Part shown: positions 1 through 64,000 of the stretch, in pieces
How positions within the stretch are numbered: the stretch's first letter is position 1
How the letters are laid out: every line of letters begins with the position of its first letter
NCBI RefSeq assembly: GCF_004010195.1
Contig: NC_057754.1
Location: 1,818,306-1,882,305 of the forward strand
Source of the DNA: Chiloscyllium plagiosum
Taxonomy: Eukaryota
Direction: 5' to 3'
Length of the DNA: 64,000 nt
Position numbers and translations under genes: made by a program
Notes under the pieces: generated by a model
The model's database searches: none
Told to the model about the DNA's origin: nothing
Seen by the model: only the letters and a program-made list of their open reading frames with translations

Positions 1-72
1 CATGCAGACACAGGGAGAATGTGCAAACTCCACACAGTCGCCTGAGATGGGAATTGAACCACTGTGCCACCC
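1..72 (-). mobile_element. HE1-type V-SINE, 5' part (cut by window edge, internal deletion in tRNA head)
   Basis: GAGAATGTGCAAACTCCACACAG...GAATTGAACC...ACTGTGCCACC matches the other HE1 copies in the window. Confidence 0.85.
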
Positions 73-912
73 ACTACCTTCAGCCTACTAGCAACTTAGT
101 GACAACAGAGACAGGCAGGGTGTACAATCAGCATTAGACTCAATCTCACCAGTTTCCACATTGCTGTGTTAACTTAAAATTGCTCTGAGTGAATCTTAGT
201 ATACACCGCAAAGGGATTTCAGAATTATGCTCAATCCTGTCTAGCTTGCATTCATTGACAAAGCAAACATAGATAGCAAGGTGAGGAATGCTTACATGGG
301 ATTTTCAGTCTGTGTGGCTCAGTCTGAGAAGGGGAAACCATTTCCATAGTGCTAGAGACTTCAAACGGCACGTGTCATTTTTATGTTCAGCAAATCCCAT
401 TTCTAAAAGCATCCACAGTTTTGTTCCTGATATTCTTCATTCTGCTATCACCTCTCCCCTTCAATATATTCTACTTTTATTCTTCAGTAGAAGCACTGCA
501 AAGGATCAAAAATAGGAAAATAAATTTTAAAAAGAAATCCATGGCAATAAACATAATACCATGAAGAAGTCAAACACCTTCTGGTTGGTAAGGAGTTTGT
601 GTGTTTAAAGTGCTTTACACAGAAACACAAATGAAACCAGTTTTCAATGACGTCTTATTTTCTGAAAACTTGTATGGACAATACAAATATACTTGTAAAG
701 TGACTGTAGTGAGCAGTGTAAAGCAATGCGACTTACAGGATAGCTGGATGAGGGGTAACTAGGATACGGCATTCTGCAAAACGAGACAGCCTATGATATC
801 GCATGGAAAATATGCAGCTTCTTTCTCTCTCTCTCCCGCTCCCTGATGATAGGGGAGAAAAGAGAAATAAGTTTTGCTAGCCACAGAACATCAGTTACTT
901 AGTCTAACATGC

Positions 913-1104
913 TTTGAAGATGCCGGTGTTGGATCGGGGTGCACAAAGTTAAAAATTACACAACACCAGGTTATAGTCCAACAGGTTTAATTGGAAGCCC
1001 TAGCTTTCAGAGCGCCACACCTGATGAAGGAGCGGCGCTCCGAAAGCTAGTGTACTTCCAATTAAACCTGTTGGACTATAACCTGGTGTTGTGAGATTTT
1101 TAAT
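913..1104. mobile_element. Fold-back PLE pLTR insertion, family B, with 14-bp TSD
   Basis: Inverted arms ~949-1016 and ~1034-1103; TSD TTAGTCTAACATGC at 899-912 and 1105-1118; same terminus as the GIY-YIG-bearing element at 29330-30690. Confidence 0.85.
1017..1053 (+). ncRNA. Minimal type I hammerhead ribozyme (family B)
   Basis: ACAC-CUGAUGA-A-GGAGC(GGC)GCUCC-GAAA-GC-UA/GUGU: stem I ACAC:GUGU, 5-bp stem II, palindromic AGCU in place of stem III. Confidence 0.8.
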
Positions 1105-1814
1105 TTAGTCTAACATGCATTTGTATTCTCCCCAGCCCTCACTATGCTGGATTAAGAAGCGGAATTTAAATAGTAGGCGAGTTGCACTGTCTGATGGATT
1201 GGGTGAGCACGGAGAGGCCAATCTAGCTTTGTTCACGTGTTTGTATGTAACTGTGAGAGAATTGTCAATTCTGACTGGGAGGATTTTACTGAGCTGAGTG
1301 TATGGGAAATAAATTAACAGCAGCAGAAATATCATCATTAATCCACTGATATTTCAGCTTCAGCTGTGCATCTTAGTTCACTCTCTTCACACTTAATGCC
1401 AATCTCTGTGTTTTCCAATGCTTTTGACTGTGTGGAGTAAATATTATAGGATGCCTGTGAAGGTGAAATGTCTGAAATGACTTTGATTAAAAGTTTCTAG
1501 GTAACAGCAAAAGGTGAGAATTCTCTTATTTCACTGGGGCAAGCTTTGCAGGCCGGAAACTCAGCAAACCATATATTGAAGGTCTGATTCTAATAATGAG
1601 TTATATCGTTTTGTTTTACACCCTTTTCTGATTTTAAAGGAGTAATATCACAACAAATTATATATGCCTTTGTTCCCTATTTATATTTGTGATATGACTG
1701 TACTCCTTTCAAGTTGTGTGAGGACTTGTACAGAAAATAGTGACCTGCAGTGAACTTAGACATCTAGAGAGACCAGCTCACAAGGCCCATGGAGACAGAT
1801 TTTGTTTTCTTTAT

Positions 1815-2045
1815 TGTTGGGATTGCTGCAAGGCCGACATTTATTGCCTATTCTCAGTTGCCTTGAAGAAGATGGTAATGAGCCTCTTTCTGAATCGCCT
1901 TGGGATGCAGGGATACTCATAGAACTGTTAAGCCGGGTGTTCAAGGATTTTGACCCAATGTCAGCAAAACACCGTGGCATATATTCAGTATCACTGGAAC
2001 TCCTGTGCTTGCACCACTTATAGAGAGTGCCGTTCACAGTTGAGA
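1815..2045 (-). mobile_element. 3' tail of second LINE family (CR1/L2 group), degenerate
   Basis: CATTTATTGCCTATTCTCAGTTGCCTTGAAGAAGATGGT is the reverse complement of the tail seen at ~38180-38280 and ~57480-57580. Confidence 0.6.
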
Positions 2046-2833
2046 GGGTTGCCTTACCAGGAGAGATAGAGTAGATGGGGACTGTACTAATTGGAATTTA
2101 GAAGAATGGTGGGGGGGATCTTAGAGAAACTTATAAAATTATGAATGGAATAGATAAGATAGAAGCGTGGAGGTTGTTTCCACTGGTGGGTGAAACTAGA
2201 ATAAGGGTTATCGCCCCAAAATAAGGAGGAGCAGATTTAGCACTGAGTTGAGGGGAACTTCTTCACCCAAAGGCTTGTGAATCTGTGGAGTTCCCTGCCC
2301 AATGAAGCAATTGAGGCTACCTCATTCAGTGTTTTTAAAGAAAAGATAAACTGATATTTGAACAGTAAAGGAATGAAGGGTTTTGGTGGGTGGGCTGGTA
2401 GGTGGAGCTGAGTCCATAAAAAGATCAGCCATGATATTATTGAATGGCAGAGCAGGCTGAATGGTCCAGATTATATTAGATTCCCTCCAGTGCGCAAACA
2501 AGCCCTTCGACCCAACAAGTCCACATGGACCTTCCGAAGAGTAACCCACCCAGACCCATTCCCCTACTCATGCATCTAACACTGTGGGCAATTTAACTTG
2601 GGCCAATCCACCGAACCTGCACATCTTTGGATTGTGGGAGGAAACCGGAGCTCCCAGAGGAAGCCCATGCAAACACGGGGAGAATGTGCAAACTCCACAC
2701 AGACAAATGCCTGAGGCTGGAATTGAACCTGGGTCCCTGGCGCTGCAAGGCAGAAGTGCTAACCACTGAGCCACCGTGCCACCGAAATGGCCTACTGCTG
2801 CTCCTAGTTCTTATGTTCTTATGTTATGTTCTA
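2046..2833 (+). mobile_element. CR1-type LINE 3' fragment interrupted by an HE1 SINE
   Basis: Decayed RT C-terminus (GDLRETYKIM..., NFFTQRLVNLWSSLP) and TTCTTATG-repeat tail. Confidence 0.8.
2468..2783 (-). mobile_element. HE1-type V-SINE, full length
   Basis: tRNA head with A/B boxes, V-domain, CR1-like tail ending in TCTAA-type repeats on the minus strand. Confidence 0.9.
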
Positions 2834-3957
2834 AACCATATGTTTAGTAACTCCAAATAAAACTGTCCTCAGCCATACCTGAGTGGGGGATAACCTGGAA
2901 CACCAGTTATTTGTGATCTTGTCCTGGTAATCAATTTTCCCCTTTAAAATTTCATTGTGTGCACTCTGTTTTTTCCAGTGTGTTATCGTTTCATTTTTTA
3001 AACATTGTACCTACCCATTATTTATTATAGAGCAAGGTTTTGCTAGCTATCTTACAGACTGCTACACAGTGAAACTCAGCAGGAACATTTTTAGGAATTA
3101 TCCCTCATGGTTGGAGCCCAGACAGGCTAATTCAGTGGTTTTTCAATCGTTGTGGGTGTAATTCTGCCTGACCTGATGAGAGGACATTCCTGCAGCAATC
3201 AGTGCAGAGTTATCAAAATTCCCTGCTGCCTTGCACTTAATCCAGTGATGCTGTTATTAATCCTGTACCACCAGGGAACTAATTGCAAGTAACTTAGTGC
3301 AGAGCAAGAATGAAACCATGTTTGAATCTGGATCCCAATGATTTTGTGGATCACTGCTCTACTGAGTGGTGAGCTTATCAATTAGGGTTCACTTGTGGGA
3401 TGTGGGTGTTGCTGGCTGACCAGCATTTATTGCCTCTCTCTGAGAATGAGATTGCAGAGAACAAATGGGGGCAAATACATGACTGAGTGGAGGAGATCAC
3501 TGGCTTTCTTCCTGCACTACTGTACATTTCACTAGAGTCTGAACACCAAACTGATCCGGATAGTGACCTCGGACCAGGCTGACATTGTATCACTCCATCG
3601 CCTCCTCTACTGGTCCCAAAAGAACAGGTCTATCCTCCTCTACACCATACTGATCTCCAGGATCTCCTGATCCCTGTACACAAATGAGGCATCGATTTCC
3701 TTTGGAATGAAAGTCTGCAACTGTGGACTGTCAGTACATGAGGGACTGTGTGGTGAACTTTTGTGCCAGCACCAGGAATGGCGATATATCCCAAGGTGAG
3801 TACCTCCAGCTATAGCAAAAGGGAGAATTGGGGTAGCATTGTACGGGGAGTTGTACCATCGATATGTCGTAGGTCGTTAATGAAGCACATTTGGGATGAT
3901 CACGCAAGAAAACTTGCCGGGCCTCATTGGAGAGAACTTCTTTATGAAACTCAATAA

Positions 3958-4270
3958 GAGTGGCACGATGGCTCAGTGGTTAGAACTGCTGCTTCACAGC
4001 ACCAGGGACCCGGGTTTGATTCCTGACTCTGGCAACTTCTGTGTGAAGTTTGCACGTTCTCCATGTGTCTGTGTGGGTTTCCTTTGGATGCTCTGGTTTC
4101 TTCCCACAATCCAAAGATGTGCAAGCCAGGTGAATTGGCCATGCCAAATTGCCATAGTGTTAGGTGCATCATTCAGGGGGAATGGGTCAGGGTTGGTTAC
4201 TCTTTGGAGGGTCACTGTGGACTTGTTGGGCCAAAGGGCCTGTTTCCATACTGTAGGGCATCTAATGTAA
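3958..4270 (+). mobile_element. HE1-type V-SINE, full length
   Basis: TGGCTCAGTGG A-box, GGTTTGATTCC B-box, V-domain, GGGCCTGTTTCCATACTGTA tail. Confidence 0.9.
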
Positions 4271-4479
4271 AAAAAACGATGCAGCCAAAATATGAGAAGA
4301 TTCAGCCTGATATATTCTGGAGCATTAACACCATCCATAATTTTGGTCTTTAGTTTCTATGGAACTGCTAATGCCGTCAGGTGGAATGTCCTCTCTAAAC
4401 CTCTTCATTTTTTCTTAATGCTTTAAGGACTCCTTAAAACGTAACTTGACCAAGCTTTGACCTGACCGATCATCTTAAA

Positions 4480-4600
4480 AAAAACCAAAAGTTACGTGAA
4501 TGCTGGAAATTGGAATCAAAAACCAAAATTGCTCGAAAACCTCAGCAGGTCTGATAGTATCTGTGGAGAGAAATTAGAGTTAAAGGTTCAAATCAGGTAA
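4480..4600 (-). mobile_element. PLE pLTR fragment, family D, degenerate
   Basis: AAATTGCTCGAAAACCTCAGCAGGTCTG...CTGTGGAGAGAA is the reverse complement of the 3' end of the Penelope element at ~10385-10483. Confidence 0.6.
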
Positions 4601-5939
4601 CCCTTGTACTTGATAGTTTCTTTTGTGAAATGCTTTGGTAGATTTACATTCAGCACATCATCAAGAAGGCTAATGGGATGCTCTCCTTTATTATGAGAGA
4701 AATTGAACATAACATCTCAAATACTGTGTGCAGTTTTGCTCTTTTTAAGGAAGAATGAAAATGCATTGCAAATGGTTCACAGGAGGTTGACTGGTTTGAA
4801 ATCTGAAATGAGTTGATTGTCTTATGAGGAAAGATTGGACGATCTTTTGTCTCGTTTCCACTTAGAGAATGTCAGTTAATTTAAAAGAAGAAAGTCTGCC
4901 TCTAGCCATAGGTAACAGACGCAGATCAATATATCAGAGAAAAGAGTATAATGACATGACTACAGAAATTGGAGGCTAGTGCAGATGAATGTAAAGCTGG
5001 AGAGATGGTGCAGGGTTTTAAATTCTGGGCTTTGCAACTGGTTCTGCAAGAGGCAGAATTGGCACAAAGCCAGTTTAGTGTATCCCAATAGGGCCACATC
5101 TTGAAGATAGAATATTATTAGAGGCCTTTCGACTCTTTTGCCCAGGCGTTTTAAAAGGTATATAATTAATCTTACTGTACTTCTCTCTGATAACTGCTGT
5201 GGCATGCAACAGCACATGGTTTTGGAAAGAGAAGTTAGAAAATCAAAAATATGATGCAGATTTGGCTCAGACAGCAGCAGGGAAAGGAACCAATTGGAAT
5301 TCTTTTTCATTTCACCATTGTAGTTATTGTAGGGAATAGGGGAAAGATGTGACAGGACTTGCAGTCTGCTCAGCAACATATAGCCACAGAAATTAAATCT
5401 TTATGCAAAAACCTCCCTCACACATTGAGTATCAACATACTGCCCATCTTGGCAGGTCACAGGCTAGCTTACCAGTACTAATGACAGGGTTGATCGAACA
5501 GTTTTTAAGGAAATGACAAACACTCCCATGGCAGGTACCTCCTCCACACATCTGCATCTGTGTTGCATAATACTGAACATCAAAGCGTGGGTGGTACAGA
5601 CCAAGGTTCCGACAGGAGCTGCACCAGGTTCAGCTGGCTATTTGGAATACGTTTTCACTGTTTAAAATAAGAATTTTTCCTGCCATTGTGCCATCAATTT
5701 CTGCATACTTTGCTTTTAGTTTCATTTTTTAAAAAATCAATATTTTAAATTTTGTAGAAGGAACAAGAATCACGAGAGGTTTGCTGGTGCTGTTTACTGA
5801 TAGTTTAAAATAGTTTGGTCAGGTATGGGACCTGATCATAGGTTCACAAAGATAAGAAGCAAAGTTGGAAATAGAGGGCAGGAAATTGGTAAGCAAATAT
5901 GAAAGGTAGAAGATATAAAGATTAAAAAATAGACAAAAA

Positions 5940-6245
5940 CACAGTGTCTAACGGTATGTATTTCAGTGCAAGGAGTCTAATGAATAAGGCAAATAAGTTG
6001 AGGGCACAGACAGAAACTGAGAAGTATTTCTTTGTGATTACAGAGAAATGATTGAAAAAAGGGCAGGAATGGCAACTTAATATTCCTGGTTACAGGGCTT
6101 TCAGATCAGACCGAGGGGATGAAAAAAAAAAGGCTGGGCTGGAATATTGCTTCATGAAACAATTACAGCTGAGAGAAGGGATAATACAGCAGAAGGGTCA
6201 TTAAATGAGGTCATAAGGGTTGAACTGAAAAACAAAAAAGGGCCA
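5940..6245 (+). mobile_element. CR1 ORF2 N-terminal (APE endonuclease) fragment
   Basis: YFSARSLMNKANKLRAQ...LNIPGYRAFRSDR...IRVELKNKKG; similar fragments at ~29130-29300 and ~59120-59420. Confidence 0.7.
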
Positions 6246-6919
6246 GCATACTTCAAGAAAAACACAATAATTCCTAAACCTTTAGAGAATTTTCACTTAG
6301 ATTTTCATAAATTATTAGAGTGCTTTCTATCTACATACCCACCTGTGTTTCTAATAACAGTGTATCAGAGTGACTGACATGAGCTTAATTAATTTATTTC
6401 TTCAGTTGCCTTTGCACTGTGGCAAAAGCAAAAAGAAAAGCTGTAAACATTACAGATAAAGTAAACATGGAGAAAATAATTCATGTTCTACACTGTTTGT
6501 CTTTAATATTAAATTCTGTACAAAGCATTCACTGGCCAAACTGGTGGGTACTGACACACCTTGTGTGCTGCTAATTAATTCTTTCTCCCTTCTTGAGCTT
6601 TATTGTTTCTCATTCAAATTGGAAACTTCTAAGTTTTTCTTAACAATTATTGAGGAACTCCACTAACAAGACTAAGACCCATAGTACAGGACAGAAACCA
6701 GGTAAGTGTACCAATCAAGGAACTGAAAAGAACCTGGAGAAACAAGATTGAAGAACAGAAAGTTCTGGAAAACCAAAAGGAACATCAAACCCTGTGGATT
6801 TGTGCTAATGAACTATTTTCCAAAGTTTCTTTCATTCCCTGCACTGTTTTGTGTGGGTGTGTGTGTCTGGGGGGGCGGTTGGGGGGGAGGGGGGAGATGC
6901 TTGGGCCAGGCAGGAGGAG

Positions 6920-7235
6920 TGCGTAGTTTCTCATAGGCTCAGGAACAGTGATTCGATTCTATCCTTAGACTGTCTGTGTGGATTTTGCATATTCTCCCCA
7001 TGTCTGCGTGTGTTTCCTTTGGGTCCTCCGATTTCCTCCCACAATTCAAAGATGTGCAGCTTAGGTGGATTGGCCATGCTAAATTGCCCATAGCTTGCAG
7101 GAATATGCAGGCTGGTTGGATTAGCCAGGGGAAATGCAGGGTTACAGGGATGGGGTAGGGAATGGTCTGGGTGGGATGCTGTTCAGAGGGTTGTTGTGGA
7201 CATGATGGCCTGAATAGCATGCTCCCACACTAGGG
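6920..7235 (+). mobile_element. HE1-type V-SINE with degraded head
   Basis: TGTCTGTGTGGATTTTGCATATTCTCCCCATGTCTGCG V-domain, TTGGCCATGCTAAATTGCCC. Confidence 0.8.
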
Positions 7236-8367
7236 TTTCAATGATTTTATAAACAAATGTTTTGATGCTTGTCCACATTAATCTGTATGTGTGTGGGGAG
7301 GGTTTGAAAAGGGGGTTAGATTTTTAACAGTTACACCTTCTATTTCTAGTTCATGGCTGTTACTTGTGATCAGCGTTTACGTAATTGTAATAAACATTAG
7401 CTCTTGTTAAGTGCAGGAATCTGGTCAATGTTTTCTGTTAACTGTCTTCCAATAGATTGGTAAATCATGAATTTTATGTGCTTTGATTAAATCATTAATT
7501 TTGTGGCTACCCCAGAAGTAGTGGAGCTTGCAAATCAGTGCCTTTCCCAAATGGATTGTAAGAAAACTCAAACTTGAAGTCAATGATGGTAAGACATCCA
7601 TAAATCAGACAATTTAAATCATGCTCAAAGAGGCTAGTATTAAAGGAGTGCAGATATCTTGGGTTGTAGATTGAGAGGAGATTATAGAAATAGGGCTAGA
7701 TAAACAACAAAGTTTAGCCACCAATTGAGCAGTGAAAATAGTTCATGTAAACTATTTTGCACGCTTTCTGTTCCTGGCAATTAACTGAAGATTTTTTTCA
7801 CTAACACTTCTGTGGTTGTAACTTTTGAAATGTGAATGTCTTCAGTTGTTCACTGACAGCGTCAACCCAAATGCCTGGAGTGTATTTTCTAAAGATGTAC
7901 ATAACTCATTCCAACCAGTAAATATAAAATGTGAATTGGTGGTGTTCTTACAGCTGCAGTTACTCTTTCTACAGCCTTTTTTTTAAAGTTCCTGGTGTTG
8001 GTTGTCATAACAGAGTGACAGATGGAAAACTCCAATAACCAAACCAAGCATTTCAGCTGCAATTATATAGATTAAATTGGAGTAATATCAGGTTTTATTT
8101 CACTACAGTAGCCTGCCATTAAAATGTTATTTCAGGAGTAAATAGGAGCTGTGCAGCAAGCTAATTTACTATAAGTAGAGATACAGGCATTATCTCAGTG
8201 GGGCTTTAATGATTTTTACCATTTTAACTGGGGCATGCGATAATTCACTACTTAAATAGTTCAGTAATTCAGTCCTCTTAATAAAACCATATAGAAGCAT
8301 ATTCTTTCAGTCATTGGGCTACCTAGGATATGCTTAGCCTATCTAATAGAGCGGTAGGATCATTGTA

Positions 8368-10483
8368 TCAGCCTGATCCTGCCCCACCGATCTTGTTTCC
8401 TCCTACTTTGACTCCATGCTCTCTCCCTTTGTCCAGATCCTGCCCACCTACATCCATGATTCCTCTGATGCTTTCCATTATATTGATAATTCCCAGCCCC
8501 CAGACCCGAACTGCCTGTTGTTCACCATGGATGTCCAATCCCTCTATCCCTCCAGAATAGTCTGAGAGCTCTCAGCCTCTTTCTCGACCAGAGGCCTAAA
8601 TAATCCCTAACCACCACCACTGTCTGCTTGGCTGAACTTCATCTCTCACTGGATAATTTCTCCTTTAATTTATCTCACTTCTGCCAAGTCAAAAGAGTGG
8701 CTATGGGCAATCCACATGGGTGCCAGTTATGCTTCCTTATTCATGGGATTTGTGGAACGACCCTTGTTCCAGTCCTGTGCTGGACCCCTCTCACAACTCT
8801 TTCATTGGTACGTCGGCAATGTTTTTGGTGAAAAGTTTGTTACTTTTGCCTCCAATCTCCACACCCACTATAACTTTCACATAGTCCATCTCTGACACTT
8901 CCCTCCCTTTCCTTAGCCTCTCTGTCTCCATTTTGGGGAATAAACTGCCATCTGCTACAAAGCCACTGACTCCCATAGCTATTTTCACTCTATCTCTTTG
9001 CACATCACATCCTGTAAGGATTCCATCCCATTCTCCCAGTTCCTTTGCCGATGTTGTATCCGTTTGGATGATGCCACCTTCCAAACAGTGCTGCTGACTT
9101 GGCTTGGTTCTTCCATGACCGTGGTTGACAGGGTATCTGTCAACAGTATCTGACCTATCACCCATGCTTCTGCCCTTGTCCCTTCCCATCACTTGCAACA
9201 GCATGATTGGGTCTCTCTCCTCACTTGTTATCCCAAATACCTCTACAGTCAAAGGATCATCCTCAACCATTTCAGACAACTCTAGCAGAACACCACCACC
9301 ACCAAACACATCTTCCCCTCACTCTCCTGCCTGCATTTTGCAGGGATCGTTCCCTCCAGGACACCTTAGTCCATTCCTCAATGACCACCAACACCGCCGT
9401 CCGTTCCAAGGCACCTTGCCATGTAACTTCAAAAGGTGCCCCTTCTCTTCCTCCCTGGTCAATATCCAAGGGCCTAAACAGTCTTTCCAGGTGAAGCTGC
9501 ATTTCACCTGCACCTCCTCCAATCTGGTATGTTGTATTTACCGCACCTTAGATTTAGATTTAGATTACTTGCAGTATGGAAACAGGCCCTTTGGCCCAAC
9601 AAGTCCACACCGACCCTCCAAAGAGCAACCCACCCAGACACATTCCCCCACACCTAACACTACGGACAAGGAAAATTTAGCATGGCCAATTCACCTAACC
9701 TGCACATCTTTGGACTGTGGGAGGAAACCGGAGCACCCGGAGGAAACCCACGCAGACACAGGGAGAATGTGCAAACTCCACACAGGCAGTTGCCCGAGGT
9801 GGGTATTGAACCTGGGTCTCTGGCTCTGTGAGGCAGCAGTGCTAACCACTGTGCCACCGTGCTGCCCACCTGACATGGCCTACTCTACATTGCAGAAACC
9901 AAACGCAAACTGAGTCACTGCTTTGCAGAACGCCTCCAGTCCTTGTGCAAGCATGACCACGATCTTCCCATAGCTGGTCATTTTAGCACAGCATCCTGCT
10001 CACATGCCAACTTGCCTGTCCTCAATATGTTGTAATACTCCATCGAATCTTAGCGCAAACTGGAGGAACAGCATCTCCTCTTCAACCTACAACCTACTGG
10101 ACTTAAAATTGAGTTCATTGCCTTCAGATTGTGAACTCACTCTCATTTCTTCCCTTTCTTCTGGCTCGACTTGCTGTATTCTCTGTCACCATGTCCTCTC
10201 TCCCCTTCTCCCACCCCACTGGACTGTCTGTTCTTTCCAGGCTTGCAGTTAGACACACCATTGTACTGCCATTCCCACATTCTGAATGTTAAATCTGCTC
10301 TATCACCACCCTTTCTCCCCCAGCACTCTCCCCACCTCCTCCCTACCATTGCATAAATGTTGCCCCCTCCACACTTCATGTCAGTTCTGATGTAGACTCA
10401 TCTGAACTTGAAACATTAGCTTGCTCTCTCTCCACGGATGCTGCCTGGCCCATTGTGATCTCCAGCCTTTTATTGTTTTCAGT
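8368..10483 (+). mobile_element. Decayed Penelope-like element: RT, GIY-YIG endonuclease and family-D 3' pLTR
   Basis: Frameshifted RT motifs (LPTYIHDS, LLFTMDVQSLY, DNFSFN, VAMG); FTCTSSNLVCCI...LLYIAET GIY-YIG split by HE1; decayed hammerhead CTGATGT...GAAACATT near 10387-10417. Confidence 0.85.
9547..9868 (-). mobile_element. HE1-type V-SINE inserted in the Penelope GIY-YIG domain
   Basis: Complete HE1 sequence with (TTAGAT)n end, between the two halves of the GIY-YIG motif. Confidence 0.92.
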
Positions 10484-12214
10484 ACAGAAACAGACTATTT
10501 GTCTCCAATTGGTCTATGCTCTGCTTGAGGTAGTCTGCCTTCCTGATGGTTAATTCAGTTAATGCACCAGCCAGTATTGTACTGAGTCATTCAGACTGGA
10601 TTTCACTCATGGTCAATGTAGAATTAGCTGTATAATAGAAATTACAAAAGGTTCCCACTTAGGATTACAGTCAAGAAGGTTGCATGCAGGGAAGTCAGCC
10701 TTTATGGTTTTTAATATGTTATTGAGAGTATAGACACTGCTGACAGGACTAATCTCAGTACTCAGTCCTAGTTCCATGACCACTGAGGGCTCACTCAACC
10801 ACTTCTGAGGAGATTAAGAGTATAGTAATTGTAAATGCAGAATATAATCCAGTGTGGTCAGGGTGACAGCTTCTCATTCCCGAAAGACATCGCTGAAGGA
10901 GTCCAACAATTCATCAACATTTTTGGCTAATTTTTCTGTTACTTGGCTACAAATGACCATGTTTATTGTAATTCATCTTATGATTGGCTATGGTGAGATT
11001 TAAACTCAAAATCTCTCCTTTTGTGTCACCTTAGCTGAGCACCATGTTGACAACTTCAGGTTGTGACCAAGATCAGACTCAGCTTTGACTTCCTTCAAGG
11101 ACTCCCAGCGGTCACTGTTAGAATTCATGCACAGATGTCTGGGAGAGAAACTGGAGGTCTGCTTAAATCCATTGAATTGTGCCCCACTCAGCCTCAGGCA
11201 TCGGCCCTCAGCAACAACAACTTGCATTTATATAGCTCTTTTAATGTGTTACAATGCCCAAGGTGTATTATAGGAGCATGATCGAACATAATTGAAATAA
11301 GCCAAATAAGGTGATATTCGTGACAGGTAGCCAGCAGCTTGGTGAATATGATAAATTTTAAGGAGCATTTTAAATGCGATTAAGTGATGAAGGTGTAAGT
11401 TCCAGACTAGAATCCCCATACAGAGAGCATTGTTGGGACCTAGAGCTGGCTGGCCATGCAGCCCAGGGCATTGAGAAGACCCACTTCATTCCCTGCCCTG
11501 AATTCCCTGCCCAGTTTAAGCAGCTTGTCAGTCTAACGGTGAGAAGCTCTATGAGCTGCTGGGTGTGGTGTCAATCACATTTGTTTTGGGTGTGGAATGT
11601 GGAAAGAACCTGCTCAACATCCAAGCCATGCTGTGAACCAAGAAGACTGGACTTCTAGGAAGATAAAAGGACAAGATAGGAGAAAAATATGAAAGATGAA
11701 ACCTGTGAGTGGCAGAGCTAGACTCTGTTTTTGGAGAAGCATTTCTTCAAAGTACTCAGACTTGAACTATACTTTAAGTTGAAGTATTAAATTATTAAAT
11801 TCCCTTCTTGCAATTGTGTGCTTGAGAAAATGATTGCTTCTTCATGAGATTCCCTAAGACAGTGAGTGGTGCATATATCACTACAGACATAAGGAGCTTC
11901 AAGAATTCAGCATGCAATTGGCTGGAGCTTTGCACAAATCTCTTCAAGAATTGTGAAGCACTTTCTTCCAATTGTCATAAATAAGTCACATTCTTGCATG
12001 CAAAAAAGCAACATAACCTACTGAGATTTGGGCAGTTGGGACCTAGACAGCTTGTGACATAACACTGGTAACTTAGAAATCAGCAGAAAATGACCCTATA
12101 TTGATAGTTGAGATCACTGAAGCCCCAGCATCAGTCTGTTGCAACATGGACATGGTTTCCATCTCCAATATCCACTTGCTGCAGTACGACATAAACTGGA
12201 AACTCCATTTATTT

Positions 12215-12452
12215 AAAATAAAACAAAGAACTGTGGATGCTGTAGATCTGAAGCAAAAACAAAAATTGCAGAAGAAACTCAGCAGATCTGGTGTAATTTG
12301 TGGAGAAGAAGCAGAGTTAACATGTAGAGTCCAATGACCCACCTTCACAAATGTTTTGATGAAGTGTTACTAGACTGGAAACGTAGCAGCTGCTTTATCT
12401 CCATGGTTGCTGCCAGACCTGCTGAGTTTCTCCAGCAATTTCTGGCTTTGTT
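12215..12452. mobile_element. Fold-back PLE pLTR insertion, family D, old
   Basis: Imperfect inverted arms AAATTGCAGAAGAAACTCAGCAGATCTGG / CCAGACCTGCTGAGTTTCTCCAGCAATTT with a decayed hammerhead core between them. Confidence 0.75.
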
Positions 12453-12680
12453 CCTGTATTTATTTAATGTCTTTTACAACGTAAGAAGTCCTTTTACAAG
12501 TACTTCCTGGTTATTTATGTACTTTTTGAAATACATTTATTTTTATAGTGTCGAAAACATGGCTGCCAACTCGTGCACATTAAACTCCCACAGACACCAA
12601 TTATGTGAATTAAATTATCCAGATTTTTGTTGAGTGATTTTGGTTGGAGGGTAAATATTGGCAAAGACCTGGATGAAAAA
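12453..12680 (-). mobile_element. Deu-domain SINE (SacSINE1-like) 3' part
   Basis: ATGGCTGCCAACTCGTGCACA...GTTGGAGGGTAAATATTGGC resembles the reverse complement of the Deu domain; similar to 25985-26385. Confidence 0.65.
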
Positions 12681-12721
12681 TTGTCTAATAAATAACTCAA
12701 AGTAGCATTGATATGAATAAA

Positions 12722-13007
12722 AATGTAAGAAGTAGGAGCAGGAGTAGACCATCTAGCCCACTGAGCGTGTTCTACCATTCAATAAGATCATGGCTAATCT
12801 TGTTGTGGACTCAGCTCCACCTACCTGCCTGCTCACCACAACCCTTAATTCCTTTACTGTTCAAAAATTGATCTATCTTTGCCTTAAAAACATTCAACGA
12901 GGTAGCCTCAACTGCTTTACAGGGCAGGGAATTCCATAAATTCATAACCCATTGGGTGAAGAAGTTCTTCCTCAACTCATTGCTAAATCTGCTCCCCCTT
13001 ATTTTGA
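12722..13007 (-). mobile_element. CR1-type LINE 3' end
   Basis: AGAAGTAGGAGCAGGAGTAGACCAT tail; TGAAGAAGTTCTTCCTCA (RKNFFTQ on the minus strand). Confidence 0.85.
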
Positions 13008-15562
13008 ATGTGTTTTCACCCCACTTTCATGAGCTTTGAAAATCAATGATACTTGGAAGAAGGTCATTTTCTTTACAAAATCTAAATTTAATAATATCTT
13101 TTAATATGTCTGTATTGCACATGAAAAGACCACACCTTATTTATAATGTTTGATTTTTTTAAACTCACTTTCTTACTCAAAAAAAGGAAATTCATTCTGT
13201 TCATTTTCACTTTTCGACTTATAAGATATTCATGGGAGGTGATGGGTCAAGAAGATGAACACAAGTATGCGCTGCTATTCCTTTGAGATATGCAGCACCA
13301 ATATATCGTTTTTGTGACTGCATACAAGGGGAATTCAACTGGAAATTTAACAGTAAAGAGAAAGTAAATACTGTGTCGATGCATTCACTCAAGATGCAGG
13401 TTGTTGAAACTGTGACTGAAGTGGGGAGAGATATCATTTCAGATTATCCTGAAGATCTTGTAGTGGTTGGCACTTGTTACAGTAAAGGTAACACCATACT
13501 GCATTTAAGCATTATAAGATGTGTTTAGGAATAGCTAATTTATGACTGTGGAGCCAGTCTCTAGATTCAGTCACTAATGTGCTTTACTTTTCTGTGATTA
13601 TGGGAGGCTGACATTTGTGCATTAATGATAATAAAGCTGGGGTGTGCAGCTATTGACTTTGGGCCAAATGCATCCAATGATACTTGGCCTCCTTCACTGA
13701 TGTTGCTCAAACAATTCTGTCCTGGGAGAGGACTTTAACATCATGGCAGGTTACTTGCAGAGAAAATGTTTCCACTTGTGTGGTGATCCAAAATTAGGGA
13801 CTAAACAAAAGGTCAGAGAGAGATGTTAAACTCAGTACTACAGGGAGTGGTTGAAGGGAACATTATCCATATACTTAAAGGGATAGTAGATAAAGACATG
13901 AGGGAGAATGGAATGGAAGGATACGCTGAGATGAGCTTACTTAGAGAAGGCTTGTGAGAAGTTTAATAATTGACATTGACCACTTTCTGAGCAGTATAGA
14001 TCCATGTAGTTCCGTTTGAATTTCAGATGAGAAAAGGCATGTATAAAAAGAAGGTAAGTGACCGAAGAACTACCGATGGTTCTGGTGATGGGGCAAAAGA
14101 AAAGGCATGTGTAGAGGAGGTAGGATTGGCAAAACACAAGAAAAATCAACATCTTTCCTTTGTTTATTCTCTATCCTTTCACCTTTCACTTGCTGAAAAC
14201 CTACCATATATACCAGTTCCTATGAAATGTCATTGACCTAAAATCTTAATTCCTCAGAGATGGTGCCTGACCTGTTGAGTCCTTAGCAGCATTTTCTGTT
14301 GTTATTTCAGATTTGTATTATTTATTTCCCTCTCAGTTTAGTTTGCACCTTTCCTGAAGATGTTAACATTTGCCACGGTGCATTTCCAAGGACACAGGCA
14401 GCTTTTTGAAGTCTTAATGCGTTCCTTGTTGGTCAGTGAGTTTTAACAGGATATTCAGCTGTCAGCGGCATTGCAACCCTGTCCTATCTCAATATCCACA
14501 CAAAACACTTTCCATAATCGGGCTTATTGGGTAGTAATTTGGAACTGAAACCCGGACTGATTGTTTTGTTATCCCTTTCCTGACAGACTGATACTAAATG
14601 CCATTGTAACACTCAAGTACTTCCTTGGTGGACATTAGTTAAAAGTGGACAGACTGAAGATTGCACAAAATTCCTTTTGCAATTCTTGAGCTCTGTTTTT
14701 AGATTCCGCACTGATCATTTATATCTGCATTTTGCCTTGACATTAAGCCTTTTAACCTCTGTTCCCTGCTAATTTAGGCTTCCACTTATGTCTTTTAATA
14801 AAGGCTTTCCCTTCAGCTTGTTCCATTGCAATTACCATATTCAAACCTGATCATACACTCTTTTGTCCTCCCTATGCCATCAACTTAAAATACAGCAATA
14901 AATGATGGAAAAAAAACATGGAAACTCTGCTGACCCACGGGATCTTCTCAGTACAGGAATAGAGTATTCCCAAACAGCAAATGATTATTTTTCAACAAAG
15001 AACTCGCTGAGTATCTTATTAATGGCCTGTCCCCTGTTTGTGTTGTGAGAGGCATTTTGAGAAATTGGTTAGGGATTGCTGGCTTGAAGCTCGGCCCTTG
15101 CATTGAACTCCTTTGTGTAAACATTGATTGTATCAGCGGGGGGAGAGAATTACTACCAGGTGCATATTGGAGGAGATAATGATTTCAGGTGAAGAGAAAA
15201 GCCTTTATTCCCAGGTGGCAGAGACTTCTGGCTGAAAGGAGCTTTAATTGTCAAGATGCTGTTTTTTGTCATCAAAAGTTGACTGGTGTCCCACAACCCC
15301 TAGGAGGATTGAGATTCTCTCCCCTTTCATCCTGCCTAATAACCGTTCACAGAAGCAAACAAAATAAGAGTATTTAAGCTGCCTAATGATATTCAAATCC
15401 AAAAACGGTGCTCCTGCTCATCTTACCCTTAACTGATAATGGTGGGAAGAGGGTGTCAACAGTTGGGGAGCATCGCCTTCATAGCTGTAGCTGTGGTTTG
15501 TATTCAAGAGAAATCGGGTGGGAATGGAAAGAGGTCTAATTTACAAATAACACTCAGTGACT

Positions 15563-15667
15563 CAGAGAAAGTGAGAACTGCAGAAGGGCTTATGCCCAAA
15601 ACGTCAACTCTTCTGCTCCTTGGATGCTACCGAGCTTCTGTGTTTTTCCAGCACCACACGTTTTGAC
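15563..15667. mobile_element. Short rearranged PLE pLTR insertion, family A, with decayed TSD
   Basis: GAAGGGCTTATGCCCAAAACGTC hammerhead remnant; ACAAATAACACTCAGTG (15543-15559) vs ACAAATAACATTCAATG (15666-15682). Confidence 0.7.
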
Positions 15668-16132
15668 AAATAACATTCAATGTCAATCTGAAACAGAGTC
15701 CTGTTTGCATTTTCATCAAACTATAACAGTATCAATGTGCATTTGTCTGATGCCTGCTGGGATTCTGCTCATTGTCATTTATATAGAGTCACTATTTAAG
15801 TCCTTCCACTTCTACAGAGGGCAAACATCTCATGGCTCAAAATTAAAGGAAATACAATTTGGAAATTTAGTTTCAGAGAGTCTTCTGTGGTGTTAAAGTC
15901 ATGTTAGGATCAGGTAGAATGTTAGTCCAATTTGGCATTGTCCTTTATTCAGTTTGGAAGGCTTTTTGAGAACTTGGTGAGAGCCTTTGCTTCAGAGTGG
16001 GAGGTTTAGATATTCACAAGTTGACCTGCCTTGGCAATTTTGTCAAGGTTTGAGTCCCTTACTTAGGTTAAGAAAGGATGGAGGCACATGGGGTGATGGA
16101 GTTAACCATGGAGGTAGGGAAAAGGAAAGCAT

Positions 16133-16695
16133 AGGAAACATAGAATCTAGGAGCAGGAGTAGGCTATTCAGTCCTTCAATCTGCTGCTCCATTCAGTATG
16201 ATCATGGCTGATTCTCTATTTCAATGTCATATACTTTCCCTCCGTACCTCCTGATGCATTTAATATCTAAAAATTTGTATCTCTTCTTTGAAAATATTCA
16301 GTGACCCAGCCTCTGCACTCTTCTGTGGTTGTGAATGTCACAGATTCACCACCCTCTGAGTGAAGAAATATTTCCTCATCTCAGTCCTAACTAGCCTACC
16401 CCATATCTGGAGACTGATCCCCCCAGTTCCACACTTTCAAACGGGGGAAACATTATCCCTGCATCTAGTCTGTTTAGCCCTGCTGGAATTTTACATTTCT
16501 ATTAGATTCCCTCTTGTTCTCCAGTAGGTGTGGCTCCAATTTAACCAATCTCTCCTCATTCTACAGTCCTGCCATCCCTGGTATCAGCATACTGAACCTT
16601 CACTGCATTCTCTCTGTGACACTTACATGTTTTCTTAGGTAGGGAAACCAAAACTACACGCACTCCTCCAGGTGTGTCTCACCAAGGCCCTGTAG
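16133..16695 (-). mobile_element. CR1-type LINE 3' fragment
   Basis: Tail TAGGAGCAGGAGTAGGCTATTCAG; minus-strand ALVRHTWRSACSFG and RKYFFTQRVVNL motifs. Confidence 0.8.
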
Positions 16696-16994
16696 TAACA
16701 GAAGAGAGAGGGTGGGAAAAGAGAAAAAGAAAACATTGGTTTGGAATAGATGGAGAGTGAGAAAAGGCTGCAAGGAGGAGGGGAAAAGGTGGACAAAAAG
16801 GTTGGCCATTCAGCCAGTTTATGATCAGTGGGTGTGTGTGATTAAGTGTTGTTCAGAGGAGAGGGTTCAGGATTTCCATTCCACTGGGGTATAAGCTGCA
16901 AGTCTCATCTCATGATTCCTAATTCTTATTTATTGACTAAGATTTAGGGGAAGGCTTAGTTTTCAGCTAGTGGAGGGAGGGATGGAGTGAATAC

Positions 16995-18290
16995 AGTGCA
17001 GTACAATCCAGCACAGGAACATGCCCTTCGATCCACCAAGCCTGTACCGATTCCTAATCCTTACTTAGACCTGCTTCTTATTGCCCAAAAGCTGTTTCTA
17101 ACCCTCTGTTCGCCTCCCATTCATGTGTCCACAAGATACACCTTAAACGTCGCTAACATGCCTGTTTCTACCACCTCCTCCTGGCAGTATGTTTCAAGCA
17201 CCCTCTGTGTGAAACATTTTCTCTGCACTTTTCCCCTAAACTTTCCCCTTCTCATCCTGAACCTCTTGTGCCCCTCATAACTTTGTAGACTGTGTCAGAT
17301 CGTCCCCTCAGCCTCCGTCTTTCCAGTGAAAACAATCTGAATTTATCCAACCTCTCTCCATAACTAAAACCTATATCCCACTGTATCCTATTACAATCCT
17401 CCTCATTATCTGCAACTCTGCCAATTTTGATGTCGTCTGCAAACTTACTAATTAGACCTCATTTATATGTATATTAAAAAGAAGAAATGTCCCAGCACTG
17501 ATCCCTGCATAACACTGCTAGTTATTGTTCTCTGTTCTGAAAAGCACCCTTCCACCGCTACTCTCTGTCTGTGTGACTAAGCCAATTTTGTATCCATCGT
17601 GCCAGCTCACCCCAGATCCCACGAATCTCTACCTTTTATACCAATTTGCCACGAGGTACCTTATCGAATGCCTTACTAAAGTACATGTAGACAACATCTA
17701 ATGGCATTTCCTCATCAATCATTCTTGTCACCTCCTCAAAAATCTCAATCAAGTTGGTGAGGCATGACCTTCCCAGCACAAACCCATACTTCCTATCACT
17801 AACAAGTCTATTCACTTCCAAATGTGAATAAATCCTGTCTCTCAGTATTTTCTCCAAGAGCTTCCCCAACACTGACTCTAGGCTCACTGGCCTGTGATTA
17901 CCTTGATTAGCTGTTTCACTTCTAACAAAGGAACAACATTGGCCATTCTCTGGTCCTCTGGAATTTCCCCTGAGGCCAAAGAAGATGCAAAGATATCTGT
18001 TAAGGCTCCAGCTGTTTCCTCCCTTGCCTCCCACAGTATCTTCCTTAATATATTTCAAGACACCCAACACTTCCTCCTTCATTATGTTGATATACCTGAA
18101 AATATTGACACATCTTTCCCTAACCTCAACATCCTTTACAGCCCTTCTTTGGTGAATACCAAAGTACATTACTCATTAAGGATTTCACCCATTTCCTTTG
18201 GCTCCACACGTAGCCTCCCTCCTTTATCCTTGAGTGGGCCTAGTTTCCCTAGCTCCCCTCTTGCTCCCAATATATGTATAAAATGCCTTG
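16995..18290 (-). mobile_element. CR1-type LINE RT remnant (internally deleted)
   Basis: ORF 17636-18169: GNHRPVSLESVLGKLLEKILRDRIYSHL...GRSCLTNLIE...DVVYMYFSKAFDKVP; SKFADDIKI near 17425-17450. Confidence 0.9.
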
Positions 18291-19943
18291 AAAGGCAGAA
18301 AGGATTTAAACATTTATGTTGCTATCTGGTGATGTTCTTTACAACTTGCACAACTATTGGACTACAAGGTAATTATTTTTGCAATTGATGAAAAGCTTAC
18401 AAGGCCAAGATCCTTGTTTGATGTTTTATTGGCCTCTTCAAGATCACTAGGAAATGGGGTGGGGATTGTTATTCTGTGAACTCAATTGTGAGGGTTTTGT
18501 AGATGATTAATCATCTGGTAGAGAAGAGATTTTAAGCTATAGGCATCTGGTATCTTGTTATAACAATGCTGGGTCTTTGCTGAGATTGCCATCTACAATG
18601 ATATCCGCTTCGTTGTCTCACTGCTTCCAAGCAAGAGATTTATGTCAATTCTTTTCTTGATGGAAAATGAAGAATTGTTGCAAAGAAATCTTCCAAAGCT
18701 GGGACATCTACTCAAATTATTTAGCAGTGTCCCAGTTGCTCTGTTGCGATCCCTTGTCTACTTTGAATTGGCATTCTGGCAGGAGCAACAGTCGGGTACC
18801 AATGTGCGGACAGATGCTAGGCAAAGGCACATCTGTTTCTGAGTCCTAATTCTGCTTACTGTATGAAGGTGCCAGCTAGAAAAGCACACTATTGAGGCCA
18901 TTGATGACAATATAAATGACCTCACCTATTCCTCTTCCCCTTCCCCATTTCTATTCTTCATTTTTAAAGCCTATTGACATTCACAACTGAAAACTAGGCA
19001 AGAATGCAGAAGTCTACCTGAGCAACACATTGCAACATTGGATAGCATCCTTTTCACACAAGCCAGCAAAGTGTGCTCCCTCATTGTGGGTAGCTAGATT
19101 GTCCGAAAAAGAAAATTAGAAACTTAAACCAATTGTTCCCTCTTGTTCCGGCACTGTATGGAATCAAGACTGTAATATGATGGGATTGATAGATATGAGA
19201 ACAACTGCAGCTTCATACAAAGTACAGAACAGACCATTAATTGAAAATCAAATTAATTTTGTAAGTACAGGACATCTTCACTTGACTGCGTGAGAGGCGT
19301 TTAATTAGACACAGGCTATTGGTGCAAGGAAAAGATGTGATCAATTACCTTTATTTTATAATCTTGGTGAGGTGTAGCATGTTGTCTCAAATTTACAGTA
19401 AGATTGTTTTAATACCCTTATCAGAGGTTTTGAAGGCTGCTGCTTCTGCTGAAAATGGCTTCATTGATTTGTTCCTGATTGAGTGAACACAATGCACTAA
19501 ATACAGTTTTCAGCAAAGAGAGAACTGCTGGAGAACCTGCCAATTGCATTCATTACTACTATGTAAACTCTGTAACTGTACTTAGACGCTAATGCTGGGC
19601 TTGTGGAAGTGCTGAACTGGAAGAAGATAAATCTTCTCATTTTTGTGGCTTTTAGTCCTTGTGAATACAATGCCCTCCTCCCTCCTATAGCAGTATAGCT
19701 ATTTTATACATTGCCTCATTGTAGCCTCATTTGAGCTGCCACAATGCCTCGTTTGCTTTAATACAGTACCTTGTGTGAAACAGATTCATACGCATTAGGT
19801 TTGATGACAGTTCTGCACAAAGTTAAGTTGCATTGGCAATTCAGGCAACAGAGAGAATACAACTGACCTGGACTAGGTGTTTCCTGGTGAGGTAAGTGTG
19901 TAGTGGCAGAATGAGAGTAAGTGGTAGCCTTGTGAGCGTGAGT

Positions 19944-20705
19944 AGAATCACTGAGTCATGCAGCATGGAAACAGTTGCTTTGGCCCAACTCGTTGATGCT
20001 GATCAAATTTCCCAAACTCAACTAGTTTCCACTTGTCTGCGTTTGAACCATATCCCTCTAAATCCTTCCTATTCATCTACCTATCCAAGTGTCTTTTAAT
20101 TGTTTTAACTTTACCAACAACTACCACTCCCTCTGGCAGTTCATTCCACATATGAACCACCCTCTGTGTAAAGGAAGTTGCCCCTTGGATCCCTTTTAAC
20201 TCTTTCTCCTCTTATTTTAAAAATATGCTCCCTAGTTTTGAACTGACCCACCCTAGGTGAGGTGCTATTCACCCCACCTATGCTCCTCATGATTTTATAA
20301 ATCTCTACAAGGTCACCCCTCAACCTCCTATGCTTCAGTGGCAAACATCCCACTTTTTCTAGCCTATCCTTGTAATTCAAAACCTCCAGTCCTGACAACA
20401 TCCTGGTAAATCTTTTTTGAACTCTCTCCAATTTAATAATATCCTCCTCTAGTAGAGTGACCGGAACTGTGCTTAGTACTCCAAAAGTGGCCTCGCCAAT
20501 GCCATATAAAACTTCAAGGTGACGTCCCAACTCCTATATTCAATGGTCTGTGCAATGTAGGCAAGCGTGCAAAATGCCTTCTTAACCACCCTGTCTACCT
20601 GTGATGTATGTACCTGAAGCCTAAGGTCTCTCTGTTCAACAACAGTCCCCAGGGCCCTAACATTGACTGCATAAGTCCTACCCTTATTTATTTTACCAAA
20701 ATGTG
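19944..20705 (-). mobile_element. CR1/HER1-type LINE 3' fragment
   Basis: ORFs with LERVQKRFTRML, RRLRGDLVEIYKIM, ALARPLLEY. Confidence 0.9.
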
Positions 20706-21505
20706 AGTAGCAGAGAGAAAATGGTGATACTGACTCTTGTAGGTGCAGAAGATCATTAACTTTCTTCCTGCACTGATATATGTTGCATTTCACGTAGGAT
20801 ATTGCATTGATTTGATCTGCTATCTTGATTAAGGCCAGTTGAGTTTGGTAACATGGCCTCCTTTGTCAGTCAGCAGGATATGGCATTGACCTCCTTTCCA
20901 CTACCTGCCCCCCCCCAACACTCCAGGTCTTATGTTAGTGAACTAAGGAGCTAGCTTGTCTTTCTAGACCATTTAGGATAACAGTGAAGGACCACAGTAT
21001 GAAAGGCAGTTTCTGGCTTTCAGTGACTGAAATAGTATGCAGCTGGAGTTTAAATATAGTGCCAGTAGTATATAAATTACAAATGCTTTGGTACCTGTAT
21101 CTGGAATCCTGCAAAGAGGCCAAAATCAGTGAGCTGACAGGTGGAAGATTGCATGAAAAATGTTGAGTAGATCATTATGAATCTCATTTGAGAAAACAAA
21201 ATGGAAAAATTCAACCTGTAGAATAGTCACAGCAAGGAAGGAGCCAATTCAGCTCTCTGTAACCTTACTGGTCTCTGAAATAGTCCTTTCCCTGCAGTCT
21301 TGCAAATTTTTATCTGCAGATAATTATTCAGTTTCCTTTTGAAAGCCACATTGAAACTCCCTCCATCAGGCTCATACAGTGTATTCCAGTTCCTAACCAC
21401 ATGCCGCACTAAAAACATTTTCCTCAAGTTGTCATTGATTCTTTTCATAATGATACTCACTGTTTAGATACAAGACACAGCAACATCTTGGATGAGAGAA
21501 CAGAT

Positions 21506-21683
21506 GAGAGTGTGGTGTTGGAAAATCGACATTTCAGGCATAAGCCCTTTATCAGCCCTGATGAAGGGTTTATGTCCGAAATGCCAATTCTCCTGCTCCT
21601 TGGATGCTGCCTGACCTGCTGTGATTTTCTAGCACCACACTCTCTACTCTCATCTCCAGCATCTGCAGTCCTCACTTTCTCCC
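21506..21683. mobile_element. Fold-back PLE pLTR insertion, family A, with two back-to-back decayed hammerhead cores
   Basis: AGGCATAAGCCCTTTATCAG-CC-CTGATGAAGGGTTTATGTCCGAAA; TSD GAGAGAACAGAT (21494-21505) / GAGAGAACAAAT (21684-21695). Confidence 0.85.
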
Positions 21684-22027
21684 GAGAGAACAAATTGCAT
21701 CTTCTGCTCATGGAACCTACTCGGACATATTTTGTCATGTGGGGGTCAGGTACTTCTGATAACCTGGGCATATCTGTCACCTTAGCTTTCAAGGGCAGCC
21801 TGTGTTATATGGGAAAGGAAGATACAGACAAAATGGTTGTAAAATTGCAAGTAAACTAAAAGGAATTAAAGAACCCTCTTGGTCCTGTCCTGACTCTAAC
21901 AAAATGCATCTTGAAGAAGCCAGAAAATGAGCAAAATAAAAATTTTCAGCATTCTCAGCCCCCATTAACTCCATTCTACTCAAAATAAAATCATTGTATG
22001 AGTTGAAACTATGCCTATGTTACTTTT

Positions 22028-22124
22028 GATGTGGAGGTGCCGGTGTTGGACTGGGGTGAACAAGGTTAAAAATCACACAACACCAGGTTATAGTCCAATG
22101 ACCTGGTGTTGTGTGATTTTTAAC
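22028..22124. mobile_element. Short fold-back PLE terminus, family B, without hammerhead
   Basis: GTTAAAAATCACACAACACCAGGT ... ACCTGGTGTTGTGTGATTTTTAAC perfect inverted arms. Confidence 0.8.
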
Positions 22125-25100
22125 TGTTACGTATATACACTCAGCATTTGTGTTGTGCCTTTTGAAAACTTAAAAGCTAATGGCAATTCACAGCAGTTCT
22201 GCATGAGGTAGTGAAAGGGGGAAGCTCCCAAAACTTGTGCTGACAAATTTTCTATCCATGAAGCTTATCAGGATTAAGTTGTTGGTAGTGGATAAATTGT
22301 GTTTTTTGCTTTCTATGTGTTCAAAAGTAATATTATTCCCTGAAGTAATTTCCTGTGTCTGTGCAAATTGGAAAATTGGCCTTTTGAAGACTTGGCATTT
22401 AACAGAATTACAAGAAAGCTGGCATTATTGGAAGGACTGATGTCCTGCCTTATTGGTAACAGTTGGTTCTGAAGTCACATCATCAGTTCTGTATTTAGAT
22501 CCAAAGTATAAATGAAGGATTTTGTCAATGTGTTTTCTTATTGTTTTGTTTCTTGCAAGAATAAGAGAGAAAATCTAATTGTAACTGTGATATTGAAAAC
22601 ATTACTAACCCTGACCCAAAGTCGTTTCATCAGGATTTACCTTCAAACTGGTCCGTGGTCCAAATTCTAACAAGCTGACATTATAGTTTTCTCTGTTGCA
22701 GTATTCTGTCCATTTTATTCTGTCTCAGGTAGGTCTGAACACAAGTCTCACACCTTTATATTCCTGAGACTTTCTAACGGAGAGTAGGTGAGGTGGTTTC
22801 CTTTGTCATTCCGTGTACTTTCTCTTGAATGGGCTATGATCGAGGCTTTGAGGAGGTCAATATCTCATTTATAGTAGGGAGGGAAGCCAATGGTTCCATT
22901 ATACGTAAGTACGTTAATGCTTGTAAGCTGTCTAGCACATATGCGTACTTCAGCCCACTGGCACATACAAGCACCTCAATTCAATTTGTTGCACTAGTAC
23001 CCACAGGCTAGAGTAGAATTGGTTTTTAACTCCCATTCTTGTTCATTCTTTGTAGACACAAAGCATGTTTCTCATCAGACTGCTGCCCCAGCATGTTCAC
23101 AGTTTGAGACAACTCCTGGTTGATTACAATTCAATTTGCAGTGCATTTCTGTCCATTAAGTCCATGCCTTTGACACCTTGTCAGATGTGACATTCCAGGG
23201 TCTCTGTCTCTCCTGACAGTCACTGAATTTACAACTGCAAACCTTTTGGCCTCATTAGTACTCGTTTAAAAACACATCTTGGAATTAAAGCTTGATATGT
23301 CCGTAGATAATCTGGCTTGTGATCTGCGATCATCTTACAGGTGGGTATAGAGAGGATTTCTCTCCTTCTGGGAGGATCTAGAACTAGGGATCACTATTTA
23401 AAAATAAGGTGTCACCTATTTACAGCAGGAGAGATTTTAAAAACTTTTAAGGCAGAAGTAGATAGGTCAGCAGTAGGTGAGAATGCGGATTTGAAGGTAA
23501 AATCAGAACAACCATGATCTTTTGAAATGATGGACAAGCTTGAAGCACTAAATGGCCAACTCCTCAACTTGTTCATTTGTTTTTATGAGCCAATAATGAG
23601 AGCTGGCTCTCAGCTCACTGGGGCTCTGTGTCTGAGGTTACCTTGACCTCGCGGATAAGCCATTATTCTCAGATCTGTCATAAGTCTCACTCTCTACTGA
23701 TTCCATCCCCTGCCTGAGTCATTTAGATTGAACCAGGCAATGGGAAACATGGTTGAATTCAGCTGAGTTTAAAATCCCACATGCTATCGATCAATGTTTC
23801 CTCTGCTGGGGAATGAAATGTCTTCCTGACTACTATGAGATTTATACTTCTGATGACAGGCATTTTTGCATTAAACAGTTCAGCACTGAACCATACTTAC
23901 ACTCTGATTCCCCAATACCAATTTGTATAGGGTGGGGCTAATGTACCTAATGTATGTTCTTCTGCCTCAGCTGGAACGATAATTGAACAATGTGCTGTTG
24001 ATACTAATCTGGACCCAGGACCCTGGCAATTCATTTTTACAATGAGTTGACCAACCCAGAATTTAGATGTTATGTTTGTGTCTTTAACTCTACCGTGTTT
24101 TTCAGCGCATTTGCAATTGCAAGTAAAGCACCAAGGGATAAGATAATGAGTGACATGAACCATAAGAACAAAGTCTCCTCTGTGGCCTCCAGCACAGAGA
24201 AGGACAAGAGCAACAATTTCATGACAGCATCATACCTCTAGGTTCTTCTCCAAACCACACATCATTCTGACTTATTGCCGTTCCTTGATCATCACTAAGA
24301 ATTTCAGATGTAACAGCATTGTGGAAGCATCATCAGTATCAGGATTGTAACAGCTCAAGAAAATGGTTCAACACAACATCTCAGGGCAATGGATGCAGTG
24401 CTGCTACAGTTACTACATTTATAGAGAAAAAAATGAGAAGATGTCTGTTGTAGGTGTATGTAAATTTAAATTGAGTGAACCCAAATTTGGCCTTCGGTAA
24501 AGAGTGTGATGTTTCCATCATCTTGACTAACAGATGAAGAGTCGACATTTAATAGCACTGAGGTATGATATGGAAATGTAAGCTGACATAAAGGCGATGG
24601 CAGAAAATGATCAGAAGTAGGGAGATAGAGAGTCTGCTCCACCTTTGTGTGCACCTTCCTCTCATGCAGAAGATTCAATTAATCAACAAACTCCAGAATC
24701 GCCTTCATTCTGCAGCTGATTGCATTCAGGAAGCTGCAGAAGACAACAGTCACACATTACATACAAAAATTCATTTTGTCGACACAGCAAAGCTGTCCCT
24801 TCGTTATTTTGGTGGGGAACTAGGAAAATAAAACTTAATGCTTCTTAAAATTTAATAACCCATTCAATTAATACAAAATGCTGTTCAGAAACACTGAAGA
24901 AGCCAACAACATTTGTATACACATAATGAATTTGACACAGCTCTTATCGCTTCTGGTTTTGCCTTTGGTTGAATAAGATTAGTGACTGAATTGCTAAATA
25001 TACTGGATTGCAGGCTTTCACGTGCCTATCCACAATTTCTTGCTCGGCCACTTTGCAAAGATAACATGATATAGGTCGCATTTAGAACAAAAAGATCTCC

Positions 25101-25984
25101 TGACTCGTTACAAGCAATGCTTGAGAAGATGCAATCACATAACAGAGAAAGGAATCAACCTTTCAGAATTGTAATTTCATTTGAGATTTTTCCTGACTCC
25201 CTGTATTAGATTACTGCCTTGTTAACACCTCCTTATACTTGTTCTATACATGTAGAAGATATTGACTCTGTCTTTGCCATTCAGGAATATATATTACTTC
25301 ACTGTTAGTGATACTTCGTACCTCCTTTAATCTTTCCATCCTCCAACAGTTTGCAGATTTTGAAACCCTTGCTTGTTGCTAATTAATTGTTCCTGCACAA
25401 TTTACCTCTTCTTCCATTTTTAATGTTGATGGTGTATTTAACTCTGCATTGTGATTGCTCAGTTTAAATAAACCAAATATAGTGCGGTATACTTTCCTCT
25501 GAACTGCTAGACATCAAATGTTAGTCTTGCTGAAATACCAGTTACAAGATGTCATATGCTTCAACTCCTCTGTCACTGTTATCTTTCTTTTTTATGTATA
25601 TCATCCTGTCTCCATTGTGCATGCTGTCTACCATTACAGGACAGAGTATGTTTCTTCCTTCCTTGAAAGCTCCTAGAGATTAGTGACTAGGAACCGGAGC
25701 AACTCTGCACCTTGGATGGTTTTTAATAGAAAAATGCCAAGATGTTTCATGTAAATATTATTTATTCACTGCTTACGTTTTTGCTGCAGGCCCTGAGGTG
25801 ATTGACTGAGATGGTAGAAACTGAGTATAAATCCTGGAAGCTGAGCCCCAGGTGCAGTGCCATGCTATATTTACAGAGCTTGACAATGTGGTCTATAACT
25901 CCAGTCTCTGAAGAGTTCTCCATGGACATACCAACATTTTTTTTTCAATAATATTCCTCTGCTGAATTTGCAAAAAGGAGGAAG

Positions 25985-26385
25985 GTATTTATTTATATAT
26001 GCCTTCACAACATTGGAATATTTCAAAATGCTTCACAGCCACTAAAGTAAATGTAAGAAAAAGCCAATTTGTGTATAGCAAGCTCGAACAAAGTGATGTC
26101 ATAATGACCTGATTACCTGTTTGTTCAGTGACCTTGACTGGCTGATAATTATCAGCCCTCCACTGTGGACAACGTCTCCACAATTCTTCAAAATACTGGC
26201 TGACATCTTTTACATGCTCCTGCAAAGGAAGACATGACCTTGGTTAAACATATTCTCTGAAAAATGGCATCTTCAACAGTGCTGCATTCTCTCAGTATTG
26301 AATTGGAAGCTTAGATAGTTTTGTCAAATCTCTGCATTGGATCTTGAACCTACAGCCTTCTGCCACAGAAGACAAAGGGTAGACC
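25985..26385 (-). mobile_element. Deu-domain SINE (SacSINE1-like), near full length, old
   Basis: TATTTATATATGCCTTCAC tail, GGCATCTTCAACAGTGCTGCATTCTCTCAGTATTG Deu region, CTTGAACC B-box on the minus strand. Confidence 0.7.
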
Positions 26386-26511
26386 ATTTAGTATTGAGAT
26401 AAAGAGAAACTTCTTCATCCAGAGAGTGGTGAGCCTGTGCCATTCTCTGTCACAGAAAATGGTTGAGGCCAAACATTGCATTTTTTCAAGGTCGAATTAG
26501 ATATACCTTTG

Positions 26512-26737
26512 GGATGGTTGGTTAACTCAGTTTGCTGAACAACTGGCTTACAATGCAGAGTGATGCCAACAGCATGGATTCAATTCCTGCACAGGCTGAG
26601 ATTGTCATGAAGGACTCTCCTCCTTATCCTCTCCCTTGCCTGAGGCATGGTAACCTTCAGGTTAAACCACCACCAGTTGTCTCTCTCTAATGAGAGAGCA
26701 GCTTCATCGACTGGTAAGACTAGCAACTTTATTATTA
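26512..26737 (+). mobile_element. tRNA-headed SINE (family 3) inserted in a CR1 3' fragment (~26395-26880)
   Basis: GGTTAACTCAGTTTG A-box-like, GGATTCAATTCC B-box, TCTCTCTAATGAGAGAGCAGC body shared with 54277-54650. Confidence 0.7.
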
Positions 26738-26901
26738 TCTTTTCTAAATATAGTTCTGAGGGCTAAAGTGATCAAGCGCGAGCATGGTACTGAATTGGAT
26801 ATCAGACATGATCATATTGAATGGCAGAGCAGGATTAAGGGCTGATTGGCCTCCTACTCTTATTTTCAATGTTTTTATGTAAGTACTATCCAGTGATCAA
26901 T

Positions 26902-27401
26902 NNNNNNNNNNNNNNNNNNNNNNNNNNNNNNNNNNNNNNNNNNNNNNNNNNNNNNNNNNNNNNNNNNNNNNNNNNNNNNNNNNNNNNNNNNNNNNNNNNN
27001 NNNNNNNNNNNNNNNNNNNNNNNNNNNNNNNNNNNNNNNNNNNNNNNNNNNNNNNNNNNNNNNNNNNNNNNNNNNNNNNNNNNNNNNNNNNNNNNNNNNN
27101 NNNNNNNNNNNNNNNNNNNNNNNNNNNNNNNNNNNNNNNNNNNNNNNNNNNNNNNNNNNNNNNNNNNNNNNNNNNNNNNNNNNNNNNNNNNNNNNNNNNN
27201 NNNNNNNNNNNNNNNNNNNNNNNNNNNNNNNNNNNNNNNNNNNNNNNNNNNNNNNNNNNNNNNNNNNNNNNNNNNNNNNNNNNNNNNNNNNNNNNNNNNN
27301 NNNNNNNNNNNNNNNNNNNNNNNNNNNNNNNNNNNNNNNNNNNNNNNNNNNNNNNNNNNNNNNNNNNNNNNNNNNNNNNNNNNNNNNNNNNNNNNNNNNN
27401 N
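26902..27401. other. Assembly gap (500 N)
   Basis: Run of exactly 500 N. Confidence 1.
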
Positions 27402-27580
27402 CGGGGCTGAGAGGTGGCAAATGGAGTTTAATGCAGAAAAGTGTGAGGTGATTCACTTTGGTAGGAGCAACAGGAATGCAGAGTGCTGGGCGAATGGTAA
27501 GATTCCTGGTAGTGTAGATGAACAGAGACATCTCAGTGTCCATGAAATAGATCCCTCAAAGTTGCCACCCAGGTTGATAG
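27402..27580 (+). mobile_element. CR1 RT fragment abutting the gap
   Basis: AERWQMEFNAEKCEVIHFGRSN. Confidence 0.9.
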
Positions 27581-28059
27581 AGTTTATGTCCTTCCATATT
27601 AAAAGAGCAACCTGCAGTGGAGGGGTCTGGAACGAGTTGTCATGGTCCATTTGGGTACCAGTAACATAGTTCGGACAAGGAAAGGGGCTCTGCATTGTTA
27701 GGATGAGGAGCTAAACACAGAATTAAGAATTAGAACCTTCTTCAAATTGGTATAGGGCAAATAAAATGAAAGAAAGAAATATGTGGCTCAAACAATGATG
27801 CAGTAGAAGGGGGTGTGATTTATAGCAGTACTGGTGAAATTGAGTCAGTTCACACCTCAACTATGTTCTAGTCAGTTAATTAAGATATGGAGATTATTTT
27901 AAACTAAATAGTGGAGCAAGGGATCAACATTGGGAAGATGTGGTAAATCAAAGAGGCAAGACGAGAGAAAAATGTACTAATATGAGATAAAAAGACCAAG
28001 ACAAGAAGGGATAGAGAATACAAACCTATGAGTAAGCCAATAGATAAGGCTAAATGTAT

Positions 28060-29105
28060 AGATTAATACAGCGCAGAAAAGGCCCTTCAGCCCATTGAGT
28101 CTGCATTGACATAACTACCACTCAAGATGCGCTTGCTAAGACCAGTTCCTCACATTTGTCCCATTTCCTTGAATGTTATGATATTTGAAGTCCTCATCTA
28201 AAGATCTTTTATAGGTCGTAAGGTTTCTGGCCTCCACTCCCTTTCCAGGCAATGCATTCCAGACTCCCACCACCCGCTGAGTGAATTAAGTTTTTTCCAA
28301 ATCCCCTCTGAATCTCCAGCCCCTAACCGTAAAACTATGCTCTCTCAAGATTGACCCTACAACCAAGGGAAACAGTTGCTCTGTATTGACCCTGTGCACC
28401 CCTCATAATCTTATATACCTCAATCATGTTTCCCCTCAGTCTTCTCTGCTGTAAAGAAAACAATCCAAGCCTATCTATTCTCCTTCTCACTCAATTTCTC
28501 TGTCCTGGTGAACTGCCTCTGTACTGCCTCGAGTACTATTACATCTTCCCTGTAGTGAGGTGGCTGGAACTGCAGACAGTACACCAGTTATGGTATAACC
28601 AATGTACTTTACAACTCCAACATTACCTCCTTGCTCTTTGCCACAACTGATGAAAGCAAGTGTCCCATATGTCTTCTTAACTATCCTATTCATGTACTCT
28701 GCAGACTTCAGGGATTTGTGAATAATGCCCCAAGATCTCTTTGTTCCTCTAAACTACCCAGTGTCCTGTCATTCATTAATACTCCCTCATCTTGTTTCTT
28801 CTTCCACAGTGTATCAACTTGCACTTAATGGGGTTAAATATCATCTGCCACTGGTCTGCCGATCTGACCTCCATCAATATCTTCCTGTAACCGACAACCA
28901 TCTTCTTCACTGTTAACCACCTACCAATCTTTGTGCCATCTGCAAGATTGTTTAACATTCTCCCACATTTTCATCTGTATGATTTATGTGTGGAACAAAC
29001 AAAAATGATCCTAGTACTGATCCTTATGGTACACCACTGGACACCAGCCTCAAGTCACACAAATAGCCTTCTTCCACTACCCTTTGTGTCCTATTATTAA
29101 GCCAC
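28060..29105 (-). mobile_element. CR1-type LINE 3' ~1 kb
   Basis: SGVP*GSVLGS, NLADGTKIGR, WQMIFNPIKCK, DMIEVYKIMRG on the minus strand. Confidence 0.85.
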
Positions 29106-29329
29106 GAGGTTACAAAAATAACAAAAGGGTAAAACTAAGGGCTCTGTATCTGAATGCATGAAATATATGAATCAAAACAAACTAATGGATAGTGGAAATA
29201 GAAAAAAACAAGTATGGTCTGACAGCCATTACAGACTCAAGACTGCAGGTTGACTGACGTAGGTTGGGTATTGAATATTGACAAGTACTTGTCATTTAGA
29301 AAGGATAGACAAACAGCTGTGCTAAATAA

Positions 29330-30690
29330 TGAAGACGAGGTGTTGCACTGGGGTGGACAAAGTTAAAAATCACACAACACCAGATTATAGTCCAACAGGT
29401 TTATTTGGAAGTACTAGCTTTTGAATTAGATTAGATTCCCTACTGCATATAAACAGGCTATTTAGCCCAACAAGTCCGCATCCACCCAGAATATTCCCCT
29501 ACCCCTGACTAATGGACCTAACATTATGGATAATTTAGCATGGCCAGTTCACCTGACTTGCATGTCTTTGGACTCTGGGAGGAAACCAGAGCACCCGGAG
29601 GAAACCTACACAGACACGGGGAGAATGTGCAAACTCCACACAGACATCAAACCTGGGTCCCTAGTGCTGTGAGGCAGCAGTGCTAGCCACTGTGCTGCCC
29701 CAAGCACTGCTCCTTCATCAGGTACCTGTGGGGCAGTAAGACACAGAATTTATAGCAAAAGATCACAGCATCATACAACTGAAACGATATATTGAACAAA
29801 CCTAGATTGTTAAGTCTTTCATGTTTTAGAATGGGTTGCAGGTTTCGGTTCATTAATATGTGAATCTGAGAACTTCTTTCAAGTCACATTCTCGTGATAA
29901 CTTAAGGTTTTATTAAAAAAAAAGGTGACATCTCAGTTCAGACAATACACTAAAGGTGTGAGGTTAGAATCTGTCTGTATCCCGATCTTGAATCAGACTG
30001 GTCATAATTCCAAAGTAGGAATTTATAAAATGTTACATGGATTGACTGCCTGCAGATTGTGTGCTTTTTGAACAGAATAGAATGTATCTGCAATTATAAT
30101 TCTGCAAATGCAAATTCACCCCACAGGTGTGTGTGTGCGCGCAAGAGTGTGTACTTACGTGTGTGCATGCTTGGTAGTGTGTGTGCATGAGTGTGACTGA
30201 GTATAAGTCTGTGAGAGGGTGTGTGTGTGGAAGTTGTATGTGTGTGTGTCTGAGAGAGAGCATGTGTACAAGAGAGGGTCTGTGTGAGTATATAAGAGTG
30301 TGTGTTTATGTGTGTGTGAGAGTATAGTGTAGTGGGGTCACGTATAGTGTGCCATGAACCCAAGGTCCCGGTTGAGGCCATTCTCATGGTTACCAAACTT
30401 GTCTATCAGCCTCTGCTTGACAACTCTGTGTTGTTGCATATCCCGAAGTTCGCCTTGGAAGATGGTCACCTGAAGATCCGAGGCCGAACATCCCTAACCG
30501 CTGAAGTGTTCCCCAACTGGAGGAGGGAACATCCTTGTCTGGTGATTGTTGCGTGGTGTTGATTCATCCGATGTCATAGCGTCTGCTTGGTCTTTCCAAT
30601 GTACCATGCATCGGGGCATCCTTGCCTGCAGCGTATAAGATGGACAACGTTGGCCAAGTCACATGAGTACCTGCCGCATACGTGGTGTCA
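29330..30690 (-). mobile_element. Penelope-like element 3' part, family B: GIY-YIG remnant, CA-rich 3' region, pLTR
   Basis: Minus strand ~30340-30690 reads GRYSCDLANVVHLIRCRQGCPDAWYIGKTKQTL*HRMN...RVVKQRLIDKFGNHENGLNRDLGFMAHY; pLTR matches 913-1016. Confidence 0.85.
29426..29700 (-). mobile_element. HE1-type V-SINE inserted inside the family-B hammerhead
   Basis: Lies between ACTAGCTTTTGAA and GCACTGCTCCTTCATCAGG. Confidence 0.9.
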
Positions 30691-30989
30691 GCTTAACATC
30701 TGATATGTCAGATGCTATTCTTAACAATATTATAGGAGGGTACTCAGAAATCTTCGAGATAATCAGACAGATTCATAGAGCCATTGAGTCATACAACATA
30801 GTGGAATATTTTTATTTCTAGATCAGTAGTTTAGGTGTTAACCACAAGTTTGTTGGATGTTTCTTTTATTCAGGATAATTGAGAAGCAACTGACCATTTT
30901 GGTAATTGAATCAACATATTTACATATTATAATGGTGTGACTGGTTGAGCAGTGCGGCTTGATTAGCAGTGTCACACTCACGACAGGAG

Positions 30990-31545
30990 GTCATGCTTCA
31001 CAAGGGCACTGGTGAGACCACATCTGGAATACTGCGCACAGTATTGGTCTCCCTAATTCAAGATGGAAGTAAATGCTTTGGAAGCAATTCAGAGAATGTT
31101 TATAAGCCGATTGCCTAGAATGGGTGAGTTGTCTCATGCAAAAAGTTGTATGGGCCAGGTCTGAATCTGAAAGAGGAAGAGGTGACTTGATTGAAACATA
31201 TAAGATCCTGACGGGTTGTGACAGGGTGCGTTTGGAACGGATGTTTTCTCTTGTGAGAAATTCTAAAACAAGGGTTCAGTGTTTAAAAATAAGGGATCAC
31301 CTATTCAAGACAAAAACGGGGATAGTATTTTCCTCATGAGTCTTTGGAACTCTCTTTCTTAAAAGGCAGTGGAAGCAGAGTCTCTAATTATTTTAAAAGC
31401 AGAGATAGGGAGATGGTTGATAAGCAAGGGGTGAAATGTGAGTTGTCAAAGTAATTGGATCAAGATGATCCAATAGAATGATAAAACAAGCACTAAAAGC
31501 TGAGGGCATACTCATGCATGTAATTCGTACTGTATGTTTTTATGT
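30990..31545 (+). mobile_element. CR1-type LINE 3' fragment
   Basis: ALVRPHLEYCAQYWSP, RGDLIETYKIL. Confidence 0.85.
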
Positions 31546-31823
31546 AAAGTGTTTGCTCCCTGTTTTCACTCGAATGTCTGATGATTTGTCACGTTGCAAA
31601 CAGAATAATCTTCAAATGATGAAAAATCATGAATCAATTATTAGATAGGCCAGGAACTAAATTAACTTTATCAGTGTCAACTCAGTGCATAACATACAGA
31701 TCAGATTGTTGATGTCTTTTCAGGTGTTATAGAATTTGTACTTCAATCTCAAAGAAATAGCAAAAAAATTCTGGCGTTTGGAATTTTAAAGTACATTTTG
31801 TGAATATATTTACTTGAGTATAC

Positions 31824-32039
31824 TGTACTGAAAGGTGTTCTGTTTCCTACCTCTCACTTCAGAAATAAGGAGTTCAAATTATTATCTTGTCTTTCGGTTG
31901 CACCACCACGACAACAGAAGTGAGACTCACCGGCCTATAGTTACTAGGAGGTGTACTGAAAGGTGTTCTGTTTCCTACCTCTCACTTCAGAAATAAGGAG
32001 TTCAAATTATTATCTTGTCTTTCGGTTGCACCACCACGA
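31824..32039. repeat. Perfect 88-bp direct duplication with 40-bp CR1-derived spacer
   Basis: 31824-31911 is identical to 31952-32039; spacer 31912-31951 on the minus strand encodes PSNYRPVSLTSV. Confidence 0.95.
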
Positions 32040-32996
32040 GTCAGAGAAAACAAAACGCTTGTTAGTGTGATATTCTAACATAGTCCACTAATCAGCACAA
32101 TTCTGAACTATCACTTCATCTCTTAGTCTGTTGGAATTGTGTAATAATTAGAACAGGACACTCTGCAGTCTTGGTGGAACAAATGTTTTTGAATTTGTAC
32201 TGAGTACAATAGAAATTGCCACAGTATCTCTTACCTTAGACTTTCTGTTCCTTGACCCTTGAAAACAGATAGGTGGCAGGCATGTGCACTTGCAACAAGG
32301 GAACTCTAGTTTCCATGGGAACTTGATCTAGCTGTTGGAAAAATTGAACAGAATTACCCACCAGTTTCATTTTTTAATCCCTTACTTATAATTTTATTTG
32401 GTTGAGGTGACTTGTACTTACAGCATGAGGTGTAGTTTCCTGTTCATCACTATTATTTGATAAGCACTGCATTCCTGGTCACTGGATCAATTTTTTACAA
32501 TTCAATCCAGAAATTGTGGGTAGCTATTGAAAACTACAATGTCTATCAGCAATATAAAACAAAGCAAAGTGCAAAGCCCAATTTGCTAAACTGGGTGATT
32601 CCTTTACCCACTATGACAGTGTACGTTATTATTGGTAAGGAAACATGTTCCTACATTAATGTCTTTGCCATGGAATGCTTGGGTGTGAGCCAGATTTTCA
32701 CGCTCCACTGAGTGTCAACCTTACTGCATTCGAAATCTACAAACAGAAATGGTGGGGTAGAAAATTCAGAGAATGCCATCATCATGCTACTCTTGAGCAC
32801 CTTCTTGGGTTCACACATTGGTAATAGAGATTTAGGAGAGAGCCACAACTCTAGGGATGAGGAGGGAAAGGAACAGTTAGTTCATCCAGCTCTTTTCATT
32901 GCCAATTTGCAGATGCAAATCCAGAAATGCGCACGTCAAAACTTCTAAAGCAAAACAATCTTAGCAATCTGGGATAGATTGGACACCTAAAATTTA

Positions 32997-33307
32997 TAGA
33001 TTAGATTACTTTACAGTGTGGAAACAGGCCCTTCGGCCCAACAAGTCCACACCGACCCGCCGAAGCGCACCCACCCAGACCCATTCCCCTACATTTACCC
33101 CTGCACCTAACACTACAGGCAATTTATCGTGGCCAATTCACCTAACCTGCACATTTTTGGAGTATGGGAGGAAACCGGAGCCCCCGGAGGAAACCCACGC
33201 AGACACGGGGAGAATGTGCAAACTCCACACAGTCAGTCGCCTGAGGCGGGAATTGAACCCGGGTCTCTGGCGCTGTGAGGCAGCAGTGCTAACCACTGTG
33301 CCACCCA
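32997..33307 (-). mobile_element. Young HE1-type V-SINE with intact Pol III boxes
   Basis: CpGs retained; TGGCACAGTGG and GGTTCAATTCC on the minus strand. Confidence 0.95.
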
Positions 33308-35121
33308 CATTATAAGGATGTCCTTGTACCTCATGATCATAGATCTGGACTAGCAGCCCACTAGAGGTTGAGTTCACATGATAAGTTCTGAAATTTAGTT
33401 AAATGAATCGGCCAGCTGGTAGCAGAAACAAGAGTTCTAGGGATAAAGAATGGCATATTGTTGTAAAAGCCTAAATAGCCGTTGCCTTTCAGATAGGAAA
33501 ATCCACCCCTTTCACCTGATCTGGTCAGGCTGCATGTGCCCAGTCTAATCATAAACAGTTTCCTTAATTCATTTTGAAATGCCCCAGCAAGCTACTCCGC
33601 TGTAAAAGCAATTCCTGTTAAAGGCCCACCATCATTTTCTATGTGCAATGAGGGATGGTCATCAAAGCAGCATTATCAGTATCACGCACATTCTGGGAAC
33701 AAGTAAAAATGAAAGCCTGTCTAATTAAATATGATAGAGCGAATTCTCTATCAATAGTGTCGATGTTTGTGCCATTTTTCCTCACCTGCTATTTTTGGTT
33801 ACAGGAATGCTTTACTATAGTAACCTAAAATCATATTACAGTCTTGTTCCTTGCAACCAGTATATATGAGTCCTTTTCATTGCTCTAAATCTGAGAGCCC
33901 TTTGTGAAGTGATGCTTGTTGAAAAGCTTTCTATTTCTGCTAATTGTTTGGACAATTGCACTTTGAGTCAGCAGCATTTTATTGAAGACCAGCAAGCATC
34001 TATCATTACTTTAAAAATCCTTAGGGGAAGAAAACATTAGCTGATTGCTCACAGACTGATATCCAACTAAATGTCATTTTCTGTATATAAGGCAGGTTTG
34101 AATGTTTCTTTTGTTTGTTTAATTATTTTTGAATGTTAGCTGTTAGGTGAACATGTTTAACCTCTGCTTACATTTAATCTGCATGACATTTATTTTCACT
34201 AATTACTGTAACTGGACAGGATTTGCCAATTAGAGCAGGGTGCCTGTAGTTTGTATTAATGATAACTACTGCATAAATATGTACCGACCGTAGAATTTCT
34301 TAGGAATCACATGTTTCCCGGTTGGAAAAACTGTAATCGTGCCATAAATGTTAATCCATCTGTGCCAGTCTGTATCAGAGATGTGGAACGTGAGTACTGA
34401 AACTGACAACTGTTGTCAGCACAAAGCCATCAAATTTACAGTCTAGTTGGCATGATTTTCCGCCTAAAGGAAATCTAGATGGAGGTAGAACTGCAACACA
34501 GTGGGGCCCTTTCTGTCACTCATTCCATTCTACAGATTAAGATTCCCCTTTTGAAGAAGAACCTCATAAAATTATACTTTGCATTCCTGTATGTTTCCTT
34601 TTTGAATTGTAAACCTGAAAAAATGTTGGACTGCTCTATAGCTGAAAGACTAGGAAAGTTTTGAAATTTGAAAAAGTCAAGTGATGCAGATTTATAATTG
34701 TACAAGACAATGACGCTGTTGGGTGAGTGAGATTGATATAATACTGAGATGGAGCAGCACCAGCACTTGTTTGGACTTAAGGAAAAACTGCTTGATGATA
34801 GCCCTCAGATTGGTCCAGCAGCAGTTTATTACAAAGCTGTAAGTGCAGGGTAGCTACAGGACTCCAGAGTTGGGAAACTGGCTCTCTCGCCTTCTCCTAG
34901 TGTGAGTGAAAAAGCCTCGGTCTAATGGATCAACTATCAAAGTGAAGAATGATGATTGCATTACAGACAATAGCATGTCATCATTGCTGAAATCAAAGGA
35001 AATGTGAGAGGCAGTTTAACTTACCTGTTATGAGCTGGACTTTTGATCTTCAGAATTTTGTTCTATGTCTGTATTCTTCCTCCACCATTAAAATGTGTCA
35101 AACCAACTGTCTTTTGCCTAC

Positions 35122-35270
35122 AAAACAGAAATTGCTGGAAAAGCTCAGCTTTACTTCTGAGGAAGGATCACTCAACCCAAAACGTTAACTCTAGTTTCTC
35201 TCCATGGATGCTGCCAGCTATTTCTGTTTTTGTTTCTGATTTACAGCATCCACAGTTCTTTCAGTTTTTA
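35122..35270. mobile_element. Fold-back PLE pLTR insertion, family D
   Basis: AAAACAGAAATTGCTGG / CCAGCTATTTCTGTTTT arms; CTGAGGA...AAAACGTT decayed hammerhead; approximate TSD CTTTTGCCTAC / CCTTTGTCTAC. Confidence 0.65.
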
Positions 35271-36542
35271 TCCTTTGTCTACCTTAATCATGAGTGAATG
35301 TGTGTATTTAGAGTTTTTAAAGGACTATCAATTAAGTTGCATCGTGGTGCATCAGTAATCCTTTATTTTCTTTGCCTATTGTTAAAGTGTACAAGAATAG
35401 ATAGAGTTATTTTCTGTTAATGATGAAATGGTGTGTGAATTATTTTTCTCCTGTATTGCTGTCAATCTGTAAGGCAGATTGGTTGCCTTGATGGTCTAAT
35501 TGGATTTTACACATTTTGGGACGGCTTGTGGAACAGTGGTGTACAATTATCAGTGCACACCTCTCAGTGAAGCCCTGACACATAAATGAGGTAAACAAAA
35601 ATCCCTGCTGATTTAATGCAGAGATATCCAACCATTTGGAACTGCCAACCAGAAACACTCATCAAGATCACCAACTGGGCCAAATGTGATTTCACAACAA
35701 GGTGAACAGTCATTCACAAAATGTGAAAACCTTTTTATATCCTCAACCTGCCTTCACTGAGCTTGCCCTTCCTATCTACCTGTTCTATCGCTCTACTCTC
35801 CACCCTATCCCCACCTTTACTGATTCATCCTCACCTCTAATGCCTCTCCCTCTTTTATTTGTTCCTTTATGTATTTTTCCAGTGTCTAGCTCACTTTTTT
35901 TCTCTCCTTTCCTCACCTGCTATTTGTCATCTGTCTTCTTTAATTCTCATATAGCTTCTTATAGTTTAAAGTCCATCTTTGGCTGAAACGATCCTTAATC
36001 CCTGCTTCCAAAACATTAGTGGTTGTGAATGAAGTCTGCAAGAAGCATAATGGGGCTTGTTTGGCAGAATCTTTTTGTGCATGGCCAAAATCCACCAATC
36101 TGGGAGCAACCTTTTCTAATCCTCCAGGCATGGGAACTTGAATGAGTGTGTTGAAGGGGATAAAGTCAGCACAAAGAGGAAATTGGCAGGAGGCTTGCAC
36201 ACTAGATCAAACAAAAGTTTAAGAGCCATATCTTGGACTTCAATTTTATGGTTTAAAATGTTGCCCAGTGTGGTTAAATCATACAGACATTTCTTGATCA
36301 ACATTTGGTTTGTGGGTCTTGGCTAAAATAGCAGTAGGGGTTATTTCAGTTTATGCCATTAGCTCTGAATTCAAGCAACAGGAGGCTAACAAGGTTCCTG
36401 GATAGTGCAAACCTGTGCACATCAGATAAGTACAGGGGTACGCTTAACTGTTGACATCGCACACTATCTGAGCTGACACGTAAAATGTGGCCCTTTGCCT
36501 AAGATGTTGGAGAGAGCTCCATAACCTAGGAATCCATAATAA

Positions 36543-36800
36543 GACCATAAGACATAGGAGCAGAAGTAGGTCATTGAGCCCATCGAGTCTGCTCTGCCAT
36601 TCACTGAGATTGCGGCTGATCTGACCATCCTTATCTTCACTTTCCTTCCTTTCCCCCATACCTCTTGATTCCCTTACTGATTAAAAATTTGTCTGTCTCA
36701 GACTTGAATATATTTAATAACCGAGCCTCAACTATCTTCAGTCGTACAGAATTCCACAGATTCATAACTCTCTGCTTTAGTGGAGAAGAAATTCCTTCGC
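36543..36800 (-). mobile_element. CR1-type LINE 3' end
   Basis: CCATAAGACATAGGAGCAGAAGTAGG tail. Confidence 0.8.
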
Positions 36801-37062
36801 ATATTTATGCTTGGATTAGAGACAGTGCCTTTAAGAAAGGAACAAGAGAAATTGGAGGCAACTGGGGTAAGTGCACAAATCAAGTCAAGATGATTCAACT
36901 TCCACATATGGTTTGCTCTTTTGAATACTTGCTGTCAAGCTGTTGCAATGTCTTTCCCTGTTACAGCACCCATATGCTCACTGTTCAAATAAAATCCATA
37001 AAGTAATTATAGGAGCAGAAGATAGGAAATTAAGTTAAATTAATTCAGTATCCAGTTGATTT

Positions 37063-37190
37063 TGATATGGAGGTGCTGGTGTTGGACTGGGGTGGATAAA
37101 GTCAGAAGTCATAAAAAAATCAACTTATTGTCCAACAGGTTTATTTGAAATCACAGGTTTTCATAGTGCTGCTCTTTTTTGTCAGGTGAA
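37063..37190 (-). mobile_element. PLE family-B pLTR, degenerate
   Basis: GGAGGTGCTGGTGTTGGACTGGGGTGGA...TCCAACAGGTTTATTTG...GTCAGGTGA. Confidence 0.7.
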
Positions 37191-37699
37191 GAAGGTTTTG
37201 GAAGAAGCCTTAAATCATACCTGTAAGTGAGTGAAGTAAGATGTGTTTGTCATTTCACCTGTGCTTTGTGAATTTGATAAATTGTACAGTATGTGAACCA
37301 AAGGGATACGAAATTGAGACTTGTAATTGAAAATCTAAGGAGATGGTGAGAACTAAATTGTTTATATTAATATTCTTTTGGTTTATGGGAAACTTCAATG
37401 TTAATCCTTTTATAAAAATTGAATAGGCAATTAAAACTTAAAAGCATATCAAGTTGTCACTGTATGTAAATTTTAAGGCTGAGTGACAAGAAAAATCAAC
37501 CTCGTGTTTAGTTGTACTTGACAATTCAGTCCTGGAAACAGATCGACTTCCAACAACAACTTCTGCTTGGCACCGTTTGTAGGGCAATTGCAATTCAGCC
37601 CTGTTTTAATTAGAGACATTTTACTCCATCATTCTGAAAATGGTCTGCTTCCCACTAATTTCAGTCTTGAATTTAAGTTCTCAATTCTGGAATCTACTG

Positions 37700-38280
37700 A
37701 AATTAAACTAAACTGGGACCGGCTGTATAAGTAGAATGGCTACAAGAACACATCAGAGGCTAGGAATTCAGCAGCAAGTGGCTCACTTCCTGCTTTCCCA
37801 AAGTTATGCATTATCTACAAGGTATAGGTCAAAAGTGTGATGGGATACTCTCCATTTGCCTGGGTGAGCGCAGCTCCAACAACACTTAAAAAGCTGGACA
37901 TCATCCAGGGGAAAGCAGCCCATTTGACTGATATCACATCCATGAACATTCCCTTTATCCACCAACATTCAGGAACAGCAGTGACTTCCAAAGCCACAGA
38001 TTCTACCATTTCAAAGGACAAGGATAGTAGATGTATGGGAACACCATCACCTGCATGTTCCTCATTCTGACTTGGAAATATATCACTGTACCTTCACCAT
38101 TACCATGTCAAAATCCTGGAATTCTCTCCCTCGCAGCATCGTGGTGGTCCCTACCTCCAACCAAATGGACTGCAGCAGTTCAAGAGGATGGCTCATCACC
38201 ATCATCTCCTGGGCAATCAAAAGTGGGTAAAAAATACTGGCTCATCTCATGGCACCCACATCCCCTGAATGAATTTTAAA
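37700..38280 (+). mobile_element. Second LINE family (CR1/L2 group) 3' fragment
   Basis: IYKV*VKSVMGYSPFAWVSAAPTTLKKLDIIQGKAAHL and a GGGCAAT... tail. Confidence 0.75.
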
Positions 38281-41009
38281 GAATGTGTGCTGAGCTGGGT
38301 TGCTGTGCAAATGGGTAAACACAAAACCTGGTATATAACATCCTTCAATTAACATATATCAAGGAGATCACTAAACATCATTTAAGGTAGATGGAAATAC
38401 TTTAATATAAACCACTTAATTGCCTCACCTCCTGCGAAAGACATTGTGCTTTCCATGGGTTGAGCAGAATGTTCTCAGATAGACATTAACTTTTTAAAAA
38501 CTATAAAGCGTGTAATTGAGAACAAAGTAACTTCATATTTCTTTAATGTGGAATGCTTGCATGGGTAATGAAATGTAACATATAGTCACACTTATCCAGC
38601 GATCACAGTTAACAATATTCATAAATGAATTTGCCAGTAATGTTTATTAGAACTGAGACAATTCATCAAACTATAGAATACTTAGTGAGAGTTCTATTGA
38701 AATATAAACATCTGAAAGTACAATAATAGGTGAATTAATTTGCTATTGAGTGTTGTGTACCAAGTTCACACTCCGGATTTGTCATTTGCTGGGCAGTGAG
38801 TTGATTTGAAATCTAATCAAGAGGTTTGGATGGTTTGTATAACAAATATTAATGGATGTGGGATTGAGTTCCAGGGCTGATTCTAATTGAAGGATTTGAA
38901 TGCATATATTGAATTATGGGTTTCCAGACTTGAGTTAACAAATTGGAATCCACTTCAGATGTTTGAATTGGTGTCTATCCACCTGGAAGTGACTCAAAAG
39001 GCAAGTTTCTAATTGAATTACTCTGTTGTTGATAGAATGGCAAATACGTGGTAGTTGGTGAACTCTGATGATAGATTTTGATGAATTTAGAATAACTAAA
39101 ATGGGTGAGTTGATTATGAAGCTTTTACTGAACAATTCTTGTGATGCATTGGAATTATGCAGGAATTCCAAATGTCTTTTTTGATAGAGGTGTTGGAGAA
39201 AATTGTACACTGTACTATGGGAGTGATTGTGACCTGGCCTTTGGCTTCAGAAGGAGTGCCAAGCCACAGGTTTAAGTGCTATGATCCAAACCTCGTGATT
39301 ATATTAAACTATTCATTGTTTTCTTTTATTTCCCAATTTGATAGTTTGGTTTTGTATATGATACATTTATTGCCTTTCTTTGTAATTTGTGTTATGCCAG
39401 AGTGTGTGATATCATTCAGGTAAAAAAGACTGATTTCACTGGATGAGGAGGTGTCAGTGATTCCTCCCCCTCCAATTCTCTCTTCTGAAGGAACTGCTTT
39501 TACTGGGGTACTAATCTATGGGCACCACTAAGAGGCCTGCATACATCACTTTCCTCCCTGTGCCAGTGGAGTAGAACATCATTTGGTTCTCACCCAGATA
39601 CCATATTCCATTTGTGAGCTGAAACATTAAATTGTAACAAGCTATAACTTCATGACAGGCATCACATCTTGTCCAATATTCTTGACAATGATATTGAGGG
39701 GGTTAAGTTAGTTTGTTTAGACCTTCTCAGTTTAGGACTCTGTTATTCTAACTCATTCAATTTATCCCAATTGGATCAGCTGTTTCAGCATGACATGGAA
39801 GTTAAGCTTGGTACAGGTTCTGTCAGGTTAATGAGCACATCATATACTTTAGCTGTTGATTTACAATGGGAGTAGCCAGGTATCAACTGAACAATATTTC
39901 TGAACAATAATAGAACGTTGATACTTCATTGCACAAGAGATGGAGTGATGCAGCTAGTCCCCACAATGAATGCCTGATCGATTCTTGTGGGGCAGATGGT
40001 GAAGCAGTCCAAGTCTAGGACATGGAGGGAAAGGAAAAGCACCATTTGCCTTGTTATTGCTAAACCACTTAATGAGCTGAGGACAAACTTACATTCTGTA
40101 CTGAATATTGAGGGAGTGTCAAGAATTGATCAGTGGTTCCAAAACAATACCACTTCTTTGGCAAACCTTCACTAAGTATGCCCAGTAAAGAAGAAACCAA
40201 TACAATAACTATCAGAAGTGGCTGTTATAACTGTGAATGATAGAAGATTATTTTTGCTTTATTTGGAATGCTTTACAATTATTCATGTTCAAAGACTTAT
40301 CAAGATCAAATACTGGTGGTCGTCTGGGTTTACTTGGAATGTGTAGTTTGAAAGGAAAGAGGCAAATTATTGTGTTCTAATCCATTTCGCTTAAAATAAA
40401 CACTTGCAGGTTTTTTTCAGCACAATTCTTTCAAAGCTAGGTCAACATGATACAATTTCATTACTCCAGATTTTTGCAGAAGACTGATCTGGAATTAACA
40501 TTTCATTGCAGTTCACTTATCTTATATGTTCCCTTCTGGTAAGAAGCTGCTATCACAGCAAGCCCCATACTTAGTCAACATGGTACACCTGAAGCGAATG
40601 CCAACTGCCAGCTTGTGGGCCTCACTGATTTAAACTCCAGTTGCAGTCTTCCTAATTCATCCCTGTTTGCTGGGGAGGGCGGGGGGAAAGGATCATTAAT
40701 CTCTGGTTTTCAAAGTACAGAAGGTTATTTTGTGGGAATCACTGAAAGGAAGATGTATCCTACGATTAAACTAAAATCAAAATACTCCGCATTCTAGAAA
40801 TCAACAAAAACTAAAAGTGCTGGAAAGACTCAGCAGATATGATACAAACTGGGAAAGAGAAACAACAATTGACATCTCAAGTGAAAGCAGGCCTCTTCTT
40901 AAGAACTAAAGGAAGGTAAAAAACTGATGGGTTTTATGTTGAAGGAAGAAGGCAGTAGAGTTAAAATAAAAGGAAAGGTTTTGGATAGAATAAAAAAGCA
41001 GGATAGATT

Positions 41010-41385
41010 AGGAGTAGATGATGGCATAGAGGTAATGTTACTGGTGTGGTAATCCAGAGGCCTCTCTCATGCTCTTGTTTCAAATCCCAAGACAACAGAA
41101 TGGAATTAAAATTAAAAATTTGGAAAATAAAGCTAGTCTTATTAGTGATGACCATGATATCCGTCATCGATTGTTATAAAAATTCATTTGGATTATTAAT
41201 CTCCTTCAGAGAAGGAAATCTGCTGTTCTTGACCTGATCTGACCTACATGTGACCCAAAGCAATGTGGTTAACTCTTAACTGTCCTCTGAAATAGCCAAG
41301 AAATTCACTCAGTTCAAGGGCAACCAGAGATAGGCAGCAAATGCTAACCTTGCTAGTGACACCTGCATCGCATGAAAGAATACAT
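41010..41385 (+). mobile_element. tRNA-headed SINE (family 2) sharing its tail with the second LINE family
   Basis: GAAGGAAATCTGCTGTTCTTGACCTGATCTGACCTACATGTGAC core; other copies at ~33350-33700, 55457-55755, 58615-58910. Confidence 0.75.
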
Positions 41386-41743
41386 AAATGAGAAAGATGT
41401 GATGGAACAAAAAGGCTGGATCTCAAATAATGATGGGACAGAATACAGGATAGAGGTAGAATGTTTGGGAGGTGTGGTGTAAAGATAACAATCTCTCCCT
41501 CAACATCAGCAAAACAAAAGAGCTCATCATTGACTTCAGAAAACAAAGTGGAGGGCACGCCACTATCTACATCAATGGAGCTGAGGTGGAGATGGCCAAG
41601 AACTTCAAGTTGCTTAGGGAGACAATCACCTAACAATCTATCTGGTCCAGCCACCTTGATGTGACAGTCAAGAAAACACAATAATGCCTCTACTTCCTCA
41701 GGAGGCTCAGAAAATTCAGCATGTCTGTGAAGACTCTCACCAT

Positions 41744-42064
41744 GGGCGGCACGGTGGCACAGTGGTTAGCACTGCTGCCTCACAGCGCCAGAGACCCGCA
41801 TTCAATTCCCGACTCAGTCAACTGACTGCGTGGAGTTTGCACATTCTCCCCTTGTCTGCGTGGGTTTCCTCCGGGTGCTCCGGTTTCCTCCCACAGTCCA
41901 AAGATGTGCAGGTCAGGTGAATTGGCCATGCTAAATTGCCCGTAGTGTTAGGTAATAAGGGGTAAATGTAGGGGTATGGGTGGGTTGCGCTTCGGCGGGT
42001 CGGTGTGGACTTGTTGGGCCGTAGGGCCTGTTTCCACACTGTAATGTAATCTAATCTAATCTAA
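41744..42064 (+). mobile_element. Young HE1-type V-SINE
   Basis: GGGCGGCACGGTGGCACAGTGG head, (AATCT)n tail, CpGs retained. Confidence 0.95.
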
Positions 42065-42216
42065 AAACTTTTATAGGTGCACCATAGAAAGCATTCTATC
42101 CGGATGCATCAAGGCTTGGTATGGCAATTGCTCTGCCCAGGACCACAGGAAACTACAAAAAGTTGTGAACACAGACCAGACCATTATGCAAGCCAACCTT
42201 CCATCCACATTAGTGT

Positions 42217-42731
42217 ACATGAGCAAAACTAATATAGTGTACAAAATACCATGCAAGGACTGCACAAAACACTATATAGGACAAACAGGAAGACAGCTAA
42301 CAATCTGCATACATGAACATCAACTAGCCACGAAACGACACGACCAGCTATCCTTAGTAGCCACACACGCAGACAACAAGCAACATGAATTCAACTGGGA
42401 CAACACTACTATCATAGGGCAAGCCAGACAGAGAACAGCCAGGGAATTCCTAGAGGCATGGCATTCATCCACAAACTCCATCAACAAACACATCAACCTG
42501 GACCCAATATACCAACCACTACAGCGGACAGCTGAAACTGACAACCGGAAGCGGCAGGGACAGGCCACTATAAACACCGGAGGAAACATCAAAGAAGCGC
42601 TTCGCAGGAGGCTCCCAAGCACTGATGATGTCGCCTAGCCAGGGGACGAAACGTTTGCAACAAAAACTTCCAGCTCGGCGAACAGAACCACAACAACGAG
42701 CACCTGAGCCACAAATCTTCGCACAAACTTT
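42217..42731 (+). mobile_element. 5'-truncated Penelope-like element (family C) with an uninterrupted GIY-YIG endonuclease domain
   Basis: SKTNIVYKIPCKDCTKHYIGQTGRQLTICIHEH...REFLEAWHS...SINK within ORF 42165-42638. Confidence 0.92.
42619..42658 (+). ncRNA. Minimal type I hammerhead ribozyme (family C)
   Basis: GCA-CUGAUGA-U-GUC(GCCUAGCCAGGG)GAC-GAAA-CG-UU/UGC: stem I GCA:UGC, palindromic AACGUU. Confidence 0.8.
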
Positions 42732-44331
42732 CCAATCTAGTGTTTGCTCTTTGTGAACCTTCTCTGCAGCCGTAACACTATATTTCTCTCTCTGTTCTGT
42801 GATCCTGTGCATTTTGTTTGAAATTACCTGCCTGTACTGCACACAAAACAAAACTTCTCACTCTACACAGGTAAATGTGACTATAATAAATCAAATCAAA
42901 ACAAATCAAATTATTTGCGTGAGTGTCCGACATCCCAAGATCTCCAACAGGTGAAGACCAAGTGCAGACAGGAAGAAGAATGCAAAAACCTGAGCATCCC
43001 ACCCACCCATCTGCCTCTTTAAACATCTGTCTGACCTGTGGAGGATGTGTGGATCTAGCATTGGACTGTTCAGTTACACGAGGGCTCATGTCTCTAGAGT
43101 GGAAGAAAATCATCCTTAGTTTTGATGGAACTGCCTAAGTGGAGGAAAATTTCAATGTACTGTGTCAACTGTTAAGGATATCCTTCTTTTGATAAAGAAT
43201 GTCAGATTCAGTCATCTGCAAGTATGAGTATTTTGGATTTGTAGTCTCAAATGCCTCCGATTCAGCATTGCACTCACCTCTGCTCTTATTTTAATTGAAG
43301 GAAATGGTAGGGTTTGGAGCCTTGGGAGCTTTGTGCTCAGATCAGCCTGAGTAACGCAGGCTAACTTGTGCAGTATTCCTTCATTTCATTTTTTTTTCAT
43401 CTTTTCACTTTATGTTTTTCCACCTGTGATGCATTATTGCCTGCAGGTTAATGCACCAGGAGCTCTCACAGCCTTATCTCACAGAATCAGAATATTGTTC
43501 CCAAATTGTTAACAGGATTCCCTAGCTGAGCCATCTAACTAAAAATCTAATGAAGAAATGAAATATATCACAGCCACACCATCAGTGCAACCTTTCCCCA
43601 CAGGAGACTAGTCTCCTGCTAGTATCTATTTAAAGTGCCATCTGGGGTCTCATTCAAATACTAAGCTGCTCAGCATATGACAGTATTGAGAAGATCATAG
43701 CGGCCACCTCCTTTGGGAGTTTTTTTTACTCTATTGTAACACCATCCACTCTTGCTTGGTGCTTAGATTACCGAACATTGAAATTCAGATGAAGAGAGCC
43801 ATTATCTCAGTCTCTTGGACTTGATGAAGATAGATTTTAGAATTTAACTCTTGTCTCTCCTCTATTAAAGTCAATGAGGTGTTTCTGTGCGCTTAAAGCC
43901 AAAATATTTTTCTCTAACAGAAAACAAAGTGTACTGTGATCATGATAAAATTAGAAATGCTGCAAAGCTTCAGTATAAACAGAGGCTGTTGGATGAATGA
44001 AATACATTGATCAGTTTCTGAAAGAAAAAATGCGGTGTGATGTTTTGACTAGCGATGCTTCACCTGGGTTGATTTAGGAAGGAAGGGGGTGAATAATTCT
44101 TGTAGGATTACTGTGGTAAAGAAGCAGCTTGTGTGTTTAATATTTTAAGACAATTTGATTTTAAGTGTGGAAAAAGTCAAAATGACCTCAATAAAAGACT
44201 GAGATCAATTCTAAAGCAAGGTCACAGGACCTTGAGACATTAACTGTTTTCTCTCCATAGATGCTGCCACACCTGCTTAGTTTCTCTAGTAATTTCTGTT
44301 TTTGTTTCAGATTTCCAGCATACACTGATTC

Positions 44332-45152
44332 TTAGAATCATACAGTGCAGAAATGCCCCTTTGGGCCATCAAGTCCACACAGTCATAACTACCACTAAAG
44401 GTGCTGTAATCCCAACTTCTTGCATTTGTCCCATATCCTTGAATGTTATGATATCTGAAGTGCTCATCCAAATATTTTTTGAAGATTCTAAGATTGCCGA
44501 TCTCCACTACCATCCCAGGCAGTGCATTCCAGATTCCCCCCACCTGTTGAGTGAAAACATTTTTTCCCAAATCCCCTCTGAATCTCCTGTCCCCTCCCCT
44601 AAAACTATGCCTCTTATGATTGACACCTCAACCAAGGGGAACAGCTGCTCTCTATTCATCCTGTTCATACTCCTCATTATCTATACACTCAATGGTGTCC
44701 CCCCTCAGTCTTTTCTGCTCTAATGAAAACAATCCAAGCCTATTTAGTCTCTTCTTATAGCTCATTTTCACTATCCTAGGCAACATCCTGGTGAACCTCC
44801 TCTGTACCCCCTCGAGTGCTATCACATCCTTCCTGTGGTGAGGTGACCAGAACTGCACACAGTACTCCAGTTGTGGTCTGATCAAAGCTCTCTATAAATT
44901 CAACATTATGTCCTTGCTCTTTTACTCTACACTATGACTGATGAAAGCAAGTGTTCCTATGTCTTCTTAACTATACTATTCATGTGCTCTGCCCACTTCA
45001 GAGATCTGTGGATAGTTACCCCAAAATTCCCTCTGTTCCTCTATACTGTGTTCTGCCCTTCATTAAATATTCCCATGTCTTGTTTCTTCTTCCAAAATGC
45101 ATCACCTCACACTAATCAGGGTTAAATACCATCTGTCATTAGTCTGCCCATT
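44332..45152 (-). mobile_element. CR1-type LINE 3' fragment
   Basis: IRPQLEYCVQFWSPHHRKDVIALEGVQRRFTRMLP. Confidence 0.9.
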
Positions 45153-45839
45153 CGCAGTTCTTTGTTTTTTTTGTTAAGATTACCCGAGTCAGGTTGTGAA
45201 TAGGAATACAACAGATACAAGATGAGTTAAGCCACTCCAAAAGCAACAGTCTCAAATTGGAATAGAGCTGATTTTTATGTAAGCCAGATTTTTCAGCTAA
45301 TACTTTTGTTTTGGTCGTACAGTTAACATCAGACTTACATAGCCTGAACCAGGGGTGCATGACTGCCATTGACAGCTATTTTAACATCCTTAACCGGCTA
45401 TTGGCTTTTAGATGTTAAACTGTGAGGATGGATTGTTGCATTGATGTTCTTACTGTATTTTTGAATTCAGAAAGAAAATCCAAATCAGTAAAGTGACACT
45501 GTTTTGGAGGGCTGGTGGGAACTCTGGTGAGTTTTGTTCATGTAGCTTTGAGGGTTGCTAATATTTAGAATTTTAGAAAGCAGTGTTTAGAGCAGCAATT
45601 AAAACCATTAATTGAAACTTTGTTTCTCCTCTTTCCCAGGGAAATTTCAAATTTGTTCTGACCTCTTGAAGATCTGCTGTTCTTGATAACACGACCCTTT
45701 TCCGTGGAAGATGTGTTTGATTACTTCTCCTTATGTCACAGTTACAAACTATATCAACCCCTTAGAATCTTCCTTTATTCCTTCCACTTTCTGGCTTTAA
45801 AAACACCAGCTTGGCATCACCGAACTACAACCTTGCGCT

Positions 45840-46198
45840 TAAAGATGTACAGCATGGAAACAGACCCTTTGGTCCAACTCATCCATACTGACCAGATATC
45901 CAAACCCAATCTAGTCCCACTACCAGCACCCAGCTCATATCCTTCCAAACCCTTCCTGTTCATATACCCATCCAGATACTTTTTAAATGTTGCAATTGTA
46001 CCAGCCTCCACCACTTCCTCTGGCAGCTCATTCCATACACGTACACCCTCTGTGTGAAAAAGTTGCCTCTTAGGTCTCTTTTATATCTTCCCCTCTCACC
46101 CTAAACCTATGCCCTCTAGTTCTGGACTCCCCCACCCCAGAGAAAAGACTTTGTCTGTTTATCCTATCCATGCCCCTCATGATTTTATAAACCTCCTT
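45840..46198 (-). mobile_element. CR1/HER1-type LINE 3' end
   Basis: EVYKIMRGMDRINRQSLF...SRTRGHRFRVRG; tail shared with the HE1 3' end. Confidence 0.9.
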
Positions 46199-46989
46199 AA
46201 TCTTATTTTCTTCCATTCTGCACATATTTTTCAGTATTCTCTCAATTTTATATGAACATTGAGTTGTGGATTGAAAACTTTCCAATTTAAATAACCAGTA
46301 TCATCATTAAATATTTCTGTATCTGATGCTGTGCTTGCTCTGTTCCAAACAACATGCCTCAGTCGCAGTTCATCATGTTCTGCACCAGTATATTTTCCAT
46401 TTCCCACACTAATCAGTTGGTTCCACTGAACATGATTGTCAATCATTGCTGAATTAAGGCCTATCTTGTGCTTTAATCCACTAGAAACTCAACTGAGATT
46501 GCTCAGAATGCTCACAAAGGATCCAGTGCAGTCAGCAAATAAATTGGATTTCCATTCAGACAGTCTGGGGAGGATTGGTCCCAGAAGTGAAAGGCCAACA
46601 CATAATCCAGTGTGCCACCAAATTTCCTTAGCACGAGCCTTCTACATGATTTCTCTGAACAACTATCTGACAGAGCTCTCTGGATAATCAATGCAATTAC
46701 CCTGACTGCAACTTCAAGAGGATTAAAATAGATTTTCATTGCTGTAATGGTTGTAGATTGAATAGAGTGGTCTGCGATGATTGAGCCAAGATAGGTTGCA
46801 GGGACCATGACTGTCTCTGTCAGTTTGAGGTGGGCAAAAAAAGTTTTGGAAGACTCCTCCATTTTTTGCCTGAAGACTCTGCCATTTGTCTTTGGCCTTC
46901 TTTTCTGTGCAATTTAGAGATTCTTCTTCAAAGTAATTGTGTCTCTTTCTCCAATTACCAGGCCCTCTGGCCAAGAAGGTCAAATATGA

Positions 46990-47004
46990 ACACACACACA
47001 CACA

Positions 47005-47072
<68 letters not shown>
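46990..47072. repeat. Compound (CA)n/(CT)n microsatellite
   Basis: Direct observation. Confidence 0.95.
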
Positions 47073-47073
<1 letters not shown>

Positions 47074-47195
47074 CAAAAGTGAGGACTGCAGATGCTGGAG
47101 ATAAGAGTCGAGAGTGTCATGCTGGAAAAGCACAGCAGGTCAGGGAGCATCCAAGGAGCAGGAGAATCAACGTTTCGGCAAAAGCCCTTCATCAG
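47073..47195 (-). mobile_element. PLE family-A pLTR ending exactly at the hammerhead core
   Basis: Minus strand CTGATGAAGGGCTTTTGCCGAAACGTTGATTCTCC; inserted within a CA tract. Confidence 0.85.
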
Positions 47196-47663
47196 ACAGA
47201 CACACACACACCATACATGCCACCATGCAGTTTTGAACAAGTTGAGTATGATTTTGGAACTTGTTTCTTGATAATTTTACTAAATGCAAAGCAGACAGAT
47301 ATCTTCTGGTTTCAGTTGTATTTAATGAAAAGAATCGACATGCAAATATGAATTGATATGTTCTACAGAAGCAGGCAAGTTGATTTTAATGTACTATTTC
47401 TATCAGGTTTGAAATTGGGTAAAAGCTGGAAGCCATGACAGAGGAGGATATAATTCTAGCAGGTTGCATGCCACAAAAGGTTGGGAACGCGATGGGCACA
47501 AAAAGAAATACTCAATAGAACCTAGAAAATTGCTTTGATTACCTGGCTCTCAAGAGTGGCAGTCAATTTCTTTTGGCTATTTGGCAAATCTTTCCAGCTC
47601 CAAAGTGGACTGTTTTCTCTCCTTCACAATTAATGACCTCAAGCATTCCCAGGTTCATATACT

Positions 47664-47864
47664 AGGAGAAAGTGAGGTCTGCAGATGCTGGAGATCAAAG
47701 TTGAAACTTTATTGCTGGAACAGCACAGCAGGTCAGGCAGCATCCAGGGAACAGGAGAAACTCTCTGCTCATTCCTGAAGAAGGGCCTGTGCCCGAAACG
47801 TCGAATCTCCTGTTCCCTGGATGCTGCCTGACCTGCTGTGCTGTTCCAGCAATAAAGTTTCAAC
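47664..47864. mobile_element. Young fold-back PLE insertion, family A, with perfect 59-bp arms and 14-15 bp TSD
   Basis: Arms 47700-47758 and 47806-47864; TSD CAGGTTCATATACT at 47650-47663 and 47865-47878. Confidence 0.92.
47771..47806 (+). ncRNA. Minimal type I hammerhead ribozyme (family A), intact
   Basis: AUUC-CUGAAGA-A-GGGC(CUGU)GCCC-GAAA-CG-UC/GAAU; predicted cleavage after 47802. Confidence 0.85.
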
Positions 47865-48639
47865 CAGGTTCATATACTGCCTTGCTGCTTTTTCCTAGCT
47901 TCAGAGAATCTAAAGGTCTCCATCTTAATGAGGATTACCCTCAGTAGTGAGAGAACCACAAAAATTAAAGTACTTGCGGTAAAGAATAGGTGAGTAATGA
48001 TAAATAGAATAAAGGATGGAAGATGTGTCATTCATCTACTTAGGTGCTGGTCATGGGTAAATGGTAGTCTATGTCAATGGAGTACCATATATGATATTAG
48101 AAAGTGATTTAGCATGAAGCGATTATTTCAGTTTAGATTAATTCTTAATCCTTGGGTGCATGTTTCTACTGAAGGTAAATTGTGGAAAAGGTATAGCTTC
48201 CAGATTAAAAGGAATAACATTGACTTTCAAAACTGCTGTTAGACTATATTGAGGATGATAAATTTTATAATTACTTAAAATCAAATGTTAGAATTATAGA
48301 AATGGTTCATTCATTATATGTGTGATTCACCAGTTACATTTTAAACTTTCTTCCCTTTCTCCCATTTCTCTTGAAGGCAAGATTCCACAGATTCTCCCTA
48401 ACTCTCTATTACTACTAATAAAGATCTCTCAGAAGGAGGAACACAACCAAAGCTTATCAAAAACATATTAAGCGAACCTAAAAACTGAACCTTCAGAGAT
48501 ATTATATAAATTAAATCCTGACAGTGTGTGATTGGTGTGCACTGCAGCAACTGGTCATCATAGCAAACAGTAGCCAGGACGTTCTGGTGGGATTTACCTG
48601 GAAAGGGAGTGAGAGCTAAGTATGTAACTAGACAGAAGA

Positions 48640-48745
48640 GGCTGATGTGGTAGTGCCCCTACTTCAGAGCCAGAAAGCCTGTGTTCAAGTCCACTTGCTC
48701 CAGAAGCATGCCATAATATATTTGAATGCATTGATTAAAATATAT
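48640..48745 (+). mobile_element. Short (~110 bp) tRNA-headed SINE (family 4)
   Basis: GTGGTAGTGCCCCTAC...GTTCAAGTCC; two minus-strand relatives at 58172-58415. Confidence 0.55.
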
Positions 48746-51039
48746 CTATAACTGGCTGGAATTCAGGGCTTGTACCACTGTCTCCATATTTCCAGTGGTC
48801 ACAGATCCATTTCTGGGTTGTTTCTTTCTGCCATTAATAAGTGTTTGACGTTTGCTGTAGACCTGCATGATTTCACAGAAGGCATAATCTTTTTCTATGT
48901 GTTTACTTTCTGAAATTTCTGTTCATTTTACCCTTGATTCAGCTCTCTGATATTTTCCCAATTACAAATTGCAGATTGACGTACAGCCCACCTGGCTTAT
49001 TAGATTACAATCATGCTCAGGGTGTCTTTTCAGGCTGTCATGAGAGACAGAAGTAACATCAGTCAATCAGCTGTGCACAGATGCATTAAACAAAACCACA
49101 GAGGCATTACTTACTAGAATAAGTAATTTCATCTTCATCCCTGTTGGCAGTTGGTGGCAGCACAATGTACCTTGCAATTTTAGTGACTAGCAGCATTCCT
49201 TGGTGCAGGGAGTTTAAGACTGTATTCACATGCCTTCTGGGTTCAATACCCATGTCAAGAGGAAGGCTCAACTTGTTTCTGACAGCAGTGCTGCAATTTG
49301 CAGTTAGGTGAATGCTCATGTCCCTGGGAGTTATCATAATGCTTTCATTTTAAAATATCCACTGTGCTTTTGTGTCCTGAAACAAAAGTGCATGGAAAGG
49401 TTGAGTAAAGAATAATCCCAGCTGGAGCATCTCCAGAAACAGTGTTCATTGTCACTGGTAACAATAGGAAGCAATTAAAGCTGGCAAAGATGGATCACTG
49501 TACACGTCAGGCATGCTTAGCTGCAGCGCATCCTTGGAAAATGTGGCTGACCCTCCTTACCTGATCTGAAAAAATTGTTCAGATTCTTTCAGCTTGCACT
49601 AATTACCCTGGCTACACTTTCCACCTCCGAGAAGTCTAGTTTCTCCGATCTTTGAGTCATTAAAACAATTTTGGCAATGTTTGTTTGCCTCCATAAAGCT
49701 ACTGCAAGGTTTTGAAATTTTACAATGACTTTCAATTTCAGGCATCTCAATAGGCAAGTTTTGATGCCTGGGTATGAATGGCTTGCAGGTGGGAAACAGC
49801 AAGCTGCTAATGGGTCATTGTTGGCGTGGAAGCAGGTAGCAGAGTGCTTCAGCTGCTCACCCTGAAGCTGGCCAGCATGCTACTCACTGCTCACCCACTG
49901 GAGGAGGATCAAAGCCACCTCTGGTTCTTCACATGTGCTTCCTCTGAGGGTGGAAGAGCTGCTTTCTGTACATTTGCAAGTGTGAATGTAAGCTGTTTGA
50001 GCAATGGAGATTCGGTGTCAGAGCGACCCACTTCCAGGTTGCAGGTGTATCTCAGAATTCCACTAATAGCCAATTAACAGCTTCTGCTTCCCTTAAAGAT
50101 GTTGCAGGTGCTGCTGTTAATGGGCAATTAACAGTTTGCTGGTGTTCTGAGTTGTCACATTAACAGGAAAACTGAAGTGTCGACAAGATAGCGTGTCCGC
50201 TCAGATATGTGGTGACTTTAAAACTGGGGAATGGCATGTTCTTATCTGTGCCAACCTTTTGTAATACAAGAAATTGACAGTGAAGGAGTGGCAAGGCTTT
50301 TCAACATTCAATCATACCCCAATGCTCTCTTTTTGATATTTGAGTTTACTGCTCGTTTCACACTTTTTTTCCCAGGGAATCCTCTTTCTCCTCTTCAAAT
50401 TGCGCTGTACCAGTGTAAGTTGTTACTTCAGTACCTCATGTGTGTTCTATTAAAGCTTTCTAATGGGCTAAAGCCTTCAATCTTATCAACCCAAAGCAAC
50501 TGTTTCTGAATGCATGTGACATTCATAACAAAATAAATTCACATATTGTGTCCATTACAGGAAATAAATGTCATGGTAGGCAGTATGGAGGAAGGCTTCA
50601 GGATGACAAGGAATGGGTCATGAATATTAAGTATAAGACATTTAACAAAAATAGGAAGTTATGTAAAGGTGGAGAAATAGCACTGTAAATTAAAAATGTC
50701 ATTTTACCATAATTAAAGATGATCTTGGCTTAGGAAATCAGGATGTTGAATCTGTTTGAGTGGAGATGTAGAATAGTAGTGGAAAGAAGTCACTACTGGG
50801 AGTGGCCCATTGCACCCCCCCCCCCCCCCCCCAAACGGTAACTATAAAATGGGACAAAACACAGAAGAAAAGATATTGGATGCTTCTAATAAAGGAATAA
50901 CAATAATTACAAATGATTTTAATCCACATATAAAGGGGAAAAATCAAAGTGGAGTAGCCTAGATGGAGAGTCAAGGAAGGCTTTTGAGACAGTTTATTTG
51001 ATCAGTACAGTTTTCAACCAACCAGGAAACAGGTTATCT

Positions 51040-52150
51040 GAAAGAAAAACATAAAATGTTGGAGAAACTTAGTAGGTCTGACAGTATATTTGGGGAGAGA
51101 AACAGTTAATGTTTCAAATCTGATATATTTGTCTTCAGAACTGAAATGGGCTGTGTGCAGTTGACAGAGGTGAGGGTGCCCACAGCAAAGACAAAGGGAG
51201 TGCTAACCATAGTAGAAGTGAATTGAAATATAAAAGAGATGTAATGATGGGGGTGAAAGGAGAAAATGGCTCTGCTCTCCTGAGATCAAAACCAAGAAGT
51301 CACAGGAAGACTCTGGGGAAAGTAAGTGGGGTTTGTACTCAAAATGGAAGACAGTGGTCATGCTCTGAAATTATTGAACTCTGAAGTCATTGGCAGAAAT
51401 AAGATTCCTTGTGCTTCATTGCAACTCTGCAGCAGACCCAGGGCTGAAGTAGCGTCATAGAGATGTACAGCACAGAAACAGACCCTTTGGTCCAACTCGT
51501 CCATTACGACCAGATATTCCAACCTAATCTAGTCCCACTTGTCAGGACCTAGCCCATATCCCTCTAAAGCCTTCCTATTCATACACACATCCGGATGCCT
51601 TTTAAATGGTGCAATTATACCAGCCTCTACCACTTCCTCTGGCAGCTCATTCCATACATGCGCCACCCTCTGTGTGAAAAAGTTGCCCCTTAGGTCTCTT
51701 TTATGTTGTTCCCCTGCCACCCTAAACCTATGTCCTCTAGTTCTGGACTCCCCCACCCCAGGGAAAAGATCTTGTCTATTTACCCTATCCATGCCCTTCG
51801 TGATTTTATAAACCTCTGTAAGGTCACCCCTCAGCCTCCGACGCTCCAGGAAAAACAGCCCAGCCTATTCAACCTCTCCCTATAGCTCAGATCCTCCAAC
51901 CCAGGCAACACCCTTGTAAATCTTTTCTGAACCCTTTCAAGTTTCACAACATCCTTCCGATGGGAAAGAGACCAGAATTGTACGCAATATTCCAACAGTG
52001 GCCTAACCAATGTCCTGAAATATTAGCATGGAAACAAGACAGTTCATTTCAATGGTTCTTTTAATGTTCCTGGACCCAAAACATTAACTCTGATTTCTCT
52101 CCACAAATGCTGCCAGACCTGCTCAGTTTTCCAGCAGTTTTTTTGGTTTT
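51040..52150 (-). mobile_element. Old PLE 3' remnant with inverted family-D termini, interrupted by CR1
   Basis: Family-D pLTR in opposite orientations at ~51045-51140 and ~52075-52150. Confidence 0.5.
51456..52017 (-). mobile_element. CR1/HER1-type LINE 3' fragment, relatively young
   Basis: MDRVNRQDLFPGVGESRTRGHRF...LRGNFFTQRVAHVWNELPEEVVEAG. Confidence 0.92.
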
Positions 52151-52515
52151 TTGTTAATGGCCTGTTGTCTGACTGATAGTATCTAACAAGTACTATGCTG
52201 CAAAGGTCTGTGCTGAGATCTCAACTTTTTACAATTGATTTCAGTGACTTGAATGAGGGGAGCAAGACACAGTACATAGATTTGGAGTTGACATCAAGAG
52301 AGGCAGAAAAGTATGCTCTGAAGAAAACAGAACAAAATTGGAGATGAATACAAATAGATTGAATGGGCAAAAATATGGCAGAGTATAATTTGGGGAAAAT
52401 AAAGTTCAGTTTGGCAGAAAGAATAAAAAAGAGTATTACTTAAATGGAGAACAACTGCAAGATTCTGAAGTGTAGAGGGATTTAGGTGCTTTAGTGCATG
52501 AATCACATTTTTAGA

Positions 52516-52688
52516 TGTTATGTTTGTACTACCCTTGGAACCAGGTGGGCAAATGGTAAATAAGAACAGGATTTATTAAAGATCTTCAGCCTCCACAGCT
52601 AGTTCCAGGCTGGACTCAAGCTCTGCCCCTTCAGGTCCCCTGTTCCAGCTCCCCTAAAGGGGCAGCACCCTCAACTACATACATAACA
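52516..52688. mobile_element. Probable solo LTR inside a CR1 fragment (~52180-52915)
   Basis: TGTTATGT...ACATAACA terminal inverted repeats (TG..CA) and internal TTTATT; no clean TSD. Confidence 0.55.
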
Positions 52689-53183
52689 ATTAGTATGTTG
52701 GTGCAGCACAGAAACAATATCATCAACAGGATGCTGCCTTATATTCTGAAAGAAATGCACCATAAAATAAGAATGTTCTGTTTCAGTTATACAGGGCATT
52801 GATGAGACTCCATTTTGAATACTCTGTAGTTTTGGTCTCCTTATTTAAGAAAGGATGGCATGGAAATAGTTTGGAGGTTTACTAGATGGATACCTGGAAT
52901 GAATAGATTGTTTTTCGGATGCCATTCTTCAGCCAGTTTCATTCACTCCAGATCAGATTAAGAAATGGCCGAAGGCACTGGAAACTACAAGACTGTGAGC
53001 CCTGATGACTTTCTACCAATGGTAGTGAAGACTTCTGTTCCAGAGGTAGCCTCACCACTGTCCAAGCTGCTTTAATAGCTAAAACCATGGCATCTCCCTG
53101 GCATTGTCCTGTTAACAAGGAAAAAGTCCAATTATTGCCCTTTGAGCCTTTTTTGATCATCAACAAAGTGATGGAAGGAGTTG

Positions 53184-53340
53184 AGGAGAAAGTGAGGTCT
53201 GCAGATGCTGGAGATCGGAGCTGAAAATGTGTTGCTGGAAAAGGAATCCTGAAGAAGGGCTTATGCCCGAAAGGTCGATTCTCCTGTTCCCTGGATGCTG
53301 CCTGACCTGCTGCGCTTTTCCATCAACACATTTTCAGCTC
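53184..53340. mobile_element. Fold-back PLE insertion, family A, with perfect 15-bp TSD
   Basis: TSD TGATGGAAGGAGTTG at 53169-53183 and 53341-53355; arms 53218-53243 and 53315-53340. Confidence 0.92.
53244..53281 (+). ncRNA. Minimal hammerhead ribozyme (family A) with mutated stem-III palindrome
   Basis: GAAUC-CUGAAGA-A-GGGC(UUAU)GCCC-GAAA-GG-UC/GAUUC. Confidence 0.7.
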
Positions 53341-53668
53341 TGATGGAAGGAGTTGTTGACATTCTACCCAGCAACATTTGGTCAGCAGTAACCTGCTCAC
53401 TGCTCACTGACACACAGTTTGGGTTCTGCCAGGCCCATGAGGATCCAGATCACAAAAGAGCTGAACTCCATAGATAAGGTGGAGATTCAGGTGGATTTTG
53501 ACAGCAAGGCAGCATTTGACTGAACATGGCATCAAGGAACCCTAGAACATCTGGAGTAAGTGGGAATGGGGAAACCTTTCCACTAATGGAGTCATACTGA
53601 ATATAAGGGAACACATTTGTGGTTTTTGGAGGTCAATCATCTTAGTCCCTACACACCAGTGTAGGAGT

Positions 53669-55205
53669 TGATATAGTGTACGTGGACTTTAAAAGCCATT
53701 TGAGACAGTGCCACACAACAGACTTGTGAAGAATGTTATAGATGATGAAATAAAAGGGACAGAAACAACATGATTACTAAATTGGCTGAGTGATAAGAAA
53801 CAGTAATGATTTGTGGGTTTTTTCTTTGGGCTGGAGGAATACTTGTTGTTCAGTTTCCCAGGAGTTGGTACTAGACACTTGCTTACAAATATGTTTGTAT
53901 GATCTAGATCTTGGGAACAATGTCAAAGTTTGTGAATAGCACAAACTTGAAAAAATTGTAACTGAGAGTCTCGAACTCCAAAAGGATATAGACAGCTTGG
54001 TGGAGTGGGTTTGAAGACGACAGATGAACTTCAGTGCAGAGAAGCGAGGTGATTCACTTTGGAACGAAGAACATGGGAGACCAGGTAAAACGTATGCAGC
54101 AGCTAAGAAATCTGGGTGTTGTGCGTAAGTCATTAAAAGTGGCAGGACAAGGGAGGTATTAATCTATACAGTCTTCCAGGCTTTATTCGTGAGGGTACAC
54201 TTTACAAGGGCAGGGAAGTTCATGTTGAACTTATCTTGGGCACTGGCTAGACCTCAGCTGGAGAATTGTATGAAGCAAGTAAAGTCGCCTTTGTCCCAGA
54301 GGATTATAGGGCTGTTCCCTCATAAAGAAAGACAACTGGCATTGTGTTTAACCTGAAGGTTAGCATACCTCAGGTGAGCAAGGGTTGAGAAGGCAGCACT
54401 TTCGTGGTGACCTTAGCCATTACAGAAATTGAAACCATGCTGCTAGTGTCCCTCTGCATCGCAAACTAGTCTTCGTCTTCTGAGGTCACTTAGTTCAGCT
54501 GGCTTGACAGCAGGTAATGCAGACTGACAGCAACAGAGTGGATTCAATTCCAGTGCTAGCTGAGGTCAGCATGAACCTTGCCTGAGTCATGGTGACCCTC
54601 CAATTAAACCCAGTACCAGTTCTCTCTCTAATGAGAGAGCAGCCCTCTGAACATTGTGTACAGTTCTGGGTGCCACCTGATGGACATGAATGCTTTCGTG
54701 AGTGTAGAAGAGGTTTTCGATAAGGGTTCCAGGTCTGAGAAACTTCAGTTATGAGGATAGATTGCTGAAGTTGGGATTGCTTTCCTTGGAAACAAAACGT
54801 CTGGTGCAAGTTTCCAAAATTGCGAGGGCTCTGAACAGAATAGGTAGGGAGAAGCAAACAAAAACAGCTGGAGAAACTCAGCTGATATGGTAGCATCTGT
54901 GGAAAGAAAACAGAGTGAACATTTCGGCAATTTCAGTTTTTTTTTTGTTTCAAATTTCCAGCATCCACAGTTTATTTGTTTTACTTTAGTAAAGTTTACA
55001 AAAGAAGCAAAGATGAGTTTTCACACAGCAAGTGTTTGGAATGCAGTGCCAGGTAGTGTAGTGGAGGCAGGTTCATTTGAGGCATTTAAGAGGATATGGA
55101 TGATTATCTGAAGATAAATAATGCCCAGGATTATGCAGGAATTTGGCATGAAGTCAAAATTCTCAGAGCTGCTACAAACATGATGTGACAAACCTTCTTC
55201 TGAAC
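53669..55205 (+). mobile_element. Old CR1-type LINE RT-to-tail remnant with nested insertions
   Basis: DIVYVDF*KPF, QMNFSAEK, ALARPQLEN, VWNAVPGSVVEAGS. Confidence 0.75.
54277..54650. mobile_element. Head-to-head pair of family-3 tRNA-headed SINEs
   Basis: Minus copy ~54277-54480 and plus copy ~54484-54650, both similar to 26512-26737. Confidence 0.7.
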
Positions 55206-55299
55206 CATAACATTTGTGATTCTGAGTTCCTCTGGATAGTGTCCTATGTCCAGTCATCTTCAGTTCCTGAATCAGTGACCTTACCTCAACCTTAAAGTT

Positions 55300-55985
55300 A
55301 GAGATGGGCTGTTTGCTAATGTTTGTACAATTCAGAATTGCAACTTCTCAAATACTGAAGTAACCAATGCCATTTACAGCACAACCTGGACAACCTCCAA
55401 GCTTGGGTTGGTGAGTGATAAGTAACATCCTCATCACAGAAGTGCCAAGCAATAGTGAGGCAATGGCCTAATTATATTATTGCAGGGTTTTTTATTCAGA
55501 CATAATTTTCTGGGGATCTGGATTCAAATTTCACCATAGCAGATGGTGGGATTTGAATTCAATAAATTAGGACTGTCATGATGACCTTGAAACCATTGTC
55601 AATTGTCAGAAAAACCCATCCAGTTCACTAATGCCCTTCAGGGAAGGAAATCTGCTATCCTTACCTGCTCCGGCCTACATTTAACTCCAGACCCACAGCA
55701 ATTAGGGATGGGTAATAAATACCAGTGATGCCCTCACCCCTTGAATTAATTAAAAACAACTTCATCTCTAATTAGTGAGAATATCATTGTCTTCCCATGT
55801 CATTTGATGGCATTATCATTGCTGAATCCTTTACTATCTAAATCCTGGGGATTAATGTTGAGTGGAAACTGAACTGGAGTAATAATTTAAGTACTATGAC
55901 TGGTCAGAGGATAGGAATTCTGCAAAGAGTATTTCATTTTCTGACTCCCCAAAGCCTATTCACATCTACAAGGCAGAGTCAGGAA
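55300..55985 (+). mobile_element. Second LINE family RT fragment with nested family-2 SINE (55457-55755)
   Basis: GLFANVCT (FADD-like), TGAAGTAACC...CTGGACAAC; SINE core GGAAGGAAATCTGCTATCCTTACC. Confidence 0.65.
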
Positions 55986-55999
55986 TATGATTGTGGAGA

Positions 56000-57080
56000 A
56001 AGCTGGAAAATGGAGTTTAATGTTGGAAAATGTGCAATTGTCTATCTGTTAGAAAGAATAAATAAAATAATATCCCCTAAATAGTGAGTGTGAAAGGTTG
56101 GTGTGCAAAGACAGCAAATAATTAGGAAAATTAGTGGAATGCTACTGTTTGTGAGGGGCAATTGAATACAACAGTAGGGAAGTCATGTTTCAGTTATACA
56201 GAGCATTGGTAAGACCATACCTGGAGTACTATTTACAGTATTGGTCACCCCATTTAAGGAAGAATACAAATGCATTGACAACAGTAGAGAGAAGGTTTAT
56301 TAAACTCAGTGAGAATGTGTTGGTTATCTTATGAGGAAAGGCTGGACTGTTCGGCTTATTCACTGGTATTTGGAAGAATAACACGCAACTTGATAGAAGT
56401 ATATAAGATCAAGATAGGTCTTCACAAAGTTGCATGTGGAAGGATGTTTGCTCATGGGAGAATCTAGAGCTAAGGGTGACTACTTCACAATTTCAAATGC
56501 TATTTAAGACAGAGAAAAGGAGATTTTGTTCCCTTGAAGAAGAGACAGCCTCACACCTTCAATGCATTATCTGTGCTGACATAGCACCTATTGTTAAAGT
56601 TCACTTGAGAATGTAACTTTACAAAGAAGTTCTAGGATTTATATATGAAAGAACTGAAACCAACATGGTCATTCTCAAAGATGAGAGGCTTAACAAACAG
56701 TCCAGGTCTTTTTAAATATATAATTTCAGTTACATCACATTGTAAATGCTGTGTCTTATGATCTTATACTCCACAACCACCTGGTGAAGGAACAGCACTT
56801 AAAAAGCTTGTGCTTCCAAATAAACCTGTTAGACTATAACCTGGTGTTGTGATTTTTAACTTTGTACACCCCAGTCCAACACTGACACCTCCAAATCAAA
56901 GAAGATTGAAAGTCTTTGGAACCCTTTTTGACAAGAGGAGTTGGTAATAGAGTACTAGCATGTTTTTTAAGTCAGATTTTTGGTAAGCAAGTGGATGAAA
57001 GATTTTTGTGGGTAGTTAAAATGTGAAATTATTAGATCAGCCATGATTTTAATGAACAGTGGACGGGTTCTAATTCATAT
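56000..57080 (+). mobile_element. CR1-type LINE 3' fragment, interrupted by a PLE
   Basis: WKMEFNVGKC, LYRALVRPYLEY. Confidence 0.8.
56540..56897 (+). mobile_element. PLE family-B 3' end with decayed hammerhead
   Basis: CACCTGGTGAAGGAACAGCACTTAAAAAGCTTGTG...AAACCTGTTAGACTATAACCTGGTGTTG...CACCTCCAAATC; reverse complement of 29330-29960. Confidence 0.8.
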
Positions 57081-58171
57081 ATTTCTGGTACATTGCACTT
57101 GACTGGATAAATGCAGCTGCAACCACGTTGGAGAGGAGGAACACTCTCCAGGAAATAGCGGTCCACTTGATTATCACTCCATTCGTGACTTTCAATATTC
57201 ACTCCCTTCCCCATTGATGCTCAGTGACAGCAAAGTGTACTATATACATGATGCAGTACAGGAACTCACCAATGCTCCTTCAATAGTACCTACCAACCTA
57301 CAACCTCTGTCATATAGGACAAGGGCATTGAATACCCTGGCAATACCACCACATGCAGGCTCACCTCTAATCCATGCACCACCTTGATCTTCAATTGCTG
57401 TTCCTTCAGTGTTGCTGACTCAAAATTGTGGAGCACTCTTCCTAACCGTGCTGTGGATGCATCACAGTGGAAGCAGTTCACAAAAGCAGATCCCCACCAT
57501 CTTGTCAAGGACAATTTGGAATTACCAAGAAATGTTTGCTCAGCCAGCAATGTCTACACACCATTACTGAACAAATAAAAATAAGAGTTTTCAGTCTTTG
57601 TGAGTGTCTTCCTGTCATACACATTCTGGCAGTTTTCTATTGCTTTGAATCAGCACTTGTGCACTGCAAGCAGGCAAAGGAGGTATCATTTAAAACAGTC
57701 ATCCTTCACCAGGCAGCATTCACAACAATTAGTAGTTTCTAATGCAAAAGAAACAAAAAAAACATTAGCAACTTCTTATAGTGAATTGTTCAAAACATTC
57801 AGTACCTAACAGTATTGTTAATGCACCACCTCCTCCTCAATAGATTCTGACCATGTGTTGTTATTATTTGTTATTGTGAAAAAGACTAATTAAATTTAGA
57901 AAATCATAATTTAATAGGTGTATCCTGTTCACTTACAAATAGAATAGATGAGATTTTCTTTCGACCATAAAACACACCATGTTCTTCAGCAATGAGTTCT
58001 CTTTATGCCAGATAGCCAGCTTGATGACCTTGTGTCAGCTGACATCAAATTAAATACTTTTGACTTCCAAAAAACTGTGTCTTCTCCTTTCTCTCTCCCT
58101 CTTCCTCTCTCTATACTATTTTTGTTTATCTTTCAGGCTCTTCCCTTTGAGTCCTTTTTGATATTTTACTA

Positions 58172-58415
58172 ACTAACCTGTTCTGAGATGTTTTTACACA
58201 CCTTGGGAATAGATGGAGCTTGAACCCACGTCTTCCGGTTCAGAGGTAGTCATGTGCCACAAGATTCCCCCTCCCCTCTACCCTTGCCCCCCCCCCCCCC
58301 ACGTTGATCATTTTGTATATTTCTCTAATCAGTGTGTTCAGAGATGTTGTCACACACCTCTAGAACAGTCGGATTTCAACCTGGGCCTCCTGGCTCAATG
58401 GTAGGGATACTACCT
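58172..58415 (-). mobile_element. Two tandem family-4 short SINEs separated by a C-rich tract
   Basis: TGTTCTGAGATG...CTTGAACCC and TGTTCAGAGATG...TTTCAACCTGGGCC...GGGATACTACC. Confidence 0.55.
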
Positions 58416-58661
58416 TTTTGAGATGTAGAGTGTTAAAGACCAGGCCAGACTTCCTCAAAACATTTTAAGAAGCTAGCCTAGATCCTAACAAGAGGGAGCA
58501 GCAGAATATAAATTAATATGAGAGATCAGAGGCCTAGTAGAGGATAAATTGAGACTCAGGATCAGGGACTTCAACCTAAAAGCAAGGGAGGAGGCAGCAG
58601 GGGCCAAATAAGAGCAAGTGATGGCTAAATGGTATTATTGCCAGACTGTTAATCTAGGACT

Positions 58662-58728
58662 GAGAGTGTGGTCCTCGAAAAGCGGAGCAGGAGAATTGAC
58701 GTTTCAGGTAAAACCCCTTCATCAGGAA
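58662..58728 (-). mobile_element. 67-bp PLE family-A mini-insertion (essentially a hammerhead) with perfect 15-bp TSD, inside a family-2 SINE
   Basis: TSD TGTTAATCTAGGACT at 58647-58661 and 58729-58743; minus strand TTCCTGATGAAGGGGTTTTACCTGAAACGTC. Confidence 0.85.
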
Positions 58729-60898
58729 TGTTAATCTAGGACTCATGTTCTGGGGTTCCAGGTTCGAATCCTGCCAAATTGTGGAGTTTGAATTCAGTAA
58801 AAATTTGGAATTAACCATCTGATAATGACCACAGATCCAAAGCTAATTATCCTTTAAGGAAGGAAACCACCATCCTGACCTGATCTAGCCTACATGTGAC
58901 TCCACATCTGTACAGAGCTGAGACTGAATTCCTTGGAGGGTGTTCTGCCAGTGCTGTTGGGAGGCCTTCATGATAACTTGTCAGGGGTGTAGGAACCAAG
59001 AGAGATTAGTCGAGAAAAATTCTCAGGTTAACAAAATACTTAGGGATACAGTTGGCACTAGCATAGAGAAAAGTAAGCCAATATGTGGAGTTGCAGTAAG
59101 AGACAAAGAAATGAAGCCTAAATCAGGGTTACAATGCATATATGTGAATGCTCAGAGTATAGTAACTAAGAATGGAGTTACAGGCACACATTGCCACGTA
59201 GAAATATGATGCTGTAGTGAGACCTAGATCAAAGAAAGGCAAGACATGAATGTTCAATATTCCTGGGTACAAGGTGTTCAGAAAAGGTAGGAAAGGGGGG
59301 AAGGGGTGACAGTCGTGGTTAAAGACAGCATTGCAGTGCTGGAGAAAGAGGATGTCACAGTGGGTTCAAGGAAAGAAGCAATTTTGCTAGAGCTAAGGAA
59401 CAAAAAGGGTGCTGGGATAGTATGCTAGAAATGAAGACCTGCAGGATTCCCCGATTTATCTGCCTTTCTGACATTAGTTGACAGAAAGCACAGGGAACGT
59501 TCTTGTTAAGTGCAGAAATGATCATTTATTAGAAATAAATTGAGTTTAGCTGCACATAAATAATTATGAACCATTGGCCTATACCCGCACTCGTCAAAAT
59601 TCTAACCCACTTATAAACTTCTCTATAAACATATACGGACAGACACGAATAGGGAAAGAAACATGATTGTTATAGGTAGAGGGTAAAACAGGAAAGAAGT
59701 TCAATAGTTCCTTTTCACAAGATTTGCTGAGGTGATTCTTGTGCTGATCAGGACGCTGGCTGCTGCTTAACCTTCCCTTCTGCAAATGCTATCACTTGAT
59801 TGTAGGAAGCACCAGGTCATTGGTTTACATCTACGAAGGTCTCTGACTTATTATTTAAAAGTCTCATCTTGTAACAAATGCTGAAAGGAAAATAAACTGG
59901 TTTTCTTCAAGCTTAATGTGATTTTACTGCAGAGAACAGAGCTTCTGAGCTTACAGAAATCTGATACTTTTTCCCTACTTTGTTCATAGCACCAAACTAT
60001 TCTGCTACCTAGGAGTGAATCACATAGTTATTGGCTGGTAAAAGTCCTTTGTCATCCATAAATGGTTACTAATCCACAAACCAATCAGATATTGGTTGAA
60101 TTTCCTTTTGTACATACCCCTGGCTCCAGTTCCTTTGTAAACCTTTCCCTACTGCTTGAGACAGCAGATGTGTAAACAGTGCTTACAATGAGTATCAGGT
60201 TACCTGTTTTGAAAAAATTGCAATAATCCAACAACAATCCATGCTTTAAAAAGATGTTCTTTTCTTACTTCAGTCTAAAGTCAAATATATAGCAAAATAA
60301 AAAGATATGTTATTTACGCTTCCCATGCATTCTCTCCACAAAAAATGTCTCAGCTTCACGTAGAAAAAATAATCAAACTGATATTTTTAGGAAACCAAAG
60401 AGTTGTAGTGGAATTTTTGTGTAAAATTGATTCGCTAAGGCCTCTAAGAGGACAAAAGTTCAGCATGAAGCATGTGTAACATCTGTGCAGATATGTAGAG
60501 CTGGAACTTTGGATTGCAAAGAAAATAGATGAGACTAAATTAAATACTCTAAGGAGAAGGCTTCAGATATACAGTTGAAATCAGGAAGAAACAATGCATT
60601 TCAAATAACACAGTTTGGATTAGCCTTAAATAGCAAATTGTAAGCAACATAATGAGGATGAAAATGCTTCATTTATTTGGATGTGTTTAGGCTGTTAAAA
60701 GAGAAGCTACCAGAGTGAAGCTCTGTCTGGTTTCAAAGGAATGAAAAAGGTCAATTTAATGCAAAATAGCAAATTGAAACTGGACTTGGTTTCTTTCATC
60801 CAATATGTTTGCAGACTTCAGTACAAAAATATTGGCTGATGCTTCTGCACAGTTTAGAGAAAGGCCAGCACTGTATTTTGTATGACACATTAAACTGG

Positions 60899-62544
60899 GG
60901 GTCAAAAAGTGTGGTGCTGGAAAAACAGAGCCAGTCAGGCTGCATCCGAGGATCAGGAGAGTTGACGTTTTGAGCATAAGGTCTTCATCAGGAATCGCTG
61001 CCAGAATCACCACTCACCGCCTACATAACTGCCTCCGTGATTGCTGCCAGAACCACCACCGCTGCTGCCAAGACAACCACCTTGGCAATCGCCGCGAGAA
61101 CATCAATGCCTCCGCAATCACAACCAGGATCACCGCCTCCACCAAGACAACCGCCTCTGCGATCTCTACCAGAACCACTGCCACCGAGACAATCGCCTCT
61201 GTGATCTCTACCAGAACCATTGCCACCTAGACAACCGCCTCTGCGATTGCCTCCAGGATCACTACCTCCGCAATCGCCTCTAGAACCAGCACCACTTCTG
61301 CGATTACTGCCGAAACCACCACTGCTCACTGACAGAACCACCACCACAGCCACCAGGATCGCAGACTCCGTGATCACTGCCTCCACAATCGTCGTCAGAA
61401 CCACCGCCGCCAAGACAACTGCCTCCGCGATCACTGCCAGAATCACCACTACAGCCACAAGATAACTGCCTCTTCGATTGGTGCCAGAACCTTCATGATC
61501 GCCGTCAGGATCACTGCCTCCATGATTGTCACCAGAACGACCACCACTATATGCCAAGACAACAACCTCTGCGATTGCTGCCAAGATAAACATCTCTGCG
61601 ATCACCGCCAGGATCACCGCTTCCACAATCACTGCCAGAACCACTACTTCTGCCGCCAGGGCAACTGCCTCTGCATCACCACCAGAACCATCACCATCTC
61701 CGTGCTCACCGCCTCTGAGATAGCTGTCAGAACCACCACTGTCAAGATAACTGCCTCCGCGATCGCCGCCAGATCATCACTGCCTCTGCAATTGCCACTA
61801 GAACCACCGCCGCTAAGGTAACCGCCTCCGCGATCGCCGCCAGACCATCAGTGTCTCTGCAATTGCCACCAGAACCACCGCCGCTAAGGTAACTGCCTCT
61901 GAGATCGCCGCCAAAACCTCCGTGATCACCATCAGGATCACCATCACCACAATTGCTGCCATAACCACCACCACTCTCCACGAAGACGACCGCCTCTGTG
62001 ATCGCTGCCAGAACCACCACCACTGCCGCAAGGTAACTGCCTCCGTGATTGCCACCAGAATCTCTGTGATCGCTGCCAAAATCTCCAGAAACTGCTCTCC
62101 CTCCGATCCTCCGCTCCACATACAGCCATACGCCACCATCTACTCTCCCTGCAGTCAGCCTTGCCTCAGCTCAGGGCCACACTCTCTCCCAGACCCACAA
62201 AGGACTTCTGCTGTTCTTCATCCTGAGACAAATCCAGACAGCCAGCAAGTGCTTTTTCTCAAGCTTAACTGACATCAAGGAATGTAAGTTCATCAGACTT
62301 TCACATACTTACCTCCAAACTTGAGATTCCTTGATCATTCCAGAACTATCTCCCAATCTCCAAAATCGCTCGGATGCCATCACAGCAAACAATGATGTCA
62401 CTTCTGCCCCCGCCTCCCCACAGACTGCAACCACCACCGACTATACCGCCTCCGTGATCACCGCCAACACAACTGCCTTCGCGATCGCTACCAGAACCAC
62501 TGCTGCTGAAACCACCACGAAGGCTACCTCTTACATTCTCCCTC
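60899..62544. mobile_element. PLE-associated insertion: inverted family-A pLTR, expanded triplet-periodic minisatellite and probable PLE ORF N-terminal remnant
   Basis: TSD CACATTAAACT at 60886-60896 and 62545-62555; splits a Deu-type SINE (~60790-60898 and 62545-62745). Confidence 0.7.
60994..62085 (+). repeat. Variable-unit GC-rich minisatellite (ATCGCCGCCAGAACCACC...ACTGCCTCCGCG)
   Basis: About 30 degenerate units, mostly 15-48 bp; reads IAARTTTAKITASA in one frame, broken by frameshifts; smaller patch at ~62420-62525. Confidence 0.9.
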
Positions 62545-63299
62545 CACATTAAACTAAGACCCCCATCTATCCAATTGGTCTATTTAAAGAAGAGGGGAGA
62601 GTTAGTCCTTATTCAATATAGCTGATCACTACCTGTTTTCTGTGCACAAATTGGATGCCATTTCCAAAATCGCAACGATTCAAATGTTCTGGCAATAAAG
62701 TGCTTTGAAAAGTCTTGATGCATAAGAGATTAATCTTCCTTTTATATGAAAGTAACAACCTTTTAGGAGAGGGAAGTGGTCAATTTGTTTCAATAAATCT
62801 CACTTTTACTGAGACAATTCTCTCATTACCCATTGAACCCCATTTTGTCCCTGAAAGCTCATCTACAAAAATCCATTTACACTTTGCCTTGAAGACAGAG
62901 CCACAAACTCAGCAGTTTGATCCTGAGAGCCAATAGGCATTCTTACCATCTAATATGTGCTAAGGTGGGACCACACCAATACACAGTACTACTTTCAGAG
63001 TGCCATCAATGGAAAAGTTGGGGTAGGGTATGTATTCCTTCATGAACAAATCTAAATCCAGAAGTAAATGCAAGCAAAGGCTATTTCAAAAGGCTGATTG
63101 TGTTTTCATCTCTGCTTTTCGCTCAATGGGAATACATATATATAATAAAAACTGTGAGCTTCCCACGACATTGCATTTGGGGCTTTCCATTTGCAAGATG
63201 AGCCTTCGTGTGTCTAAATCTTTGATTAAAATTTGGGAGTGGATGTAACAGTAGCCTGAGGAATTCTGTGAGAATATTTCACGGTAGTTTGAAGTCAGG

Positions 63300-63410
63300 T
63301 TTCCTTTCCTTCTCTATCAGAAAGCACCCACTTCAAAAATACTTCATTGATTATTAAGTGCTTCAGCACGTCTGAGATTCTGATAGGCGAGATATAAATG
63401 CAAGTCTTTT
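63300..63410 (+). mobile_element. Deu-type SINE 3' tail
   Basis: CACTTCAAAAATACTTCATTG...ATATAAATGCAAGTCTTTT. Confidence 0.6.
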
Positions 63411-63920
63411 ATGTGGTGTGCTATGTAATTGAAAGTGCTTTGGACTGCTAGAATTCTATTTACTGCGAGATGGTTTGGCCCAATGAAAATTTATGCATTA
63501 GCATTCAGTGATTAGATCCAATGTGTTTATCATAATTTGAATTTGGGTCTCAGTCTGTATTTACAGATAGTGAGAGTTGAAATATATGCTGAGGCTATGA
63601 TGAGTGTATATTTTAACTCTCTCATTTTTTTTACAGCAAATTCTTCACTGATGGGAGGAGGCGGAGGTGAGTATTTTGGCTTTGATATTCCTACTGCTTT
63701 GTATAATGTAAACATCGAGTCAGTTAGATGGGTGTTTATATGTGCACGTTGAAACCCCAATCTTTAATCCCCTGGACTGTATTAAAATCTTTTCTGGAGT
63801 AAAATTGATGCAAAGATTCCACTTAGAAGCTACAAGATCCACTCTGGTATGACATGGAGGTAAAATCTCAGCACCACCATGATTCCACACACACCTTCAA
63901 TATTAACTTTCCTCTCTTAG

Positions 63921-64000
63921 TGTGGAGGAGCTGGTATTGGACTGGGGTGGACAAAGTTAAAAATCACACAACACCAGGTTATAGTGCCAGCAGGTTTATT
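63921..64000 (-). mobile_element. PLE family-B terminus (cut by window edge)
   Basis: TTGGACTGGGGTGGACAAAGTTAAAAATCACACAACACCAGGTTATAG. Confidence 0.85.

Follow-up and report, generated by a model that had tools for sequence, protein, structure and literature searches.

A hammerhead-bearing hairpin and its probable origin in a single recent Penelope-like insertion

The window analyzed here, a stretch of 64,000 nucleotides from Chiloscyllium plagiosum, contains a short unit in which a long perfect hairpin carries a hammerhead ribozyme motif in its loop, the whole being flanked by direct repeats. Does such a unit move and act as an entity of its own, or is it what one insertion event left behind? 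An earlier note, made from the letters of the window, had taken the former position and described an intact ribozyme that is mobilized together with its hairpin as a 200-bp unit. Our analysis points with good confidence to the latter: a single recent insertion of two head-to-head pLTR pieces from a young endonuclease-bearing (EN+) Penelope-like element (PLE). This insertion probably arose in one step and probably carries the hammerhead as an idle passenger.

Structure and age of the insertion

The insert is 200 nt long (47664-47863) and is bracketed by a direct repeat of 15 nt (47649-47663 and 47864-47878), the two copies of which are identical. Its parts are listed below; the reference coordinates of the pLTR are those of one natural long copy, L030.

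47649..47663, no strand: left copy of the target-site duplication (TSD), 15 bp; a single copy is present at the empty site of organism B
47664..47699, minus strand: unpaired Penelope 'tail' of 36 nt (reference 277-312), ending outward at end site 2
47700..47758, minus strand: left arm, an antisense copy of pLTR reference 218-276
47759, no strand: a single additional A where the two pieces meet head to head; this junction occurs nowhere else in the genome
47760..47864, plus strand: piece of the pLTR in sense (reference 172-276), ending outward at end site 1
47769..47774, plus strand: initiator-like hexamer; its A at 47771 opens stem I and is where copies of the family most often have their 5' end
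47771..47806, plus strand: minimal type I hammerhead, with a predicted cut after 47802
47806..47864, plus strand: right arm of the 59-bp hairpin, with AATAAA at 47851-47856
47864..47878, no strand: right copy of the TSD, its first base common to the arm; seen as a direct repeat and from the empty site

Mapped on L030, the insert runs antisense from 312 to 218, continues with the one extra A, and then runs in sense from 172 to 276. The arms are 59 nt each, 100% complementary and separated by 47 nt, which bears out the perfect inverted arms that had been claimed at these coordinates. The plus-strand RNA folds with a z-score of -15 (compared with 200 shuffles). Since the C at 47864 belongs to both the right arm and the direct repeat, the duplication had previously been given as 14-15 bp. 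Inverted repeats at both termini are absent, as the left arm starts 36 nt inside the insert. The unpaired tail at one end makes the unit lopsided and leaves it without terminal inverted repeats as its bounds.

The direct repeat is a true TSD of 15 bp, as had been claimed, and the proof lies in a related species. In organism B, single contigs of 4,089 and 4,090 nt, from two runs of two studies, join 47648 directly to 47864. This is the empty orthologous site that the earlier note had proposed to look for in related species, and it lacks exactly the 200-nt insert plus one 15-mer. Between the flanks of organism B and the window there are 19 differences in 936 nt and one indel. For organism A, run X1 contains both junctions of the insert, and the right junction was found again in X5, which represents another sample. 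Because the site is empty in organism B, the insertion is younger than the split of the two species. Together with the identity of the arms to a coding copy of the family (L203, below), the empty site upholds the proposal of recent activity.

The share of contigs that are at least 99% alike to the focal repeat was compared between the organisms in runs X1, X5, X9 and X10. It amounts to about a fifth in organism A (5,120/27,199 and 4,436/23,427) and to about 3% in organism B (551/15,521 and 503/16,764), which suggests a burst of a young pLTR subfamily after the split of the two organisms.

The parent element and its hammerhead

Both focal pieces match the pLTR of the coding copy L203, in which a 749-aa frame with RVT_1 (E 1e-8) and GIY-YIG is followed by this repeat. 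The left arm and the tail form one piece of 95 nt that is identical to the L203 repeat (95/95), and so is the sense piece at 47760-47864 (105/105). Given this match of 200/200 nt, the parent is a young endonuclease-bearing Penelope-like element. RVT_1 and GIY-YIG stand in one frame in L201 as well as in L203; RVT_1 scores above its curated cut-off in L203 only, and GIY-YIG does so in other fragments. In L118, L119, L120, L123 and L201, the hammerhead-bearing pLTR lies in sense orientation just 3' of the ORF, with the motif about 155 nt behind the stop codon. The occurrence of the same repeat behind frames with RT and GIY-YIG supports the Penelope pLTR origin that the earlier note had ascribed to the hammerhead.

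In the translated loci, the endonuclease is C-terminal, a CX4CxxC linker precedes it, and two cysteines lie inside GIY-YIG. The motif definitions were those of PMC8557442, where a CX2-5CxxC linker before GIY-YIG is given for Neptune/Nematis-type PLEs; judged by this linker motif, the parent is of the Neptune/Nematis type. Two loci with widely spaced matches, L112 and L103, were considered as full-length elements and rejected, as neither is full-length. The open reading frames listed for 36000-60000 of the window are retroelement fragments, with no assignable exon among them.

The hammerhead is composed of stem I (47771-47774 / 47803-47806), the core (47775-47781), an extra A (47782), stem II (47783-47786 / 47791-47794) and GAAA (47795-47798). 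Stems I and II have 4 bp each, and stem III is a palindrome of 4 nt without a loop, that is, of the dimer type. Only two bases lie between A15.1 and U16.1, so that stem III needs a second molecule. The word 'intact' used in the earlier note thus holds for the letters of the minimal core, which are as described, and fails for stem III, which cannot close within one molecule. The motif is the only one in the unit, and no hammerhead core is present on the minus strand. In the folding model, which omits tertiary contacts, the pair probabilities were 0.83-0.89 for stem II and 0.01-0.04 for stem I; the two stems were formed together with a probability of 0.006 in the hairpin versus 0.012 in the plain repeat. 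A search of 44000-52000 against Rfam returned no hammerhead family up to E = 1, and a sub-threshold Rfam microRNA match on the perfect stem was rejected as chance. The primary paper on dimer hammerheads is reportedly that of Lunse et al.

The focal motif shares with the minimal type I hammerheads of metazoan PLEs, as described in PMC4209133, the core, an extra base between 9 and 10.1, the G10.1-C11.1 pair, the palindromic 15.2-16.2 and a short stem I. It differs from them in its A at position 7 and in having no neighbouring cis partner motif; its stem II has 4 bp, compared with 7-8 bp in the Schistosoma examples of the same source. According to PMC4209133, a single minimal motif showed no detectable cleavage in vitro and dimers cut weakly; the review PMC6765202 likewise gives no cleavage for a single minimal motif and weak cutting by dimers. 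The PLE ribozyme tested in PMC11167929 cut only together with its protein. A self-cleaving loop, as the earlier note had envisaged, is unlikely for a minimal motif of the dimer type, single examples of which were left uncut in vitro (PMC4209133), and in the focal stub the hammerhead is likely an idle passenger.

In RNA run X21 (single-cell poly(A) data, about 2% of the run, shallow), 486 reads fell on the repeat and none on the flanks. Of these repeat reads, 97% continue into other sequence, and none could be tied to the focal locus. Run X15, the RNA nature of which is only guessed, contributed one contig of 151 nt on the left flank, at depth 3. Read starts showed no accumulation in the RNA runs, X21 being shallow. 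The young subfamily carries AATAAA at 47851-47856, just before end site 1, and 44 reads of X21 pass from 47864 into a run of A (agreement 0.57); some copies of the repeat may thus serve for polyadenylation.

Formation of the hairpin

A 24-mer of the arm has 19,334 exact matches genome-wide, while the 31-mer across the focal junction has a single match in 3.56 Gb. Our census was composed of the loci of the first 100 of the 19,334 arm matches, in the first 18 Mb of contig 1, and takes in only copies with the exact 24-mer on this part of one contig. It yielded 74 insertions: 38 with a single arm, 30 head-to-head and 6 others. The 30 hairpins are a minimum, as L051 was scored as single although two arms are present. 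Extrapolated from the census (30/74), the genome contains about 14,000 insertions and about 5,700 hairpins. A duplication of 12-17 nt was found in 24 of the 30 sampled hairpins, among which there are 26 different junctions. The focal junction being unique against 19,334 arm matches, and the sampled hairpins having so many different junctions, the focal hairpin was most likely made at insertion and not mobilized as a unit. The mobilization as a 200-bp unit proposed in the earlier note thus finds no support, given the single occurrence of the junction and sister hairpins with junctions of their own, and neither does the proposed identity as a MITE or retrozyme.

One junction recurs three times among the 30 hairpins and another twice. 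Genome-wide, recurrent junctions sit on short repeats. Where the antisense arm stops at reference 215-227, the most frequent junction makes up 22 of the 100 matches listed (hand count); its overlap is exactly the four bases of ribozyme stem I, which fits cleavage and equally fits plain microhomology. Where the arm stops at 228-240, a junction on a 5-nt repeat makes up roughly a third of the 100 matches listed. Two hairpins, L064 and L112, share a junction and about 120 nt of foreign sequence, and hence hairpins are occasionally re-copied, as passengers. In L112:1393-4400, a 3-kb composite between repeat pieces and a short duplication encloses DNA that does not belong to the element; at L064:540-1116, 577 nt of this composite, with a hairpin and about 120 nt of foreign sequence among them, recur 3.5 Mb away. 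The composite looks like capture and re-copying of host DNA.

The outer ends of the copies fall at two sites, reference 276-278 (site 1) and 311-312 (site 2). In 26 of the 30 hairpins one arm ends at each site, and the other 4 combine site 2 with a shortened arm. Site 1 is therefore paired with site 2 in all 26 classable hairpins, and the same site is used twice in none of the 30, an outcome with a probability of about 1e-9 under independent choice. Among the single-arm copies (n = 38), 13 end at site 1, 24 at site 2 and 1 elsewhere. In the focal copy, the site-1 arm has 46 nt (reference 172-217) that are absent from the site-2 arm, and the site-2 arm has the tail; each arm holds sequence that is missing in the other, so neither simply duplicates the other. 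In 13 of the 30 hairpins, the tail-less arm extends beyond the 5' limit of the tailed arm by more than 5 nt. Both arms reach reference 200 or further 5' in 22 of the 30, which are near-palindromes. The last 7 nt of the focal junction and its restart point are common to two other copies (3 matches genome-wide), and in these the antisense arm is 60 nt longer and ends in the same letters.

The biochemistry of a PLE is described in PMC11167929 for a lizard element of the Poseidon clade, that is, from another animal. There, the PLE protein, for which a dimer is predicted, nicks both target strands and extends them in vitro. Reverse transcription begins at two neighbouring internal sites, between which the tail lies, and ribozyme mutants insert normally. 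For the present family, we propose that the element protein, probably as a dimer, would nick both target strands about 15 nt apart. From each free end, reverse transcription would be primed at an internal position of the RNA, site 1 for one end and site 2, at a distance of 36 nt, for the other; the two cDNAs would run toward the 5' end of the RNA, stop, and be joined head to head. Fill-in of the staggered nicks would produce the duplication. A region copied twice would become the stem, and a region copied once would become the loop or the tail. In the focal copy, the cDNA from site 2 would have stopped at 218, just 3' of the ribozyme, or else that part of the arm would have been deleted later; in either case the ribozyme would stand in the loop by accident. 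Since two other copies share the last 7 nt and the restart point and have an antisense arm 60 nt longer, a later deletion between two 7-nt direct repeats in a longer palindrome fits as well as a stop of the cDNA.

Twin-priming inversions of L1 are made during insertion by priming from both target strands and give two consecutive segments. The process proposed here is similar in that the inversion would arise during insertion by priming from both target strands, and differs in that both primers would start at fixed neighbouring sites and copy the same stretch, resulting in a palindrome.

A different route was proposed for rotifer Penelopes (PMC3846280): one cDNA folds back and copies itself by self-priming, and later trimming or deletion gives the loop. 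The 22 hairpins in which both arms extend to reference 200 or beyond are in keeping with it, and the strict pairing of sites 1 and 2 could reflect ordered steps on one molecule. However, a fold-back copies only the content of the first cDNA, whereas the tail-less arm is longer at its 5' side in 13 of 30 hairpins, by 46 nt in the focal one, and single-arm copies end at both sites. As each focal arm has sequence that the other lacks, plain fold-back cannot yield the focal copy, and we consider this route unlikely. A third reading takes the 200-bp hairpin for a non-autonomous MITE- or retrozyme-like element that is transcribed and re-inserted as a unit. The perfect arms with their TSD, the recurrence of some junctions genome-wide, and the one pair of hairpins with shared foreign sequence would agree with such an element. 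Yet the focal junction occurs once in the genome, no other match spans all 200 nt at more than 89% (40 scored of 233 candidates), and the recurrent junctions lie on short repeats that favour independent joining. Moreover, the two copies nearest to the focal junction have swapped outer ends, and neither a tandem array nor a terminal inverted repeat is present. This reading is extremely improbable. Non-LTR retrozymes (bioRxiv 10.64898/2026.07.22.740005) resemble the focal unit in being non-coding and derived from a pLTR with a type I hammerhead, but they are head-to-tail tandem units with a motif in each, whereas the focal unit is a single head-to-head stub with one motif.

A fourth reading sees in the locus a working source of double-stranded RNA, opened by its ribozyme, that would have its own role as a substrate for siRNA production or for ADAR. 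Read-through of the locus on either strand would, by the predicted pairing of the transcript, give a duplex of 59 bp, reads of the family occur in an RNA run (the 486 reads of X21), and the catalytic letters are unmutated; the last of these is explained by the youth of the copy. Set against this, a single molecule cannot close stem III, the folding model seldom forms stem I, single minimal motifs were uncut in vitro (PMC4209133), and a close relative lacks the insertion. The 5' half of the core is likewise retained in at least 469 other hairpins (152 + 317), next to an arm ending 3' of the cut. We regard a dsRNA source of this kind as highly improbable, and a self-cleaving hairpin with its own role, while possible, as unlikely. 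If the genome holds about 5,700 perfect hairpins of 60-100 bp, some of them would be read through and feed dsRNA pathways, and nothing marks the focal copy out among the family's hairpins as such a source.

Two pLTR pieces joined at insertion, the preferred reading, have a layout that is already described for EN+ PLEs. The legend of Fig. 2 in PMC8557442 gives it as an inverted 5'-truncated copy with a tail of 30-40 bp at one end and a TSD, and insertions of an inverted pLTR plus tail are described for Pen2a_Av of Adineta vaga (PMC3846280) and for the Penelope of D. virilis (PMC2377424). The focal stub is likewise a head-to-head, 5'-truncated inverted copy with a one-ended tail (36 nt) and a TSD around the whole. 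In contrast to the EN+ PLE insertions described in these sources, it is devoid of any ORF, its halves are about 100 nt each, its TSD has 15 nt rather than 8-10, and such stubs number thousands per genome (about 5,700, extrapolated). PAc, the Poseidon element of Anolis carolinensis (PMC11167929), also has two adjacent internal end sites that bound the tail and a hammerhead about 60-100 nt upstream of them, cleavage being apparently unneeded for insertion; unlike PAc, the parent of the focal stub has the Neptune/Nematis-type cysteine linker. The main text of PMC11167929 has no treatment of inverted products, of the pairing of two sites or of the 5' ends of short copies. The focal unit is thus a real, recent and ordinary Penelope stub. 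The locus amounts to ordinary transposon debris, a young lineage-specific insertion and at most a phylogenetic marker.

The RNA template and related sequences

Where did the copies stop on their template? More than half of the inner ends (55/98) lie at reference 181-189, while only 2 of 98 lie at the cut site (212-219). Cleavage of the template as the reason for the short arm ending at the ribozyme cut was rejected on this count and on the genome-wide arm stops. Exact-pattern matches for an antisense arm ending 3' of the cut site together with a sense arm holding the 5' half of the core number 152 and 317; arranged along the reference, the genome-wide arm stops are 317 (228-240), 152 (215-227) and 32 (202-214), with no peak at the cut. 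The mode of the inner ends, at 183-184, is the first base of stem I (window 47771) and falls within the hexamer 47769-47774, which we take to resemble an initiator motif. We infer a transcription start at window 47771.

An extra G that stems from a copied cap is known for other retroelements. Genome-wide, the base before copies that start at A183 is G in 897 cases and A or T in 429, both patterns leaving out copies with a G two positions upstream; the share of G is 0.68, compared with 0.25 expected from the composition of the window. For copies that start one base further in, a hand count gave 28 G versus 72 T among the 100 matches listed of 279. When 25 loci with G were examined, 13 scored as inverted; for 5 of the 13, the G could belong natively to the other arm. 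In one hairpin, a C follows the end of one arm and a G precedes the other, and of the 5 single copies whose duplication is clear, 4 have the G outside it.

The pile-up of inner ends at stem I rather than at the cut site, together with the excess of G there, inclines us slightly towards a capped RNA as the template. Such an RNA would begin at the first base of stem I and would be copied uncut to its cap by two RT active sites, each taking one of the start sites. In that case the ribozyme would be a module at the 5' terminus, and the end of the template would not be its product.

Among the papers found on shark PLEs, cap-derived G and twin priming in PLEs, none reports a 5'-end pile-up or a pairing of sites; both may be described in Arkhipova 2006 and in Evgen'ev and Arkhipova 2005, and Fig. 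S2 of PMC11167929, on genomic ends, may bear on the 5' ends. The formation of inverted repeats and the role of the hammerhead in PLEs are stated open questions (PMC8557442, PMC11167929). To these, an extrapolated 14,000 or so near-identical short insertions offer answers that can be counted in vivo: the two start sites pair in a fixed way, ends gather at what is probably the start of a capped RNA, and the cut site shows no accumulation of them. The end statistics of the family make both the insertion mechanism and the role of the ribozyme testable. If the reading of a capped, uncut template is true, the stubs preserve, like fossils, the Penelope insertion reaction as it took place in the germ line of a living vertebrate.

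The window contains further related sequences. A second fold-back stub, at 53169-53344, belongs to an older subfamily (about 88% identical) and has the same layout with a 15-bp duplication; the hammerhead in its loop has a mutated stem III palindrome. Six older fragments of the same family, 76-84% identical, lie at 12378-12439, 15578-15653, 21557-21682, 47076-47195, 58684-58730 and 60915-60995. At 42060-42638 there is a frame of 192 aa, the second half of which reads, by eye, like the GIY-YIG endonuclease end of another Penelope-like family. Finally, a different minimal hammerhead-like motif with a longer stem II is present on the plus strand at 1021-1060 and probably comes from another Penelope family.
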